NCBI GenBank assembly: GCA_051313645.2
Contig: JBNRSN020000002.1
Location: forward strand, 434,496,001 to 434,560,000
Source: Centroscyllium fabricii
Lineage: Eukaryota
Direction: 5' to 3'
Length of the DNA: 64,000 nucleotides
Each line of letters begins with the position of its first letter. Positions within the stretch are counted from its first letter, which is position 1. Below the pieces are notes generated by a model that saw only the letters and a list, made by a program, of their open reading frames with translations, was not told where the DNA came from and did no database searches. The translations under genes were made by a program, and so were the position numbers. Positions 1-64,000 of the stretch are shown piece after piece.

Positions 1-229
1 AACCCCAAATATTCAATCCCCCTAACACTAAGGGTCAATTTATCCTGGCCAATCAACCTAACCCGCACATCTTTGGACTGTGGGAGGAAACCGGAGCACC
101 CAGAGGAAACCCACGCAGACACAGGGAGAATGTGCAAACTCCACACAGATAGTACCCGATGCTGGATTTGAACCCAGGTCTCCAGAGCTGTGAAGCAACA
201 GTGCTAACCACTATGCCAGCGTGCCGCCC
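1..229 (-). mobile_element. tRNA-derived V-SINE (HE1-like), cut by the window edge
   Basis: Reverse complement reads GGGCGGCACG..GCATAGTGGTTAGCACTG (A box), GGTTCAAATCC (B box), then the V-domain TGTGTGGAGTTTGCACATTCTCCC..GGGTTTCCTC. Same family as 10944, 14217, 41988 and 60207. Confidence 0.85.
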
Positions 230-270
230 ATGGTCATCAAATGTCCTCCGATGTCTTACCCAAGCGCCAT

Positions 271-562
271 TCTTGATATGTTACACCGAGTTACAGCGAG
301 TCTACGGCGCAGAAACTGACCACTCGGCCCAGCAGGTCTGTGCCAGCATTTATGCTCCACACCAGCCTCCTCCCATCCCTCTTCCTCAAACCTTATCAGC
401 ATAACCATCTATTCCCTTCCCCCTCATGTGTTTATCTGGCTTCCCCTTCAATGCATCTCTGCTATTCACCTCAACCGCTCCCTGTGGCAGCGAGTTCCCC
501 ATTCTCATCACTCTTTGGGGAAAGAAGTTTCTCCTTAATTACCTATTGGATTTATTAGTGAC
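271..562 (-). mobile_element. Older CR1 LINE 3' end, split by the insertion at 563-2045
   Basis: Antisense CR1 C-terminus and 3' UTR. The sequence resumes at about 2046 (TTATTAGTGAC|..TCTTATATTTATGG). Confidence 0.7.
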
Positions 563-1754
563 AAAGGGGAAGTCATGTTTGACAAATTTGCTAGAGTTCT
601 TTGAGGACATAACATATAGGGTGGATAAAGGGGAACCAGTGGATGTGGTGTATTTGGACTTCCAAAAGGCATTTGACAAGGTGCCCCACAGAAGATTATT
701 ACTCAAGATAAAAAATCACGGGGTTGGGGGTAATATTCTGGCATGGGTGGAGGATTGGCTTTCTAACAGAAAACAGAGAGTTGGGATAAATGGTTCGTTC
801 TCAGACTGGCAGTCAGTCACTAGTGGTGTTCCGCAAGGGTCGGTGCTGGGACCCCAACTCTTTACAATCTATATTAACGATTTGGAAGAAGGGACCAAGT
901 GCAACATATCAAAGTTTGCGGATGACACAAAAATGGAAGGGAGGGTGATGAATGAGGAGGACATTAAAAACCTGCAAAAGGACATAGATAGGCTAAGTGA
1001 GTGGGCAGAGATTTGGCAGATGGAGTATAATACTGGAAAATGTGAAGTTATGCACTTTGGCAGGAAAAATAATAGAGCGAGTTATTATCTAAATGGAAAG
1101 GAACTGGAAAGTACTTCAGTGCAAAGGGATCTGGGGGTCCTGGTGCAGGAAACACAAAAAGTTAATATGCAGGTGCAGCAGGTGGTAAGGAAGGCCAACG
1201 GAATGTTGGCTTTTATTGCTAAGGGGATTGAGTATAAAAGCAGGGAGGTCTTGCTGCAGTTGTACAGGGTATTGGTGAGACCACACCTGGAATACTGCGT
1301 GCGGTTCTGGTGTCCCTATTTAAGAAAGGACATACTTGCTCTCGAGGCAATGCAGAGAAGGTTCACTAGGTTAATTCCGGGGATGAGGGGGCTAACATAT
1401 GACGAGAGGCTGAGTAGATTGGGCCTCTACTCATTGGAGTTCAGAAGAATGAGAGGCGATCTTATTGAAATATATAAGATTGTGAGAGGGCTTGATCTGG
1501 TGGATGCGGTGAGGATGTTCCCAATGGTGGGTGAGACTAGGACTAGGGGGCATAATCTTAAAATAAGGGGCTGCCATTTCAAAACTGAGATGAGGGGGAA
1601 CTTCTTTACTCAGAGGGTGGTGCGGCTGTGGAATTTGCTGCCCCAGAGAGCTGTAGAAGCTACTACGTTGAATAAATTTAAAACTGAGATAGACAGTTTC
1701 CTGGAATTAAAGGGAATTAGGGGTTATGGTGAACGGGCTAGTAAGTGGACGTGA
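563..1754 (+). CDS. CR1 ORF2 reverse transcriptase, 5'-truncated, uninterrupted
   Basis: Motifs KSCLTNLLEFFE, YLDFQKAFDKVPH, SGVPQGSVLGP, KFADDTK, LVRPHLEYC, RGDLIEIYKI. Confidence 0.92.
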
Positions 1755-2045
1755 GGCTAGGTTCAGATCAGCCATGTGATCTCCTGGACCAGTTTTCGAT
1801 CGCCTAGATGGGTCGGAGAGGAATTTTCCTGATTTTTTTTCTCCCAAATTGGCTACTGTTTTTTTTAATCTGGTTTTTCGCCTCTCCCAGGTGATCACAT
1901 TGGTCTGGGCGGGGTGGAGAGTAAAAATAAAATTGAGGTTAGGATCAGATCAGCCATGATCTCGTTGAATGGCAGAGCAGGCTCGAGGGGCCGATTGGCC
2001 TACTCCTGCTCCTATTTCTTATGTTCTTATGTTCTTATGTCTTAT
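563..2045 (+). mobile_element. Young 5'-truncated CR1 LINE
   Basis: Open RT C-terminal half followed by a 3' UTR ending in (TTCTTATG)n. Confidence 0.95.
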
Positions 2046-2745
2046 ATTTATGGCCTCTAGTTTTTGAATCGCCTACAAGTGGAAACATCTCCATGTCCAC
2101 CCTATCGCACCCCTTCACCATTTTAATGACCTCTATCAGGACACTTCTCAGCCTTCTCTTTTCAGGAGAAAAGAGCCTCAGCCTGTTCAGTCTTTCCTGA
2201 CAGTTATGCCCTCTCAGTTCTGGTATCATCCTTTTCAATCTTTTTTGCACCTTGTCCAGTGCCTTTATATCCTTTTTATAATATGGAGACCAGACCTGTT
2301 CACAGTGCTCCAAGTGTGGTCTAACCAAGGCTCGGTACAAGTTTTAACAAAACTTCTCTGCTTTTCAGTTCAATCCCTTTAGGAATTGTGGTAAACCAGT
2401 AATAATGTTTCCCACTAATACTGTGCTGTATATAGTTATCTCCTTGTTACCTCTTGTCCCCACCGGTATCTACCTGGGATGCATCAGCCGGCTCCGCCTC
2501 CGGGCTCCACCCACAGACTGTAGTATAAAGGTGGCAGCCATGTTGACCTCATGGCATTCCAGGACCAGATAGCGATAAGACCTGTACTCCTGTTCTTAGT
2601 TAATTAAAGCCTCAATTACTTAATCTCGTCGACTCATTGTGATTGATCGTGCATCAGGAATGAAATCCCTGTGCTTGGTTTGCTGTTTTATGAGCTTATT
2701 AACCTGCGTTACTACTTTTAGTGATTTGTGCTATTTGTCTACAAA
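2046..2745 (-). mobile_element. Older CR1 LINE fragment (continuation of 271-562), interrupted by a solo LTR
   Basis: ORF 2035-2340: YRALVRPHLEHCEQVWSPYYKKDI.. Confidence 0.8.
2387..2656 (+). mobile_element. Solo LTR, 270 bp
   Basis: TG...CA ends, 5-bp TSD GGAAT (2382-2386 and 2657-2661), TATAAA at about 2524, ATTAAA downstream. Confidence 0.85.
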
Positions 2746-2783
2746 AGGCATCCACAGCCAAACGTGAACCCGTCCACTAATAC

Positions 2784-3563
2784 GATAGCGAAATACTGCG
2801 GATGCTGGAGATCCGAAATAACAACAGAAAACGCTGGAAAAACTCAGCAGGTCAGGCAGCATCGGTGGAGAGAGAAACAGAGTTAACGTTTCAGGTCGAA
2901 GACCTTTTGTCAGAACTGGAAAAGAACAGGAGAGAGGATAGATTTTAAAGCAAGTAGGGGCTGGGGAAAGGGGGAGGGGGTGAAAGAACAAAAGGGAAGG
3001 TCAGCGACGGATAGAAGGCGGGGGAGATTAAGAGACATTGAGAGACATTATGAGATATTCAAGGAACACAGGATGGCTCTGGATAGGTGTGAACGGCTCT
3101 GGCAGAGAGAAGAAAAAAGAAAAAAACCCAGACGAAGTGTGGATTAAAAAAAAGGAGAAAATATATACAGGTGTATATATATAAATATGATAGGGACCGA
3201 GGTTATGATCTGAAATTGTTGAACTCTCTGTTTAGTCCAGAGGGCTGTAGAGTGCCTAACCGAAAGATGAGGTGCTGTTCCTCGAGTTTACGCTGAGCTT
3301 CCATGGAACAATGCAACAGGCCGCAGACAGTGAGGTCTGAATGGGAGTGGAGTGGAGAATTAAAGTGACAGGCCACCGGGAGCTCGGGGTCCCCCTTACG
3401 GACTGAACGGAGGTGTTCCGCAAAGCGGTCACCCAATCTGCGTTACATTTCAGATCATAAACTCAGCCCCATCACATATTTATATATATACACCTGTATA
3501 TATTTTCTCCTTTTTTGAATCCACACTTTGTTGAGTTTTTCCAGCGTTTTCTGTTGTTATTTC
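2784..3563 (-). mobile_element. Penelope-like element (family A) 3' fragment with inverted pLTR piece
   Basis: ORF 3203-3436 encodes a GIY-YIG C-terminus (GDRFAEHLRSV..PVACHFN..RKLEEQHLIFRLGTLQPSGLN). 3445-3563 is an inverted copy of its own tail. AACCCGTCC occurs on both flanks. Confidence 0.85.
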
Positions 3564-3633
3564 GTAAACCCGTCCTTACCTGACATCCACTCCCAAGCGC
3601 ACACGCAGCATTGTCCAACAAGAGTCGGCGGAA

Positions 3634-4003
3634 AGAAAGACTTGCGTTTCTATAGCGCCTTTCACGACCTCAGGACATCACAAAACACTTTACAGCCAAT
3701 GAAGTACTTTTGAAGTGCAGTACCTGTTGTAATGTAGGAAACGCAACAGTCAATTTGTGCACAGCAAGCTCCCACAAACAGCAATGTGATAAATGACCAG
3801 ATCATTTGTTTTAGGTGTTGGCTGCACGGTAACTGTTGGCCAGAACAGCGGGAGAATTCTCCCGGCTCTTCTTCAAATAATACCGCGGGATTTTTTTTAC
3901 ATCCACCCAAGAGGGCAGACAGGGCCTCGGTTTGATGTCTCAAAGGAAAGACGGCACCCCTGACAGTGCGGCACTCCGCTCGGTACTGCAGTGGAGTGCC
4001 ATC
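3634..4003 (-). mobile_element. DeuSINE-like (SacSINE1-like) SINE
   Basis: Conserved blocks TTGCGTTTCTATAGCGCCTTTCAC, GCACAGCAAGCTCCCACAAAC and ACATCCACC..GGGCAGACAGGGCCTCGGTTT, repeated at 13605-14570 and 36147-38450. Confidence 0.65.
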
Positions 4004-4619
4004 AGCAGCAGGAACCCTGGCTGATTTCCTAGCCCAGGGAGGTGAAGGCAAACTACAACACCCTTACAACAGCCCCCGAGATCAGTCGACTCAGTGCCCC
4101 CCAGAATCTGAACCTTCCCAGGCTCTTATGCGACAGGTGATCAGGAGAGCACAGCTAAGCAAATGAATTGGAGAATGCAATGTGTGGTACTGGCCTCCAG
4201 TGATTTTCTCCAACGTGTGTAATTTTATTTTTACTACTGTGAAATTATCGTGGCAGGGACCATGAAGTGAATAAAGTATATCTTACTGCATAACTCTGTA
4301 TTGTCTGTTTATCTCCTAAATCAGTAAAAAGAATTGTGGTCATGCTGCCCAATGTGGTACAGAGCCATGCAGACCATGTTCGGTCCCAGGTCCGGGCCGA
4401 GTTATTCGGCCTACAGTTAAGTGGGGGGGGGAGGGAGGGGAATTGCTACAATTGACCTCCGTATTTGTTCTAGAGAGGGGTTGAAATAAGCCGGGGTTCC
4501 TGCTCCGGAACGATCCCCAGTGACTCCGGCTGGGAAGTGCACGGGCGGATGTTAAAGCGAGGACCAGGTTGCGATTGGCTGCTCCCACTCACCCGTCTGA
4601 GCATGCACAGAGAAGAATA

Positions 4620-5623
4620 ACGAAATAACAACAGAAAATGCTGGAAAAATTCAGCAGGCCAGGCAACATCCGTGGAGAGAGAAATAGAGTCAACGTTTCG
4701 GGTCGAAACCCTCCTGTAGAAACGTTGGGGGGGATTTTCCTGGAGGTGCGGGAACCTGGCGGGGATTGGTCGGGGTGGGTTCCTGACCTGCCCGGCCAAG
4801 GGCCTGGGAAGCCCGCACTATTTTTGCCTAATCACTCAATTAAATCCCCGCATGCAGGGTGCCTCTGGTAAGTGCAGCAGTCCTGTCGCCAATTACGGCG
4901 CTGAAACGGCATTCCAGGAGGCTGTCAGGCAGATGCGGCAACTGTTTGTTTACAGTTCCCATGGAAACACTCCACTGTGACATCACAGTGGAGTGGAACC
5001 AATGGGAGAGGCCAAGTGCTGTTGAGTGACAGGTGGGCGGGCGGGCTTCAAATCTTTGACAGCAAGGCAGCGGCTGTCACTGGAGCTGGGAAGGTAAGTT
5101 TTCTAAGGTTTTCCCCACAGCTGGTGTTGACACAAGGGAGTGACTTACTCCTCCATGGTGGTAAAGGCCTGGGAAGCATTTTGCTTTAGGTCCTTCAACA
5201 CCTTGAAGGAGAAAGTTAGCAACACCATTGTGATCCCGCTGGGTTTCACCAGCGGGGTTTTAGGATGGCAGGGTTTGGGTGGGAAGGGGGTGAAAATGGC
5301 TAAGCGCCCTTAAAATGGCATTACAGATGCCAATTGAGGGCCCTTAATGAGCTGACCAACCATCCCCACCGGCCGGCGGTGGGAAAGGTTTGGGGCGGGG
5401 AGACAGGGCGGCGGAAAATGCTAAAGTGGCGGAGATCCGGTGGGGGGGTGTCGCGACCCACCGGTTCCGATATTTTGCCGTCTGACCCACAAAAACCCCG
5501 CCTCACGGGAGATGAAAATTTTGGCCATTGACTCTATTTCTCCAGCCACGGATGTTGCCGGGCCTGCTGAGTTTTCCCAGCATTTTCTGTTATTTCGGAT
5601 TTCCAGCATCTGCAGTATTTTGC
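4620..5623. mobile_element. Palindromic Penelope family-A pLTR pair, interrupted by a MITE
   Basis: 4625-4700 is the reverse complement of 5530-5597. Flanks share GAGAAG(A/C)ATAACGA. Confidence 0.7.
4727..5526 (+). mobile_element. Harbinger-like MITE, copy 1
   Basis: Ends GGGGGGGATTTTCC...GAAAATTTTGGCC, 3-bp flanks GTT/ATT, colinear with 16154-17044 and 18236-19058. Confidence 0.75.
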
Positions 5624-7177
5624 TGTCGGAGAAGCATAACGACTTGGTTAAGTTACCGGAGGGAGGTTGGTGCCTGAGGAGCCTTAGCTAGGCGTGCGTC
5701 AGTGTCTACGGAGGAGGAGCGAGTGGAAAATCAGAAGAAGGAGAAGAAAGACTCGGGGATGAAACCGTGGAGAGGTAGTCAGGCGGAATCCGCTCCCCTC
5801 GGCATTTGAAAATAATTGGGAGACATTTGCGGGGTTTTTTTTTTCCCCCGACGGTGCGTTAAAAAAAAAAGTGCTTAAAGTTTTGTAATTTGCTTTCTTG
5901 GCTTACTCTTTCCTCCCCGTTTATTCATTTGTTTATTTCCTTCTCGCAGGCCACTCACCAAAACTCCTCCTCCTCCAGCCAGGAGAGCAGGATGGATTGG
6001 GCCATAGACTTCTCCGGGACTGCCAGCAGCGCTGTTCCATCATCAGCCAGCAGAAAGCGCAGGTCAAGTGGGCTGAGCCAGACGATGTCAGTTTCTTCCC
6101 TCCTCCGGAGATGGAACGTCTCACTTCAAAGTGGTGCTCCATCTAGCAGCCCACCTGGAGAAACTGACACACGCATACACACAAAATTTTAAAAAAAAAC
6201 ACTCACCCGACGACCGAGGCAGACAGTTCTGAGTGGCGGCCAGCACTGGGACACGGAACTTGGGACCTTGTGGTTGGGACTTTTAGCACTCAACAACTTG
6301 AGCAACTGGGCTGCTGTCAAGACTGCCGTCTATAATCTGATCGTACCGCTGGACAACCCCCGATTGGCAACCTGAACATCCTTCCTCCCCTCGCCCCCCA
6401 CCCCACCACCACCTTTTATTTTTCCCATTTACAAAACTCTTACCGAGGGGCCTCTCAACCATATAGGCCGCGCTTCGCACCGCACGTTGTTCCCAGCTTG
6501 GAGTGAAGCCAGCGCCTTTTATGTGCACGCAGAGAGAGCGGGGGCCCCCTTTCTTCATCCGAGGAGTCATTTTTTTTTGTGGCACCTGTGCTGTAGTGAG
6601 GAATTGAGGACAGTCGGGTCATTTTTTTTTTGGAAGACGTTTTATCTGCAAGCTCATCCTCCAAGCGCGTTCTCAGTTCCCTGCAACTGGTACAGACGCA
6701 CAGTCATTGCTTTAAATACGAGGAAGAAATAATATCTGAAATCGGATTTAGGATATTAAGACAAAATATATTGTATAGGGTCCAATGACCTTGTTCAACA
6801 GAAAGGAAATTTGTACAGTCCCCACCTTGACCGCTATTCCCCTACCTCCCGCCCCCCCCCCCACCCGCCCCGCGTTTGGTTCTTACCACTTCTGGCCACC
6901 ATTGCACTTCGCTCTTCATCTCCAGAAGTACTGTGATATCATCAATGGCACTTTGTTATTGGCGAATGGGACATGTGCTTCAAGGGGGTTGATTTGGCCC
7001 TGTCCATGTTTCCCCTCCCCCTTTGCTCCCAGGAGATGGGCTGCTCCAGGCCGTGGCCCCACTGAACTCACGCAGTGAGCGGGAGCTGGCGGTTCCAGCT
7101 CCGCCACTCTGGGACACCGAGGCTCGTTCCTCCGCGGGGACTGTTTTATTTAAAATGAAAAAAACTGGAACAAAATA

Positions 7178-7524
7178 CAGGTTGAGCACCGGGAATCCGG
7201 CACCCGATGGTCTGGCAGCTTCAGTGGTCCGGCACGGTTGGAAACCGGCGCTCTTCATTTTTGCGGAGCAGCCGCTCGGCGGCGCCACCGTTTCCCGCGA
7301 AGGGTGAGCGGGCGCCGAAGGCGTCGGGCGCTTGGGTTTCTGTTTTTTCAGGTCTTGTAAGTGTCCTATCCCCGGGCTCCCTCCCGGGGAGTGTTCTACC
7401 CGCGCTCCGGGTCCCGGGGAGTGTTCTACCCGCGCACTCCCCCCGAACCTTCAGTGGTTCGGAATTTTCAGTGGTCCAGCACCGGCCTGGTCCCATGGGT
7501 GCCGGATTGACGGTGCTCAACCTG
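7178..7524 (+). mobile_element. Tigger/pogo-like MITE (TIR CAGGTTGAGCACCG)
   Basis: TA|CAGGTTGAGCACCG...CGGTGCTCAACCTG. Family members at 19788, 39969, 45570 and 60028. Confidence 0.85.
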
Positions 7525-7793
7525 GATTAAACTTTTTATTATTGAGTGTTTTGATTGAACTAGTGGGACAGGTTTGTGACAAAGAGTACCTTTCACATTG
7601 CAGGCACAGCAGGGATTCTTGAGTAAGCTTTCTTGTGAGCTGTATCACTATACTTATTTCTTTTGAAGCAGGTTTGTTAAGAATAATGGAATTTTAAAAA
7701 TAAAATCAAAAGCTGTTTTTTTTTAGATTTTAGTGTGGTTTATCCTTTGTTCACGTGGAGGCACTATAAATCATTTTGTTTCGGCTGACATTC

Positions 7794-8170
7794 GGTAGTG
7801 TCGTGGTTATGTTACTGGACTAGTTAATCCAGTAGGCCTGGTCACTCCTACTCCTTAGAAGATGTAAGCTCAAGTCCCGCCGTGGCACCTGGAGAATTTT
7901 GAATTCAGTTTTTTTTTAATCTGGAAAATAAAAAGCTGGTATCAGTAAACGTGATCATCGTAAAAACCCATCTGGTTCACTAATGTCCTTGAGGGAAGGA
8001 ACCCTGTCGCCCTTACCCAGTCTGGCCTATATGTGACTCCAGTCCTGGGCCAATGGGGTTGACTGTTAACTGCCCTCTGAAGTGGCCTTACTAAGCCCCT
8101 CAGCAAATAGGACAGGACAATAAATGCCAGCCATTCTCACATCACGAGAACGAATGAGAAAAAAAAAATC
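7794..8170 (+). mobile_element. SINE-like repeat with A-rich tail (family not assigned)
   Basis: Core AAAACCCATCTGGTTCACTAATGTCC..TCTGGCCTATATGTGACTCCAG recurs at 17080-17446 (+) and 58090-59595 (-). Confidence 0.6.
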
Positions 8171-9315
8171 CCTTTCATGTGAAACCTAAATGGCAAGGAG
8201 CAACCGGAATTCACACAACTGCACTTTGATCCTGCCAAAAATTAGGGTTCTGCTTAAGAAGTACAGACTCCAGTTCAGGACCCGGATGAACTGTCTTAAC
8301 CTGCTGCCATCAAAGGACAGTGGCTGTTTGGTGCAAAAAGATGCGAGAATCCCAACAGAAACGCATCTCATTTCCTCTAAGTGAGGAAATGCATTCCTCG
8401 CTGCTAATGGGGAGCAGCTTTGAATTACCGTGTGTGTTGCCTTGCTGCTGTGTGAACTTGCTGGCTGGGAGCCCAAAGGCCTTTTCCCCTGCAGGAAGCC
8501 AAGTGTTTTCATGTGAAACTGACAGGAAAAGCCTTCCTGGGAAGAGTAACTTACCATGGCACGTCGTTGGAATTGTAAGGGATGCAAAACATTTTTTTTA
8601 ATGTTGAGGCGGATTAAATTAAACCCGTTCCCACCGGCGCTTCTCCGATGTCTTGTCGGTTTGGAATTCGGAAGGCAGACCTTTACCTACATTGCCACTG
8701 GTACATGCTACCGGCAGCTCACTGCTTTCGCTGACCTGTGGCAGCTTACACTGTTACTGTGTGTCGGGGGAGGGGGTTTCTCCGTGTTTTGTTTCCAATT
8801 GGAACTCCATTTCAAGAGGACGCCAAGTGGAGGAAGCGCACGTAATCGTCCCGTCACCAGCCGCCTGCTGTTAGCAGCTATTACGTGCCCAATGCGTTTG
8901 TGAGCTGTGCACTTGCAATGGTGCTGCATCAAACCGAGCGGCATTTCAACAGCGCGCTGGCGGTTCAAGGGGGATTGTTGAAGGTGTCGTTTCATTTATA
9001 TTGGAGTCATTGGTGATGATGCTTCCTTTTGTGACGTAGGCGTCCTGTTGCTTGAAGATAATTTGAAAATTCCATTAATACTCTTTTTAACCAAAGATTT
9101 AATAAAAGTGTGTAAATAAGAAATAAATAATTTGTTGAAACATCCTTGTAGGTATTTTTTGGTGCATCTTCGTGTCTTGCGGTTAATGTGCACTTGAAAT
9201 TCCTCCTCAGTCTATGAACTCTTCCTCTGTAAGCAATTGGCCTGCGTTGAGGTTGTCCCTTGTGAGGGGGTCGTGTGGAAAGGCTGTAGGTGAATATTTT
9301 AGCACAGTGACAGGG

Positions 9316-10570
9316 GAACATAGAACATACAGCACTGTACAGGCCCTTGGGCCCTCAATGTAGTGCCGCGCTTAGTCCATCTCTGATTTTTCCTGTCCCC
9401 CCTACTCTTCCTTCCCCTCCATGTACCTATCTATCATCCTTTTAAAAGCTCCCAGACTGTCTGCATCCACTATTTCAGATGGTAGCCTATTCCACTCCCC
9501 GACCACTCTCTGCGTAAAGAACTTGCCCCTGCCATCCCTTCTGAATCTTCCTCCTTGAATCTTGTGTTCGTGCCCTCTTGTTGTCGTTCTTCCCACCCGG
9601 GGAAACAGTCTCTGCACGTTTACTCTATCGATCCCCTTCATCATCTTAAACACCTCTATTACGTCCCCCCTCTTCCTTCTCCGCTCCAGGGAGAAGAGTC
9701 CCAGCTCCCTCAACCTCTCCTCGTACGACTTTCCCCCCATTCCCGGCAGCATCCTGGTGAATCTCCTCTGTACCCGCTCCAATGCCGCCACATCCCTCCT
9801 GTAGTACGGTGCCCAGAACTGCACACAGTACTCCAAGTGTGGTCTCACCAGTGACCTGTACAGCTGTAGCATGACCTCCCGGTTCTTAAACTCTATTCCC
9901 CTGTTGATGAAGGCCAATACACCATAGGCCTTTTTTACTGCCTTATCCACCTGGGTGGCAGCCTTCAATGATCTGTGTACATATACTCCCAGATCCCTTT
10001 GCTCCTCTGCTTCGCTCAGGACCCTGCCGTTGACCCTATATTCCCTATTCCTATTTGCCCTACCGAAGTGTATCACCTCGCATTTCCCCGTGTTGAACTC
10101 CATTTGCCATTCTTCAGCCCAGCTCTGCATCCTATCTATATCCCTCTGAAGCCTTCTACTTCCTTCCTCCTCATCCACTACTCCCCCAATCTTTGTGTCA
10201 TCTGCAAATTTGCTGACCCACCCCTCAGTCCCCTCCTCCAAGTCATTGATAAAGATCACAAATAGTAGTGGCCCCAACACCGACCCCTGTGGCACCCCAC
10301 TGGTGACCGGTCTCCAACCCGAGTATTGGCCCTCTACCACTACCCTCTGCTTTCTCTGAGCTAGCCAGTTCTCTATCCAACCCACTACTTCTTTGTTTAC
10401 CCCGCAACTCCTTACTTTCTTCATGAGTCGACCGTGCGGGACCTTGTCGAACGCCTTGCTGAAGTCCATGTATATGACATCAACCGCCTTTCCCTCGTCC
10501 ACACACTTGGTCACCTCCTCAAAGAATTCTATCAGGTTGGTCAGGCCCGATTTTCCCTTAACAAATCCGT
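9316..10570 (-). mobile_element. 5'-truncated CR1 LINE, second subfamily
   Basis: Open RT frame followed by a short tail ..GCTGTATGTTCTATGTTC. Confidence 0.93.
9402..10565 (-). CDS. CR1 ORF2 reverse transcriptase, 5'-truncated, uninterrupted
   Basis: YMDFSKAFDKVPH, SGVPQGSVLGP, KFADDTK, LVRPHLEYCVQFW. Confidence 0.9.
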   Translation of the reverse strand, partial: FVKGKSGLTNLIEFFEEVTKCVDEGKAVDVIYMDFSKAFDKVPHGRLMKKVRSCGVNKEVVGWIENWLAQRKQRVVVEGQYSGWRPVTSGVPQGSVLGPLLFVIFINDLEEGTEGWVSKFADDTKIGGVVDEEEGSRRLQRDIDRMQSWAEEWQMEFNTGKCEVIHFGRANRNREYRVNGRVLSEAEEQRDLGVYVHRSLKAATQVDKAVKKAYGVLAFINRGIEFKNREVMLQLYRSLVRPHLEYCVQFWAPYYRRDVAALERVQRRFTRMLPGMGGKSYEERLRELGLFSLERRRKRGDVIEVFKMMKGIDRVNVQRLFPRVGRTTTRGHEHKIQGGRFRRDGRGKFFTQRVVGEWNRLPSEIVDADSLGAFKRMIDRYMEGKEE

Positions 10571-10943
10571 TAAGGGAAGCTTTTATGCTGAATGTACTAC
10601 TTCATTGCAGATCACTATCGTATTTCACCCTTTATAAAAGAAAAAAGGAGTAAAGTGCATTTTATCAAACAAATAAATAACTGTACTGGCTGCTTCCATT
10701 ACCAGAGTCCTCGGCTTGCTTCTATGTACGGTTCGGTGTGTGAGTGTAGTGGTGTTTTTGTTTTTTAAAAATTCATGACATACCTGAGTATCTTGCTATG
10801 TCTCTCTTTTTTTTTTAAAGTTCTTCTTTAAACATGCCAGTTATTTTTCATGATTGTACAGTCAGGCCGTACGTGACCGGTTGGCCCATCGAATGCGCAT
10901 TACAAGAATATAGTCAGTTCTGTTGACAAACCCTGTCCACCCA

Positions 10944-11338
10944 TGGGCGGCACGGTGGCATAGTGGTTAGCACTGTTGTCTCACAGCACTGGAGACCCGG
11001 GTTCAAATCCGGCCTCGGGTACTATCTGTGTGGAGTTTGCACATTCTCCCCGTGTCTGCGTGGGTTTCCTCCGGGTGTTCCGGTTTCGTCCCACAGTCCA
11101 AAGATGTGCGGGTTAGGTTGATTGGCCATGATAAATTGACCCTTAGTGTTAGGGGGATTGAATATGTGGGGTTACGGGGATGGGGTGGGATATGTGTCGA
11201 TGGAGGCTCGATAGGGATCTGGGGAGAGGGCAGGGGCGGGGTGCTGGGTTTGGATGATCAGCCATGATCTCATTGAATGGCGGAGCAGGCTCGAAGGGCC
11301 GAATGGTCTACTCCTGCTCCTAGTTTCTATGTTTCTAT
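10944..11338 (+). mobile_element. Full-length V-SINE (HE1-like) with CR1-derived tail
   Basis: tRNA head with A and B boxes, V-domain, and 3' tail GATCAGCCATGATCTCATTGAATGGCGGAGCAGGCTCG..(TTTCTATG)n shared with the CR1 copies. Confidence 0.9.
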
Positions 11339-11562
11339 TCAACCTTGGCTTGTCCTCCAGTTAATCATTGGCAACCTTTCACCGGCAGGCATTGGAGACT
11401 TGGACTACCTCGTGGTCAGGCCGGGTTGAAAAACAAAAGGCAGCGGACCAGGGGTTTCTCAAGACATCTGCTGCATTCGGTGGTGTGACCGTGTTACCAA
11501 TAGTCCAGTGAAAAGGGTGACCGTCAGCCCAACCTTCCCAAGTGCCACAGAGGGAAAGCAAT

Positions 11563-12460
11563 TAAGTGAGGAGGACATAAAAAACCAGCAAAAGGACATA
11601 GACAGGCTAAGTGAGTGGGCAAAAATTTGGCAGATGGAATATAAATGTTGGAAAGTGTGAGGTTATGCACTTTGGCAGAAAAAAATCAAAGAGCAAGTTA
11701 TTATCTAAATGGAGAGAAACTGCAAAGTGCTACAGTACAAAGGGATCTGGGGGTCATGGTGCATGAAACACAGAAGGTTAGTCTGCAGGTACAGCAGGTA
11801 ATCAGGAAGGCCAATGGAATCTTGGCTTTTATTGCAAGGGGGGTGGAGTATAAAAGCAGGGAAGTCTTGCTGCAGTTATACAGGGTACTGGTGAGACCAC
11901 ACCTGGAGTACTGTGTACAGTTTTGGTTTCCATATTTAAGAAAAGATATACTTGCCCTCGAGGCAGTTCAGAGAAGGTTACTCGGTTGATTCCGGAGATG
12001 AGGGGGTTGACTTATGAGGAATGGATAAGTAGGTTGGGCCTCTACTCATTGGAATTCAGAAGAATGAGAGGCGATCTTATCGAAACATATAAGATTGTGA
12101 GGGGGCTTGATCGGGTGGATGCAGTGAGGATGTTTCCACTGATGGGTGAGACTAGAACTAGGGGGCATAATCTGAGAATAAGGGACTGCCCTTTCAAAAC
12201 TGAGATGAGGAGAAACTTCTTCACTCAGAGGGTGGTAAATCTATGGAATTTGCTGCCCCAGAGAGCTGTGGAAGGTGCGACATTAAATACATTTAAAACG
12301 GAGATAGACAGTTTCCTAGCTGATAAGGGGTTATGGGAAGCGGGCAGGGAAGTGGATGTGGGTCTAAGTTCGGATCAGCCATGATCCTATTGAATGGCGG
12401 AGCAGGCTCGAGGGGCCGTATGGCCGACTCCTGCTCCTATTTCTTATGTTCTTATTTATG
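11563..12460 (+). mobile_element. CR1 LINE 3' fragment with frameshifts
   Basis: ORFs 11645-11989 and 11923-12384 are close to the 563-1754 protein. Typical 3' tail. Confidence 0.9.
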
Positions 12461-12519
12461 TAATTGGCAAACGACATTTATCGTAGTTTGGGCACTCGGC
12501 CAGGCTCAACTGGTCGCAT

Positions 12520-12648
12520 GACACTTCACCTGAGGAAGGAGCAGCGCTCCGAAAGCTTGTGATTTCAAATAAAACTGTTGGACTATAACCTGGTGTTGTG
12601 TGACTTCTTACAATTGTCCACCCCAGTCCAACACCGGCACCTCCACAC
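12520..12648 (+). mobile_element. Penelope family-B pLTR fragment with hammerhead motif
   Basis: TCAC-CTGAGGA-AGGAGCAGCGCTCC-GAAAGCTT-GTGA, then AATAAAACTGTTGGACTATAACCTGG, as at 44987-45115. Confidence 0.75.
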
Positions 12649-12649
12649 T

Positions 12650-13575
12650 GTGGGGAATGTGTGAGGTCGTCCACTTTGGACCTGAGAAAGACAAATCGGA
12701 ATCTTTTCTTAATGGTGTGAGACTAGGAATTGTGAAGGAGCAAAATTATTTGGATTCCACATACACAGATCACTAAAAGCTAGTGCACGGGTACAAAAGG
12801 TAATCAGAAAGGCTAATGAAATGTTGGCCTTTATATCAAGGAGTTCGGACTTTCACAATGAGGAACTGGTGCTTCAGTTGTATGGAGCCTTGGTCTGAAC
12901 CGATCTGGAGTACTGCATTCAGTTTTGGGCACCACACCTCAGGAAAGATATCTTGGCCTTGGAAGGGGTAAACATAGAAGATAGGAGCAGGAGTAGGCCA
13001 TTCGGCCCCTTGAGCCTGCTCCGCCATTCAATGCGATCATGGCTGATCATCCAAACCCAGTACCCTGTCCCTGCCTTCTCCCCATATCCCTTGATCCCTT
13101 TAGCCTTAAGTACAGTGCAGATTCACCAGAATGATACAGGGCCATAAAAGGTTAAATTATGATTACAGGATGCATAAATTTGTCTTGTACCCCTTCGAGT
13201 TTCGAAGGTTGAAGAGTGATTTAATCAAGGTGTTTAAAATGATAAAGGGATTCGATAGGGTAGATACAGAGAAACTATTTCCTCTGGTGAGGGGGAATCC
13301 AGAACAAAAGGGCACATTAGAGCCAGACCGTTCAGGTGTGAAATCAGGAAGCACTTTTTTCACACAAGAGGTGGTAGAAATGTGGAACTCTCTCCCCCAA
13401 AAGAGGGGGTCAATTGAACTTTTCAAGACTGAGATCGATAGGTTATTGTTTGGTATGGGTATTAAGGAGTATGAAGCAAAGGCGGGTAAATAGAGTTGTG
13501 GTACAGATCAGCCGTGATCTGAATGAAGAGCAGAATGAAAATCTTGAGGGGCTGAAGGTCTAATCCTGTTCCTAT
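12650..13575 (+). mobile_element. Old degenerate CR1, with an antisense CR1/SINE tail inserted at about 12968-13110
   Basis: ORF 13131-13493: FEFRRLKSDLIKVFKMIKGFDRVD.. Confidence 0.75.
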
Positions 13576-13694
13576 GACACCATCTAAGTTTTTTAAATAA
13601 TGAAAAAACTTGCATTCAGATAGCGCTTTTCACACCCTCTGGACGCCCAGAGTCCTTCACAGCTAATTAAGTCGTTTTGAAGTATAATCGCTTT

Positions 13695-13911
13695 TGTGGT
13701 AATATTGAACAGACTTCCGGGGGAAGACTAAGGGGTGAACTCTGTACATGTCACTTCCTGTTTCCTGTTACTATAAATACTGGAACTGCTCAGTATGGGG
13801 AGAAAGCTTCACCTGGAAGCATGGTAAAACCCATCTTTGTACATAGTGATAATGTAGTGGATTAAAGCTTTGCTTTAAGTTATTGATCTATCAGACTCCA
13901 TTATTACATCA
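13695..13911 (+). mobile_element. Solo LTR, 217 bp
   Basis: TGTGGTAATA...TATTACATCA ends, near-TSD GCTTT/GCTTA, TATAAATA and ATTAAA inside. It interrupts a SINE. Confidence 0.75.
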
Positions 13912-14216
13912 GCTTACATAGGCAAACACTGCAGCCAATCTGTGCATAGCAAGCTCCCACAAACGACATGAGATAAATGACCAGCGCTGGTTGAGGGATA
14001 AATGTTGACCAATACACTGGGAGAGTTCCCCTGCTCTTCCTTCAGATAGTCCCATGGGATCCTTTACATCCACCTGAGAAAGCAGACAGGGCTTCGGTTT
14101 ATCATCTTATCTGAAAGAAGGCACCTCCGAAAATTGGAACTCCTGAAGTGTCAGCCTAGATTATGTGGTCAAGACCCCGGAGTAGGACCTGAGCCCACGA
14201 CCTTCTGACTCAGCAG

Positions 14217-14533
14217 CATAGAATCATAGAATCCCTACAGTGCAGATAGAGGCTATTTCGGCCCATCGAGCCTGCACCGACACATATCCCACCCTATCCC
14301 CGTAACCCCACATGTTTAATCCCCCTAACACTAAGGGTCAATTTATCATGGCCAATCAACCTAACCCGCACATCTTTGGACTGTGGGAGGAAACCGGAGC
14401 ACCCGGAGGAAACCCACGCAGACACGGGGAGAATGTGCAAACTCCACACAGATAGTCACCCGAGGCCGGATTTGAACCCGGGCCCCTGGCGCTGTGAGGC
14501 AACAGTGCTAACCACTGTGCCACCGTGCCGCCC
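14217..14533 (-). mobile_element. V-SINE (HE1-like) with alternative CR1 tail
   Basis: Same head and V-domain as 10944. Tail reads ..CTGTAGGGATTCTATGATTCTATG. Confidence 0.88.
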
Positions 14534-14856
14534 CAGCAAGAGTGCTCCCCACTGAACCAAGGCTTGACTTTGCATCTACGGCCTACTGAGGCTGTGAGCT
14601 CCACATGCACACAACTACTTGTGTGAAGTAGTTTTTCCTGTATTCATTTTGAACTGGTTTAGCTAAGACTCTCCACTTGTTCTGGATTCCCTACAAGAAG
14701 GGTCATTCCCTGTCTACCCTATCAGCTCTCTTTGTTATTTTAATCAGGACACTCCTTAACCTCCTCACCTCCAGGGAATTTAACCCAAGGTTACCTGCTC
14801 TCTCCTCATTACTCAGTTACTTCATTCCAGGTATCGCCCTGCTCACCGGGCCAATA

Positions 14857-15279
14857 CAGGTACACAATCCCTTATCCGCAACTCCAAAAAACAAAAAGCT
14901 CCAAAAACCGAAGTTTTTCTTCAATTTATTTAGGAAAAAAAATAATTTAAGCTGCAGCAGAAAAAACACGTTACTACCGCGATCTCTTGCTGTTGATGCC
15001 GTGCTGAGGAAAAAAACGGCTGATCTCCTCCTCCAAACGGCCGATCTCCTCCAGCAAACGGGCGATCTCCTCCTCCAAACGGCCGATCTCCCCCGCAAAC
15101 AGCCGATCTCCCGCTCCAAACGGCCGATATGCCGTTCCCCGATTGCGAGCTGGGCTGCAAACACGGAATTGCACAAGCGATCTGCGCATACGCACTGGGG
15201 CCAACTCTATAAACCATATTTATCCGAAAACCGAGACCCGCCCTATCCCGAGGTTTTCGGATAAAGGGTTGTGTACCTG
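14857..15279. mobile_element. Tc1/pogo-like MITE (TIR CAGGTACACAATCC)
   Basis: TA|CAGGTACACAATCCCTTATCCG...CGGATAAAGGGTTGTGTACCTG|TA. Internal 21-bp tandem repeat at about 15017-15130. Confidence 0.85.
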
Positions 15280-16153
15280 TATATTCATCCTAAACTGGGA
15301 CACCCAAAACTGAATGTAATATTCCAAATGAGGAGTGGAGTTAAATAATATATGAATAGTCACTTCCTGTCTCTGAAGCACTCGGTTGCTACGACGACAG
15401 AAAATGACATTGCCAACATTGCAGATGAAGTACAGAAGCTTTGATTCCATTTGGTGTGTGATTTGTGTGAGTTTTGCTTCCCTCAGGTTTCTCGCCCCAC
15501 CTTACCCACTGCTGGCCCCTTACTGGTCTGATAGCTTCTGGCTCTTATCCTGAGGAATGGAACACTATCCTTCTTTGCACACACAATGTCAGCATCAAAC
15601 ATTCCCATGGTAGTCCTGTACAGTCAGATGCAGAGTCAAACTCTCCGTACTATGCCCAAATAATTGGGATTTGGGGGGGGGGGGCGATGGTGCAGTTCAT
15701 AATTTGCTCTGGTTGCTATGTGGGGTTAACATATTACAGGAGTTTCCTGATCTCCTGCTGTAACTTCAGTGAGAACCTCTGAGGGGCGGCTGTTTATGCC
15801 CCTTTCTTGTCTGATAACTCCTGTGAAGCACCATGGGATGTTTTACTACATTAAAGGCGCTATATAAATGCAAATCGTTGCTGCTGTCCGCCATTTGCGG
15901 CAGTCACCCACTGAGGAGACGGGAGAACTCCCTGTGGAGATTACCGGCGATGCTGGTTTAATGGAGCTCCAGTGAGCCCCCTGAGCAATTCTTCCAACAA
16001 CAGGCCGCAGCCTCAGAGGAGTTCCCCCTACTGCACCAGCGTGCTGTTTTCCACTTTCCTTCACCTGTTATCTTGCGGCCTCTCTGATTGGCCGAGTTAA
16101 AGGCCGAGGGCCCACTCCCACTAGAAACTGGACTGCGTCCGTCCAAACTCATT

Positions 16154-17044
16154 GGGCAGGATTTTCCTGAAGGTGTGGGAAATGGGTGGGATCCCCACTG
16201 ATCACTCTATCTTCCCGCTTTTTGAAGGGTGTGGAGTCCCCGTGCAATTTTGGCTTAATTAACCAATTAATTCCCAGAGTGTGGGAAGATCCTAACAATT
16301 GAGGGATTTTGCCTAGAAACTGGGCGGGCTTTGACCTGTGTGAGCAGCAGAATCTATGATTGGCAGCTGTACTGATAGGCTTGGTGTTTCTCTTTCTGTG
16401 GTTTCAGGGCATTATGATGTTATAATGCTATGTCAACTGATGAAACCACAAATCTAAGAGTGACAGCTTTAAGTAGGCTGTCTCAGTTTGTGGTTTCGGT
16501 GGAATGTAAACAGAAACTGATCCACTGGGTGATTGACAGCGGAGCTGCTTTGCTTCACAGACACAGCTCGCAGCGCGTTCTCTCAGTCACTAGGACGCAG
16601 CTGTCAGGTAAGTGATTTTAAGTTCTTTGGGCACTGAAGTTTGGCACCCTTGGGTGCCAGTTACACCTCCAGCATGGTGGAGGCTAGCAAGCTGCTGTGC
16701 GGCTGCTGTTTCCCCTGCCTTGAATGTGGCAGTCACCCAGCCAATTGGGTGCCCGCCAGCTTTCAACGGCGGTGTTCCCACCAGGCGGGTTCTGGGTGGG
16801 AAGAGGGTCAAAGTATCAAGGGGCCCTTAAAATGGCATTATCGATGCCAATTAAGGGCCCCTAATGAGCTTAACGAGCATCCCCGCTGATGCCGGGCGGG
16901 ACTGAGGCGGGCCGACCGGACCCGCTGGGTGAAATTGACAAGCGGGCGGGAAGGTGGGGGGAGGGGTCACGGACCCCCGTTTTTGCTATTTTCGTTGCAG
17001 TCCCGCCGAAAAACCCACCTCACGGCCAAAGGAAAATCCTGCCC
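16154..17044 (+). mobile_element. Harbinger-like MITE, copy 2
   Basis: Perfect TIR GGGCAGGATTTTCCT / AGGAAAATCCTGCCC with 3-bp TSD ATT. Confidence 0.85.
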
Positions 17045-17079
17045 ATTGAATTAAATTTAATTCTTGTGTCACCGGTCAA

Positions 17080-17446
17080 AGACCTGGACTAATAATCCAG
17101 TGAATATGAGATCAAATCCCACCATGGGAGTTTGAGAATTTGAATTCAGTTTTTTTTTAATTCCAGAAAGGAAAAGCTGGTATCACTAAAAGTAACTGAA
17201 GCTTGTTGTAAAAACCCAAATGGTTCACTCATGTCCCTGAGGGAATGAAATCTTACCTGGTCTGGCCTACAGGTAACTCCAGTCTCACACCAATGTGGCT
17301 GACTGTTAGGTGGCCTAGCATGCCGTTCAGTTGTATTAACTTGTTACAGCGGTTCAGAACGAAGGCCCACCACCAACTAGGGACGCGCAGTAAATGCCGG
17401 CCTTGCCAGTGATAGCCACATCCCGAAATTAAATAATAAAAAAAAA
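17080..17446 (+). mobile_element. SINE-like repeat (family of 7794-8170)
   Basis: Colinear similarity and A-rich tail. Confidence 0.6.
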
Positions 17447-18235
17447 GACCAATTAGCAAATCACCTTTATGAGAAACTGTGGATGAACGTGATTAGAATG
17501 AAACTACAAGGAAAAGAACTCTGAGGCAAAGAAATCGAGAATAAATCAGTGAATTGCCAGTAGTGAGAAATCGAGAGCAACCAGTGGTGAGAATAGAACA
17601 ATCAGCAAGAAGACTTTTAACAAGTAACTGGGACTTGTGCAAGACTGTGGGATGAGCGGGAGACTTGCAACGAGAAACCGTGGTGCGACCATGGTTAATC
17701 TGTTAGTGCAAAAACAAGAAGAGATAAGATTAAGAGATCGTGGCTGAAAATTAAATGATCTGACCTTGAAATACTGGGTAATGAAACATGGAGAAGCGTC
17801 GATGCACCGGATGTCTTTCTGCGTTGATGTCACTTTCTGTTTTAACAGCGAATGAGTTTTCAGAAACAGGAAATGGAGACTTTAAAGGGGCTAGGTTTTG
17901 CGAACGTGTTTTGACAAAGATTGTCCTCCTACAGAGCTTCCTTAAGGCACCAGCAAGCCCGGTGGCTGCATGGGGGGGGGGGGGGGGGGGGTACTCAGCT
18001 TTTAATGGGGGGTCCATGCAGGTGCACAGGGTTCCACGTCCAATAAAAATATTTTTGGGCAAAGTTGAGGTAGGTTTCACTGTGGATGCAAATCGTGAGG
18101 GGGAGGGAAGTAAGGAGGACATGGTGACTGACCCTCCCCTGCCCAAAATAGTGTTTCCAAACATGCTGCAGACTCGCCCCCTCACCCAGATGATAAGGAT
18201 GGAATTCCCTACAGAATACCTCTGGTCCTTTCTAA

Positions 18236-19058
18236 GGGGGGGATTTTCGCAAAGGTGTGGGAAACTGGCGGGTTTTGGGCGGATCAGGTTTTTGACACGA
18301 ATGTTCAAGGGCCTGGGAGCCCCACGCAATTTTGGCTTAATTGGCCAATTTAATTGCCCACGTGTCAGAGCCCCTGCCAATTGACTGATTCCAGTCAGAA
18401 AGCGGTGGAGCTGCAGCTGACAGCCGGAGGTTTGATTGACGGGGTAAGGACTGTGTGTTGTTAGTTTCTATGGAAACAGTGCATTGTGACATCACAATGG
18501 AGTGCAACCAATCTCAAAGCCCAAGTGGATTGAGTGATAGGTCTAAGGACTCGCTGGAAAGCTCTCACAGTTAGGGGCCATCTCTCTGTGAAGCATTTCC
18601 ATTCATCTGTCAGGTAAGTTTGTGGAAAGTTTTTACCACAGCTGCTCTTCAGACAAGGGAGTCACTTACACCTCCAGGGTGTTGAAGGCCTGGAAGGCAT
18701 TCTGCTGCAGGTGCTTCAATGCCTTGAAGGTGAAAGTGACCAAGCCGAATGTGATCCCGCTAGGTTTCACCGGCGGGGTTTCAGGATGGCGGTGTATGGG
18801 TGGGAAGGGCTTCAAAATCACGAGGGGCGCTTAAAATGGGATTACCCATGACAATTAAGGGCCTCTAATGAGTACAACGATCAACCCCGCCGGTGGCGGG
18901 CGGGAAAGATTCGGGCCAGCTAGATACGCCGGCCGAAAATTGCAAAGTGGCGGGGATCCGGCGGGAGGGGTCGGGACCCCCCCCCCCCCACTGGTTTCGG
19001 GATTTTAATCCCCGCCCCGCCGGAAACGCGCCCTCATGGCTCATTGAAAATCCCCCCT
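18236..19058 (+). mobile_element. Harbinger-like MITE, copy 3
   Basis: GGGGGGGATTTTC...GAAAATCCCCCC with TAA flanks. Confidence 0.8.
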
Positions 19059-19602
19059 TAAGTGTTTGCGTTTCAATTCCATTCGATATTGAGATTTATT
19101 CCTGCTATTTGTGTGGTGATCCTCCTAGTGTAACTTTGGCAGTAAGTAGATTGGCAGAGGCGGCAGGAGATCAGGGAGGCCCCTGTGGAAATTCAGCCCC
19201 TTAAAGTGTTTTATGTTAGATCAGTGCTCTGGAGGAAGCGTTAACCTGAGGCCCAGGTGTTTGAGCGGGTCAGGTGGATGTAAAAGATCCCATGGCACTA
19301 TTCAAAGAGTAGGGACTTCCCTTGCTTTCCTAGCCAACATTCCTCCCTCCCAGCATAGATTTAATAGGATGACACCTGGACTCCCAAGAGCTAAATTACG
19401 AGGCAAGATTACACAAACTAGCGTTGTGTTCAGTGTTCCCTTTCATTTATTTTCTGCATGGGTCCTTTAAATTTGCAGCGGCCGCCCGAACGCAGTCTCT
19501 CTTCCAGCGGCTGCAGCTGGTGAGCGGCCTGCGTGGGACCTCGCCATTGGCTGAATGGCGCAACAGGCTCGAGGGGCTAAACGGCCGACTCCTGTAATAC
19601 TG

Positions 19603-20530
19603 GACGACACGGTGGCGCAGTGGTTAGCACTGCTGCCTCGCAATAAGGAGCTCCTGGGTTCGAATCCTGCTTGGCCCAGGACCTCTCTGCGTGGAGTTTG
19701 CATGTTCTCCCCATTTTTGTGTGGGTTACCTCCGGTTTTCTCCCACCACCCAAAGACATGCAGGTTAGGTGAGGTGAGGTGGAGATACAGGTTGAGCACC
19801 GTTAGTCCGGCACAGGCGGGACCAGGCCCGTGCTGGGTAAGTGAAAATCCTGAACAATTGAAGTTTCGGCGAGCGCATGCACAGACCATTCAAACTGGCC
19901 GCCGTGAAAGGCCAGCCGCCATTTTGAGTGGTCTGCGCATGCGTTTATCGTTCGGTAGGGCCCGGCTCGAGGAGGCTCGGTAAGGCCCGGCTCGGGTAGG
20001 CTCGGTAAGGCGAGGCCCGGCTCGGTAAGGCGAGGCCCGGCTCGGGAAGCCCCAGCTCAGCAAGGTGAGGCTCGGCTCGGGAAGCCCCGGCTCGGTAAGG
20101 TGAGGCTCGGGAAGGCCAGGCATCGTTCAGCAGCGCATGCGCAGATCATTAAAAACTTCGTGGTGGCCATTGTGAATGATCTGCACATGCGCTCGTCATT
20201 CGGCGGCGCATGCACAGATCATTCACTGAAGCATCAATCGCGGCGGCCATTTTGCGCATGCGCAGGGCAGTCGGGGCAATTTGTTCCGGAAGACTGAAGC
20301 TGCCGGCTTATCGGGTAATGGATTAACGGTGCACAACCTGTACTAAAAATTGCCCATGAGTATGTGTGTGAGATATAGGTCTTAGAGTTGGGGGTGTTGG
20401 GGGATATGGGGAGAGGGTAGGAGGGGGATGCTGGGTTTGGATGATCAGCGATGATCTCATCAAAAATGGCGGTGCAGGCTCGAAGGGCCGAATGGCCTAC
20501 TCCTGCTCCTATCTTCTGTGTTTCTGTGTT
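19603..20530 (+). mobile_element. Diverged V-SINE split by a MITE
   Basis: tRNA head and V-domain at 19603-19780, CR1-type tail at 20400-20530. Confidence 0.7.
19788..20340. mobile_element. Tigger-like MITE with internal ~20-bp tandem repeat
   Basis: TA|CAGGTTGAGCACCGTTA...TAACGGTGCACAACCTG|TA. GAGGCCCGGCTCGGTAAGGC repeats at 19960-20115. Same subfamily as 45570-45937. Confidence 0.85.
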
Positions 20531-20702
20531 CCTGTGCACATAGCCCACACTGTCAATAACAACTCTACAATAGAATCGGGAGCGCTGCCAGAAGTATTTA
20601 ACTTTATAGTGTGATAATATCTAATGTTTAAAAAAAAAGTGTGAATGAATGGATAGATAAACAGATTTGACATACATATGTGTTCAGATTCCCAGATTCT
20701 TG

Positions 20703-21035
20703 ATCTTCTTCTTGGGCAGTCCCTCGGAACCGAAGATGACTTGCTTCCACATTAAAAATGAGTTCTCAGGTGACTGATGAGTCCAATGCAGGACCTACAG
20801 TCTCTGTCACAGGTGGGGCAGACGGTGGTTGAAGGGGGCAGGTGGGTGGGGTGCTTGGGTTGACGTGCGCTCCTTGCGCTGCCTGCGCTTGGCTTCCGCT
20901 TGCTCCTGGCAAAGAGACTCGAGGTGCTCGCCGCCTTCCCGGATGCTTCTCCTCCACTTTGTGCGGTCTTGGGCCAGGGATTCCCAGGTGTCGGTGGGGA
21001 TGTTGCACTTTTTCAAGGAGGCTGTGAGGGTGATT
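20703..21035 (-). mobile_element. RTE-clade LINE 3' end
   Basis: ASLKKCNIPTDTWESLAQDRTKWRRSIREG..AEAKRRQRK, a C2H2-like CPTC..SHLRTH motif, and an (AAG)n tail. Confidence 0.85.
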
Positions 21036-22445
21036 AGGAGTTTCTGGGCACTCAATGTTGATTCATTGAAGAATCTATTGTGAAACTAGCCCAGGCAAGA
21101 CACCCACAGGAGACCCGTGAATTGCAATAAAGCAGGGAACCTGTCGGAAGTTAATATTAACTGTGCGTATAACGTGTCATGTCCTGCTATTTAATTATGG
21201 TTGCTTCATAATACTGTAACGACATAGCACTGAACTCCAGTATAGGGAGCCTGTAAATGAAAAAGGTAAAGGTACATATTCTGGGTGCTTGATTTATCCG
21301 AAAACAAACCAGAACCAAATTGTGATCTGGCAGGAAAAATCCGAAACCGTGCAGGTGTTGTTGCAATTCTGAAACAAAAGCAGAAACTGCTGGAAATGCT
21401 CAGGTGGGCAGGCCGCACCTATGGAGGACAGAGGGGTCGACAATTTGGGTTGGAGAGGGAGATGTCACAGGGATGTTTTGACAGAGGGTCCACATCTGAA
21501 ACATCATCTCCTCTGTTCTCTCCACAGATGTTGCCTGATCTGCTGAGTGTCGGCAACATTTTAAGTTGTGTATCTGGGTCACTAGCTGGTGCTGGGAGTT
21601 AACAAATCCAAAGGCAGAGTGGGGTTTCCTCTGGTTTGAATCCACATAGTACCATTGGCACCTGGCTTCTAATAGAGGCTCATCTGATGGAATGAAAGTG
21701 TTGAGTCTTAGTAAAGTGAATCTGGAACAGTGTCAGCCCAGTTCCCTTAGAAGGTGCAAGTCCACAGCACAGAACTGCATATGATTGGGTACAAATTGGC
21801 ATAAAATTAGCGTTCTCACTCAGAAATCAGTGACAATGATATTAGAACACTAGAAGAAAACATTTTGGTTTGGCGTTGAGTCACAATGACCCGTATTTTC
21901 TGATTGCAGACCTCCCGCGGGCGTGGGCCTGCGATCTGGAAAAATCTACGCCCTTACCTGAGGGCTCCCGGGATGCACACGCTTCCGCTCCTGGGCCTCT
22001 CCCAACTCCAACTGCACAGGGCCCACGTATTCCAGAGGCGCAGATAGTTTGCAGTGTCCCTGGGATCACGTGGGCCATGGGGAGCCAATCAAAGAAGGGA
22101 ATCTCCCTTCATACACTTGACAGGAAGATTTGTCAAATATATGAATGGAGATCACCCCAAATACATAGTCAAACATTAAATAAAAATGTTTTAATGCCAA
22201 GAGCATTCTTGACAGATCGGAAAATGCCGGTTTCCAGCACATGAGCTGTGCATGCCTTACACCGGCATTTCCGATGTCCCTACAGGTGGGTACACAGCAC
22301 GTACTCACCCGTGGGGATCGGAATATCTGGGCCATTGTTCATGCAGAGTAGAGGGAGCTTTAGGCTGCATTTGGGGGAAGACATACTCAGCATAGGTGCA
22401 GTGATATTCAAAATGATGAGGGGCTTTGATAGAGCAAGTAGGGAG

Positions 22446-22680
22446 TGTAATGATATCAGCAAATATTGATCATGTTTGCCTGTTTGATTATCTATGCCTT
22501 ACCAGCAGAGGGCATGTGACAAGAAACAAGTTAGTTAAGTTGCAGTATAGGATTGATCTCCAAGATGGAGTCTCCCTGTAAGCCTCATGTAAATCAGTAA
22601 ACTACTTGAACATACGTTAGGTTAAAAAACATTCTCCTTCACCAATGTGTCGTCGTTGAACCCATATAGAAAACAATACA
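22446..22680 (+). repeat. 5' LTR of Mag-like element (235 bp)
   Basis: TGTAAT...AATACA, matching the split 3' LTR with scattered substitutions. Confidence 0.9.
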
Positions 22681-22694
22681 TGGTGTCAGAAGTG
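22681..22694 (+). promoter_or_regulatory. Primer-binding site, tRNA-Leu type
   Basis: TGGTGTCAGAAGTG immediately after the LTR, complementary to the 3' end of vertebrate tRNA-Leu(CAA). Confidence 0.8.
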
Positions 22695-22838
22695 ATTGAA
22701 GGAGATGAAGAGGAAAAATCTGAAGTTAGCAACTAGTCATGGCAAGTAAGCTACCCAGCGAAATCAGCTCTCCACATATTAGCAAACCAAAAGAGAACAT
22801 TGTTACTTACCTTTGGAGAATAGCTAACGAAGTGCAAA

Positions 22839-25800
22839 ATGGAAGGGTTGCACCCATCGGCAAAACTTCAGTTGACAGGTAATGTGGCTGAAAATTGGAA
22901 CAGGTTCAAACAACGTTTTGAGTTGTATTTAGCGGCAATCGGAGCTGACGAGAAAAGTGATAAGATGAAAGCGTCAGTGTTCTTACATGTCGTGGGTGAT
23001 GAAGAGCTGGAGGTGTATAATAACCTCACATTCGCTGCTGATGGAGACAAAATGAAGCTGGATAAAATAATGGAACAGTTTGAGGCATACTGCATACCTA
23101 AGCGTAATGTGACATTTGAGAGGCACAGATTTTTCACATGTGTACAGAAAATGGGAGAAACTATTGATCAGTATGTGACTGAACTGAGAAACAGAAGCAA
23201 AACGCGTGAATTTGGTGAACTGACAGATTCGCTGATAAAAGACAGACTTGTGTGTGGTATTCCAGATAATAGTCTGAGGGAAAGACTGCTAAGAGAGCAA
23301 AATCTAGACCTGGGAAAAGCCATAGCACTCTGTAGGGCTACAGAGACTGTAAAGTTGCAGGCAAAGGAGCTGTTCAGTGACAGTAGCTGCAACGTGGATG
23401 CAGTGAGAAAGAATGGACACAAACCATTTAACAAAAAGAGCGCCAACGTGAAAAAGAGGCGTGGCCAGTGAACAAAAATGGAAGGGGCAATCGAAAGCCA
23501 TGTAGTCGATGCGGTACACAACACCTACAAAAAAAGTGTCCAGCATATGGTAAAACATGCAATGTGTGCAACAAAAACAACCATTATGCCCATTGCTGTA
23601 AGAACCAAGTGCAACAAAGCAAGGTCCATGCAGTAGATGAAAGAGAGATTGAGGAGTTCTATGTGGACGTTGTGTCTGAAAACAAAAAAGCAAAAAGAGA
23701 CTGGATGTTGACATTAAAAGTGAATGACATACACATTTCATTTAAATTGGATATTGGAGCACAAGTTAATGTGATTTGAAGAAAGTTAGACCCAAACCAA
23801 AGATATATGGAACAAAAGTGAAAGTGACAGGTTACTCAGGTACTGATGATATACCAGTGCAAGGAAAATGCATTGTTAAAGTGACACACAAGGACAGAGA
23901 GCACATGCTAGCATTCATCGTGGTGCCAAAGGATGTGCAGGCCATACTAGGCTTAATAGCCTGTGAGAGTCTGAACCTGGTAAAGAGAGTCCTCGTTGTG
24001 GAAAGCGGAGGAGAGGTAGTCTATGATGAACTCATGAAAGAGTACAGCGACCTATTTCAGGGTCTAGGCTGCCTTCCAGGAGAACACACGATCAGAGTGG
24101 ATAAAAGTGTGCCACAGATAATACATCCATGCAGAAAAGTTCTGTTTGCTCTTCAAAAGCAGCTGAAGGCAGAGTTGGACAGGATGGAAAGCCTAAATGT
24201 GATTCAGAAGATAGATGAGCCAACTGAGTGGGTGAGTTCCCTCGTCATTGTGGACAAAAAGAATGGAAAGCTCAGAATTTGCCTGGATCCAAGAGATCTA
24301 AACAGAGCAATAAAGAGAGAGCACTTCAAGCTTCCGACGCGTGAGGAAATCATGTCACAGTTTGCAAATGCAAAGTATTTCAGCAGGTTAGATGCATCAT
24401 CAGGATTTGGGCAGTTGAAACTGGACAAAGCAAGTTCAAGACTGTGCACGTTCAATAGTCCATTTGGCAGATACAGATTCCTAAGGTTACCATTTGGCAT
24501 TGCCTCAGCTCCTGAAGTGTATCACAAAACTATCCATATGGTCTATGAGCACCTGGAGGGAGTTGATACCTCAATGGATGACATCATAGTATGGGGAACC
24601 ACGAGAACTGAGCATGACAAGAGACTGAAAAAAGTGCTGGAAGCAACAAGGAAAACAAACCTGAAGCTGAATAGAGAGAAATGCCAGCTCGGGGTGACAG
24701 AACTGACATTTGTGGGAGATATCCTTAGCAGTGAGGGCATCAGACCAGATCCCAGAAAGGTGTTTGCCATTGGGAATATGCCAAGGCCACAATACAAAAG
24801 GGACGTGCAGAGGTTTAATGGAATGATCAACTACATGGGTAAATTCATATCCAACCTCTCAGAAAAGATGGCGCCACTGAGAAGACTAACTGAAAAGAAC
24901 ATAGAATGGGAGTGGAATCATGAGCATGAGAAGTCATGGAGCGAACTAAAGAAACTGCTCACAGAGGAACCAGTTCTGAGGTTTTATGACCCAGCGAGAC
25001 CCATCAAGATATCATCAGGCGTATCACAGAGTGGGCTCGGTGCCGTTCTTCTGTAAAAATATGACGACTGGCAACCTATTGCATATGCATCGCGTTCAAT
25101 GACAGACGCGGAGAGGCGATATGCTCAAATAGAAAAGGAGCTGCTCAGCATCACATACGCCTGTGAAAGATTTCACCAGTTTGTGTCAGGACAAGCAATC
25201 AGTGTAGAGACTGACCATAAGCCCTTGATTGCATTGTTCCAAAAGCTACTAAATGTCTGTCCGCTTAGAATACAAAGAATGATGATCAGGCTGCAATGCT
25301 ATACACTGAATGTTGCGTACACTCCAGGTAAGCTGATGTACACAGCAGACACGTTATCTAGAGCTGTTGACCCAACGGAGCCTGCAAACACCAAAATGGA
25401 TGAAGACGTGAACGCCTATGTGGACATGATCATACGTGCACTGCCCATAGCAGATGCAAAAATGGAGCTCATAAAGACTGAGACAAACAAAGATGAAACA
25501 CTGAAACGACTGAGAAAAAACATCTTGGCTGGATGGCCCAACATGAAGCAAGACTGCTCACCTGACATTGCAGAGTACTGGAACTGCAGGGCGGAACTAT
25601 CAGTAGTCAAAGACATCATCTACAAAGGAAGTAAAATAGTTATCACAAAGAGTCTGAGAAAAGAGATGCTAAAAAAGATCCATGGAGGACATCTGAGAAT
25701 CGAAAAATGTAAGAAAAGAGCACGAGAGGTGATGCACTGGCCACAAATCAACCATGATGTGACAAATGAGGTGACAAACTACACAATATGCCGGAAATAT

Positions 25801-26638
25801 CAAGCAAGCAATCCTGCAGAACCACTAAAGCCACACCCAGCACCAGACAGATCTTACCAGAAGGTAGGCGCTGACCTATTCGTATGTCAAGAGAAGGACT
25901 ATCTTGTAGTCACAGACTATTACTCCCTGTATCTAAAGGTTTGTAGACTGTACACCACCACTGCAGATGCTGTGATAATATGTATGAAAGCCATATTCTC
26001 CAGACATGGCATGGCAAGCGAGGTCTTCAAAGACAATGGACCCCAGTTTTGCAATTCAAGTTTCCGACACTTTGCCAAAGAATGGGACTTTGTCCACACA
26101 ACGTCAAGTCCTCATTTTCCACAGTCCAATGGACTAGTATGCCGCACAACGCCGCTAGAGTGTGGTATGTCACCAGCCCAACTCCTTATGGGACATATGC
26201 TAAGATCAAACCTACCCATCCCGGAGAACCTCCTGAAAACAAGAGGGGGAGAAAATGAGGAAGTTCAAAGAACAACAGAAAGAAAAGCAAAAGTACTCCT
26301 TTAACAGAGGAACACAAAACCTACCTGAACTCTGCACTGGTGACCAAGTAAGGCTCAAAGACAAAACAAACATATGGACTCAGAAGGGAACTGTCCTTAG
26401 TGAAGTCCAACCAAGATCATACACCATTCAGACAGATGAAGGTGTTGTTCTTCGAATAAATTGTCGGGATCCTCTCATGGGACCAGCCGCAGCAGGTCAA
26501 AAGACTGATACTGTTGAACAACCTGATTACACAGCTGAGAACCCATCATCTGAGGCAACAACTCAGATTCAAGGACAATCAATCAGAAGATCCTCAAGAC
26601 ACGTGAAGCCTCCTGAGAGACTCATAGAGCAAATTTAA
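22839..26638 (+). pseudogene. gag-pol of Mag-like element, with stops and frameshifts
   Basis: Gag GNVAENWNRFKQRF, tandem zinc knuckles CSRC..H..C / CNVC..HYAHC, protease FKLDIGA, RT RICLDPRDLN..SMDDI, RNase H YAQIEKE..TDHKPL, integrase DNGPQF..PQSNG. Breaks at about 23471, 23779, 25056 and 26258. Confidence 0.9.
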
Positions 26639-27025
26639 GGACTCTTGTTATAGAATGAAGTAGTGTTATCTTATTCGCTCTTCAAGTTCTAGTGTATTTA
26701 CATATTTCATGTGAACACACAAAACAAGGTTAAAAAACCTTAATAGTGACAATAATAATGATAATGTAAGTGTTACAGTTAAAATTGCAGAGTAATACAA
26801 AGAAAACATGTTGTTAGTTAAAAGTAAAATACTTTTGTTTTAAGAAAGGGAGACGTAATGATGTCAGCAAATAGTGATCATGTTTGCCTGTTTGATTATC
26901 TATGCCTTACCAGCAGAGGGCATGTGACAAGAAGCAAGTTAGTTGAGTTGCAGTATAAGATTGATCTCCAAGATGGAGTCTCCCTGTAAGCCTCGTGTAA
27001 ATCAGAAAGTTACTTGGACACACGT

Positions 27026-27577
27026 TGTCATGGGTGGACTGTCACTTTAAATGTCTAGGCTGCAGTTCATTATTGGATCATCACCTATTGTAATGTAACA
27101 CATCTGATTGGTCTAAATTCTAGATATAAGCCACCTGTTAGCCCTAGGACTTTGTCGGAGTGTTATTTCTATGCTGCTTGTTTAAGAGTTCTGTTATTTC
27201 CTGTAACCTGTTACTTCTGGAGTTATATTTGTATTCGTTTCCAATCGTTTTGGATTCCTGGTTCCTGCCGTGTGGGATTACCTGTTACACCGAACAAGGA
27301 GTGTCCTTTCCTGAACTGTGATTATTGGGAGTACTGCAGCACCAGACTTTTGGGCCTTGCTTTTTCAACCACCAAGGATTGGGGTTTGGACATTTGAACT
27401 CTGGCTTACCGGCTATCGGTATCTTGGACTATTGTTATCTTTGTTGTGCATTGTGGATTATACTCTATGTGTTTTGATATCTCTATATGCACTGTTGTTA
27501 TAATTAGGATTAAAGCACCCATTTACTATAGACTGTCTCCGGTGTTCTGCTATTGGGTTCGAAACCGAACCATTACA
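27026..27577 (+). repeat. 5' LTR of chromovirus (552 bp)
   Basis: TGTCA...TTACA, ATTGG (CCAAT) boxes, TATAA at 27125, ATTAAA near the 3' end. Copies at 32104-32289 and 34795-35346. Confidence 0.92.
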
Positions 27578-27594
27578 GAACACTCCGACCAATC

Positions 27595-28551
27595 ATGAAC
27601 CCAGCGGACACACCGGGACGTCTGGCGCGCATGGAGGAGGTCCTGACACATCAGGGTCAGGCTTTTGGGGATTTGTTCTCTAAAATAGAACGGCTAACCT
27701 CTGACATGAGGGCGTTCGCTGTAGCAAGCCCAGCAGGGACTTCTTCCACACCGGAACCTGTTTCAACAGCTGAATCAGTTTCCCTGCCTCTACTTCAGAG
27801 CTTCACACCCGAGCCCCGGGTTGGAGTACCAGAGCGTTATGCTGGTGAACCAGAACAGTGCGACCCCTTCATTACGAACTGTTCTATTTTGTTTTCCCTA
27901 CAACCGCGCACCTTTGCCAGCGAGAAGGCAAGAGTAGCATTTATGATCAACCATCTCTCGGGGAGAGCTAGACTCTGGGGTACTGCCGAGTGGGAGAGAG
28001 ATACTCCGGCATGCAGTTCTTTCAGAACATTTTCTGAGGAGTTGAGAAGAGTTTTTGGCAGGGTAGCCTTTGAGGTGGAGACGGCTGAGGGCCTTATGAG
28101 TATGAACCAGGGAGATCAGACTGTGGTGGACTATGCCATTGATTTTCGGATCAAGGCTCGTCGGAGCAATTGGAACATGGCTGCCCAATGTGAGGTTTTC
28201 CTGCATGGATTGGCGGGATACGTCAAGGATGAATTAGTATCACATAATCTCCCTTCTACTTTGGATGAGATCATCAGTCTGGTTACGAGGATCGATCTAA
28301 GGATCCAGGCACGACAGCGTGAGAGAGGATTGGGAGAGACGGGTCATCATCCTGGTAAACGGGTTCAGGAGAGATTCGTGGCGCCCAGAGATTCGGCCAC
28401 GTCAGGGATTCCCGAACCCATGCAGTTGGGCCGCACAGGCATTTCGCCATTAGAGCGCAGTCGGCGCCGCAGGAGGGGTTTATGCCTATACTGTGGTCAG
28501 GCCGGCCATTTTGTCGTAGGATGCCCGGTAAAAGACCAGACTCACCAGTAG
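27595..28551 (+). CDS. Chromovirus Gag (PEG10/RTL-like capsid plus CCHC knuckle)
   Basis: ATG at 27595. [62 protein letters not shown]. Confidence 0.92.
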
Positions 28552-31500
28552 AGGGAGTCGTACTGGTGAGCCGAACTCCGATTAGACTCTCTTCAAATTC
28601 ACGGCCTTTGTGCCAGGCTCGACTTCTTCTGCCGTCAGGATCTCGGAAGTTTGCCATATTCATCGACTCGGGGGCAGATGTTAATATCATTGATAAAGAG
28701 CTGGTTACACAGTTGGGGATCGACCGGTGTCCACTGCCGCAACCTGTTGCTGCCAACGCTCTTGATGGCCACCTTCTGGGAACAGTGACTCATCAGACGT
28801 CGCCCATTCACTTATTGTTTTCAGGGAATCATCATGAAAGCATTCGGTTCCATATCCTGGATTCGCCTCAGCTTCCTCTTATTCTGGGACACGCGTGGCT
28901 TCGTCGTCACAATCCCCACATTGACTGGAACACGGGAGCCATTTTGGGTTGGAGTCATTCCTGTCACCAAGTCTGCTTAAAACAAGCCACTGGAGGCCGT
29001 CAGTCGGTCACACCTCTTCCCAGTTCTGATCTCTCTGCGGTTCCTACCGAGTATCATGATTTCAGGGAGGTATTTAGTAAGGCTAGAGCCACTTCGCTAC
29101 CTCCACATCGCCCATACGATTGTGCTATTGATTTATTACCAGGCTCCTCTCCAACCAGGGGGCGCCTGTATTCACTATCGGCACCTGAGAGGAAGGCCAT
29201 GGAGGTCTATATCGAGGACTCAATATCTGCTGGGATCATCCGTTCTTCCTCTTCACCAGCAGGGGCAGGATTCTTCTTCGTTGGCAAGAAGGACGGTTCG
29301 CTCCAGCCTTGTATCGATTATAGAGGACTTAATGATATCACTATCAAGAATCGGTATCCTCTGCCTCTTATCTCGTCAGCATTTGAATTAATTCAGGGAG
29401 CTACCATCTTTTCTAAATTGGATCTGCGCAACGCGTACCATCTGGTCCGGATAAGAGAGGGCGATGAGTGGAAAACCGCTTTCAACACTCCGTCTGGCCA
29501 TTACGAATATCTAGTTATGCCGTTCGGGTTAACCAACGCCCCGGCGGTATTTCAAGCCCTGGTCAACGACGTTCTTCGGGACATGCTGAATATTTTTGTT
29601 TTTGTGTACATGGACGATATTCTGATATTTTCAAAGACTCAGGAGGAGCATGTGCATCACGTACAGACGGTTTTGCAAAGGCTCCTAGAAAACTCTTTAT
29701 TTGTGAAAGCCGAGAAATGTGAGTTTCATGTGACCACCGTTTCATTCCTGGGTTACATCATCGCGCAGGGGAGCGTGCGAATGGACCCGGAGAAGGTGAC
29801 AGCCGTTACGTCTTGGCCTAGTCCGGAGAATCGCAAGCAATTACAACGGTTCTTGGGTTTCGCTAACTTTTACCGAAGATTTATTCGGGGCTATAGCACG
29901 GTAGCGGCACCATTATCGGCGCTCACATCATCTAAGGTGCCATTCAGATGGTCTATCGCTGCTGAGGAGGCGTTTAAGGAACTTAGGTCCCGCTTTACTT
30001 CGGCTCCCATTCTGCAGGTGCCTGACCCGGATCAACAATTTGTAGTAGAGGTGGATGCATCAGATGTGGGAGTTGGAGCCATCTTGTCGCAGAAGTCAGT
30101 TTCGGACCAGAAGATCCATCCATGTGCCTTCTTCTCCAAGCGTCTTTCACCAGCAGAAATGAATTATGATATCGGGGACAGAGAATTGCTGGCGGTCAAG
30201 ATGGCCTTAGAGGAGTGGCGCCACTGGCTGGAGGGGACCAAGCTGCCATTTCTTGTGTGGACGGATCACAAAAATTTGGAGTATATACGTACGGCCAAAA
30301 GGCTAAATTCACGTCAGGCTAGGTGGTCTCTTTTTTTTTTACGCGATTCCACTTCACCCTCTCCTACAGGCCTGGCTCCCGCAACGTCAAACCCGATGCT
30401 CTATCGCGCCTATTTACGAGAGAGGAGGGTTCCGCCCCAGGGCCAGACCTCATTTTGCCAGCCTCCTGCCGTATTGCTGCGGTTACATGGGAGATCGAGG
30501 AGAGGGTAAGAGCAGCTGCGGGGGAGCAGGGCGGGCCCAGCGGTTGTCCTCCCGACCGTTTGTTTGTGCCTAAGAACATTCGATCGGATGTCCTTCAGTG
30601 GGCTCATGCGTCCAAGCTGTCCTGCCATCCTGGGGCACTCAGGACCAAGGAGGTGATTTTGCGAAGGTTCTGGTGGGACACGCTAGAGGAGGATACTCGG
30701 AGTTTCGTCAATGCCTGTCCGATTTGCAACCAGCACAAGTCTTCTCGGCGGGCACCTGCGGGCCTGCTTCAACCATTGCCTATACCCCATCGGCCTTGGT
30801 CTCACATAGCCCTGGATTTTGTCACAGGACTACCCTCATCCAAGGGACTGACCACGGTGCTAACGGTGGTGGACAGGTTTAGCAAGATGGCACATTTTAT
30901 ACCCTTGGCTAAGCTGCCCTCTGCTAAGGAAACTGCAGAGCTCATGTTGCAGCACGTGTTTCGGCTTCATGGGCTTCCGGTGGATGTGGTGTCTGATCGA
31001 GGTCCCCAATTTACTTCTATATTTTGGAGAGAATTCTGCAGTCTCATCGGGGCCAAGGTCAGTCTGTCGTCGGGATTCCATCCCCAGTCTAATGGACAAT
31101 CGGAGAGGATGAATCAGGAGATGGAGAAGGCACTTCGGTGCATGATCTCCAAAAATCCCTCTTCCTGGTCCACATTACTATTGTGGGTGGAGTATGCGCA
31201 CAACACGCTGACTAGTTCCGCTACAGGACTTTCGCCCTTTCAGTGCGCATATGGGTTCCAGCCTCCATTGTTTCCGGACCTAGAGAAGGAGGTATCTTGT
31301 CCGTCCGTCCAGGACTTCATCCAACGATGCCACAGGACATGGGAACAAGCGCGGATGTCGCTGCTTCGCTCGGCGGATCGATACTCGGCTTCGGCCAACC
31401 GTCGTCGTTCTACTGCTCCGGAGTATCGGGTCGGGCAGAAGGTTTGGCTCTCCACAAAGGATCTGCCTCTCCAAGTGGAGTCCAAAAAACTCGCTCCAAG

Positions 31501-32026
31501 ATTTATCGGACCGTTCGTGGTTGAAAGGATCATTAACCCTGCTGCGGTACGACTCAAGCTCCCCAGTTCCATGAGGGTTCATCCCACTTTCCACGTGTCA
31601 CGTATAAAGCCTGCTCAGGAGAGTGCCTTAGTACCCGTTTCCGCACCCCCTCCACCTCCTCGTATGCTCGACGGTGGATTAGTATACACGGTCCGTCGTT
31701 TGCTTGACTCCCGTCGCCGAGGAAAGGGACTTCAGTACCTAGTGGACTGGGAGGGGTATGGTCCTGAGGAGAGGTCCTGGGTCCCTGCTCGGAATATCAT
31801 GGATCCCAAACTTATTTCCGACTTTCGCAAACAACACCCTGGTCAACCGAGAAAGGGGAAGGCGATTCCTAGGAGACCTGGACAGGTTTTCGACCCCATT
31901 TTGAGTCAGGTGGACCTGGACGATAGGGTGGCATCTGATGACGAGGGCCCTGAAATAATGGGGCAGGATGATTCTGTTCAACCAGATGAGGAGATGGACA
32001 TTGACGAGAGACCCGAAAATTGTTAG
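28527..32026 (+). CDS. Chromovirus Pol (PR-RT-RH-IN-chromodomain), -1 frame relative to gag, one break in a T run at 30331-30340
   Basis: [57 protein letters not shown], and chromodomain [18 protein letters not shown]. Confidence 0.9.
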
Positions 32027-32286
32027 TTCCTTCTCCCCGCCAACCCGGTTGTCGGCGGTTGGGTTTTGGGGACGTCAGGTGGCGTCCCTTAAGGGGGGGG
32101 TTCTGTCATGGGTGGACTGTCACTTTAAATGTCTAGGCTGCAGTTCATTATTGGATCATCACCTATTGTAATGTAACACATCTGATTGGTCTAAATTCTA
32201 GATATAAGCCACCTGTTAGCCCTAGGACTTTGTCGGAGTGTTATTTCTATGCTGCTTGTTTAAGAGTTCTGTTATTTCCTGTAACC

Positions 32287-35200
32287 TGTATCACAAAACT
32301 ATCCATATGGTCTATGAGCACCTGGAGGGAGTTGATACCTCAATGGATGACATCATAGTATGGGGAACCACGAGAACTGAGCATGACAAGAGACTGAAAA
32401 AAGTGCTGGAAGCAACAAGGAAAACAAACCTGAAGCTGAATAGAGAGAAATGCCAGCTCGGGGTGACAGAACTGACATTTGTGGGAGATATCCTTAGCAG
32501 TGAGGGCATCAGACCAGATCCCAGAAAGGTGTTTGCCATTGGGAATATGCCAAGGCCACAATACAAAAGGGACGTGCAGAGGTTTAATGGAATGATCAAC
32601 TACATGGGTAAATTCATATCCAACCTCTCAGAAAAGATGGCGCCACTGAGAAGACTAACTGAAAAGAACATAGAATGGGAGTGGAATCATGAGCATGAGA
32701 AGTCATGGAGCGAACTAAAGAAACTGCTCACAGAGGAACCAGTTCTGAGGTTTTATGACCCAGCGAGACCCATCAAGATATCATCAGGCGTATCACAGAG
32801 TGGGCTCGGTGCCGTTCTTCTGTAAAAATATGACGACTGGCAACCTATTGCATATGCATCGCGTTCAATGACAGACGCGGAGAGGCGATATGCTCAAATA
32901 GAAAAGGAGCTGCTCAGCATCACATACGCCTGTGAAAGATTTCACCAGTTTGTGTCAGGACAAGCAATCAGTGTAGAGACTGACCATAAGCCCTTGATTG
33001 CATTGTTCCAAAAGCTACTAAATGTCTGTCCGCTTAGAATACAAAGAATGATGATCAGGCTGCAATGCTATACACTGAATGTTGCGTACACTCCAGGTAA
33101 GCTGATGTACACAGCAGACACGTTATCTAGAGCTGTTGACCCAACGGAGCCTGCAAACACCAAAATGGATGAAGACGTGAACGCCTATGTGGACATGATC
33201 ATACGTGCACTGCCCATAGCAGATGCAAAAATGGAGCTCATAAAGACTGAGACAAACAAAGATGAAACACTGAAACGACTGAGAAAAAACATCTTGGCTG
33301 GATGGCCCAACATGAAGCAAGACTGCTCACCTGACATTGCAGAGTACTGGAACTGCAGGGCGGAACTATCAGTAGTCAAAGACATCATCTACAAAGGAAG
33401 TAAAATAGTTATCACAAAGAGTCTGAGAAAAGAGATGCTAAAAAAGATCCATGGAGGACATCTGAGAATCGAAAAATGTAAGAAAAGAGCACGAGAGGTG
33501 ATGCACTGGCCACAAATCAACCATGATGTGACAAATGAGGTGACAAACTACACAATATGCCGGAAATATCAAGCAAGCAATCCTGCAGAACCACTAAAGC
33601 CACACCCAGCACCAGACAGATCTTACCAGAAGGTAGGCGCTGACCTATTCGTATGTCAAGAGAAGGACTATCTTGTAGTCACAGACTATTACTCCCTGTA
33701 TCTAAAGGTTTGTAGACTGTACACCACCACTGCAGATGCTGTGATAATATGTATGAAAGCCATATTCTCCAGACATGGCATGGCAAGCGAGGTCTTCAAA
33801 GACAATGGACCCCAGTTTTGCAATTCAAGTTTCCGACACTTTGCCAAAGAATGGGACTTTGTCCACACAACGTCAAGTCCTCATTTTCCACAGTCCAATG
33901 GACTAGTATGCCGCACAACGCCGCTAGAGTGTGGTATGTCACCAGCCCAACTCCTTATGGGACATATGCTAAGATCAAACCTACCCATCCCGGAGAACCT
34001 CCTGAAAACAAGAGGGGGAGAAAATGAGGAAGTTCAAAGAACAACAGAAAGAAAAGCAAAAGTACTCCTTTAACAGAGGAACACAAAACCTACCTGAACT
34101 CTGCACTGGTGACCAAGTAAGGCTCAAAGACAAAACAAACATATGGACTCAGAAGGGAACTGTCCTTAGTGAAGTCCAACCAAGATCATACACCATTCAG
34201 ACAGATGAAGGTGTTGTTCTTCGAATAAATTGTCGGGATCCTCTCATGGGACCAGCCGCAGCAGGTCAAAAGACTGATACTGTTGAACAACCTGATTACA
34301 CAGCTGAGAACCCATCATCTGAGGCAACAACTCAGATTCAAGGACAATCAATCAGAAGATCCTCAAGACACGTGAAGCCTCCTGAGAGACTCATAGAGCA
34401 AATTTAAGGACTCTTGTTATAGAATGAAGTAGTGTTATCTTATTCGCTCTTCAAGTTCTAGTGTATTTACATATTTCATGTGAACACACAAAACAAGGTT
34501 AAAAAACCTTAATAGTGACAATAATAATGATAATGTAAGTGTTACAGTTAAAATTGCAGAGTAATACAAAGAAAACATGTTGTTAGTTAAAAGTAAAATA
34601 CTTTTGTTTTAAGAAAGGGAGACGTAATGATGTCAGCAAATAGTGATCATGTTTGCCTGTTTGATTATCTATGCCTTACCAGCAGAGGGCATGTGACAAG
34701 AAGCAAGTTAGTTGAGTTGCAGTATAAGATTGATCTCCAAGATGGAGTCTCCCTGTAAGCCTCGTGTAAATCAGAAAGTTACTTGGACACACGTTGTCAT
34801 GGGTGGACTGTCACTTTAAATGTCTAGGCTGCAGTTCATTATTGGATCATCACCTATTGTAATGTAACACATCTGATTGGTCTAAATTCTAGATATAAGC
34901 CACCTGTTAGCCCTAGGACTTTGTCGGAGTGTTATTTCTATGCTGCTTGTTTAAGAGTTCTGTTATTTCCTGTAACCTGTTACTTCTGGAGTTATATTTG
35001 TATTCGTTTCCAATCGTTTTGGATTCCTGGTTCCTGCCGTGTGGGATTACCTGTTACACCGAACAAGGAGTGTCCTTTCCTGAACTGTGATTATTGGGAG
35101 TACTGCAGCACCAGACTTTTGGGCCTTGCTTTTTCAACCACCAAGGATTGGGGTTTGGACATTTGAACTCTGGCTTACCGGCTATCGGTATCTTGGACTA

Positions 35201-35346
35201 TTGTTATCTTTGTTGTGCATTGTGGATTATACTCTATGTGTTTTGATATCTCTATATGCACTGTTGTTATAATTAGGATTAAAGCACCCATTTACTATAG
35301 ACTGTCTCCGGTGTTCTGCTATTGGGTTCGAAACCGAACCATTACA
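32287..35346 (+). repeat. Direct duplicate of 24518-27577 (offset 7769)
   Basis: All paired ORF translations are identical (25099/32868, 26255/34024, 27152/34921). The junction has a TGT overlap. Confidence 0.95.
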
Positions 35347-36349
35347 CACGTTAGATTAAAAAACATTCTCCTTCATCAATGTGTTGTCATTGGACCCACA
35401 TAGAAAACAATACAGCGAGAAACTGTTTCCACTAGCAACTGGGTCGGTAACCAGAGGTCATAGATTTAAAATAATTGGCAAAAGAACAGAGGGTTGTTAA
35501 GATCCAGACCCCACTTCCTGAAAGAGTGGTGGAATCAGATTCAATAAGAACTTTCAAAAGGCAATTGGACATGTATTTGAAGAGGAGGGTTATGGGGAGA
35601 AAGTTGGGGTGTGGGACTAAATTGGACAGTGAGTTGAAATAACAATAAATTAAACATGTGAAACAAAAAGTTATATTCACAGGCGCACCGGGCCGAATGG
35701 CCCAAGTCTGTGCTGTAAGATTCTATCTCTGATTATATATCACTCCACAGAAATGGGGCAACCAATCCCGGTTAATTTAATGAGTAGACAATATGGCGGA
35801 GGGAGGGAGTGGCGGGAGATTCCCATTACCGCCTTCCCGAGGCCCCGGTTTTCCATTATTTAAAGTGAACGTGTGGGAATCACGGGCTGTCTAGCGCAGG
35901 AGAGGAAACCCTGGGCCGGTGGTTCTTCCCGATATTCAGGAAATTAGGTTCTGCGTCAGTCTCCTGAAAAGCTACGAAATTCAGCCTTAGCCGTTTCGTG
36001 CAAGTGCATTGCCGTTTTTGCCCGACCTCATTTATTTGTGTAGCTGTGCAATTTTCTGCTCCGCTATAGCTATTAATTTGTTCTTTAGATTATACGACAA
36101 AGTCCAGTCATGAGCCTGGCCATTATTTGAACAAATATTATACCGAAAGAAAGCACTTGCATTTATATAGCACCTCCCACAACCTCAGGGTGTCCCCAAA
36201 GCACTTTACAGCCAATACAATAATCTTGAAGTTTAGTCACTGTTGTAATGTCGGAAATACGGCAGCCAATTTGTGCACCGCAAGTAATAAAAACAGAAAA
36301 TGCTGGAAACACTCAGCGGGTCAGGCAGCATCTGTGGAGCGAGGAACCG

Positions 36350-36386
36350 AGTTAACGTTTCAGGTCAATGACCCTTCGTCAGAACT
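36350..36386 (-). ncRNA. Minimal type I hammerhead ribozyme motif (family A)
   Basis: AGUU-CUGACGA-A-GGGUC-AUU-GACCU-GAAA-CGUU-AACU: conserved core, stem II, palindromic stem III and stem I. Confidence 0.65.
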
Positions 36387-36416
36387 GGAAAAAGTTGGCG
36401 ATGGAACAGGTTTTAA

Positions 36417-36987
36417 TTCAATTCAATTCAAGTTTTATTGTCATTGCAGAGTACTAGTACAATACAACGAGACGAAGACTCACCGCTCCCGAGAGTAGTG
36501 CAAATAAATTACATGCAAATTGCAGACAGTAAGGTACATTTTCAGGTGTGCAGGTACCGGAGTTTACTTTTAGAGTTCAGGTGGCTGACAGCCCTGGGGG
36601 AAGAAGCTGTTCTTAAATCTGGTCGTGCGGGTGCGAATTGATCTGTAGCGTCTCCCGGAGGGCAGGGGGGCGAACAGACTGTGGCTGGGGTGTGTGGGGT
36701 CTTTAATAATGTTCAGAGACCTCCGTAGGCAGCGTTTGAGGTAGATGCTTTCAATTGACGGTAGCTGGGTACCGGTGATTCGTTGGGCAGTTTTGACTAC
36801 CCGCTGCAGGGTCTTCCGGTCCGAGATGGTGCAGTCTCCATACCAGACTGTGATGCAGCTTGTCAGTATGCTTTCCATTGTGCAGCGGTAGAAGTTGGAG
36901 AGGATGCCGGATGACAGCCTGGCTTTTTTCAGCTTCCTTAGGAAGTACAGGCGCTGTTGGGCCTTCTTAGCCAGAGAGGAGGTGTTT
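36417..36987 (-). mobile_element. Rex1/Babar LINE 3' end
   Basis: ESILTSCITVWYG..LQRVVKTAQRI..IIKDPTHPSHSLF.LPSGRRYRS..NSFFP. Tail GACAATAAA(TTGAA)n. TSD AGGTTTTAA. Confidence 0.9.
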
Positions 36988-37097
36988 AGGTTTTAAGCAA
37001 GTGTAGGGGCAGGGAAAGGGGGGAGGGGAGGAAAGAACTAAAGGTAAAGTCTGCGATCGGATGGAAGGCAGGAGAGATTAAGAGGCAAAAGGAATAA

Positions 37098-37926
37098 TTC
37101 CCGGTTTTCCTGTGCTCCAGAGGAGCTGCACACTCACGAAGGGGGGTCCGAAATGCCCTGTGGGTGTGCAGCACGGGGGATGCCCATGAACGGGAATTTC
37201 CTGTGCTGATTTTTAAGGCCCGTCAGCATCCAATGCATGAAGACCTTGCACTGACGATTTCCTGTCAGAACGGTGATTTTTGGAGAGTGATTCCGTGTGC
37301 AACTGGCTCACAAGCTGCACACAGAAAAACCAGTAGTAAACTCGTGCGTGAGGGACAAGATTAAGTTACTAAAGCAGGTAAGTTAATTTTTTAACTTTAA
37401 TTTAAATTTTTTACAGTTTTTGGGAGTAATGTGGCCAGATCGGTAGCGTTAAATTTTTAAGTTAAAGTTTTTAAAAAAATTTTACAAATCCGATTTTAAG
37501 TTAATTTACCTGTTTCAAATCACTAATTTTTAAAGTGACATTTTTAACTCTCTAGCTATTAAAAAATCTAAGAGGATAAAATGGCAGACTTACCTTGCGT
37601 TTCTTCCTCTGAGAAGCTGCTCTGCCCGCGCTGCTCCCCCACCGAGTCTGTGAGTGCAGCTCCGCACTTCCCTGCTCTCACAAAGGTCCGACTCGGGATC
37701 TGTGCGCATTTTTAAATTTAAATTAGGGATCTGGGGGCGTTTTTAATTTAAATTTGGGATCTGTGGGCGGGTCATACACTGCGCACCTAGTGTGGCTGGA
37801 CTGCCACGCAGCGCAGGAACGGGGAGGAAATTGAGGGTGAAACTTCTGTGCGATGTTGGTGCGTGCGATTAGGTGTCCACAGGGTCCTAGCGCACGCACT
37901 AACCGGCACACAGGAAAACCTGGCCC
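37098..37926. mobile_element. Harbinger-like MITE
   Basis: Inverted ends CCGGTTTTCCTGTG / CACAGGAAAACCTGG interrupting the Penelope fragment. Confidence 0.55.
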
Positions 37927-38454
37927 ATTGGTGCAAGGCCAAAGGAGATGGTAATGGGACAAGTTAAGAAACAAATGATGTCTCCAGATGGAAGTGTAAA
38001 TGGCAATGACAGAATGATCGACATCTGCCATATGAGAGAGGGAGAAAAAATAAATAAATGGAAAGAAAAAAACATAGGGACAGAGGTTATGGTCTGAAAT
38101 TGTTGAACTCAATGTTGAGTCCAGAAGGCTGTAAAGTGCACAGCAAGATTCCACAAACAGCAATGAAACAAATGGCCAGATCATCTGCTTTAACTGCTGG
38201 TTGAAGGATAAATGTTTTGCTGGGACACCGGCAGAACTCCCCAGCTCTATGAATAGTGCCATTTTTTTTTTACATCCACCTGAGAAGGCAGATGGGGCCT
38301 CGGCTTAACATCTCATCCGAAAGACGTCACCCCTTCACTACTGCACTGAGCTATCGGGCCAATTATGTGCTCAACTTTATGGAGTGCAGTTTCAACTCAT
38401 GACCTTCTGATGTGGAGGCGAGAGAGCTACCAACTGAGCCAAGGCTGGCACATG

Positions 38455-39275
38455 ATCACACTGAAACTTATAAAATTCTAACAGGACTAGACAGACTTGA
38501 TGCAGGAAGGATGTTCCCGATGGCGGGGGAGTCCATACCAGGGGTCACAGTATAAGGATAAGGGGTAAGCCATTGAGGACAGAGATGAGAAAGAATTTCT
38601 TCACCCAGAGAGTGGTGAACCTGTGGAATTTTCTACCGCAGAGTGCAGTTGAGGCCAAGTCATTAAATATATTCAAGAAGGAGTTAGATATATTTCTTAG
38701 AGCTAAAGGGATCAAGGGATATGGGGAGAAGGCAGGGACAGGGTACTGAGTTTGGATGATCAGCCATGATCTCATCGAATGGCGGAGCAGGCTCGAGGGG
38801 CCGAATGGCTTACTCCTGCTCTTATCTTCTATGTTTCTATATTTACAAGCCATTTAGGACAGAGATGAGGAGGGATTTCTTCACCCAAAGAGTGGTGAAC
38901 CCGTGGAACGATGGCACTGGAGAATGGCTGATGTCTTGCGGGCTCCGTGCGTGCCGGGCAGCTTAATGTCCTTGTTGCGCGGTTGTTGCGCGGTGCGTTC
39001 GGATCGCAATAAGCATTTCACTGTCTAGATTGTATTTAGTACATGTGACAATAAACTTGAACTTGAACACAGAGGGCGGTGGAGGTCAATTCATTAAATA
39101 TATTCAAGAAGGAGTTGGATATATTTCTTAAGGCTAAAGGGATCAAGGGATATGGGGAGAAAGCAGGGACAGGGTACTGAATTTGGATGATCAGCCATGA
39201 TCGCATTGAATGGTGGAACAGGCTCGAGGGGCCGAATGGCCTACTCCTGCTCCTATCTTCTATGTTTCTATGTTT
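38455..39275 (+). mobile_element. Two tandem CR1 3' ends, the second interrupted at 38911-39068
   Basis: Repeated FRTEMRR.FFTQRVVN and two complete 3' tails. Confidence 0.85.
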
Positions 39276-39676
39276 AATGAACAATTTACTGGGTTAGAGA
39301 AGGGATTTGCCTCCTATCCAACGGTGTGACAATGCCCCCACCGTGTTTAGGGTTTTATATCAGTGTCTGGTCAGATTTATAATAACCTTTTCTTTTTTTT
39401 TAAGGAAAGCAAAATACATTCTCGACGTGCAAATCAAACGCAGTGACACCAGGCCCGCTTCTGGAGATGGAGGCTTGCTGACGACCTGACCTGACCTGAC
39501 CTGCCTGCTGTTCTCTCACCTTCAGCAAAATCCATAGTTGACGTCATTTCCACTCCAGACTGCGCTAATACGGTGATTCCTTTTGCACTCAGTCTGTTGC
39601 AGAGTTGCGAAGAGCTGTTGTGCAGCACAACCTCCCTCCTCCCAAAACCCAGACCAAGGCACTGCACCCCATTCAC

Positions 39677-39905
39677 TTGCCAAACCCCATTCAATTTTGC
39701 CAAACCCCATTCAATTTTGTCAAACCCCATTCAATTTTGCCAAACCCCATTCAATTTTGCCAAACCCCATTCAATTTTGCCAAACCCCATTCAATTTTGC
39801 CAAACTCCGTCCACTTTTGCCAAACGCCATTCAATTTTGCCAAACCCCATTCAATTTTGCCAAACTCCGTCCACTTTTGCCAAACCCCCATTAAATTTTG
39901 CCAAC
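39677..39905. repeat. 20-bp minisatellite
   Basis: About 11 units of GCCAAACCCCATTCAATTTT, two of them the variant GCCAAACTCCGTCCACTTTT. Confidence 0.9.
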
Positions 39906-39968
39906 CAATACGCCATTTGTATTAACTCTTGCAGTTTGGATTATGGTCTGTCCTGAACAATTCAACTA

Positions 39969-40917
39969 CAGGTTGAGCACCGGTAATCCGGCACCCTCGG
40001 GACCAGGCCGGTGCCGGACCACTGAAAATTCCGAACCACTGAAGGTTGAAGAAGGGATCGAAAACTTACTGATTAGCAGAGCTGTCTTGTATTTCAGAGT
40101 GAGGGAATGGCAGAGATAATTGACGGGGCTGAATTTGTGGTCAGAGGCTTCCCGCAGGGAAATGCCACCGATCCACAAATAAATTGCCCGCCTAACTGGT
40201 GGTCCAGGAGGTACGGAGATTCGCGGTCCTGGGACTCTCCGGGTGCTGGCGGGTAGAGGTCCACGTATCCCGGGGTGCAGGCGGTTCGTGAGCGTCCCTG
40301 GTTTCGCGTGGGCCGGCCTAACGAATGAGCGAAGGGAATCCCCATTCATTCTTATCGGTATTCCGTATGTATGGAAACCCCATAAATATGAATTGGAAGA
40401 CCCGAGAAAATACACTTAGACATCAAACAAATAAAAATAATCACATTGTAGAGGCATGCAGGCCTGAAGAACCACGCTGGACACAGAAGATTCGGAAAAC
40501 AATCATTTAATATTAACTCAGCTATGGCCAGGTAGCGAAAGAGACTGAGCCACCTGGAACCAAGGTATTTAAAGGACCCGCGGTTGGTGACGTCACTGCC
40601 GGGTGTCCACCTGGCGACGTCATCACGCCGGAAGTCGCGGTGACGTCATCACGCCGCCCGGCGGGCGGGGCCGTCTCACAGTACTCCCGAGGCGGATTTG
40701 ATGGTCCTGGTGGGCGTGTCGCCACAACATATTTAAAATTAATTAAAATGGCATTTAATTAAAGATTTAAAACAAAAATTTTATTTTTTGAAAAATGTAT
40801 TTACATGCTTTACAGCCGGAAACGGTGGCGCTGCCGAGCGGCTACGCCGCAAACTGAAGACCGCTGGTTTCAATTCGTGCCGGACCATCGGGTGCCAGAT
40901 TACCGGTGCTCAACCTG
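39969..40917 (-). mobile_element. Tigger-like MITE (family of 7178-7524) with nested inserts
   Basis: TA|CAGGTTGAGCACCGGTAATC...GATTACCGGTGCTCAACCTG|TA. Confidence 0.8.
40447..40726 (-). mobile_element. Solo LTR related to the 49018-52903 element
   Basis: Reverse complement TGTGGCGACACGCCCACCAG...ATGCCTCTACA, with 4-bp TSD ACAT. Confidence 0.9.
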
Positions 40918-41987
40918 TACTACATGGCAGGCACACTTTGACCCACATCAAGATTACACACAGTCAGTACAGGTACACAATCCTTTATCCAAAAACCTCG
41001 GGACCAGGCGGTCTTCGGTTTTCGGATAATTTCGGGATGGTGCCCAGTGTGCATGCGCATTGCCGTGTTGGCGGCCGATAGCGCCTCTGAAACGGTAGGA
41101 GATTGTGGGCTCACAACAGAAACCACTGAAGAAACTCAGCAGGCCAGGCAGCATCGGTGGAGAGAGGAGCAGAGTTGATGTTTCAGCTGCAAGAAGTCAC
41201 ACAACACCAGATTATAGTCCAACAGTTTTATTTTAAATCACAAGCTTTCAGAGCTTTTGCCCCTTCGTCAGGTGAAAGAGAGACTGACTTAAAGAACGCA
41301 CATATGGGAGGAAGGGAGAAATCCGATCTCTCCCACATCTCACCTTAGCAGAGATAGACAGAGCACACAAAGGCATATTAACATATTTTAAGAGATTAAT
41401 TTAAACATAGCATATATATATATATATAGAGAGAGAACAATGTGGTCTCTCCAGCTGTTTCACATCACACCTCAGCTGAGGGACATCAAAGCAATCAAAG
41501 GTGTTCTAACATATCAGTCAGCCTGAGATCAAAGGGTGCAGTCACAAAGGGTCAAACGTTACAGTCTGCTGTCCTTGAAAATCCTACAGAATGATTTTTA
41601 AAAAAACAAGGATTTTTCTTACTGAAAATCGCAGAACAAGCCAAAGATGGTTTGACTGCTGAAATGTTCACATGTAGCGCGACATAAATCCAATATCATG
41701 GTCAGTGTTGGGAAAGTTCACACTTAACAAGAGCTAGCTCAAAGTTCAGTTCAATCATTTTAAAATGAACTAGTTCAAGTTCATAGTTCATAATTTTGAA
41801 TTTTGAACTTAAGTTCGCAGCTCAAAAATGAACTAGTTCAAAGTTCGTTTTTTTTTCCTTTTCTTCTAATGCGCTGCCCCGAGCTATTATTTTTCAATAG
41901 AACATCCTCAATGCAAATTATGAAGCAGGAGGAACAAATATCCGATATAGAGAACTGTCTGTATGTATATACACAGGCTGAGTATAT

Positions 41988-42375
41988 AGGGCGGCACGGT
42001 GGCACAGTGCTTAGCACTGCTGTCTCACAGCACTGGAGACCCGGGTTCAAATCCAGCCTTGGGTACTATCTGTGTGGAGTTTGCACATTCTCCCCGTGTC
42101 TGCGTGGGTTTCCTCCGGGTGCTCCGGTTTCCTCCCACAGTCCAAAGATGTGCAGGGTTAGGTTGATTGGCCATGATAAACTGACCCTTAGTGTTAGGGG
42201 GATTGAATATATGGGAATAGGGTGGGATATGTGTCAGTGCAGGCTCGATAGGGATCGAGGGAAAATGGGGAGAGGGCAGGGGCGGGTTACAGGGTTTGGA
42301 TGATCAGCCATGATCTCATTGAATGGTGGAGCAGGCTTGAAGGGCTGAATGGCCGACTCCTGCTCCTATCTTTCT
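41988..42375 (+). mobile_element. V-SINE (HE1-like)
   Basis: Near-identical layout to 10944-11338. Confidence 0.88.
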
Positions 42376-42399
42376 AAATATGAGAGAGAGAGAGAGACA

Positions 42400-44010
42400 C
42401 CCCCCCCTTGTCTCTTCCCCCCCCCGTGTCTCACCCTCCCCCCCGTCTCTCTTCCCCCCCCCGTCTCTCTTCCCCCCCCGTCTCTCTTCCCCCCCCCGTG
42501 TCTNNNNNNNNNNNNNNNNNNNNNNNNNNNNNNNNNNNNNNNNNNNNNNNNNNNNNNNNNNNNNNNNNNNNNNNNNNNNNNNNNNNNNNNNNNNNNNNNN
42601 NNNNNNNNNNNNNNNNNNNNNNNNNNNNNNNNNNNNNNNNNNNNNNNNNNNNNNNNNNNNNNNNNNNNNNNNNNNNNNNNNNNNNNNNNNNNNNNNNNNN
42701 NNNNNNNNNNNNNNNNNNNNNNNNNNNNNNNNNNNNNNNNNNNNNNNNNNNNNNNNNNNNNNNNNNNNNNNNNNNNNNNNNNNNNNNNNNNNNNNNNNNN
42801 NNNNNNNNNNNNCCCCCGTCCGTCTCTCTCCCCCCCGTCCGTCTCTCTCCCCCCCGTCCGTCCGTCTCTCTCCCCCCCCCGGTCCGTCTCTCTCCCCCCC
42901 CCCGTCCGTCTCTCTCCCCCCCACCCCGTCCGTCTCTCTCTCCCCCCTCCGTCCGTCTCTCTCCCCCCCGTCCGTCTCTCTCCCCCCCCCGCCCGTCCGT
43001 CTCTCTCCCCCCCCCCGCCCGTCCGTCTCTCTCCCCCCCCCGCCCGTCCGTCTCTCTCTCCCCCACCCCCGTCCGTCTCTCTCCCCCCCCCGCCCGTCTC
43101 TCTCTCTCTCCCCCCCGCCCCTCTCCCCCCCCCGCCCGTCTCTCTCCCCCCCCCGCCCCTCTCCCCCCCCGCCCGTCTCTCTCCCCCCCGCCCGTCTCTC
43201 TCTCCCCCCCCGCCCGTCTCTCTCCCCCCCGCCCGTCTCTCTCTCCCACCCCCCCGTCCGTCTCTCTCCCCCCCCGCCCCTCTCCCCCCCCGCCCGTCTC
43301 TCTCTCTCCCCCCCCCGCCCGTCTCTCTCTCCCCCCCCCGTCTCTCTCTCCCCCCGCCCGTCTCTCTCTCCCCCCCGCCCGTCTCTCTCTCCCCCCCCGC
43401 CCGTCTCTCTCCCCCCCGCCCGTCCGTCTCTCTCCCCCCCCGCCCCTCTCCCCCCCACCGCCCGTCTCTCTCTCTCTCCCCCCGCCCCTCTCCCCCCCCC
43501 GCCCGTCTCTCTCTCTCTCCCCCCCCCGCCCCTCTCCCCCCCCCCGCCCGTCTCTCTCTCCCCCCCCCGTCTCTCTCTCCCCCCCCGTCTCTCTCTCCCC
43601 CCCCGTCTCTCTCTCCCCACCCGCCCGCCCGTCTCTCTCTCCCCCCCGCCCGTCTCTCTCTCCCGCCCCCGCCCCCGCCCGTCTCTCTCCCCCCCCCCGC
43701 CCGTCCGTCTCTCTCCCCCCCGCCCTCTCCCCCCCCCCGCCCGTCTCTCTCTCTCTCCCCCCCGCCCCTCTCCCCCCCCGCCCGTCTCTCTCTCTCTCCC
43801 CCCCCCGCCCCTCTCCCCCCCCCGCCCGTCTCTCTCTCCCCCCCGTCTCTCTCTCCCCCCCCCCGTCTCTCTCTCCCCCCCCGTCTCTCTCTCCCCCCCC
43901 CGCCCGCCCGTCTCTCTCTCCCCCCGCCCGTCTCTCTCTCCCGCCCCCGCCCCCGCCCGTCTCTCTCCCCCCCGCCCCCGCCCCCGCCCGCCGGTCTCTC
44001 TCTCTCCTCT
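42400..44010. repeat. C/T-rich low-complexity array (CCCGTCTCTCTC..)n containing an assembly gap
   Basis: Direct reading. N run at 42504-42811. Confidence 0.95.
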
Positions 44011-44986
44011 CCCCGAGAGAGAGAGAGAGATTTTTTTGCAAAGCAAAGCCCCGCAGAGCCCTCAGTACAGAGCACTCAGCAGGTCCGGCACACTCACCGT
44101 CGATGGTTTCAGACCCGACCCTTCCCGCATGGAAGGCAGCAGCGACTCGTGTTGCTCTGCGCATGCGTCACATGCCGCAAGAGCGCTGCAAGAGCGCCGC
44201 TCAAACCCTGCAGTCTGAGCGCCGCTCACGTTTTCGCTCAGGCTGCTGGGAAAGCGCGCTCGTTCAGCGTTCACGAAAATGTGAACGCGCTCGTGAACGC
44301 GCGCTCATTTAGCGCGCTCACGGACAACACTGATCATGGTTGAGGCCATGCTCATGGGTGCGGAACTTGGCCGCGCAACAATCGCCAGGCAGGAGTGTTC
44401 CCTCCCAGTCGGGGAACATTTCAGCAGTCAAGGACATTCAGCTTCCGATCTTCAGGTAAGCATTCTCCAAGGTGGCCTTCAAGACACACGACAACGCAAA
44501 ATCGTCGAGCAGAGGCTGATAGCCAAGTTCCGCACCCATGAGCACGGCCTCAACCGTGATATTGGATTTATGTCACGCTACATGTGACCCCACCTGACGT
44601 AGAGTCATCCAGACTCGAACCATCTTTGGCTTGTTCTGCGATTTTCAGTAAGAAAAATCCTTGTTTTTTAAAAAATTCTGTGGGATTTTCAAGGACAGCA
44701 GACTGTAACGTTTGACCCTTTGTGACTGCACCCTTTGATCTCAGGCTGACTGATATGTTAGAACCCCTTTTGATTGCGTTGATGTCCCTCAGCTGAGGTG
44801 TGATGTGAAACAGCTGGAGAGACCACATTGTTCTCTCTCTATATATATATGCTATGTTTAAATGAATCTCCTAAAATATGTTAATACGCCTTTGTGTGCT
44901 CTGTCTATCTCTGCTAAGGTGAGATGTGGGAGAGATCGGATTTCTCCCTTCCTCCCATATGTGCGTTCTTTAAGTCAGTCTCTCTT

Positions 44987-45024
44987 TCACCTGACGAAGG
45001 GGCAAAAGCTCCGAAAGCTTGTGA
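44987..45024 (+). ncRNA. Minimal type I hammerhead ribozyme motif (family B)
   Basis: UCAC-CUGACGA-A-GGGGC-AAAA-GCUCC-GAAA-GCUU-GUGA. Confidence 0.65.
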
Positions 45025-45569
45025 TTTAAAATAAAACTGTTGGACTATAACCTGGTGTTGTGTGACTTCTTGCATTTGTCCACCCCAGTCCAACACTGGC
45101 ACCTCCACATCATGGCTACTATCAATGTTTCAGGTGAAAGACCTTTTTTCAAAAGGAGATTGTGGGCCATTGATACCGGGGCTCGGGCGCAGCGCTGTGT
45201 GAGGGAGGCTGCAGCGGTGGCCCGCGGAATGGCAGGCCGTCCTCGCCCATTAAAGGGGAGGGGCCTAGCGCGGCTGCGGCCAGAGCCCCGCGGGGCCGCC
45301 GAGGGACCGGGAGCTGCAGAACGAGCCCGGCGTTCGGGGGAAGTGCCGGGCTCAGCCGAGGGAGGGCTCACCCTGCCGAGGGAGCCAGAGAATGAGCCCA
45401 GCACTCAGGGGAGGTGCCGGGCTCAGTTGAGGGAGGGTTCACCCCGCCGGGGGAGCCGGAGAACAAGCCCGGCACTGGAGGGAAGTGCCAGGCTCAGCTG
45501 CGGGAGGGCTCACCCGCAGTTTCTACATTTCCTATCGAGCAGTGCAAGGGATGGAATGGGAATGTAATA

Positions 45570-45937
45570 CAGGTTGAGCACCGTTAATCCGGCACGCGCG
45601 GGACCAGGCCCGTGCCGGGAAAGTGAAAATCCCGAACGATTGAAGCTTCGGCGAGCGCATGCGCAGACCATTGAAAATGGCTGCCTTGAAAGGCCAGCGG
45701 CCATTTTGAGTGGTCTGCACATGCGCTTATCGTTCGGGGAGTCCCGGCCCAGCCCGCGTTCGGGGAGTCCCGGCCCAGCCCGCTATCGGCTCGGTGAGAC
45801 CATTGTGAATGATCTGCGCATGCCGAAGCATGAATCGTGGTGGCCATTTTGCGCATGCGCGGGGCAGTCGGGGAAATTATTGCCGGACGTTCGAAGTTGC
45901 CGATTTTTCGGGAAACGGATTAACGGTGCTCAACCTG
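45570..45937. mobile_element. Tigger-like MITE (subfamily of 19788-20340)
   Basis: TA|CAGGTTGAGCACCGTTAATCC...GGATTAACGGTGCTCAACCTG|TA. Confidence 0.88.
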
Positions 45938-46329
45938 TACTTACTACACCGGTATGATTCAAATTAGCTTTCAAAACGGGTCAGGTTTGGCGCAACTCGG
46001 GTCATTTTGAAATTTCAGTTTTTGGAGCTTTTCGGTTTTTGGAGTTGCGGATAAAGGATTGTGCACCTGTAAAAGACACAAACATCACAGGGAAAATACT
46101 GCAGGCATGAGACGCAGAAAATGGCCTCTTGGGCCTTACTTGTTCAACAAGAAAATGTAAATAGATTTAATTTTAGTTCATGTTTCCTTAACTGAAAACC
46201 TTTTCCCCACCACCCCATTTATTACTTTGCCCTTTTTAGTTCTTGGTGTATATTTTAGTAATAGCTATTTTATTTTAATTAAACCTAGAGATCAGGGAAG
46301 TATCTAAGAAATCCCTCTGTTTCTGCCAG

Positions 46330-47055
46330 AAAAGAGCTCGCAGGAAGACATGTGGTCCTCGCTGTGTTATTTGTACCAAGTACTGAGCTCTGAGCTTCTG
46401 TACGGTGTCCTGTAGTGCTCAGTCACAGGGGGGGGAGGGGAGAGTCGTCCGCTCGGCCACAGTAACTTTGGTGAAAAAGCCATGGAAACCCCAGGAAAGT
46501 GGCATTAAAAAGAATGCTGTTTCTCCAGATTTTGGCCGCTCTTTCGCCGAAGCTACAGCGGACGAGCGGGAGAATCCCCATAGAAATTCCCCATCCCCCC
46601 ATAATGACAAATCATCATGTGCGGGTCGAAATCGTTGCTACATTTATTCTCAAATACAGAATCGCAGACCTTGTGTCAGCTCTACCATCACACACTGGTG
46701 TTTCAGAAAAATTAGCACTTGTAGAGTTGCTGTTTTTTTAAATCCTGTTTATGTTATGTGCTTGTCTCTTTATGTTTGTAACTATCTCCTAGTTAGATCT
46801 TAGTGTTGCCTTTTTTGTCAATAGAGTTTATCTGGTGCTATGTACTGTAATTCATTATGGTATAACGGATTCAAGCCATTAACTTAAAAAAAAGAAATGT
46901 CATAGTGGCTCAAATCTTTTATGTACAGAATTTTGCCAAATTCAAATATGTCACAAGTTTGTGTGTTTTTTTTGTGCGGAAAAATACTGTGCTGTAAATT
47001 TGCCATTGTCTGTAACCTCAAACTTGTGGAACAAACTAAATATCATTTGAATACC
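46330..47055 (+). other. Possible terminal exon or 3' UTR of an unidentified host transcript
   Basis: Acceptor CCCTCTGTTTCTGCCAG at 46329, non-repetitive sequence, AT-rich UTR-like tail. No canonical AATAAA and no product recognised. Confidence 0.25.
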
Positions 47056-47126
47056 ACGTGTGACTCAATCAATTGATTGCATCTTCCGCTCATTCATAGT
47101 TTGCTTTGCTACAATCAAGACCCCAA

Positions 47127-47936
47127 GGGGGGAAAAATTCAGTATCACCCCGTTTGGGGCGCCATTATCGGCCGTGCGCAAAGTTTAGCGCCTGGTGCTA
47201 ATTATCGCCTCCGACGGAAAACTTGGCTTTTATCACTCCTGGAGGTGACTGGAGCGCTAAATCAGTCGCTTCACACCTGTCTTAAGGCGCAAAGGCCAAG
47301 GAGTGAGGCGCTACCTCAGAGCGCTGCCGAAGCAAGGAAGGGCAAATCAAAATGAACCCTCAAAGTGCTGCTCAGTACCCAAAACTCCTTCACACAGTGT
47401 TGAATCTCTCCAGAAGTCAATTCAATTCAATTCAATTCAATTCAAGTAGCTTTATTGGCATGAATGGTATCAACCTTTGTTGCCAAAGCATTTACATACA
47501 TAAAAATACATTAGTCGAACATTGTAACATACATATAAATAATACATTTTTAGATGTATTCTCTCTCTCTCATGCATGGTGCAAAAATGTCACCAACAAT
47601 AAAAGGTAGGATGTGGTCACCTTTAAATAGCGCTCCCCCAGTCCCTTTCTGACTGCAGAACGCTCCCCTCTACGTAGCGTTAAGGCAGGGGGCGCCACTC
47701 AATATCCGGTCCGGGGCGCCACCGGGGCGTTGCGCACTCGATTGATGTCATGATCTGCCAGCGCAGGAGATCGTGGCGGTCGTGTTTAGTGCCATTGCAA
47801 AATGTCCAGTTAATTTCGCGAGTGGCGCAAACGTCGCCGCGCCCGGACTCTAGTTGCTTTGGGCCCCATTAGCGCCCTCTTAAGGTGCTAACAGGTAACG
47901 GGAGGTGCAAACAACTGAATTTCCCCCCCCCCCCTC
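47127..47936. mobile_element. Harbinger-like MITE
   Basis: GGGGGGAAAAATTCAGT / ACTGAATTTCCCCCC ends, CAA flanks, GCGC-rich subterminal repeats. Confidence 0.7.
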
Positions 47937-48524
47937 CAATGCTTTTAACAACAATAGCAGGGAGGGAGGGGAGGGAAGCCTTTGGGGGGGGGGGGGTGAG
48001 TTCCTTAACACTCATTGGTGTTAACAGTTAACTCACCAGAATACTGCAACATTTGGCTATTAATGCATAAAAATCACTTGTATTTCTATTGAATATACAA
48101 GACTCACGGGTGGGGGTAATTTTGACTTTGGACAACAGTGTAAAACAGCCGCCCATTATACATCTCACCCGATTTTCATTTCCCATTGAAGGGCGGCTGT
48201 GTTCATGTCAGCCATTTTAAACTATCGCCCAAAGTCAGACTAACCCCACATCTTGGCTGTGATTTTCCCTACCTTGGCGGGCAGGCGACGTTGGTGGCGG
48301 GTCTCGGCCCCGCTGCTGGCTCCATCCCGGCCTCCGAAATTACTTTCCGATGATTGGGCTTGTTAAGTCCGCCCAGCGAGTTTCCCGGCCAACTGAAGGA
48401 AGTTGGTCTGGTGATGTCATTTGAAGACGCATCATCAGCCGATTTCCTGAAAGGGACCATGCGCAAATTTACTTTGACATTTGTACTGTCAGTATTCTAC
48501 AGCATTGAGGTGCTGCAAACACTG

Positions 48525-48760
48525 ACAATCACTGCACAAAGGTGCACGTCTGCACCCAGACTCTCCCATGACTCCCTCCATATGCTTATGGAGGAAGTCA
48601 CAGCACGCAGGGATGTCCTCTTCCCTTCCCATGGGCGGAAGAGACCTCCCCAGGACACCAATGCAGCCTAGTTGCACATTGCACAGGAGGGCACAAGCAG
48701 GGATGTCATCAGGAGGATCAGGCTGCAGTGGTTGCAAACCTTTCAATGATCCCAGTAGAT
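48525..48760 (+). pseudogene. Myb/SANT-like DNA-binding domain remnant (Harbinger accessory gene)
   Basis: SAPRLSHDSLHMLMEEVTARRDVLFPSHGRKRPPQDTNAA*LHIAQE..IRR: trihelix-type pattern with the conserved Trp replaced by a stop. Confidence 0.7.
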
Positions 48761-49392
48761 CACAAAATGTTACTGCAAAGCCACACTCAACCTCATCGTG
48801 CTGTGCCACTCATCACATCCCCATCACTCTGCCTTCCCTACCCTACTCCTGCACATCCTGACTCACACCAACTTACCTTGCACCTCCACCCTCTCTATCT
48901 ACATTATCACTTCCCCATCTCACTAGCCAGCCCTCAAACTCACCCTCATCCTAGTCCAATCATATCAAATAACAACACACAAGGGTAGGCACTTGAGTGT
49001 TTTTACAATGTTCATGTTGTGGCGACACGCCCACCAGCAGCTACGAATCAGCTCCTGGAAAGCTGCAAGACGGCCCCGCCTGTCGGGTGACGCACGGACG
49101 TCGCCGGCACCCCCGACGTGATGACGTCACCAGGCGGCCAACCGGCAGTGACGTCAGCAGCCGCGGGACCTTTAAATACCTGAGCGCCAGGTGGCTCTCT
49201 CTCTCTTCCACCTGGCCCTAGCTGTAACAGCAATAAAAGTTAATCTTCCGAATCCTCTGTGTCCAGCGTGGTCCTTCGGCCCTGTATGCCTCTACAGTGG
49301 TGACCTCGATACTTGGGACGATTCCCAAGGGAACAATGAAGCAGTCACTGCAGGACTGAGGGCCAAGCTGCCTCAGTGGAATCGCTATCACC

Positions 49393-49550
49393 ATGCCAGC
49401 AGTGAACGACCCAGCACGCCGAGGCAGACGGGACAACCTCTACCTCCAGATCCCAGCCCTACCGCAGTTCTGGGAGCTCCGTCCAGTGGCTTGGTTTCTC
49501 AACACGGAGAACACCTTCCGCATCTATGGCGTGCAGGGAGACGACCGCGA
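49393..49550 (+). pseudogene. N-terminal stub of Gag
   Basis: [28 protein letters not shown], an LPxFW..P..WF...E..F pattern typical of Gypsy gag N-termini. Confidence 0.75.
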
Positions 49551-52405
49551 CAACCACCTTCACAGCCCGCTCCGCCAAACACGGCGTTGAGCACCACATC
49601 ACCACCACAGGCCACCCGGTCCATGCCCACGCACGCAGGCTGGACCCAGCCAAGCTGGAGATCGCGCGCGCCGAGTTCCACATCATGGAACAGCTCGGCA
49701 TAATTCGCCGCTCCAGCAGCCCCTGGGCTTCCCCCCTCCACATCGCCCCCAAACCCGACGGCGGCTGGCGCCCCTGCGGAGACTACCGCCGCCTCAACAA
49801 CGCCACCACCCCAGACAGGTACCCCGTCCCCCACATCCAAGATTTTTCAGCAAGGCTAGCCGGCTGCACGATCTTTTCGAAGATCGACCTGGTACGGGGC
49901 TACCACCAAGTTCCAGTGCACCCGGCGGACGTCCCTAAGACAGCCGTCATCACCCCATTCGGCCTGTTCGAATTCCTCCGAATGCCCTTCGGACTTAAAA
50001 ATGCGGCCCAGGCCTTCCAGCGCCTCATGGACTCAGTCCTCCGGGACCTGCAGTTCACATTCGTCTATCTGGACGACATCCTGGTGGCCAGCACCTCCCC
50101 CCAGGAACACCTCACCCACCTCAGGACCCTTTTCAACCGCCTGGCCGAACACGGCCTTATCCTAAGCCCCTCCAAGTGTCGATTCGGCCTCGAGGCTATC
50201 GACTTCCTCGGCCACCACATCTCCCAGACCGGGGCCATACCCCTGCCCTCCAAGGTGCAGGCGGTCCAGGAATTCCCCCGCCCGCACTCCATCAAGGGGC
50301 TGCAGGAATTCCTCGGGATGGTCAATTTTTACAATCGATTCATCCCCGGAGCAGCCGCTCTCATGGCCCCCCTCTATCAGGCCACCCGCGGGCAGTCTAA
50401 CAAGGCTCCAGTCGAGTGGACGGCCGAAGCCGCCACTGCCTTCACCGCAACCAAAACAGCCCTGGCCAACGCAACGCTTCTCAGCCACCCTAGGCCCAAC
50501 GCCAGAGTAGCCCTCACCACCGACGCCTCCGACCGCGCTGTCGGAGCAGTCTTTGAGCAGTGGACGGGCGACTCCTGGCAGCCACTGGCCTTTTTCAGCC
50601 GACAACTCCGGCCCCCAGAGGTCAAGTACAGCGCCTTCGATAGGGAGCTACTCGCTCTCTACCTCGCGGTGCGCCACTTTCGCTTCCTCCTGGAGGGCCG
50701 CCACTTCACAGCCTTCGTAGATCACAAGCCACTGGTATCCGCAATGGCTAAGATCTCCGAACCCTGGTCGGCCAGGCAGCAGCGCCAGCTCGCGGCCGTG
50801 TCCGAGTTCACGACCGACATCCAGCACATTGCCGGCCGCGACAACGTGGTCGCTGACTGCCTCTCACACCCCGCCATCGGCACAACAGCCCCCGACCACC
50901 CCCCACGCCCCACCGGCGGCAACCCAGCCACCGGCCATCCCCTGCACCCCGCCATCAACAGCGCGGGCCCCACCGGCACACAAACCGCCGACCACCCCCC
51001 ACGACCCGCCATCGACAGCGCGGTCGCCGACAACCCCCCACCACCAGCCACCGACCACGCCTGCGCGCACTGCCTCTCGTACCCAGCCACCAACTCCGTC
51101 CAGACGGCCGTCGACTACGTCAAAATGGCGGCCGACCAACTGACCGACCCCGACCTCCTCGACCCCGCCACCACCCTCCCCGGCCTGCTCCTAGCCACCG
51201 TGGCACACGGACCCACAGCCACGGGGGTCCGCTGCGACGTCACCCTGCCCCAACCCAGACCCGTCGTCCCCCTCACATGGAGGCAACACATCTTCCAGAC
51301 CCTCCATGGCCTCTCCCACCCCGGTGTCCGCGCATCTACCAAGCTCATCTCTGCGCGATTCGTTTGGCACGGCCTACGTAAAGATGTCCGCGCCTGGACC
51401 ACCGCGTGCAATGCCTGCCAGCGCGCCAAGGTGCACAACCACATCAAGGCACCGCTCGAACCAATCGTCGTCCCGGCCAGACGTTTCAGCCACGTTCACA
51501 TTGACCTGGTCGGACCACTACCCCCATCACGTGGACACTCATATCTGTTAACAATGGTCGACCGCACCACCCGCTGGCCCGAAGCGGTCCCCCTCGGCAC
51601 GACCACCACCGCCGAACTGGCCAGGGCCTTCATCGCCACCTGGGTCGCACGGTTCGGCGTCCCCACCGACATCACTTCAGACAGGGGCCCCCAATTCACT
51701 TCAACCCTATGGTCAACCATCGCTCACGACCTCGGGGCAACCCTGCACCGAACCACCGCCTACCACCCACAGGCCAACGGCCTCTGCGAACGGTTCCACC
51801 GATCTTTCAAGGCCTCCCTGCGGGCCAGCCTCCAGGACGCAACCTGGACGGACTGCCTGCCCTGGGTAATGCTCGGCCTCCGCTCGGCGGCCAAAGAAGA
51901 CCTACACGCCTCAGCAGCCGAGCTGGTTTATGGCCAACCACTAACTGTACCAGGCGAGTTCGTGGCAGAAACAAATGAACCCTGGTCAACCGAGCGCTGC
52001 CTCAGAGACTTTAACAACCAGGCAGCAGCATTCAAACCACTTCCGGTGGCCCGGCATGGACAGCCGGCAACACGTGTTCCCGAGGGCATCCAAGACGCCA
52101 AGTATGTGTTTGTCCGCCATGACGCACACCGAACACCGCTGCAGCCACCATACGACGGACCATTTAGAGTGCTTCGGGCGGGACCCAAAACGTTTGACAT
52201 TCAAATGGGCAACAGAACTGAGACCGGATCCATTGACCGGCTCAAACCAGCACACGTAATGGCGGGCGAGACAACAGTCCCCGCACAACCACCAAAGCGC
52301 GGACGCCCTACCGCACCAAAACCCGCCCACACTCCCACGCAGAACAAGAAGCAGCGCATGACACGTGCCGGCCGCATCATCAGGCCACCTCAGTGCCTCG
52401 CCTGA
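49526..52405 (+). CDS. Pol lacking protease: RT-RNase H-integrase (959 aa open frame)
   Basis: [68 protein letters not shown]. Confidence 0.9.
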
Positions 52406-53087
52406 GACGACACATGCGGGCCACACCAGCAGGCCGCCTCAACACCATTTTTCGAACCACGAACCACGGAACAGCACACAACACCTGCCGGCCACAACAT
52501 CAGGCCATTGCGGCAAACTGTCGGACATTCTGTGTGATATCGAAATGTGTGTTTGCTCTCTTTTATGTCTCCCTCTCCTCTAGGCTCAACTACGCTTTCC
52601 CTCACGGATTCTGGGGGGGAGCTGTGTGGCGACACGCCCACCGGCAGCTACGAATCAGCTCCTGGAAAGCTGCAAGACGGCCCCGCCCGTTGGGTGACGC
52701 ACGGACGTCGCCGGCACCCCCGACGTGATGACGTCACCAGGCGGCCAACCGGCAGTGACGTCAGCAGCCGCGGGACCTTTAAATACCTGAGCGCCAGGTG
52801 GCTCTCTCTCTCTTCCACCTGGCCCTAGCTGTAACAGCAATAAAAGTTAATCTTCCGAATCCTCTGTGTCCAGCGTGGTCCTTCGGCCCTGTATGCCTCT
52901 ACAATGTAAAGTTTCTGTTAATGTGGTGTCAAACATTGAAATCCTTATTTTCAACACTTTGCATTCTTGGACAGATTTGTGGGCACCTTTGGAAGTGGCT
53001 TAGTGAGTTGCAGTGAATGGTGAGACATAACGGTACCCCCCGCAATGGTGATGAGTGTGAATGGAATGGGTTAGGCATTGTAAATAT

Positions 53088-53613
53088 AGAAACATAGAAG
53101 ATAAGAGCAGCAGTAAGGCATTCAGCCCCTCGAGCCTGCTCCGCCATTCGATGAGATCATGGCTGATCATCCAAACTCAGTACCCTGTCCCTGCCTTCTC
53201 CCCATATCTCTTGATCCCTTTAGCTCTAAGAAATATATCTAACTCTTTCTTGAATATATTTAATGACTTGGCCTCAACTGCACTCTGTGGTAGAGAAATC
53301 CACAGGTTCACCACTCTCTGGGTGAAGAAATTCTTCCTCATCTCTGTCCTAAATGGCTTACCCCTTATCCTTAGACTGTGACCCCTGGTTCTGGACTCCC
53401 CGCCATCAGGAACATCCTTCCTGCATCTAGTTTGCCCAGACCTGTCAGAATTTTATAAGTTTAGATGAGATCCCCTCTCATTCTTCTAAACGCCAGCGAG
53501 TATAAGCCCAATCGACCCAATCTCTCCTCATACGTCATTCCTGCCATCTCGGGTGAATCTTGTGAATCTTTGCTGAACTCCTTCCATGGCAAGAACATCC
53601 TTCCTCAGATAAG
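53088..53613 (-). mobile_element. CR1 LINE 3' fragment
   Basis: Reverse complement of the same subfamily as 38455-38840. Confidence 0.88.
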
Positions 53614-54105
53614 GGATGTTTATTGTTGGGATGTTGTAGGGATGCTTTATGTTGTTGGTGTGGGGTGAAACATAGAAACATAGAAACCTCATCCTGCTGT
53701 GCCACTCATCACATCCCCATCATTCTGCCTTCCCTACCCTACTCCTGCACATCCTGACTCACACCAACTTGGTGGTGCCAACCTGGCGCATGATGTAGCC
53801 AGGGTGTGCAGTGTCAAATGAAGTAAATCTGGCCCTGGTGAGGCCATCCCTGGCCTCTCGGGCAGCAATGTGGTCGGGTCCTGATGCCCTCTGTCCTGTG
53901 CAGCATCAGCTGGTTGCGGAGAAGGTTAGTGTGGTTGGTATGCCTGGTGGTGCTGGTGTTGGGGCTGATCATGGTCAGATTCTGAGGACCAAGGTGAGAG
54001 AGAATAAAGTGCACCCATGCTGATGGAATAGATGGCAGGTGAAGTAGAGATGAAAGAAGCGATCTGTCAATGGTGGGAGAGTTAATCAGGTCAGACTGCA
54101 TGGAG

Positions 54106-54955
54106 GCGATAGCAAAATACTGCGGATGCTGGAAATCCAAAATAACAACAGAAAACGCTGGAGAAACTCAGCAGGCCAGGGCAGCATCGGTGGAGAGAGG
54201 AGCAGAGTTAACGTTTCAGGTCGATGACCTTTCTTCAAAACTAGAGAAGCCAGGAGGGGGGATAGATTTTAAAGCTTGTGGGGGCTGGGGAAAGGGCGGG
54301 GGGGGGGGGGGGGCGGGGGGCTGAAAGAACAAAGGAAAGATTAGCAACAGGCTGGAAGGCGGGGGTAGGTAAGAGATATTCGGAGAAAATGAAGGAACGC
54401 AGGATGGCTCAGAATAGGTGTGAACAGCTTTAGTAGAGTAAAGAAAAAAAAGGAAAAAAAAAGCCCAAACAAAAGTGTGGATTGAAAAAAGAGAATATAT
54501 ATATATGTAAAACAGTGTGGTAGGGGCCGAGGTTATGATCTAAAATTGTTGAACTCTATGTTTAGTCCAGAGGGCTGTCGAGTGCCTAAGCCCTTACCAC
54601 ACTTTTTTATATATATATATTCTTTCTTTTTTCAGTCCACACTTTCATCTGGGCCTTTTTCTTTTTTTTCTTTACTCTGCTAAAGCTGTTCACACCTATT
54701 CAGAGCCGTCCTGTGTTCCTTCAATTTCTCCGAATATTTCATACCTTCCCCTGCCTTCCAGCCTGTCGCTGATCTTCCCTTTTGTTCTTTCACCACCACC
54801 CCCCCCTTTCCCCAGCCCCCACAAGCTTTAAAATGTATCCCCCCATCTAGCTTATCAAGTTTTGAAGAAAGGTCATCAACCTGAAATGTTAACTCTGTTT
54901 CTCTCTCCACTGATGCTGCCTGGCCTGCTGAGTTTCTCCACCGTTTTCTGTTATT
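54106..54955. mobile_element. Palindromic Penelope family-A insertion
   Basis: 54140-54525 and 54595-54955 are inverted copies. 15-bp TSD TCAGACTGCATGGAG (54091-54105 and 54956-54970). Confidence 0.88.
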
Positions 54956-57341
54956 TCAGACTGCATGGAGACTTGTGTGAAGACTTGCAGCATGGCGAAT
55001 CTGTTGTGGAAATGCAGTTTAAAGATGCTGGTGCTTAAGGGAAGATATCTGAATCAGCTGGGAGCTTTGACTTGACATTTGAAGCTGTCAACTCATCAGC
55101 TGATTTAATGGCAAGTGACCTCCTGCCTCAGCTTTACTGATGAGGCCTAGGCACAGCAGGAAACCCATGGGAGACATGTGAAAGTTAAAAAGCTGGGGGA
55201 AAAAAGCATTGTTAAGTGGCTGTAAACAATCCACTAATGACATGAATTGAGTCCCCCACCGCTGCCTGTCAGGACTGCTCAGCACTGGCAGATCCGACAT
55301 CAAGAAATGCAGGTGTATGCGTTTTGATAGCGGGTTTTAAATTTAACAGCTGATCCGCCACCCATCCCGTCTGCTGAGTGCCGGCAAAATTGCGGCCTTT
55401 GTTTCGAATAAGGTGAGCACATTTTGATGTACGATCCTGCACTGATTTTATATAAGTCACGTGTTGGACAGTCTGGATGAGCTGCAACAATAGGGTAGAT
55501 TTTAATTTAGGGTGGGGTCGGATAATGAGGGGGAAGTGGATCGGTGCCTGTTGTACACCCGCGCTCAATTTTCATTTCCATTAAAGTCATTGGAATGGGC
55601 AATTGGGCGGGTTGACTAATAGCCAATCAGCCACTGCGGTTTTCTACCCCAGTCACGACTATACGGAGTAGGTTAGTCTTTTCTTGCCCGTCATTTTCAT
55701 ATGTTCCTCCGATTCCAAGCAGCCTTGGTTACTGCATTGTCTAGCTGGTCACCTAGAGCAGGTGGTGGATAGCAGTTACCTTTCATTTCCTTCTTGCTCT
55801 TATCATTACTAATTTCTGCTATAATCGCTGCTGCAGCTCTCCCGCTGTTATATCCACACTTCTGACAGCTGTTAATTCATCGGTTACCAATGACGACAGT
55901 CCTCTGCCCAGCTTAAGATCTGCTTGTGAACCACTTTACAGCCATAAATTGAAATATTCCGATCGTCTTACCTTCCTTGCAACACTTGTTTTGACGAGAT
56001 CATTTACTTTGAGCTCTATCTAGTGTCCGTTCCAGCCTACCATTCCCTTGTAAATCCATTGGGGACGCAACCTCCTGGTGTTAAGAGGCCTGAAAAACTG
56101 GGCCGCAAACAGAACATGCTGGAAACAGTCAGCAGGTCAGCCAGCATCTGTGGAGAGAGCAGAGGAGTTAACACAGTTGGTACAGGCCATTCATCAGATC
56201 GACTATTATGGGATGCTAAGCTTGTTTTATATTCTCTATATGTTCCTTTTTGAGCCAGTGTCCCATGCTAATTTCAGCACACAGGCCTCTTACAGCTTTG
56301 TCAAACTATGTCAGTGAAACTAAAAATGAGCAGAAATGAGACATTTGGTGATAACATTTTAGATTACCCTTTATTCAGAACATTTACCATAAACATCAGG
56401 CAGCGTTCTGAATGGTAATCACATACATTTGCTGTTCAACTGTAAAAACTCAATATCCCAAACATTTGCATCATGGCTTACTGTGAGCTGTGAGCCTAAT
56501 TTGATATATACACATATTTGTCATTAATATATTAGAAACCTTACCTCTGTATGAGCTTCCAGTCAACTTTTTCCATTATAAATTTCAACGTCCACCTTTA
56601 TAATGGAAACTGTCTATGTAAACTTGTCACCCCGCAATTACACTCTCCCACCATTGGTGGCGCTGCTGCACCTCAATGTTAAATCTCCCGGTTGCTCAGC
56701 ATGTACTGCAGAGAAACTCCTATAGTTCAACCAACTCTCGTTATCTGCTTCCCAAATTGCCATAGGTTTTTCTATTTAACTCTAAATAATAATATAAAAT
56801 CCAAGTATTATATTAAAATAAGGACAGAATGTATGACTTTAAAATGAGGAGTGAATTACATCTGCATGCCCTGGGCCAACTAACCCCTGCCCTCTAACCC
56901 CACGACATCTGAAAAACACACTTGGTCTCGACTCCCCGTGTGCAATGCCACGAGAGATCAACTAGTTTCTATTAAAAGGCATGTTGAAATTGAAAACAGA
57001 ACATATTAATATCAAAATTTTTCACAGGCAAAAAGATCCTTGATGAAACACTTCAGTCTTCTAGCCAAGGGCAACAACACATCCTTGGAGCCTTCCAATT
57101 CGACTGACTGCTACACTAAGGATTTTTTTAAAGTTAATTAAAAGGCTCCCTGGTGGCTAAATGCTAACTGAGACACAGAGATCAAAAAGGCCCGTGATGT
57201 GATTCCCAGTCTGCAGTGTTAGCTGATCTCAGACTGGACAGTGAGGGTACTGTAATTGGCTGCAGTGCTTCTGGGCTGGGGAGGGGAAAATCAACCTTGA
57301 TTGATGCTCCAGATTGGTACCTACTAGCCTTGTCTGGCACT

Positions 57342-57625
57342 TGTGTGTGTGTGTGTCTGTATGTGTATTTGTGTATGTATATGTCTGTGTGTTTGCATGT
57401 GTGTATGTACATGTCTGTGTCTGTGTGTGTATGTATATGTCTGTGTGTGTTTGAATGTGTATGTGTGTACGTATATGTTTGTGTGTGTATGTGCGTGTGA
57501 GAGTCTCTGTGCGTGAGTGTCTCTCTCTCTGTACATGTGTGTGTGTATGTCTGTGTGTGTAGCTGTGTGTATGTGTGTGCTTGTATGTGTGTGCGTGTGT
57601 ATGTGTGTGCGTCTATGCGTGTGTA
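57342..57625. repeat. Degenerate (TG)n microsatellite
   Basis: Direct reading. Confidence 0.9.
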
Positions 57626-57710
57626 TGGACATTTGAGGACAAGATTGGGCTTGGCTGTGATGACTTCCATGGTGAATAGTATGCAGGCACCCACTGTCTT
57701 GACTCACATG

Positions 57711-57928
57711 ATGTGGAGGTGCCGGTGTTGGACTGGGGTGGACAAATGCAAGAAGTCACACAACACCAGATTATAGTCCAACAGTTTTATTTTAAATCAC
57801 AAGCTTTCGGAGCTTTTGCCCCTTCGTCAGGCGAAAGAGAGACCTGACGAAGGGGCAGACACTCCGAAAGCTTGTGATTTAAAATAAAACTGTTGGACTA
57901 TAATCTGGTGTTGTGTGACTTCTTGCAT
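57711..57928. mobile_element. Minimal palindromic Penelope family-B insertion with two opposed hammerhead motifs
   Basis: Inverted arms meet at 57831-57843. TSD TTGACTCACATG (57699-57710 and 57929-57940). Confidence 0.88.
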
Positions 57929-58306
57929 TTGACTCACATGGGTCAAACTGCCACCTGTGTGAGATGCTGGAGAGCGACTAGTACCTTTAGGGAATTGGGT
58001 GGGGGGTGGGGGGTTGGTGCGGGGCGATGCGGGGGCGGTGGCAGCAGAGAATTGGTGGTGATTTGTTTTTTGATACAACAGTTAATTGATGGATTAAAAA
58101 AAAATAAAATTCTCAGGATGTGGTCATTGCTGACAAGGCCAGTAGGTATTGCTCTTGTTGGCCCGAAAAGGTGGTGATGGGCCTTGAACCGCTGAGTAGT
58201 GGTTTTATACAACTGAGTGGCTTGCTCGGCCACTTCATAGGGCAGTTAAGAGTCAACCATATTGGTGTATGTCTGGAGTCACATATAGGCCAGACCGAGT
58301 AAGGAT

Positions 58307-59396
58307 CAATGGGCGTGAAATTTGTGAGCGCACGAATTGGGGCGCTAAAATTGGCGCTGCGCAGAAATTAGTGCCGGCGCTAAATTAGCACCAAAGCACC
58401 TGATATTCACTTTAGCGCCAGCCTTGCAGATTTCGGCACTAAATCAGGTGTTGCATGAAATCCAGCCGGCCAATTTTTTGGCGCTAATTGCCTATCGCGG
58501 GCGCAGCGCTCCTTCAGCAATTCCTTGCTTTTCCATGAACTCTGGAGTCGGAAAGGTCTTAAAGGGGGTAGGGGAAACAGTGCATGATGTGCCGGCACCC
58601 CTCCCTCATCATCTTCCCGATCTCTGCCAATGCCCCTCATCATCTCCCCGATCTCTCCCGACCCCCATCATCATCTCCCCGATCTCGCCCGACCCCCCTC
58701 ATCACCTCCCCGATCTCTCCCGACCCCCCTCATCATCTCCCCGATCTCGCCCGACCCACCTCATCATCTCCCCGATCTCGCCCGACCCCCCTCATCATCT
58801 CCCCGATCTCGCCTGACCCCCCTCAGCATCTGCCAGATCTCGGGCCGCCCTCCCCCCCCTCCCCCCTCCCGCAGCGTCTGGCCGATCTCGGGCCGAAGAG
58901 GCTACCGAGGAAAGGGAGTGTCGCCCTTTTAGCAGCGCTGCAGTGGCCACACAGACCCTCAGCAGCGCTTGCCAAAGCTGGCGCTGGCAGCGCTGTGCCA
59001 GGGGGACTGGCGCAAAGGCAAATTTTGGGTGCAGTCCGACGGGCGGACGTTGCACCTGGATATGCACGACGATTGCTGATCGCAAATTAGCGCGCGCTAA
59101 CAGTTAGCGCCGGTTCTAATCACTGGGTGAATTTAGTGCCCGGCGCTAAAATGTCTGCACCTGGCGCTAAAACCTGTAGCGCCCATTTTCCGCCACTAAC
59201 CCGATGCCGCTAAGGCGCCAATTTTGCGCCCAATGTTCCCTGTAAGCTGTGCGGCCGCGCAACGCCCCAGGGAACCTGCGCAGCCAGCTTGCCAGCACTT
59301 GTGCTCCTCGAACCTGTCCTGCCATTCAATTAGATCGTGGCTGATCTGTATCTTAAAGGGGCCGCGCAGGGCCAAAATAAATGACAGGGAACATTG
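58307..59396. mobile_element. Small hAT-like MITE whose left TIR is split by a Harbinger MITE
   Basis: CAAT[insert]GTTCCCTGT...ACAGGGAACATTG, with 8-bp near-TSD GTAAGGAT/GTAACGAT. Confidence 0.75.
58311..59231. mobile_element. Harbinger-like MITE with internal ~30-bp minisatellite
   Basis: GGGCGTGAAATT / AATTTTGCGCCC, TSD AAT, and CCCTCATCATCTCCCCGATCTCGCCCGACC repeats at 58605-58840. Confidence 0.8.
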
Positions 59397-60027
59397 GTAA
59401 CGATGGCAGGTTTCCTTCCCGAAAGAACAGCAACGAACCATTTGGGTTTTTACCATAATTAGACAGTTTCATGGTTGCTTTTGCTGATAATCAGCTTTTT
59501 AATTCCAGATTCATAAAACTTCATTCAAATTCTCAAACCGCCTTGGTAGGGGTTGAACACATGTTCTCTGGATTCTGAGTCTAGGTCATAGGGTAACTAG
59601 GAATGAGCGATAAACGCCGGCCTTGCCAGCAAAGTCTACATCCCAAGAATGAATTAAACGTTCAATTTCCATGTGTTCATGTATTTCATTCTACGCTTAA
59701 TTCCCTTTCCATTTCACTCTATCCCCAAATCGCCCCCCACCCCACCTTTGATCGCGAGGGTCAGGCTGTCCGGCTTATTTCTGCCCCAGTACTCTGTGAC
59801 TGCTTGGTGGAACGTAGCAGCAGGAGGAGGCCATTCAGCTCCTCGAACCCGTGCCGCCATTCGATTAGATCACGGCTGATCTGTAGCTTACCTCCGTCTA
59901 CCCGCCTTGGTTCCGTAACCCCTAATACCCTTGCCTAACACAAATCGATCAATCTCAGTTTTGAAATTTTCAATTGACCTCCCAGCCTCAACAGCTTTTT
60001 GGAGGAGAGAGTTCCAGATTTCCACTA

Positions 60028-60954
60028 CAGGTTGAGCACCCATAATCCAGCACCCGATGGTCCAGCAGCTTCAGTGGTTCGGCACGATTGGAAACCGACG
60101 CTCTTTATTTTGCGGAGCATCCGCTCGGCGGTGCCACCATTTCCCGCGAAGGGTGGGCGAGCGCCGAAGGTGTCGGGCATTTGGGTTTCTGGTTTTTTTA
60201 CGTCTTAGAAACATAGAAACATAGAAACTAGGAGCAGGAGTAGGCCATTCGGCCCTTCGAGCCTGCTCCGCCATTCAATTAGATCATGACTGATCATCCA
60301 AACCCAGTACCCCACCCCTGCCCTCTCCCCATATCCCTTGATTCCCATCGAGCCTGCACCGACACATATCCCACCCTATCCCCGTAACCCCACATATTTA
60401 ATCCCCCTAACACTAAGGGTCAATTTATCCTGGCCAATCAACCTAACTCGCACATCTTTGGACTGTGGGAGGAAACCGGAGCACCCAGAGGAAACCCACG
60501 CAGACACGGGGAGAATGTACAAACTCCACACAGATAGTCACCCGAGGCTGGATTTGAACCCGGGTCTTGTAAGTGTTCTATCCCTGGGCTCCATCCCGGG
60601 GCGTGTTCTACCGCGCACTCCGGGCCCCGTCGAGTGTTCTGCCATGCGCTCCAGGCCCCGGGGAGTGTTCTGCCGCGCGCTCCAGGCCCCGGGGAGTGTT
60701 CTACCGCACGCTCCAGGATCCGGGGAGTGTTCTACCGCACGCTCCAGGCCCCGGGGAGTGTTCTACCGCACGCTCCAGGCCCCGGGGAGTGTTCTACCGC
60801 ACGCTCCAGGATCCGGGGAGTGTTCTACCGTGCGCTCTGAGCCCCGGGGAGTGTTCTACCCGTATGCTCCCCCCGAACCTTCAGTGGTTCGGAATTTTCA
60901 GTGGTCCGGCACCGGCCTGGTCCCGAGGGTGCCGGATTAACGGTGCTCAACCTG
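60028..60954 (+). mobile_element. Tigger-like MITE (family of 7178-7524) with nested V-SINE (60207-60563, minus) and expanded ~30-bp repeat
   Basis: TA|CAGGTTGAGCACC...GGTGCTCAACCTG|TA. CCGGGGAGTGTTCTACCGCACGCTCCAGG repeats at about 60590-60860. Confidence 0.88.
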
Positions 60955-61455
60955 TACTCTCTGTGTGAAGAAGTGCTTCCTGACATTACCCCTGATTGGC
61001 CCAGCTCTAATTTTAAGGTTAGGTCCCCTTGTTCTGGACTCCCCAAGATGGCGCAATCCATTTGGTTTCCTTTCCTTTCGTGTGTGGGAACATCGCCCTC
61101 TCATGATGGCACAGCTGGGATTGGTGACCCATTGTGGACAGATAGTTTTGAAAATGTTAAGTCATTATTTCTTGCCCATAGAATCATACAGAACTTGTCT
61201 GAATCCATAAAAAAATTTTTTTTTAAACAATTTGAAACACAGGATACAACTAAGGCAACTCCACTCGGTTTGCCTGTTCTTGACTTGCATTATAGCATCC
61301 AAATCTTGATACAACCATGGCAATAATTGAAATGAGTCTTGACTGACCGTAATCTAATTTAAGAGGGCATAATCTTAAAATTAGAGCTGGGCCAGTTAGG
61401 AGTGAAATCAGGAAGGGTGGTGAAAATCTAAAACCCTCTCCCCTAACTTTTCAAG

Positions 61456-62756
61456 ATGTGGACTGGTGTGGACAAATGTAAGAAGTCACACAACACCAGG
61501 TTATAGTCCAACAGCTTTATTTGAAATCACAAGCTTTCGGAGCGCTGCTCCTTCATCAGGCCATTCAGCCTCCGATCTTCGGGTAAGCATTCTCCAAGGC
61601 GGCCTTCGAGACACACGACAACGCAAAATCGTCGAGCAGAGGCTGATAGCCAAGTTCCGCACTCATGAGCGAGGCCTCAACCGTGAGATTGGCTTCATGT
61701 GACCCCCACCTGACGCAGAGTCATCCAGACTCGAGTCGTCTTTGGCTTGTCCTCACCACGCAGCTGCGGCTGTACCGGCTGCGATTTCCAGCAAGAAAAA
61801 TCTTTTTTTTTTAATTGTTCTGTGTGGGTTTTCACACAGACCCCAGACTGAGCAACATTTGACCCTTTGCGACTCCACCTCATTGTTCCTGGGGTGGTGC
61901 CTGACTGACTGACTGATCTGTTTGAACACCATTCACACCTTTGATTGCTATGAATGTCTCTCTGCCGAGGTGTGATGAAGGGCAGTTGGAAAGACTACAT
62001 TGTTCTCTCCGGCGCGTGTAGACGCAGCGGCTTTGCGTCTCCCGGGGTGATGCTTTCCGCTGGTAGTTCTGGGTCTGTTCACTCGGAGGGGATGGCGAGT
62101 TCGGCGTGGTAGTGCACCGGGGTCAGTGCAACGGAGTTGTTGGAGCACCGGGATGTCTGCGATCAGAGCATTGGGGATGCACCGAGGCCGACATGGTCGG
62201 AGCGCCCGGGCCTTGAGGTCGTGTTCGGAGCCGGAGCCTGCGTGGTCACCGAGGTTGGTGTGCTCGGAGCGCCAGAGCCTGCGTGGTCACCGAGGTCGGT
62301 GTGCTCGGAGCGCCAGAGCCTGCGTGGTCACCGAGGTCGACGTGGTCGTAGCACCGGAGGTCGGCAAGTTCGGAGCACTGGGGCCTGCAGAGTCAGAGTG
62401 CCGGTGCCTGCGTGGTCACCGAGGTGGTCGTAGCGCCGGAGGTCGGCGAGTTCGGAGCGCCGGAGCCTGCGTGGTCGGAGCACCAGGGCCAACATGGAGT
62501 TGAGCAGACTGGGACTTGAAGCAGTGGACATTTTAACATCTGCATCGTTTCTTGGGAGTTTGCAAGAATGTATTTCGTTGTACAGTGTATTGTGTTTGCT
62601 CACTCTGCAATGACAATAAATTGAATCTAATCTAATCTAATATGCTGTGTTTAAATGCATCTCTCTTACACCTGAAGGAGCTGCGCTCCGAAAGCTTGTG
62701 AGTTCAAATAAAACTGTTGGACTATAACCTGGTGTTGTGTGACTTCTTGCATTTGT
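61456..62756 (+). mobile_element. Penelope family-B insertion with inverted 5' pLTR, inserted in a CR1
   Basis: 13-bp TSD CTAACTTTTCAAG (61443-61455 and 62757-62769), inverted arm 61456-61560, GIY-YIG end 61561-61702. Confidence 0.88.
62011..62641 (+). mobile_element. GC-rich non-coding retroposon with Rex1-type tail
   Basis: ~41-bp tandem units CGGAGCGCCAGAGCCTGCGTGGTCACCGAGGTCGG. It ends ACTCTGCAATGACAATAAATTGAATCTAATCTAAT, like the Rex1 tail at 36417-36452. Confidence 0.55.
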
Positions 62757-64000
62757 CTAACTTTTCAAGGCTGAGATCGATAGATGTTTGCTGGGTAAGG
62801 GTATCGAGGGCAATGGAGCAACAGCGGGTAAATGGAGTCGTGGTACAGGTCAGCCGTGATCTAATTGAATTGTGGCGCAGCAGGCTCGAGGGAGCTGCTG
62901 TCCCAATGCATAATTGAATTGAGTTTTGACTAATCTTAATTTAGTTTTCATAGTTGAGCTCTGTGGCACAGACTCGGGCTATGAATTGACAATCCCAGTC
63001 CTCCTGCAGCACAAGGACAGATGGTACGGGAAATGAAAACGTCGCACAGGTACAATTAGTCTTCAGGCAACCTCCTGAGGCATCGCATGGGGAGCTCTGT
63101 ATGACCTCCAGCCTTTCCTATACCCTGCTTGGAGTGTTTGATATTGTCACTGGGTGCAAAAACAGCTTTGACTTCCCATTGCGGACTTGTCTCCTCATAA
63201 TCATCACAAAAATTCATAACATGCAAGAAAAGAATGCAATACCAGATGGTCCAGAGTAGATCATTAAGGGGGTGTTTCATCCCTTGTTGGATTCGGTCGC
63301 TCTCTGCTGCACCACATGTGCATCAGCTGACCCCAAATCACTACGGGTACCTAGGCGATGCCTCCTGAATATCCATTATAGATTTCCATACTCCCCTGTC
63401 CTTCTCTTATTCATTGACTGAGTTGAAAGTGAAACACGTCTGCTCCCGTAACAGGCAGATGATCAGTATTCGGCCCAACTGACCAGACTCCTGCTCTGAC
63501 AGAGCCCTGCAGGAGTTGTTAACCCAGAAAGCTACATGCACTGGAGCAGCACGTTGACGGATAAAGTGCACGCTTATAAATTGAGAGCAGGGGGCAGAAG
63601 GACTTCACGTTTTTAAGCTGCCTCTGGCTGAGCCGCCGTGGCTCAGAAGGCAGGGGGGGCACAGAGGAATTGAAGATCAATATACAGGAAACTCTTTATT
63701 GTCCGGTGCCGACGGGACCGGCGTGTTGCCCATTTATCAACATTTCCGGATAACAGGGAGGGTTATCTACTGAGGCCTTTTTTAACAAAGAAAAATTAAA
63801 AAATCAAGAAATGTGCAGTAAACAGTAATTGGGTACTCACCTACAGAATGTTGTGTTAAATGGATGGTGGAAGATGCTTGATTAAGTACAGTGCTGCCAG
63901 TTGAGGGTAATGCAATGCCATGACTACCAGCAGCGTGGGCGATATTGGACCAGAATTTCGGGTTTGCCGGTTGGTGGGGAACTAGGACCATGCGGAGCCC

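Follow-up and report, generated by a model that had tools for sequence, protein, structure and literature searches.

Short double-hammerhead hairpins in Centroscyllium fabricii as probable head-to-head insertions of Penelope-like element ends

The hairpin with two back-to-back hammerhead motifs that lies at 57699..57940 of a 64,000-nt stretch of Centroscyllium fabricii DNA (the window; contig JBNRSN020000002.1) is genuine. It is probably a short head-to-head insertion of two Neptune-like Penelope pLTR ends and would have formed in a single event, with reverse transcription (RT) primed on each of the two nicked target strands. This reading joins observed sequence patterns to an analogy with a Penelope-like element (PLE) of a different clade and species.

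The whole unit measures 218 bp and retains no ORF (Table 1). Its inverted arms are 89 nt long (57743-57831 and 57843-57931) and 97% complementary, and a 12-bp direct repeat, TTGACTCACATG, encloses the unit as a TSD, with edges at which 3-4 nt on each side also fit the element ends. The first-pass annotation had described the insert as a TSD and two inverted pLTR arms only; the arms and the repeat were correctly identified, while a 32-nt tail was missed. Because this tail sits on the left arm only, the insert is asymmetric. The tailed arm is identical at 130 of 133 nt to a pLTR near 44977-45110 of the window. All the features by which an EN+ PLE inverted insertion is recognised are found here, namely pLTR-derived arms, an adjacent head-to-head copy, a tail at one end and a TSD around the unit. 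Folding of both strands, suggested as a check, gave a single long hairpin on each (-170.3 and -164.8 kcal/mol), with a z-score of about -24.5 and none of 200 shuffles equally stable.

Table 1. Features of the insert, in coordinates of the window
Feature	Coordinates	Strand	Remarks
Left TSD copy	57699..57710		12 bp; final 4 nt shared with the tail end
Tail, on one arm only	57711..57742	-	32 nt; parent equivalent ends at the ORF start codon, 121 nt past CUGA
Tailed pLTR arm	57743..57843	-	5' end 11-13 nt upstream of CUGA
Parent-like minimal type I hammerhead	57797..57834	-	Stem I 4 bp (one G-U), core CUGACGA 57830-57824, stem II 5 bp
Head-to-head junction	57831..57843		13 nt separating the two CUGA motifs; 1-2 nt microhomology
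Degenerate minimal hammerhead	57842..57875	+	Stem I 2 bp, stem II 4 bp, core 57844-57850, CUU 57871-57873
Tail-less pLTR arm	57844..57931	+	Ends about 85-88 nt past CUGA
AATAAA, pLTR-derived	57883..57888	+	Mirror copy 57791-57786 on the minus strand; candidate signal by sequence
Right TSD copy	57929..57940		12 bp; initial 3 nt also match the arm end

Each arm carries, in order, CUGACGA, stem II, GAAA, the palindrome AGCU, CUU and then AATAAA, with CUGA starting at 57830 on the minus strand and at 57844 on the plus strand. Two hammerhead cores, one per arm and strand and about 13 nt apart, had been claimed from the outset, and both were located at that spacing; they are back to back as described but unequal in stems I and II. 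The minus arm has the complete set of minimal type I features (CUGANGA, GAAA, NUH, stems I and II, and a palindromic helix III position), with the palindromic AGCU replacing stem III and CUU at 57803-57801. On the plus arm, stem I is reduced to 2 bp because the junction cut most of it away, and stem II is one pair shorter than its minus-strand counterpart. An Rfam scan of the hairpin at E<=1 matched no hammerhead model. The Rfam family MIR7533 was set aside as a generic hairpin match (its 47 bits fall far below the gathering score of 230).

Transcription of either strand produces the antisense arm before the hammerhead core, which this arm is predicted to mask: in the fold models CUGANGA would be paired on both nascent strands from the moment of emergence. 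The expectation that a transcript of either strand would contain a ribozyme followed by AATAAA thus holds for the order of the motifs but not for the ribozyme, the core being predicted fully paired. Isolated minimal hammerheads did not cleave as monomers in the study PMC4209133. The ribozymes in the hairpin are likely passengers, and the inserted product was probably defunct from the start.

A longer copy in the window, with an endonuclease-like peptide end followed by the same pLTR, was used to search the genome for the parent element; 150 matches were scored out of 60,281 candidates, and five of those 150 lie in 919-aa open frames. The locus L156 (G000:C700:17364500-17373500) contains two intact 890-aa ORFs, 99.9% identical to each other, in a 3,096-bp tandem with no tail at its end and an inverted 5' piece present. 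Judged by its sequence, it appears to be a very young, possibly active Neptune-like element; it belongs to a sister subfamily, its pLTR being 93% identical to the hairpin's arm. The 890-aa protein matches RVT_1 (E=9e-10) and carries DKG and YIDD motifs, a CX4CxxC linker (CHSNLCKTC at residue 752, within the Neptune pattern CX2-5CxxC) and a GIY-YIG-like VVY...YIG motif at 789; Pfam returned no GIY-YIG match on this protein and nothing on the 83-aa endonuclease-end fragment. An RT-EN linker of the CX2-5CxxC type is tied to Neptune in the accessible parts of PMC8557442, where a Zn-finger-like linker is also noted in Nematis, and the linker suggests that the parent is a Neptune-like Penelope element.

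Hairpins of this kind form a large genomic population. A 22-nt pLTR-end motif occurs 125,674 times in the genome; 50 of the first 100 matches listed fall in 25 head-to-head pairs within 6 kb, and 7 of those 25 listed pairs have the size of this hairpin. At least 3,651 hairpins have the two motifs separated by any spacer of 0-30 nt (control 0). The junction of our locus, allowing at most one mismatch, is found at 84 loci (four exact, including this one; control 0), which rules out the notion that its centre is unique to the locus and amounts to about 2% of the at least 3,651 hairpins. Among the first 50 consecutive hairpins on contig C1 there are 47 distinct junctions, and a commoner junction, present at 133 loci and in 3 of these 50, uses a natural 5-nt inverted repeat of the parent. 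The annotation had proposed the shortest product of Penelope inverted insertion: an inverted insertion it is, but not the shortest, since pairs of 51, 118 and 129 bp start-to-start exist, and the short hairpins are instead the commonest short class of such insertions.

The anatomy of these hairpins is highly regular. We scored 75, comprising 26 with the junction of our locus and the 50 consecutive ones (one shared), and in 64 of them one tailed arm (+120..+135) is combined with one tail-less arm (+78..+95); none has two tails, none lacks a tail, and 11 are disrupted. The TSD measures 11-14 bp in 55/75, with a mode of 12 bp (28/75). Arms of the same hairpin differ at 1.47 positions on average, compared with 3.51 for shuffled pairs (0/10,000 permutations; 58 of the 75 scorable), and the corresponding values for our junction are 2.05 and 3.11 (n=21). 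In 18 of 21 copies of this junction both arms have the same stem II loop, which varies between copies in four or more variants. Of 23 copies of this junction (three disrupted copies of the 26 being left out), 9 carry the tail on the arm that reaches further upstream and 14 carry it on the shorter arm; the tailed arm is the longer in 23, the shorter in 16 and tied in 8 of 47 scorable consecutive hairpins. Microhomology lengths are unreliable, taking large negative values, where the parent variant is absent from our 35-sequence library.

These patterns bear directly on the other reading offered by the first-pass annotation, a self-contained retrozyme-like unit that would be transcribed as a hairpin, cut by its own hammerheads and inserted again in trans as a whole. 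Such a unit could explain why 84 loci have a junction in common with detectable TSDs that differ, as the annotation had asked to be checked, and why the 133-locus class has its tail almost always on the same side and repeats some arm asymmetries. However, junction sharing does not discriminate, because this junction is such a small part of all hairpins, occurs in several subfamilies with matching arms (four or more stem II loop variants) and has its tail on either side. Also contrary to a mobile unit are the diversity of junctions (47/50) and the scarcity of recurring arm differences: for this junction only four single-base differences recur, in 2-3 copies each, and they are clustered at a CpG beside GAAA. 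No tandem same-strand array of the hairpin was found, both cores are predicted to be masked, and just 1 of 82 arms has its 5' end near the cleavage site. The insert also lacks ORF sequence past the start sites, which the element studied in vitro needs (PMC11167929). Copies of our junction do not share one master structure, as those of a non-LTR retrozyme would, and the case is less clear in the 133-copy class. For this junction class a mobile mini-element is largely refuted, and we consider a retrozyme-like origin of the hairpin very improbable.

Priming at both nicks would account for this anatomy. The element protein would cut the two target strands about 12 bp apart; of the resulting 3' ends, one would prime cDNA at the tail end (about +121, where the ORF starts) and its partner at about +85, the pLTR end. 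The two cDNAs would usually be copied from the same RNA or from RNAs of one subfamily. Each would extend past the hammerhead and terminate about 0-17 nt upstream of it, probably where the RNA begins, and the two cDNA ends would be joined via 1-5 nt of microhomology. Such events would be expected to leave a single tail, a TSD of fixed length, arms that match and of which either may be the longer, and junctions that recur because the stop zone and the microhomology are set by the parent sequence. In vitro, the protein of an Anolis element cuts and extends both target strands, and its RT starts at two internal RNA sites that bound the tail; RNA downstream of the start sites is required, and hammerhead cleavage is not, uncleaved RNA being used (PMC11167929). 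That study does not derive inverted insertions from the two primings.

Longer inverted insertions follow the same one-tail rule. In 16 of them, picked for an endonuclease end on both arms, 6 have the tail on the longer arm and 10 on the shorter, with as much as 2.4 kb between the lengths of the two arms; junction overlaps of 1-6 nt are present in 13 and a TSD of 11-14 bp in 14.

Several further copies lie in the window itself. A longer head-to-head insertion of the same family at 41188-45123 has a tail-less minus arm, a tailed plus arm with an endonuclease end and a possible 9-bp TSD, and was later broken by SINE-like repeats, a CT-rich array and an N stretch. A third head-to-head insertion, of an older subfamily, occupies 61443-62769 with a 13-bp TSD (61443-61455 and 62757-62769); its minus arm stops 1-2 nt upstream of CUGA and adjoins inverted endonuclease-coding sequence. 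At 12525-12653 there is a solo tailed arm of an older subfamily, with its 5' end about 5 nt upstream of CUGA. Elsewhere in the genome, the loci L037, L113 and L131 have in common a +45 to +84 pLTR-end fragment and, on either side of it, the same flanking sequence in all three, suggesting capture inside another repeat family. Two direct arrays built from a 31-nt unit also lie in the window, some 2 kb from each other (58569-58878 and 60565-60905).

A rival to dual priming is fold-back, by which one cDNA, or an antisense template, would snap back and copy itself, the endonuclease then trimming the tail from one side. Self-priming is the published interpretation of PLE inverted insertions (PMC3846280), and endonuclease resolution has been proposed for the tail (PMC8557442). 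Fold-back is consistent with the private variants shared by the two arms of a hairpin, with the near-symmetry often seen in short copies and with the position of the commonest junction, which falls on the parent's natural 5-bp inverted repeat at the junction zone (133 loci; 3/50). Yet fold-back of a tail-primed cDNA would make the tailed arm the longer one, and the tail is on the shorter arm in 14/23 copies of our junction, 26/28 of the 5-nt-microhomology class, 16/47 consecutive hairpins and 10/16 long insertions. Trimming of a two-tailed intermediate could rescue the model, but two-tailed copies are rare (0/75 and 1/30). A tail on the shorter arm, which a single fold-back cDNA cannot produce, speaks for two cDNAs that were primed separately. 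We regard fold-back as an unlikely origin.

A pattern against dual priming comes from the 5-nt-microhomology class: 26 of 28 copies carry the tail on the arm that is shorter upstream (p=3e-6; 30 copies sampled of 133), a bias that differs from that of our junction (Fisher p=0.014). Two arm-to-arm differences recur in this class, in 5 of 26 copies each. The bias fits two different RNA templates combined with an ordered joining step, and it also fits copying of the whole unit. With its nearly fixed tail side and recurring arm differences, this 133-locus class is the best candidate for whole-unit copying; that a subset of double-hammerhead hairpins is re-copied whole by the Penelope machinery, as a palindromic non-autonomous mini-element unlike the tandem retrozymes, nonetheless seems improbable. 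One sampled copy of the 30 (L222) has two tails and no TSD. In the copies of this class (L206-L235), more of the arms differ at subfamily sites.

The 5' ends of the arms concentrate just upstream of the hammerhead. Of 82 unselected arms, collected in genomic order from 80 of the first 100 places listed, 17 end at -17..+2 relative to CUGA, three further apparent ends having been censored as alignment artefacts before this count. Per 100 nt at risk, this zone has 1.44 ends, against 0.31 in the downstream stretch and 0.52 in the upstream one (p=9e-5), and the pile-up persists with one arm per locus (p=0.002). No pile-up was seen among these 82 arms at the CUU cleavage site. An apparent pile-up at -119 proved to be an alignment artefact at a subfamily-variable stretch. 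Exact genome counts are 13,720 at -12, 8,156 at -16 and 7,379 at -22, a drop of 40.6% over the first interval versus 9.5% over the second, with the true step nearer 17-20% because a subfamily with an extra TC and mutation cause part of the first drop; in 30 sampled copies, five losses represented the extra-TC subfamily and five were true ends at about -12..-17.

The edge of the stop zone falls on TCAGT, which can be read both as an initiator-like motif, its A lying 14 nt upstream of CUGA, and as a 3' splice-site AG (-14/-13). No spliced joins were found in the 30 sampled copies. In Drosophila, the accessible accounts of Penelope describe an Inr/DPE promoter with a 5' intron (PMC2377424) and an intron end that maps to the 5' side of helix I (PMC4209133). 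We favor an RNA start at the stop zone over a splice boundary or an RT stall. A DPE-like match in the stem II loop was dropped, as it fits only one subfamily variant. Two full-length elements (L157 and L158) fit an RNA start at this position: their 5' and 3' pLTRs match each other only from 13 and 23 nt upstream of CUGA onward.

Alternatively, the hairpin could have formed after insertion: two independent insertions may have nested head to head, or a longer inverted element may have lost its centre by deletion, gene conversion then having made the arms alike. Long inverted elements are indeed common (25 head-to-head pairs among the first 100 matches listed), and the element studied in vitro cleaves its own pLTR (PMC11167929). 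Against such an origin, a single TSD surrounds the whole unit with none at its centre, the one-tail rule is strict, and deletions would not be expected to end so often within a 20-nt zone of both arms; we find this explanation barely credible.

The layout of inverted pLTR, tail and TSD is already published, and in this respect the hairpin is a stub that is ordinary in kind. In their accessible parts, PMC3846280 and PMC8557442 describe EN+ PLE complex insertions as a 5'-truncated copy with an adjacent inverted pLTR, a one-sided tail of 30-40 bp and a TSD, and our hairpin resembles them in its head-to-head inverted pLTRs, its 32-nt one-sided tail and the TSD around the unit. Its TSD of about 12 bp differs from the 8-10 bp of the rotifer examples in those accounts, and the complex insertions as described there differ from the hairpin in its absence of an ORF, its 218-bp size, its thousands of copies and its junctions clustered just upstream of the hammerhead. 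A literature search that was thin in subscription journals and excluded supplements returned no paper on dual-nick priming of PLE inverted insertions and none describing these short hairpins.

Among related ribozyme-bearing elements, dual minimal hammerheads on opposite strands have been reported about 100-700 bp apart (Cervera and de la Pena 2014, PMC4209133, accessible text). The hammerheads studied here resemble the metazoan PLE minimal type I hammerheads of that work: the core boxes agree, stem I is short, a base 5' of stem II is left unpaired, and the helix III positions are palindromic. Unlike those described in the accessible text, they have cores just 13 nt apart, a stem II of 5 bp (7-8 bp there) and CUU as their cleavage triplet. 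The hairpin's element also resembles Poseidon PAc of Anolis carolinensis (Frangieh et al. 2024, PMC11167929), in which two 3' end positions bound the tail and the hammerhead lies in the pLTR; we count as a further likeness that uncleaved RNA is apparently the template. The Poseidon PAc ORF starts inside the hammerhead, whereas in the parent of the hairpin the ATG comes 121 nt further downstream, where the tail ends, and this parent, unlike Poseidon PAc, has a Neptune-type linker. Metazoan non-LTR retrozymes are same-strand tandem repeats with one hammerhead per unit that release monomers and circles, according to the accessible parts of PMC7229834 and bioRxiv 10.64898/2026.07.22.740005. Like them the hairpin is small, non-coding and PLE-derived and has a type I hammerhead, and unlike them, as so described, it is an inverted pair with one core per strand and no same-strand tandem repeat.

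For PLEs more broadly, the literature in its accessible parts proposes self-priming or endonuclease resolution as the origin of inverted insertions and the one-sided tail, and the thousands of young hairpins in C. fabricii provide a genomic test of this mechanism. From the clustering of ends immediately upstream of the hammerhead, we predict that the element's RNA starts there or that its RT stops there. More speculatively, the hairpins might supply double-stranded RNA against the parent element.
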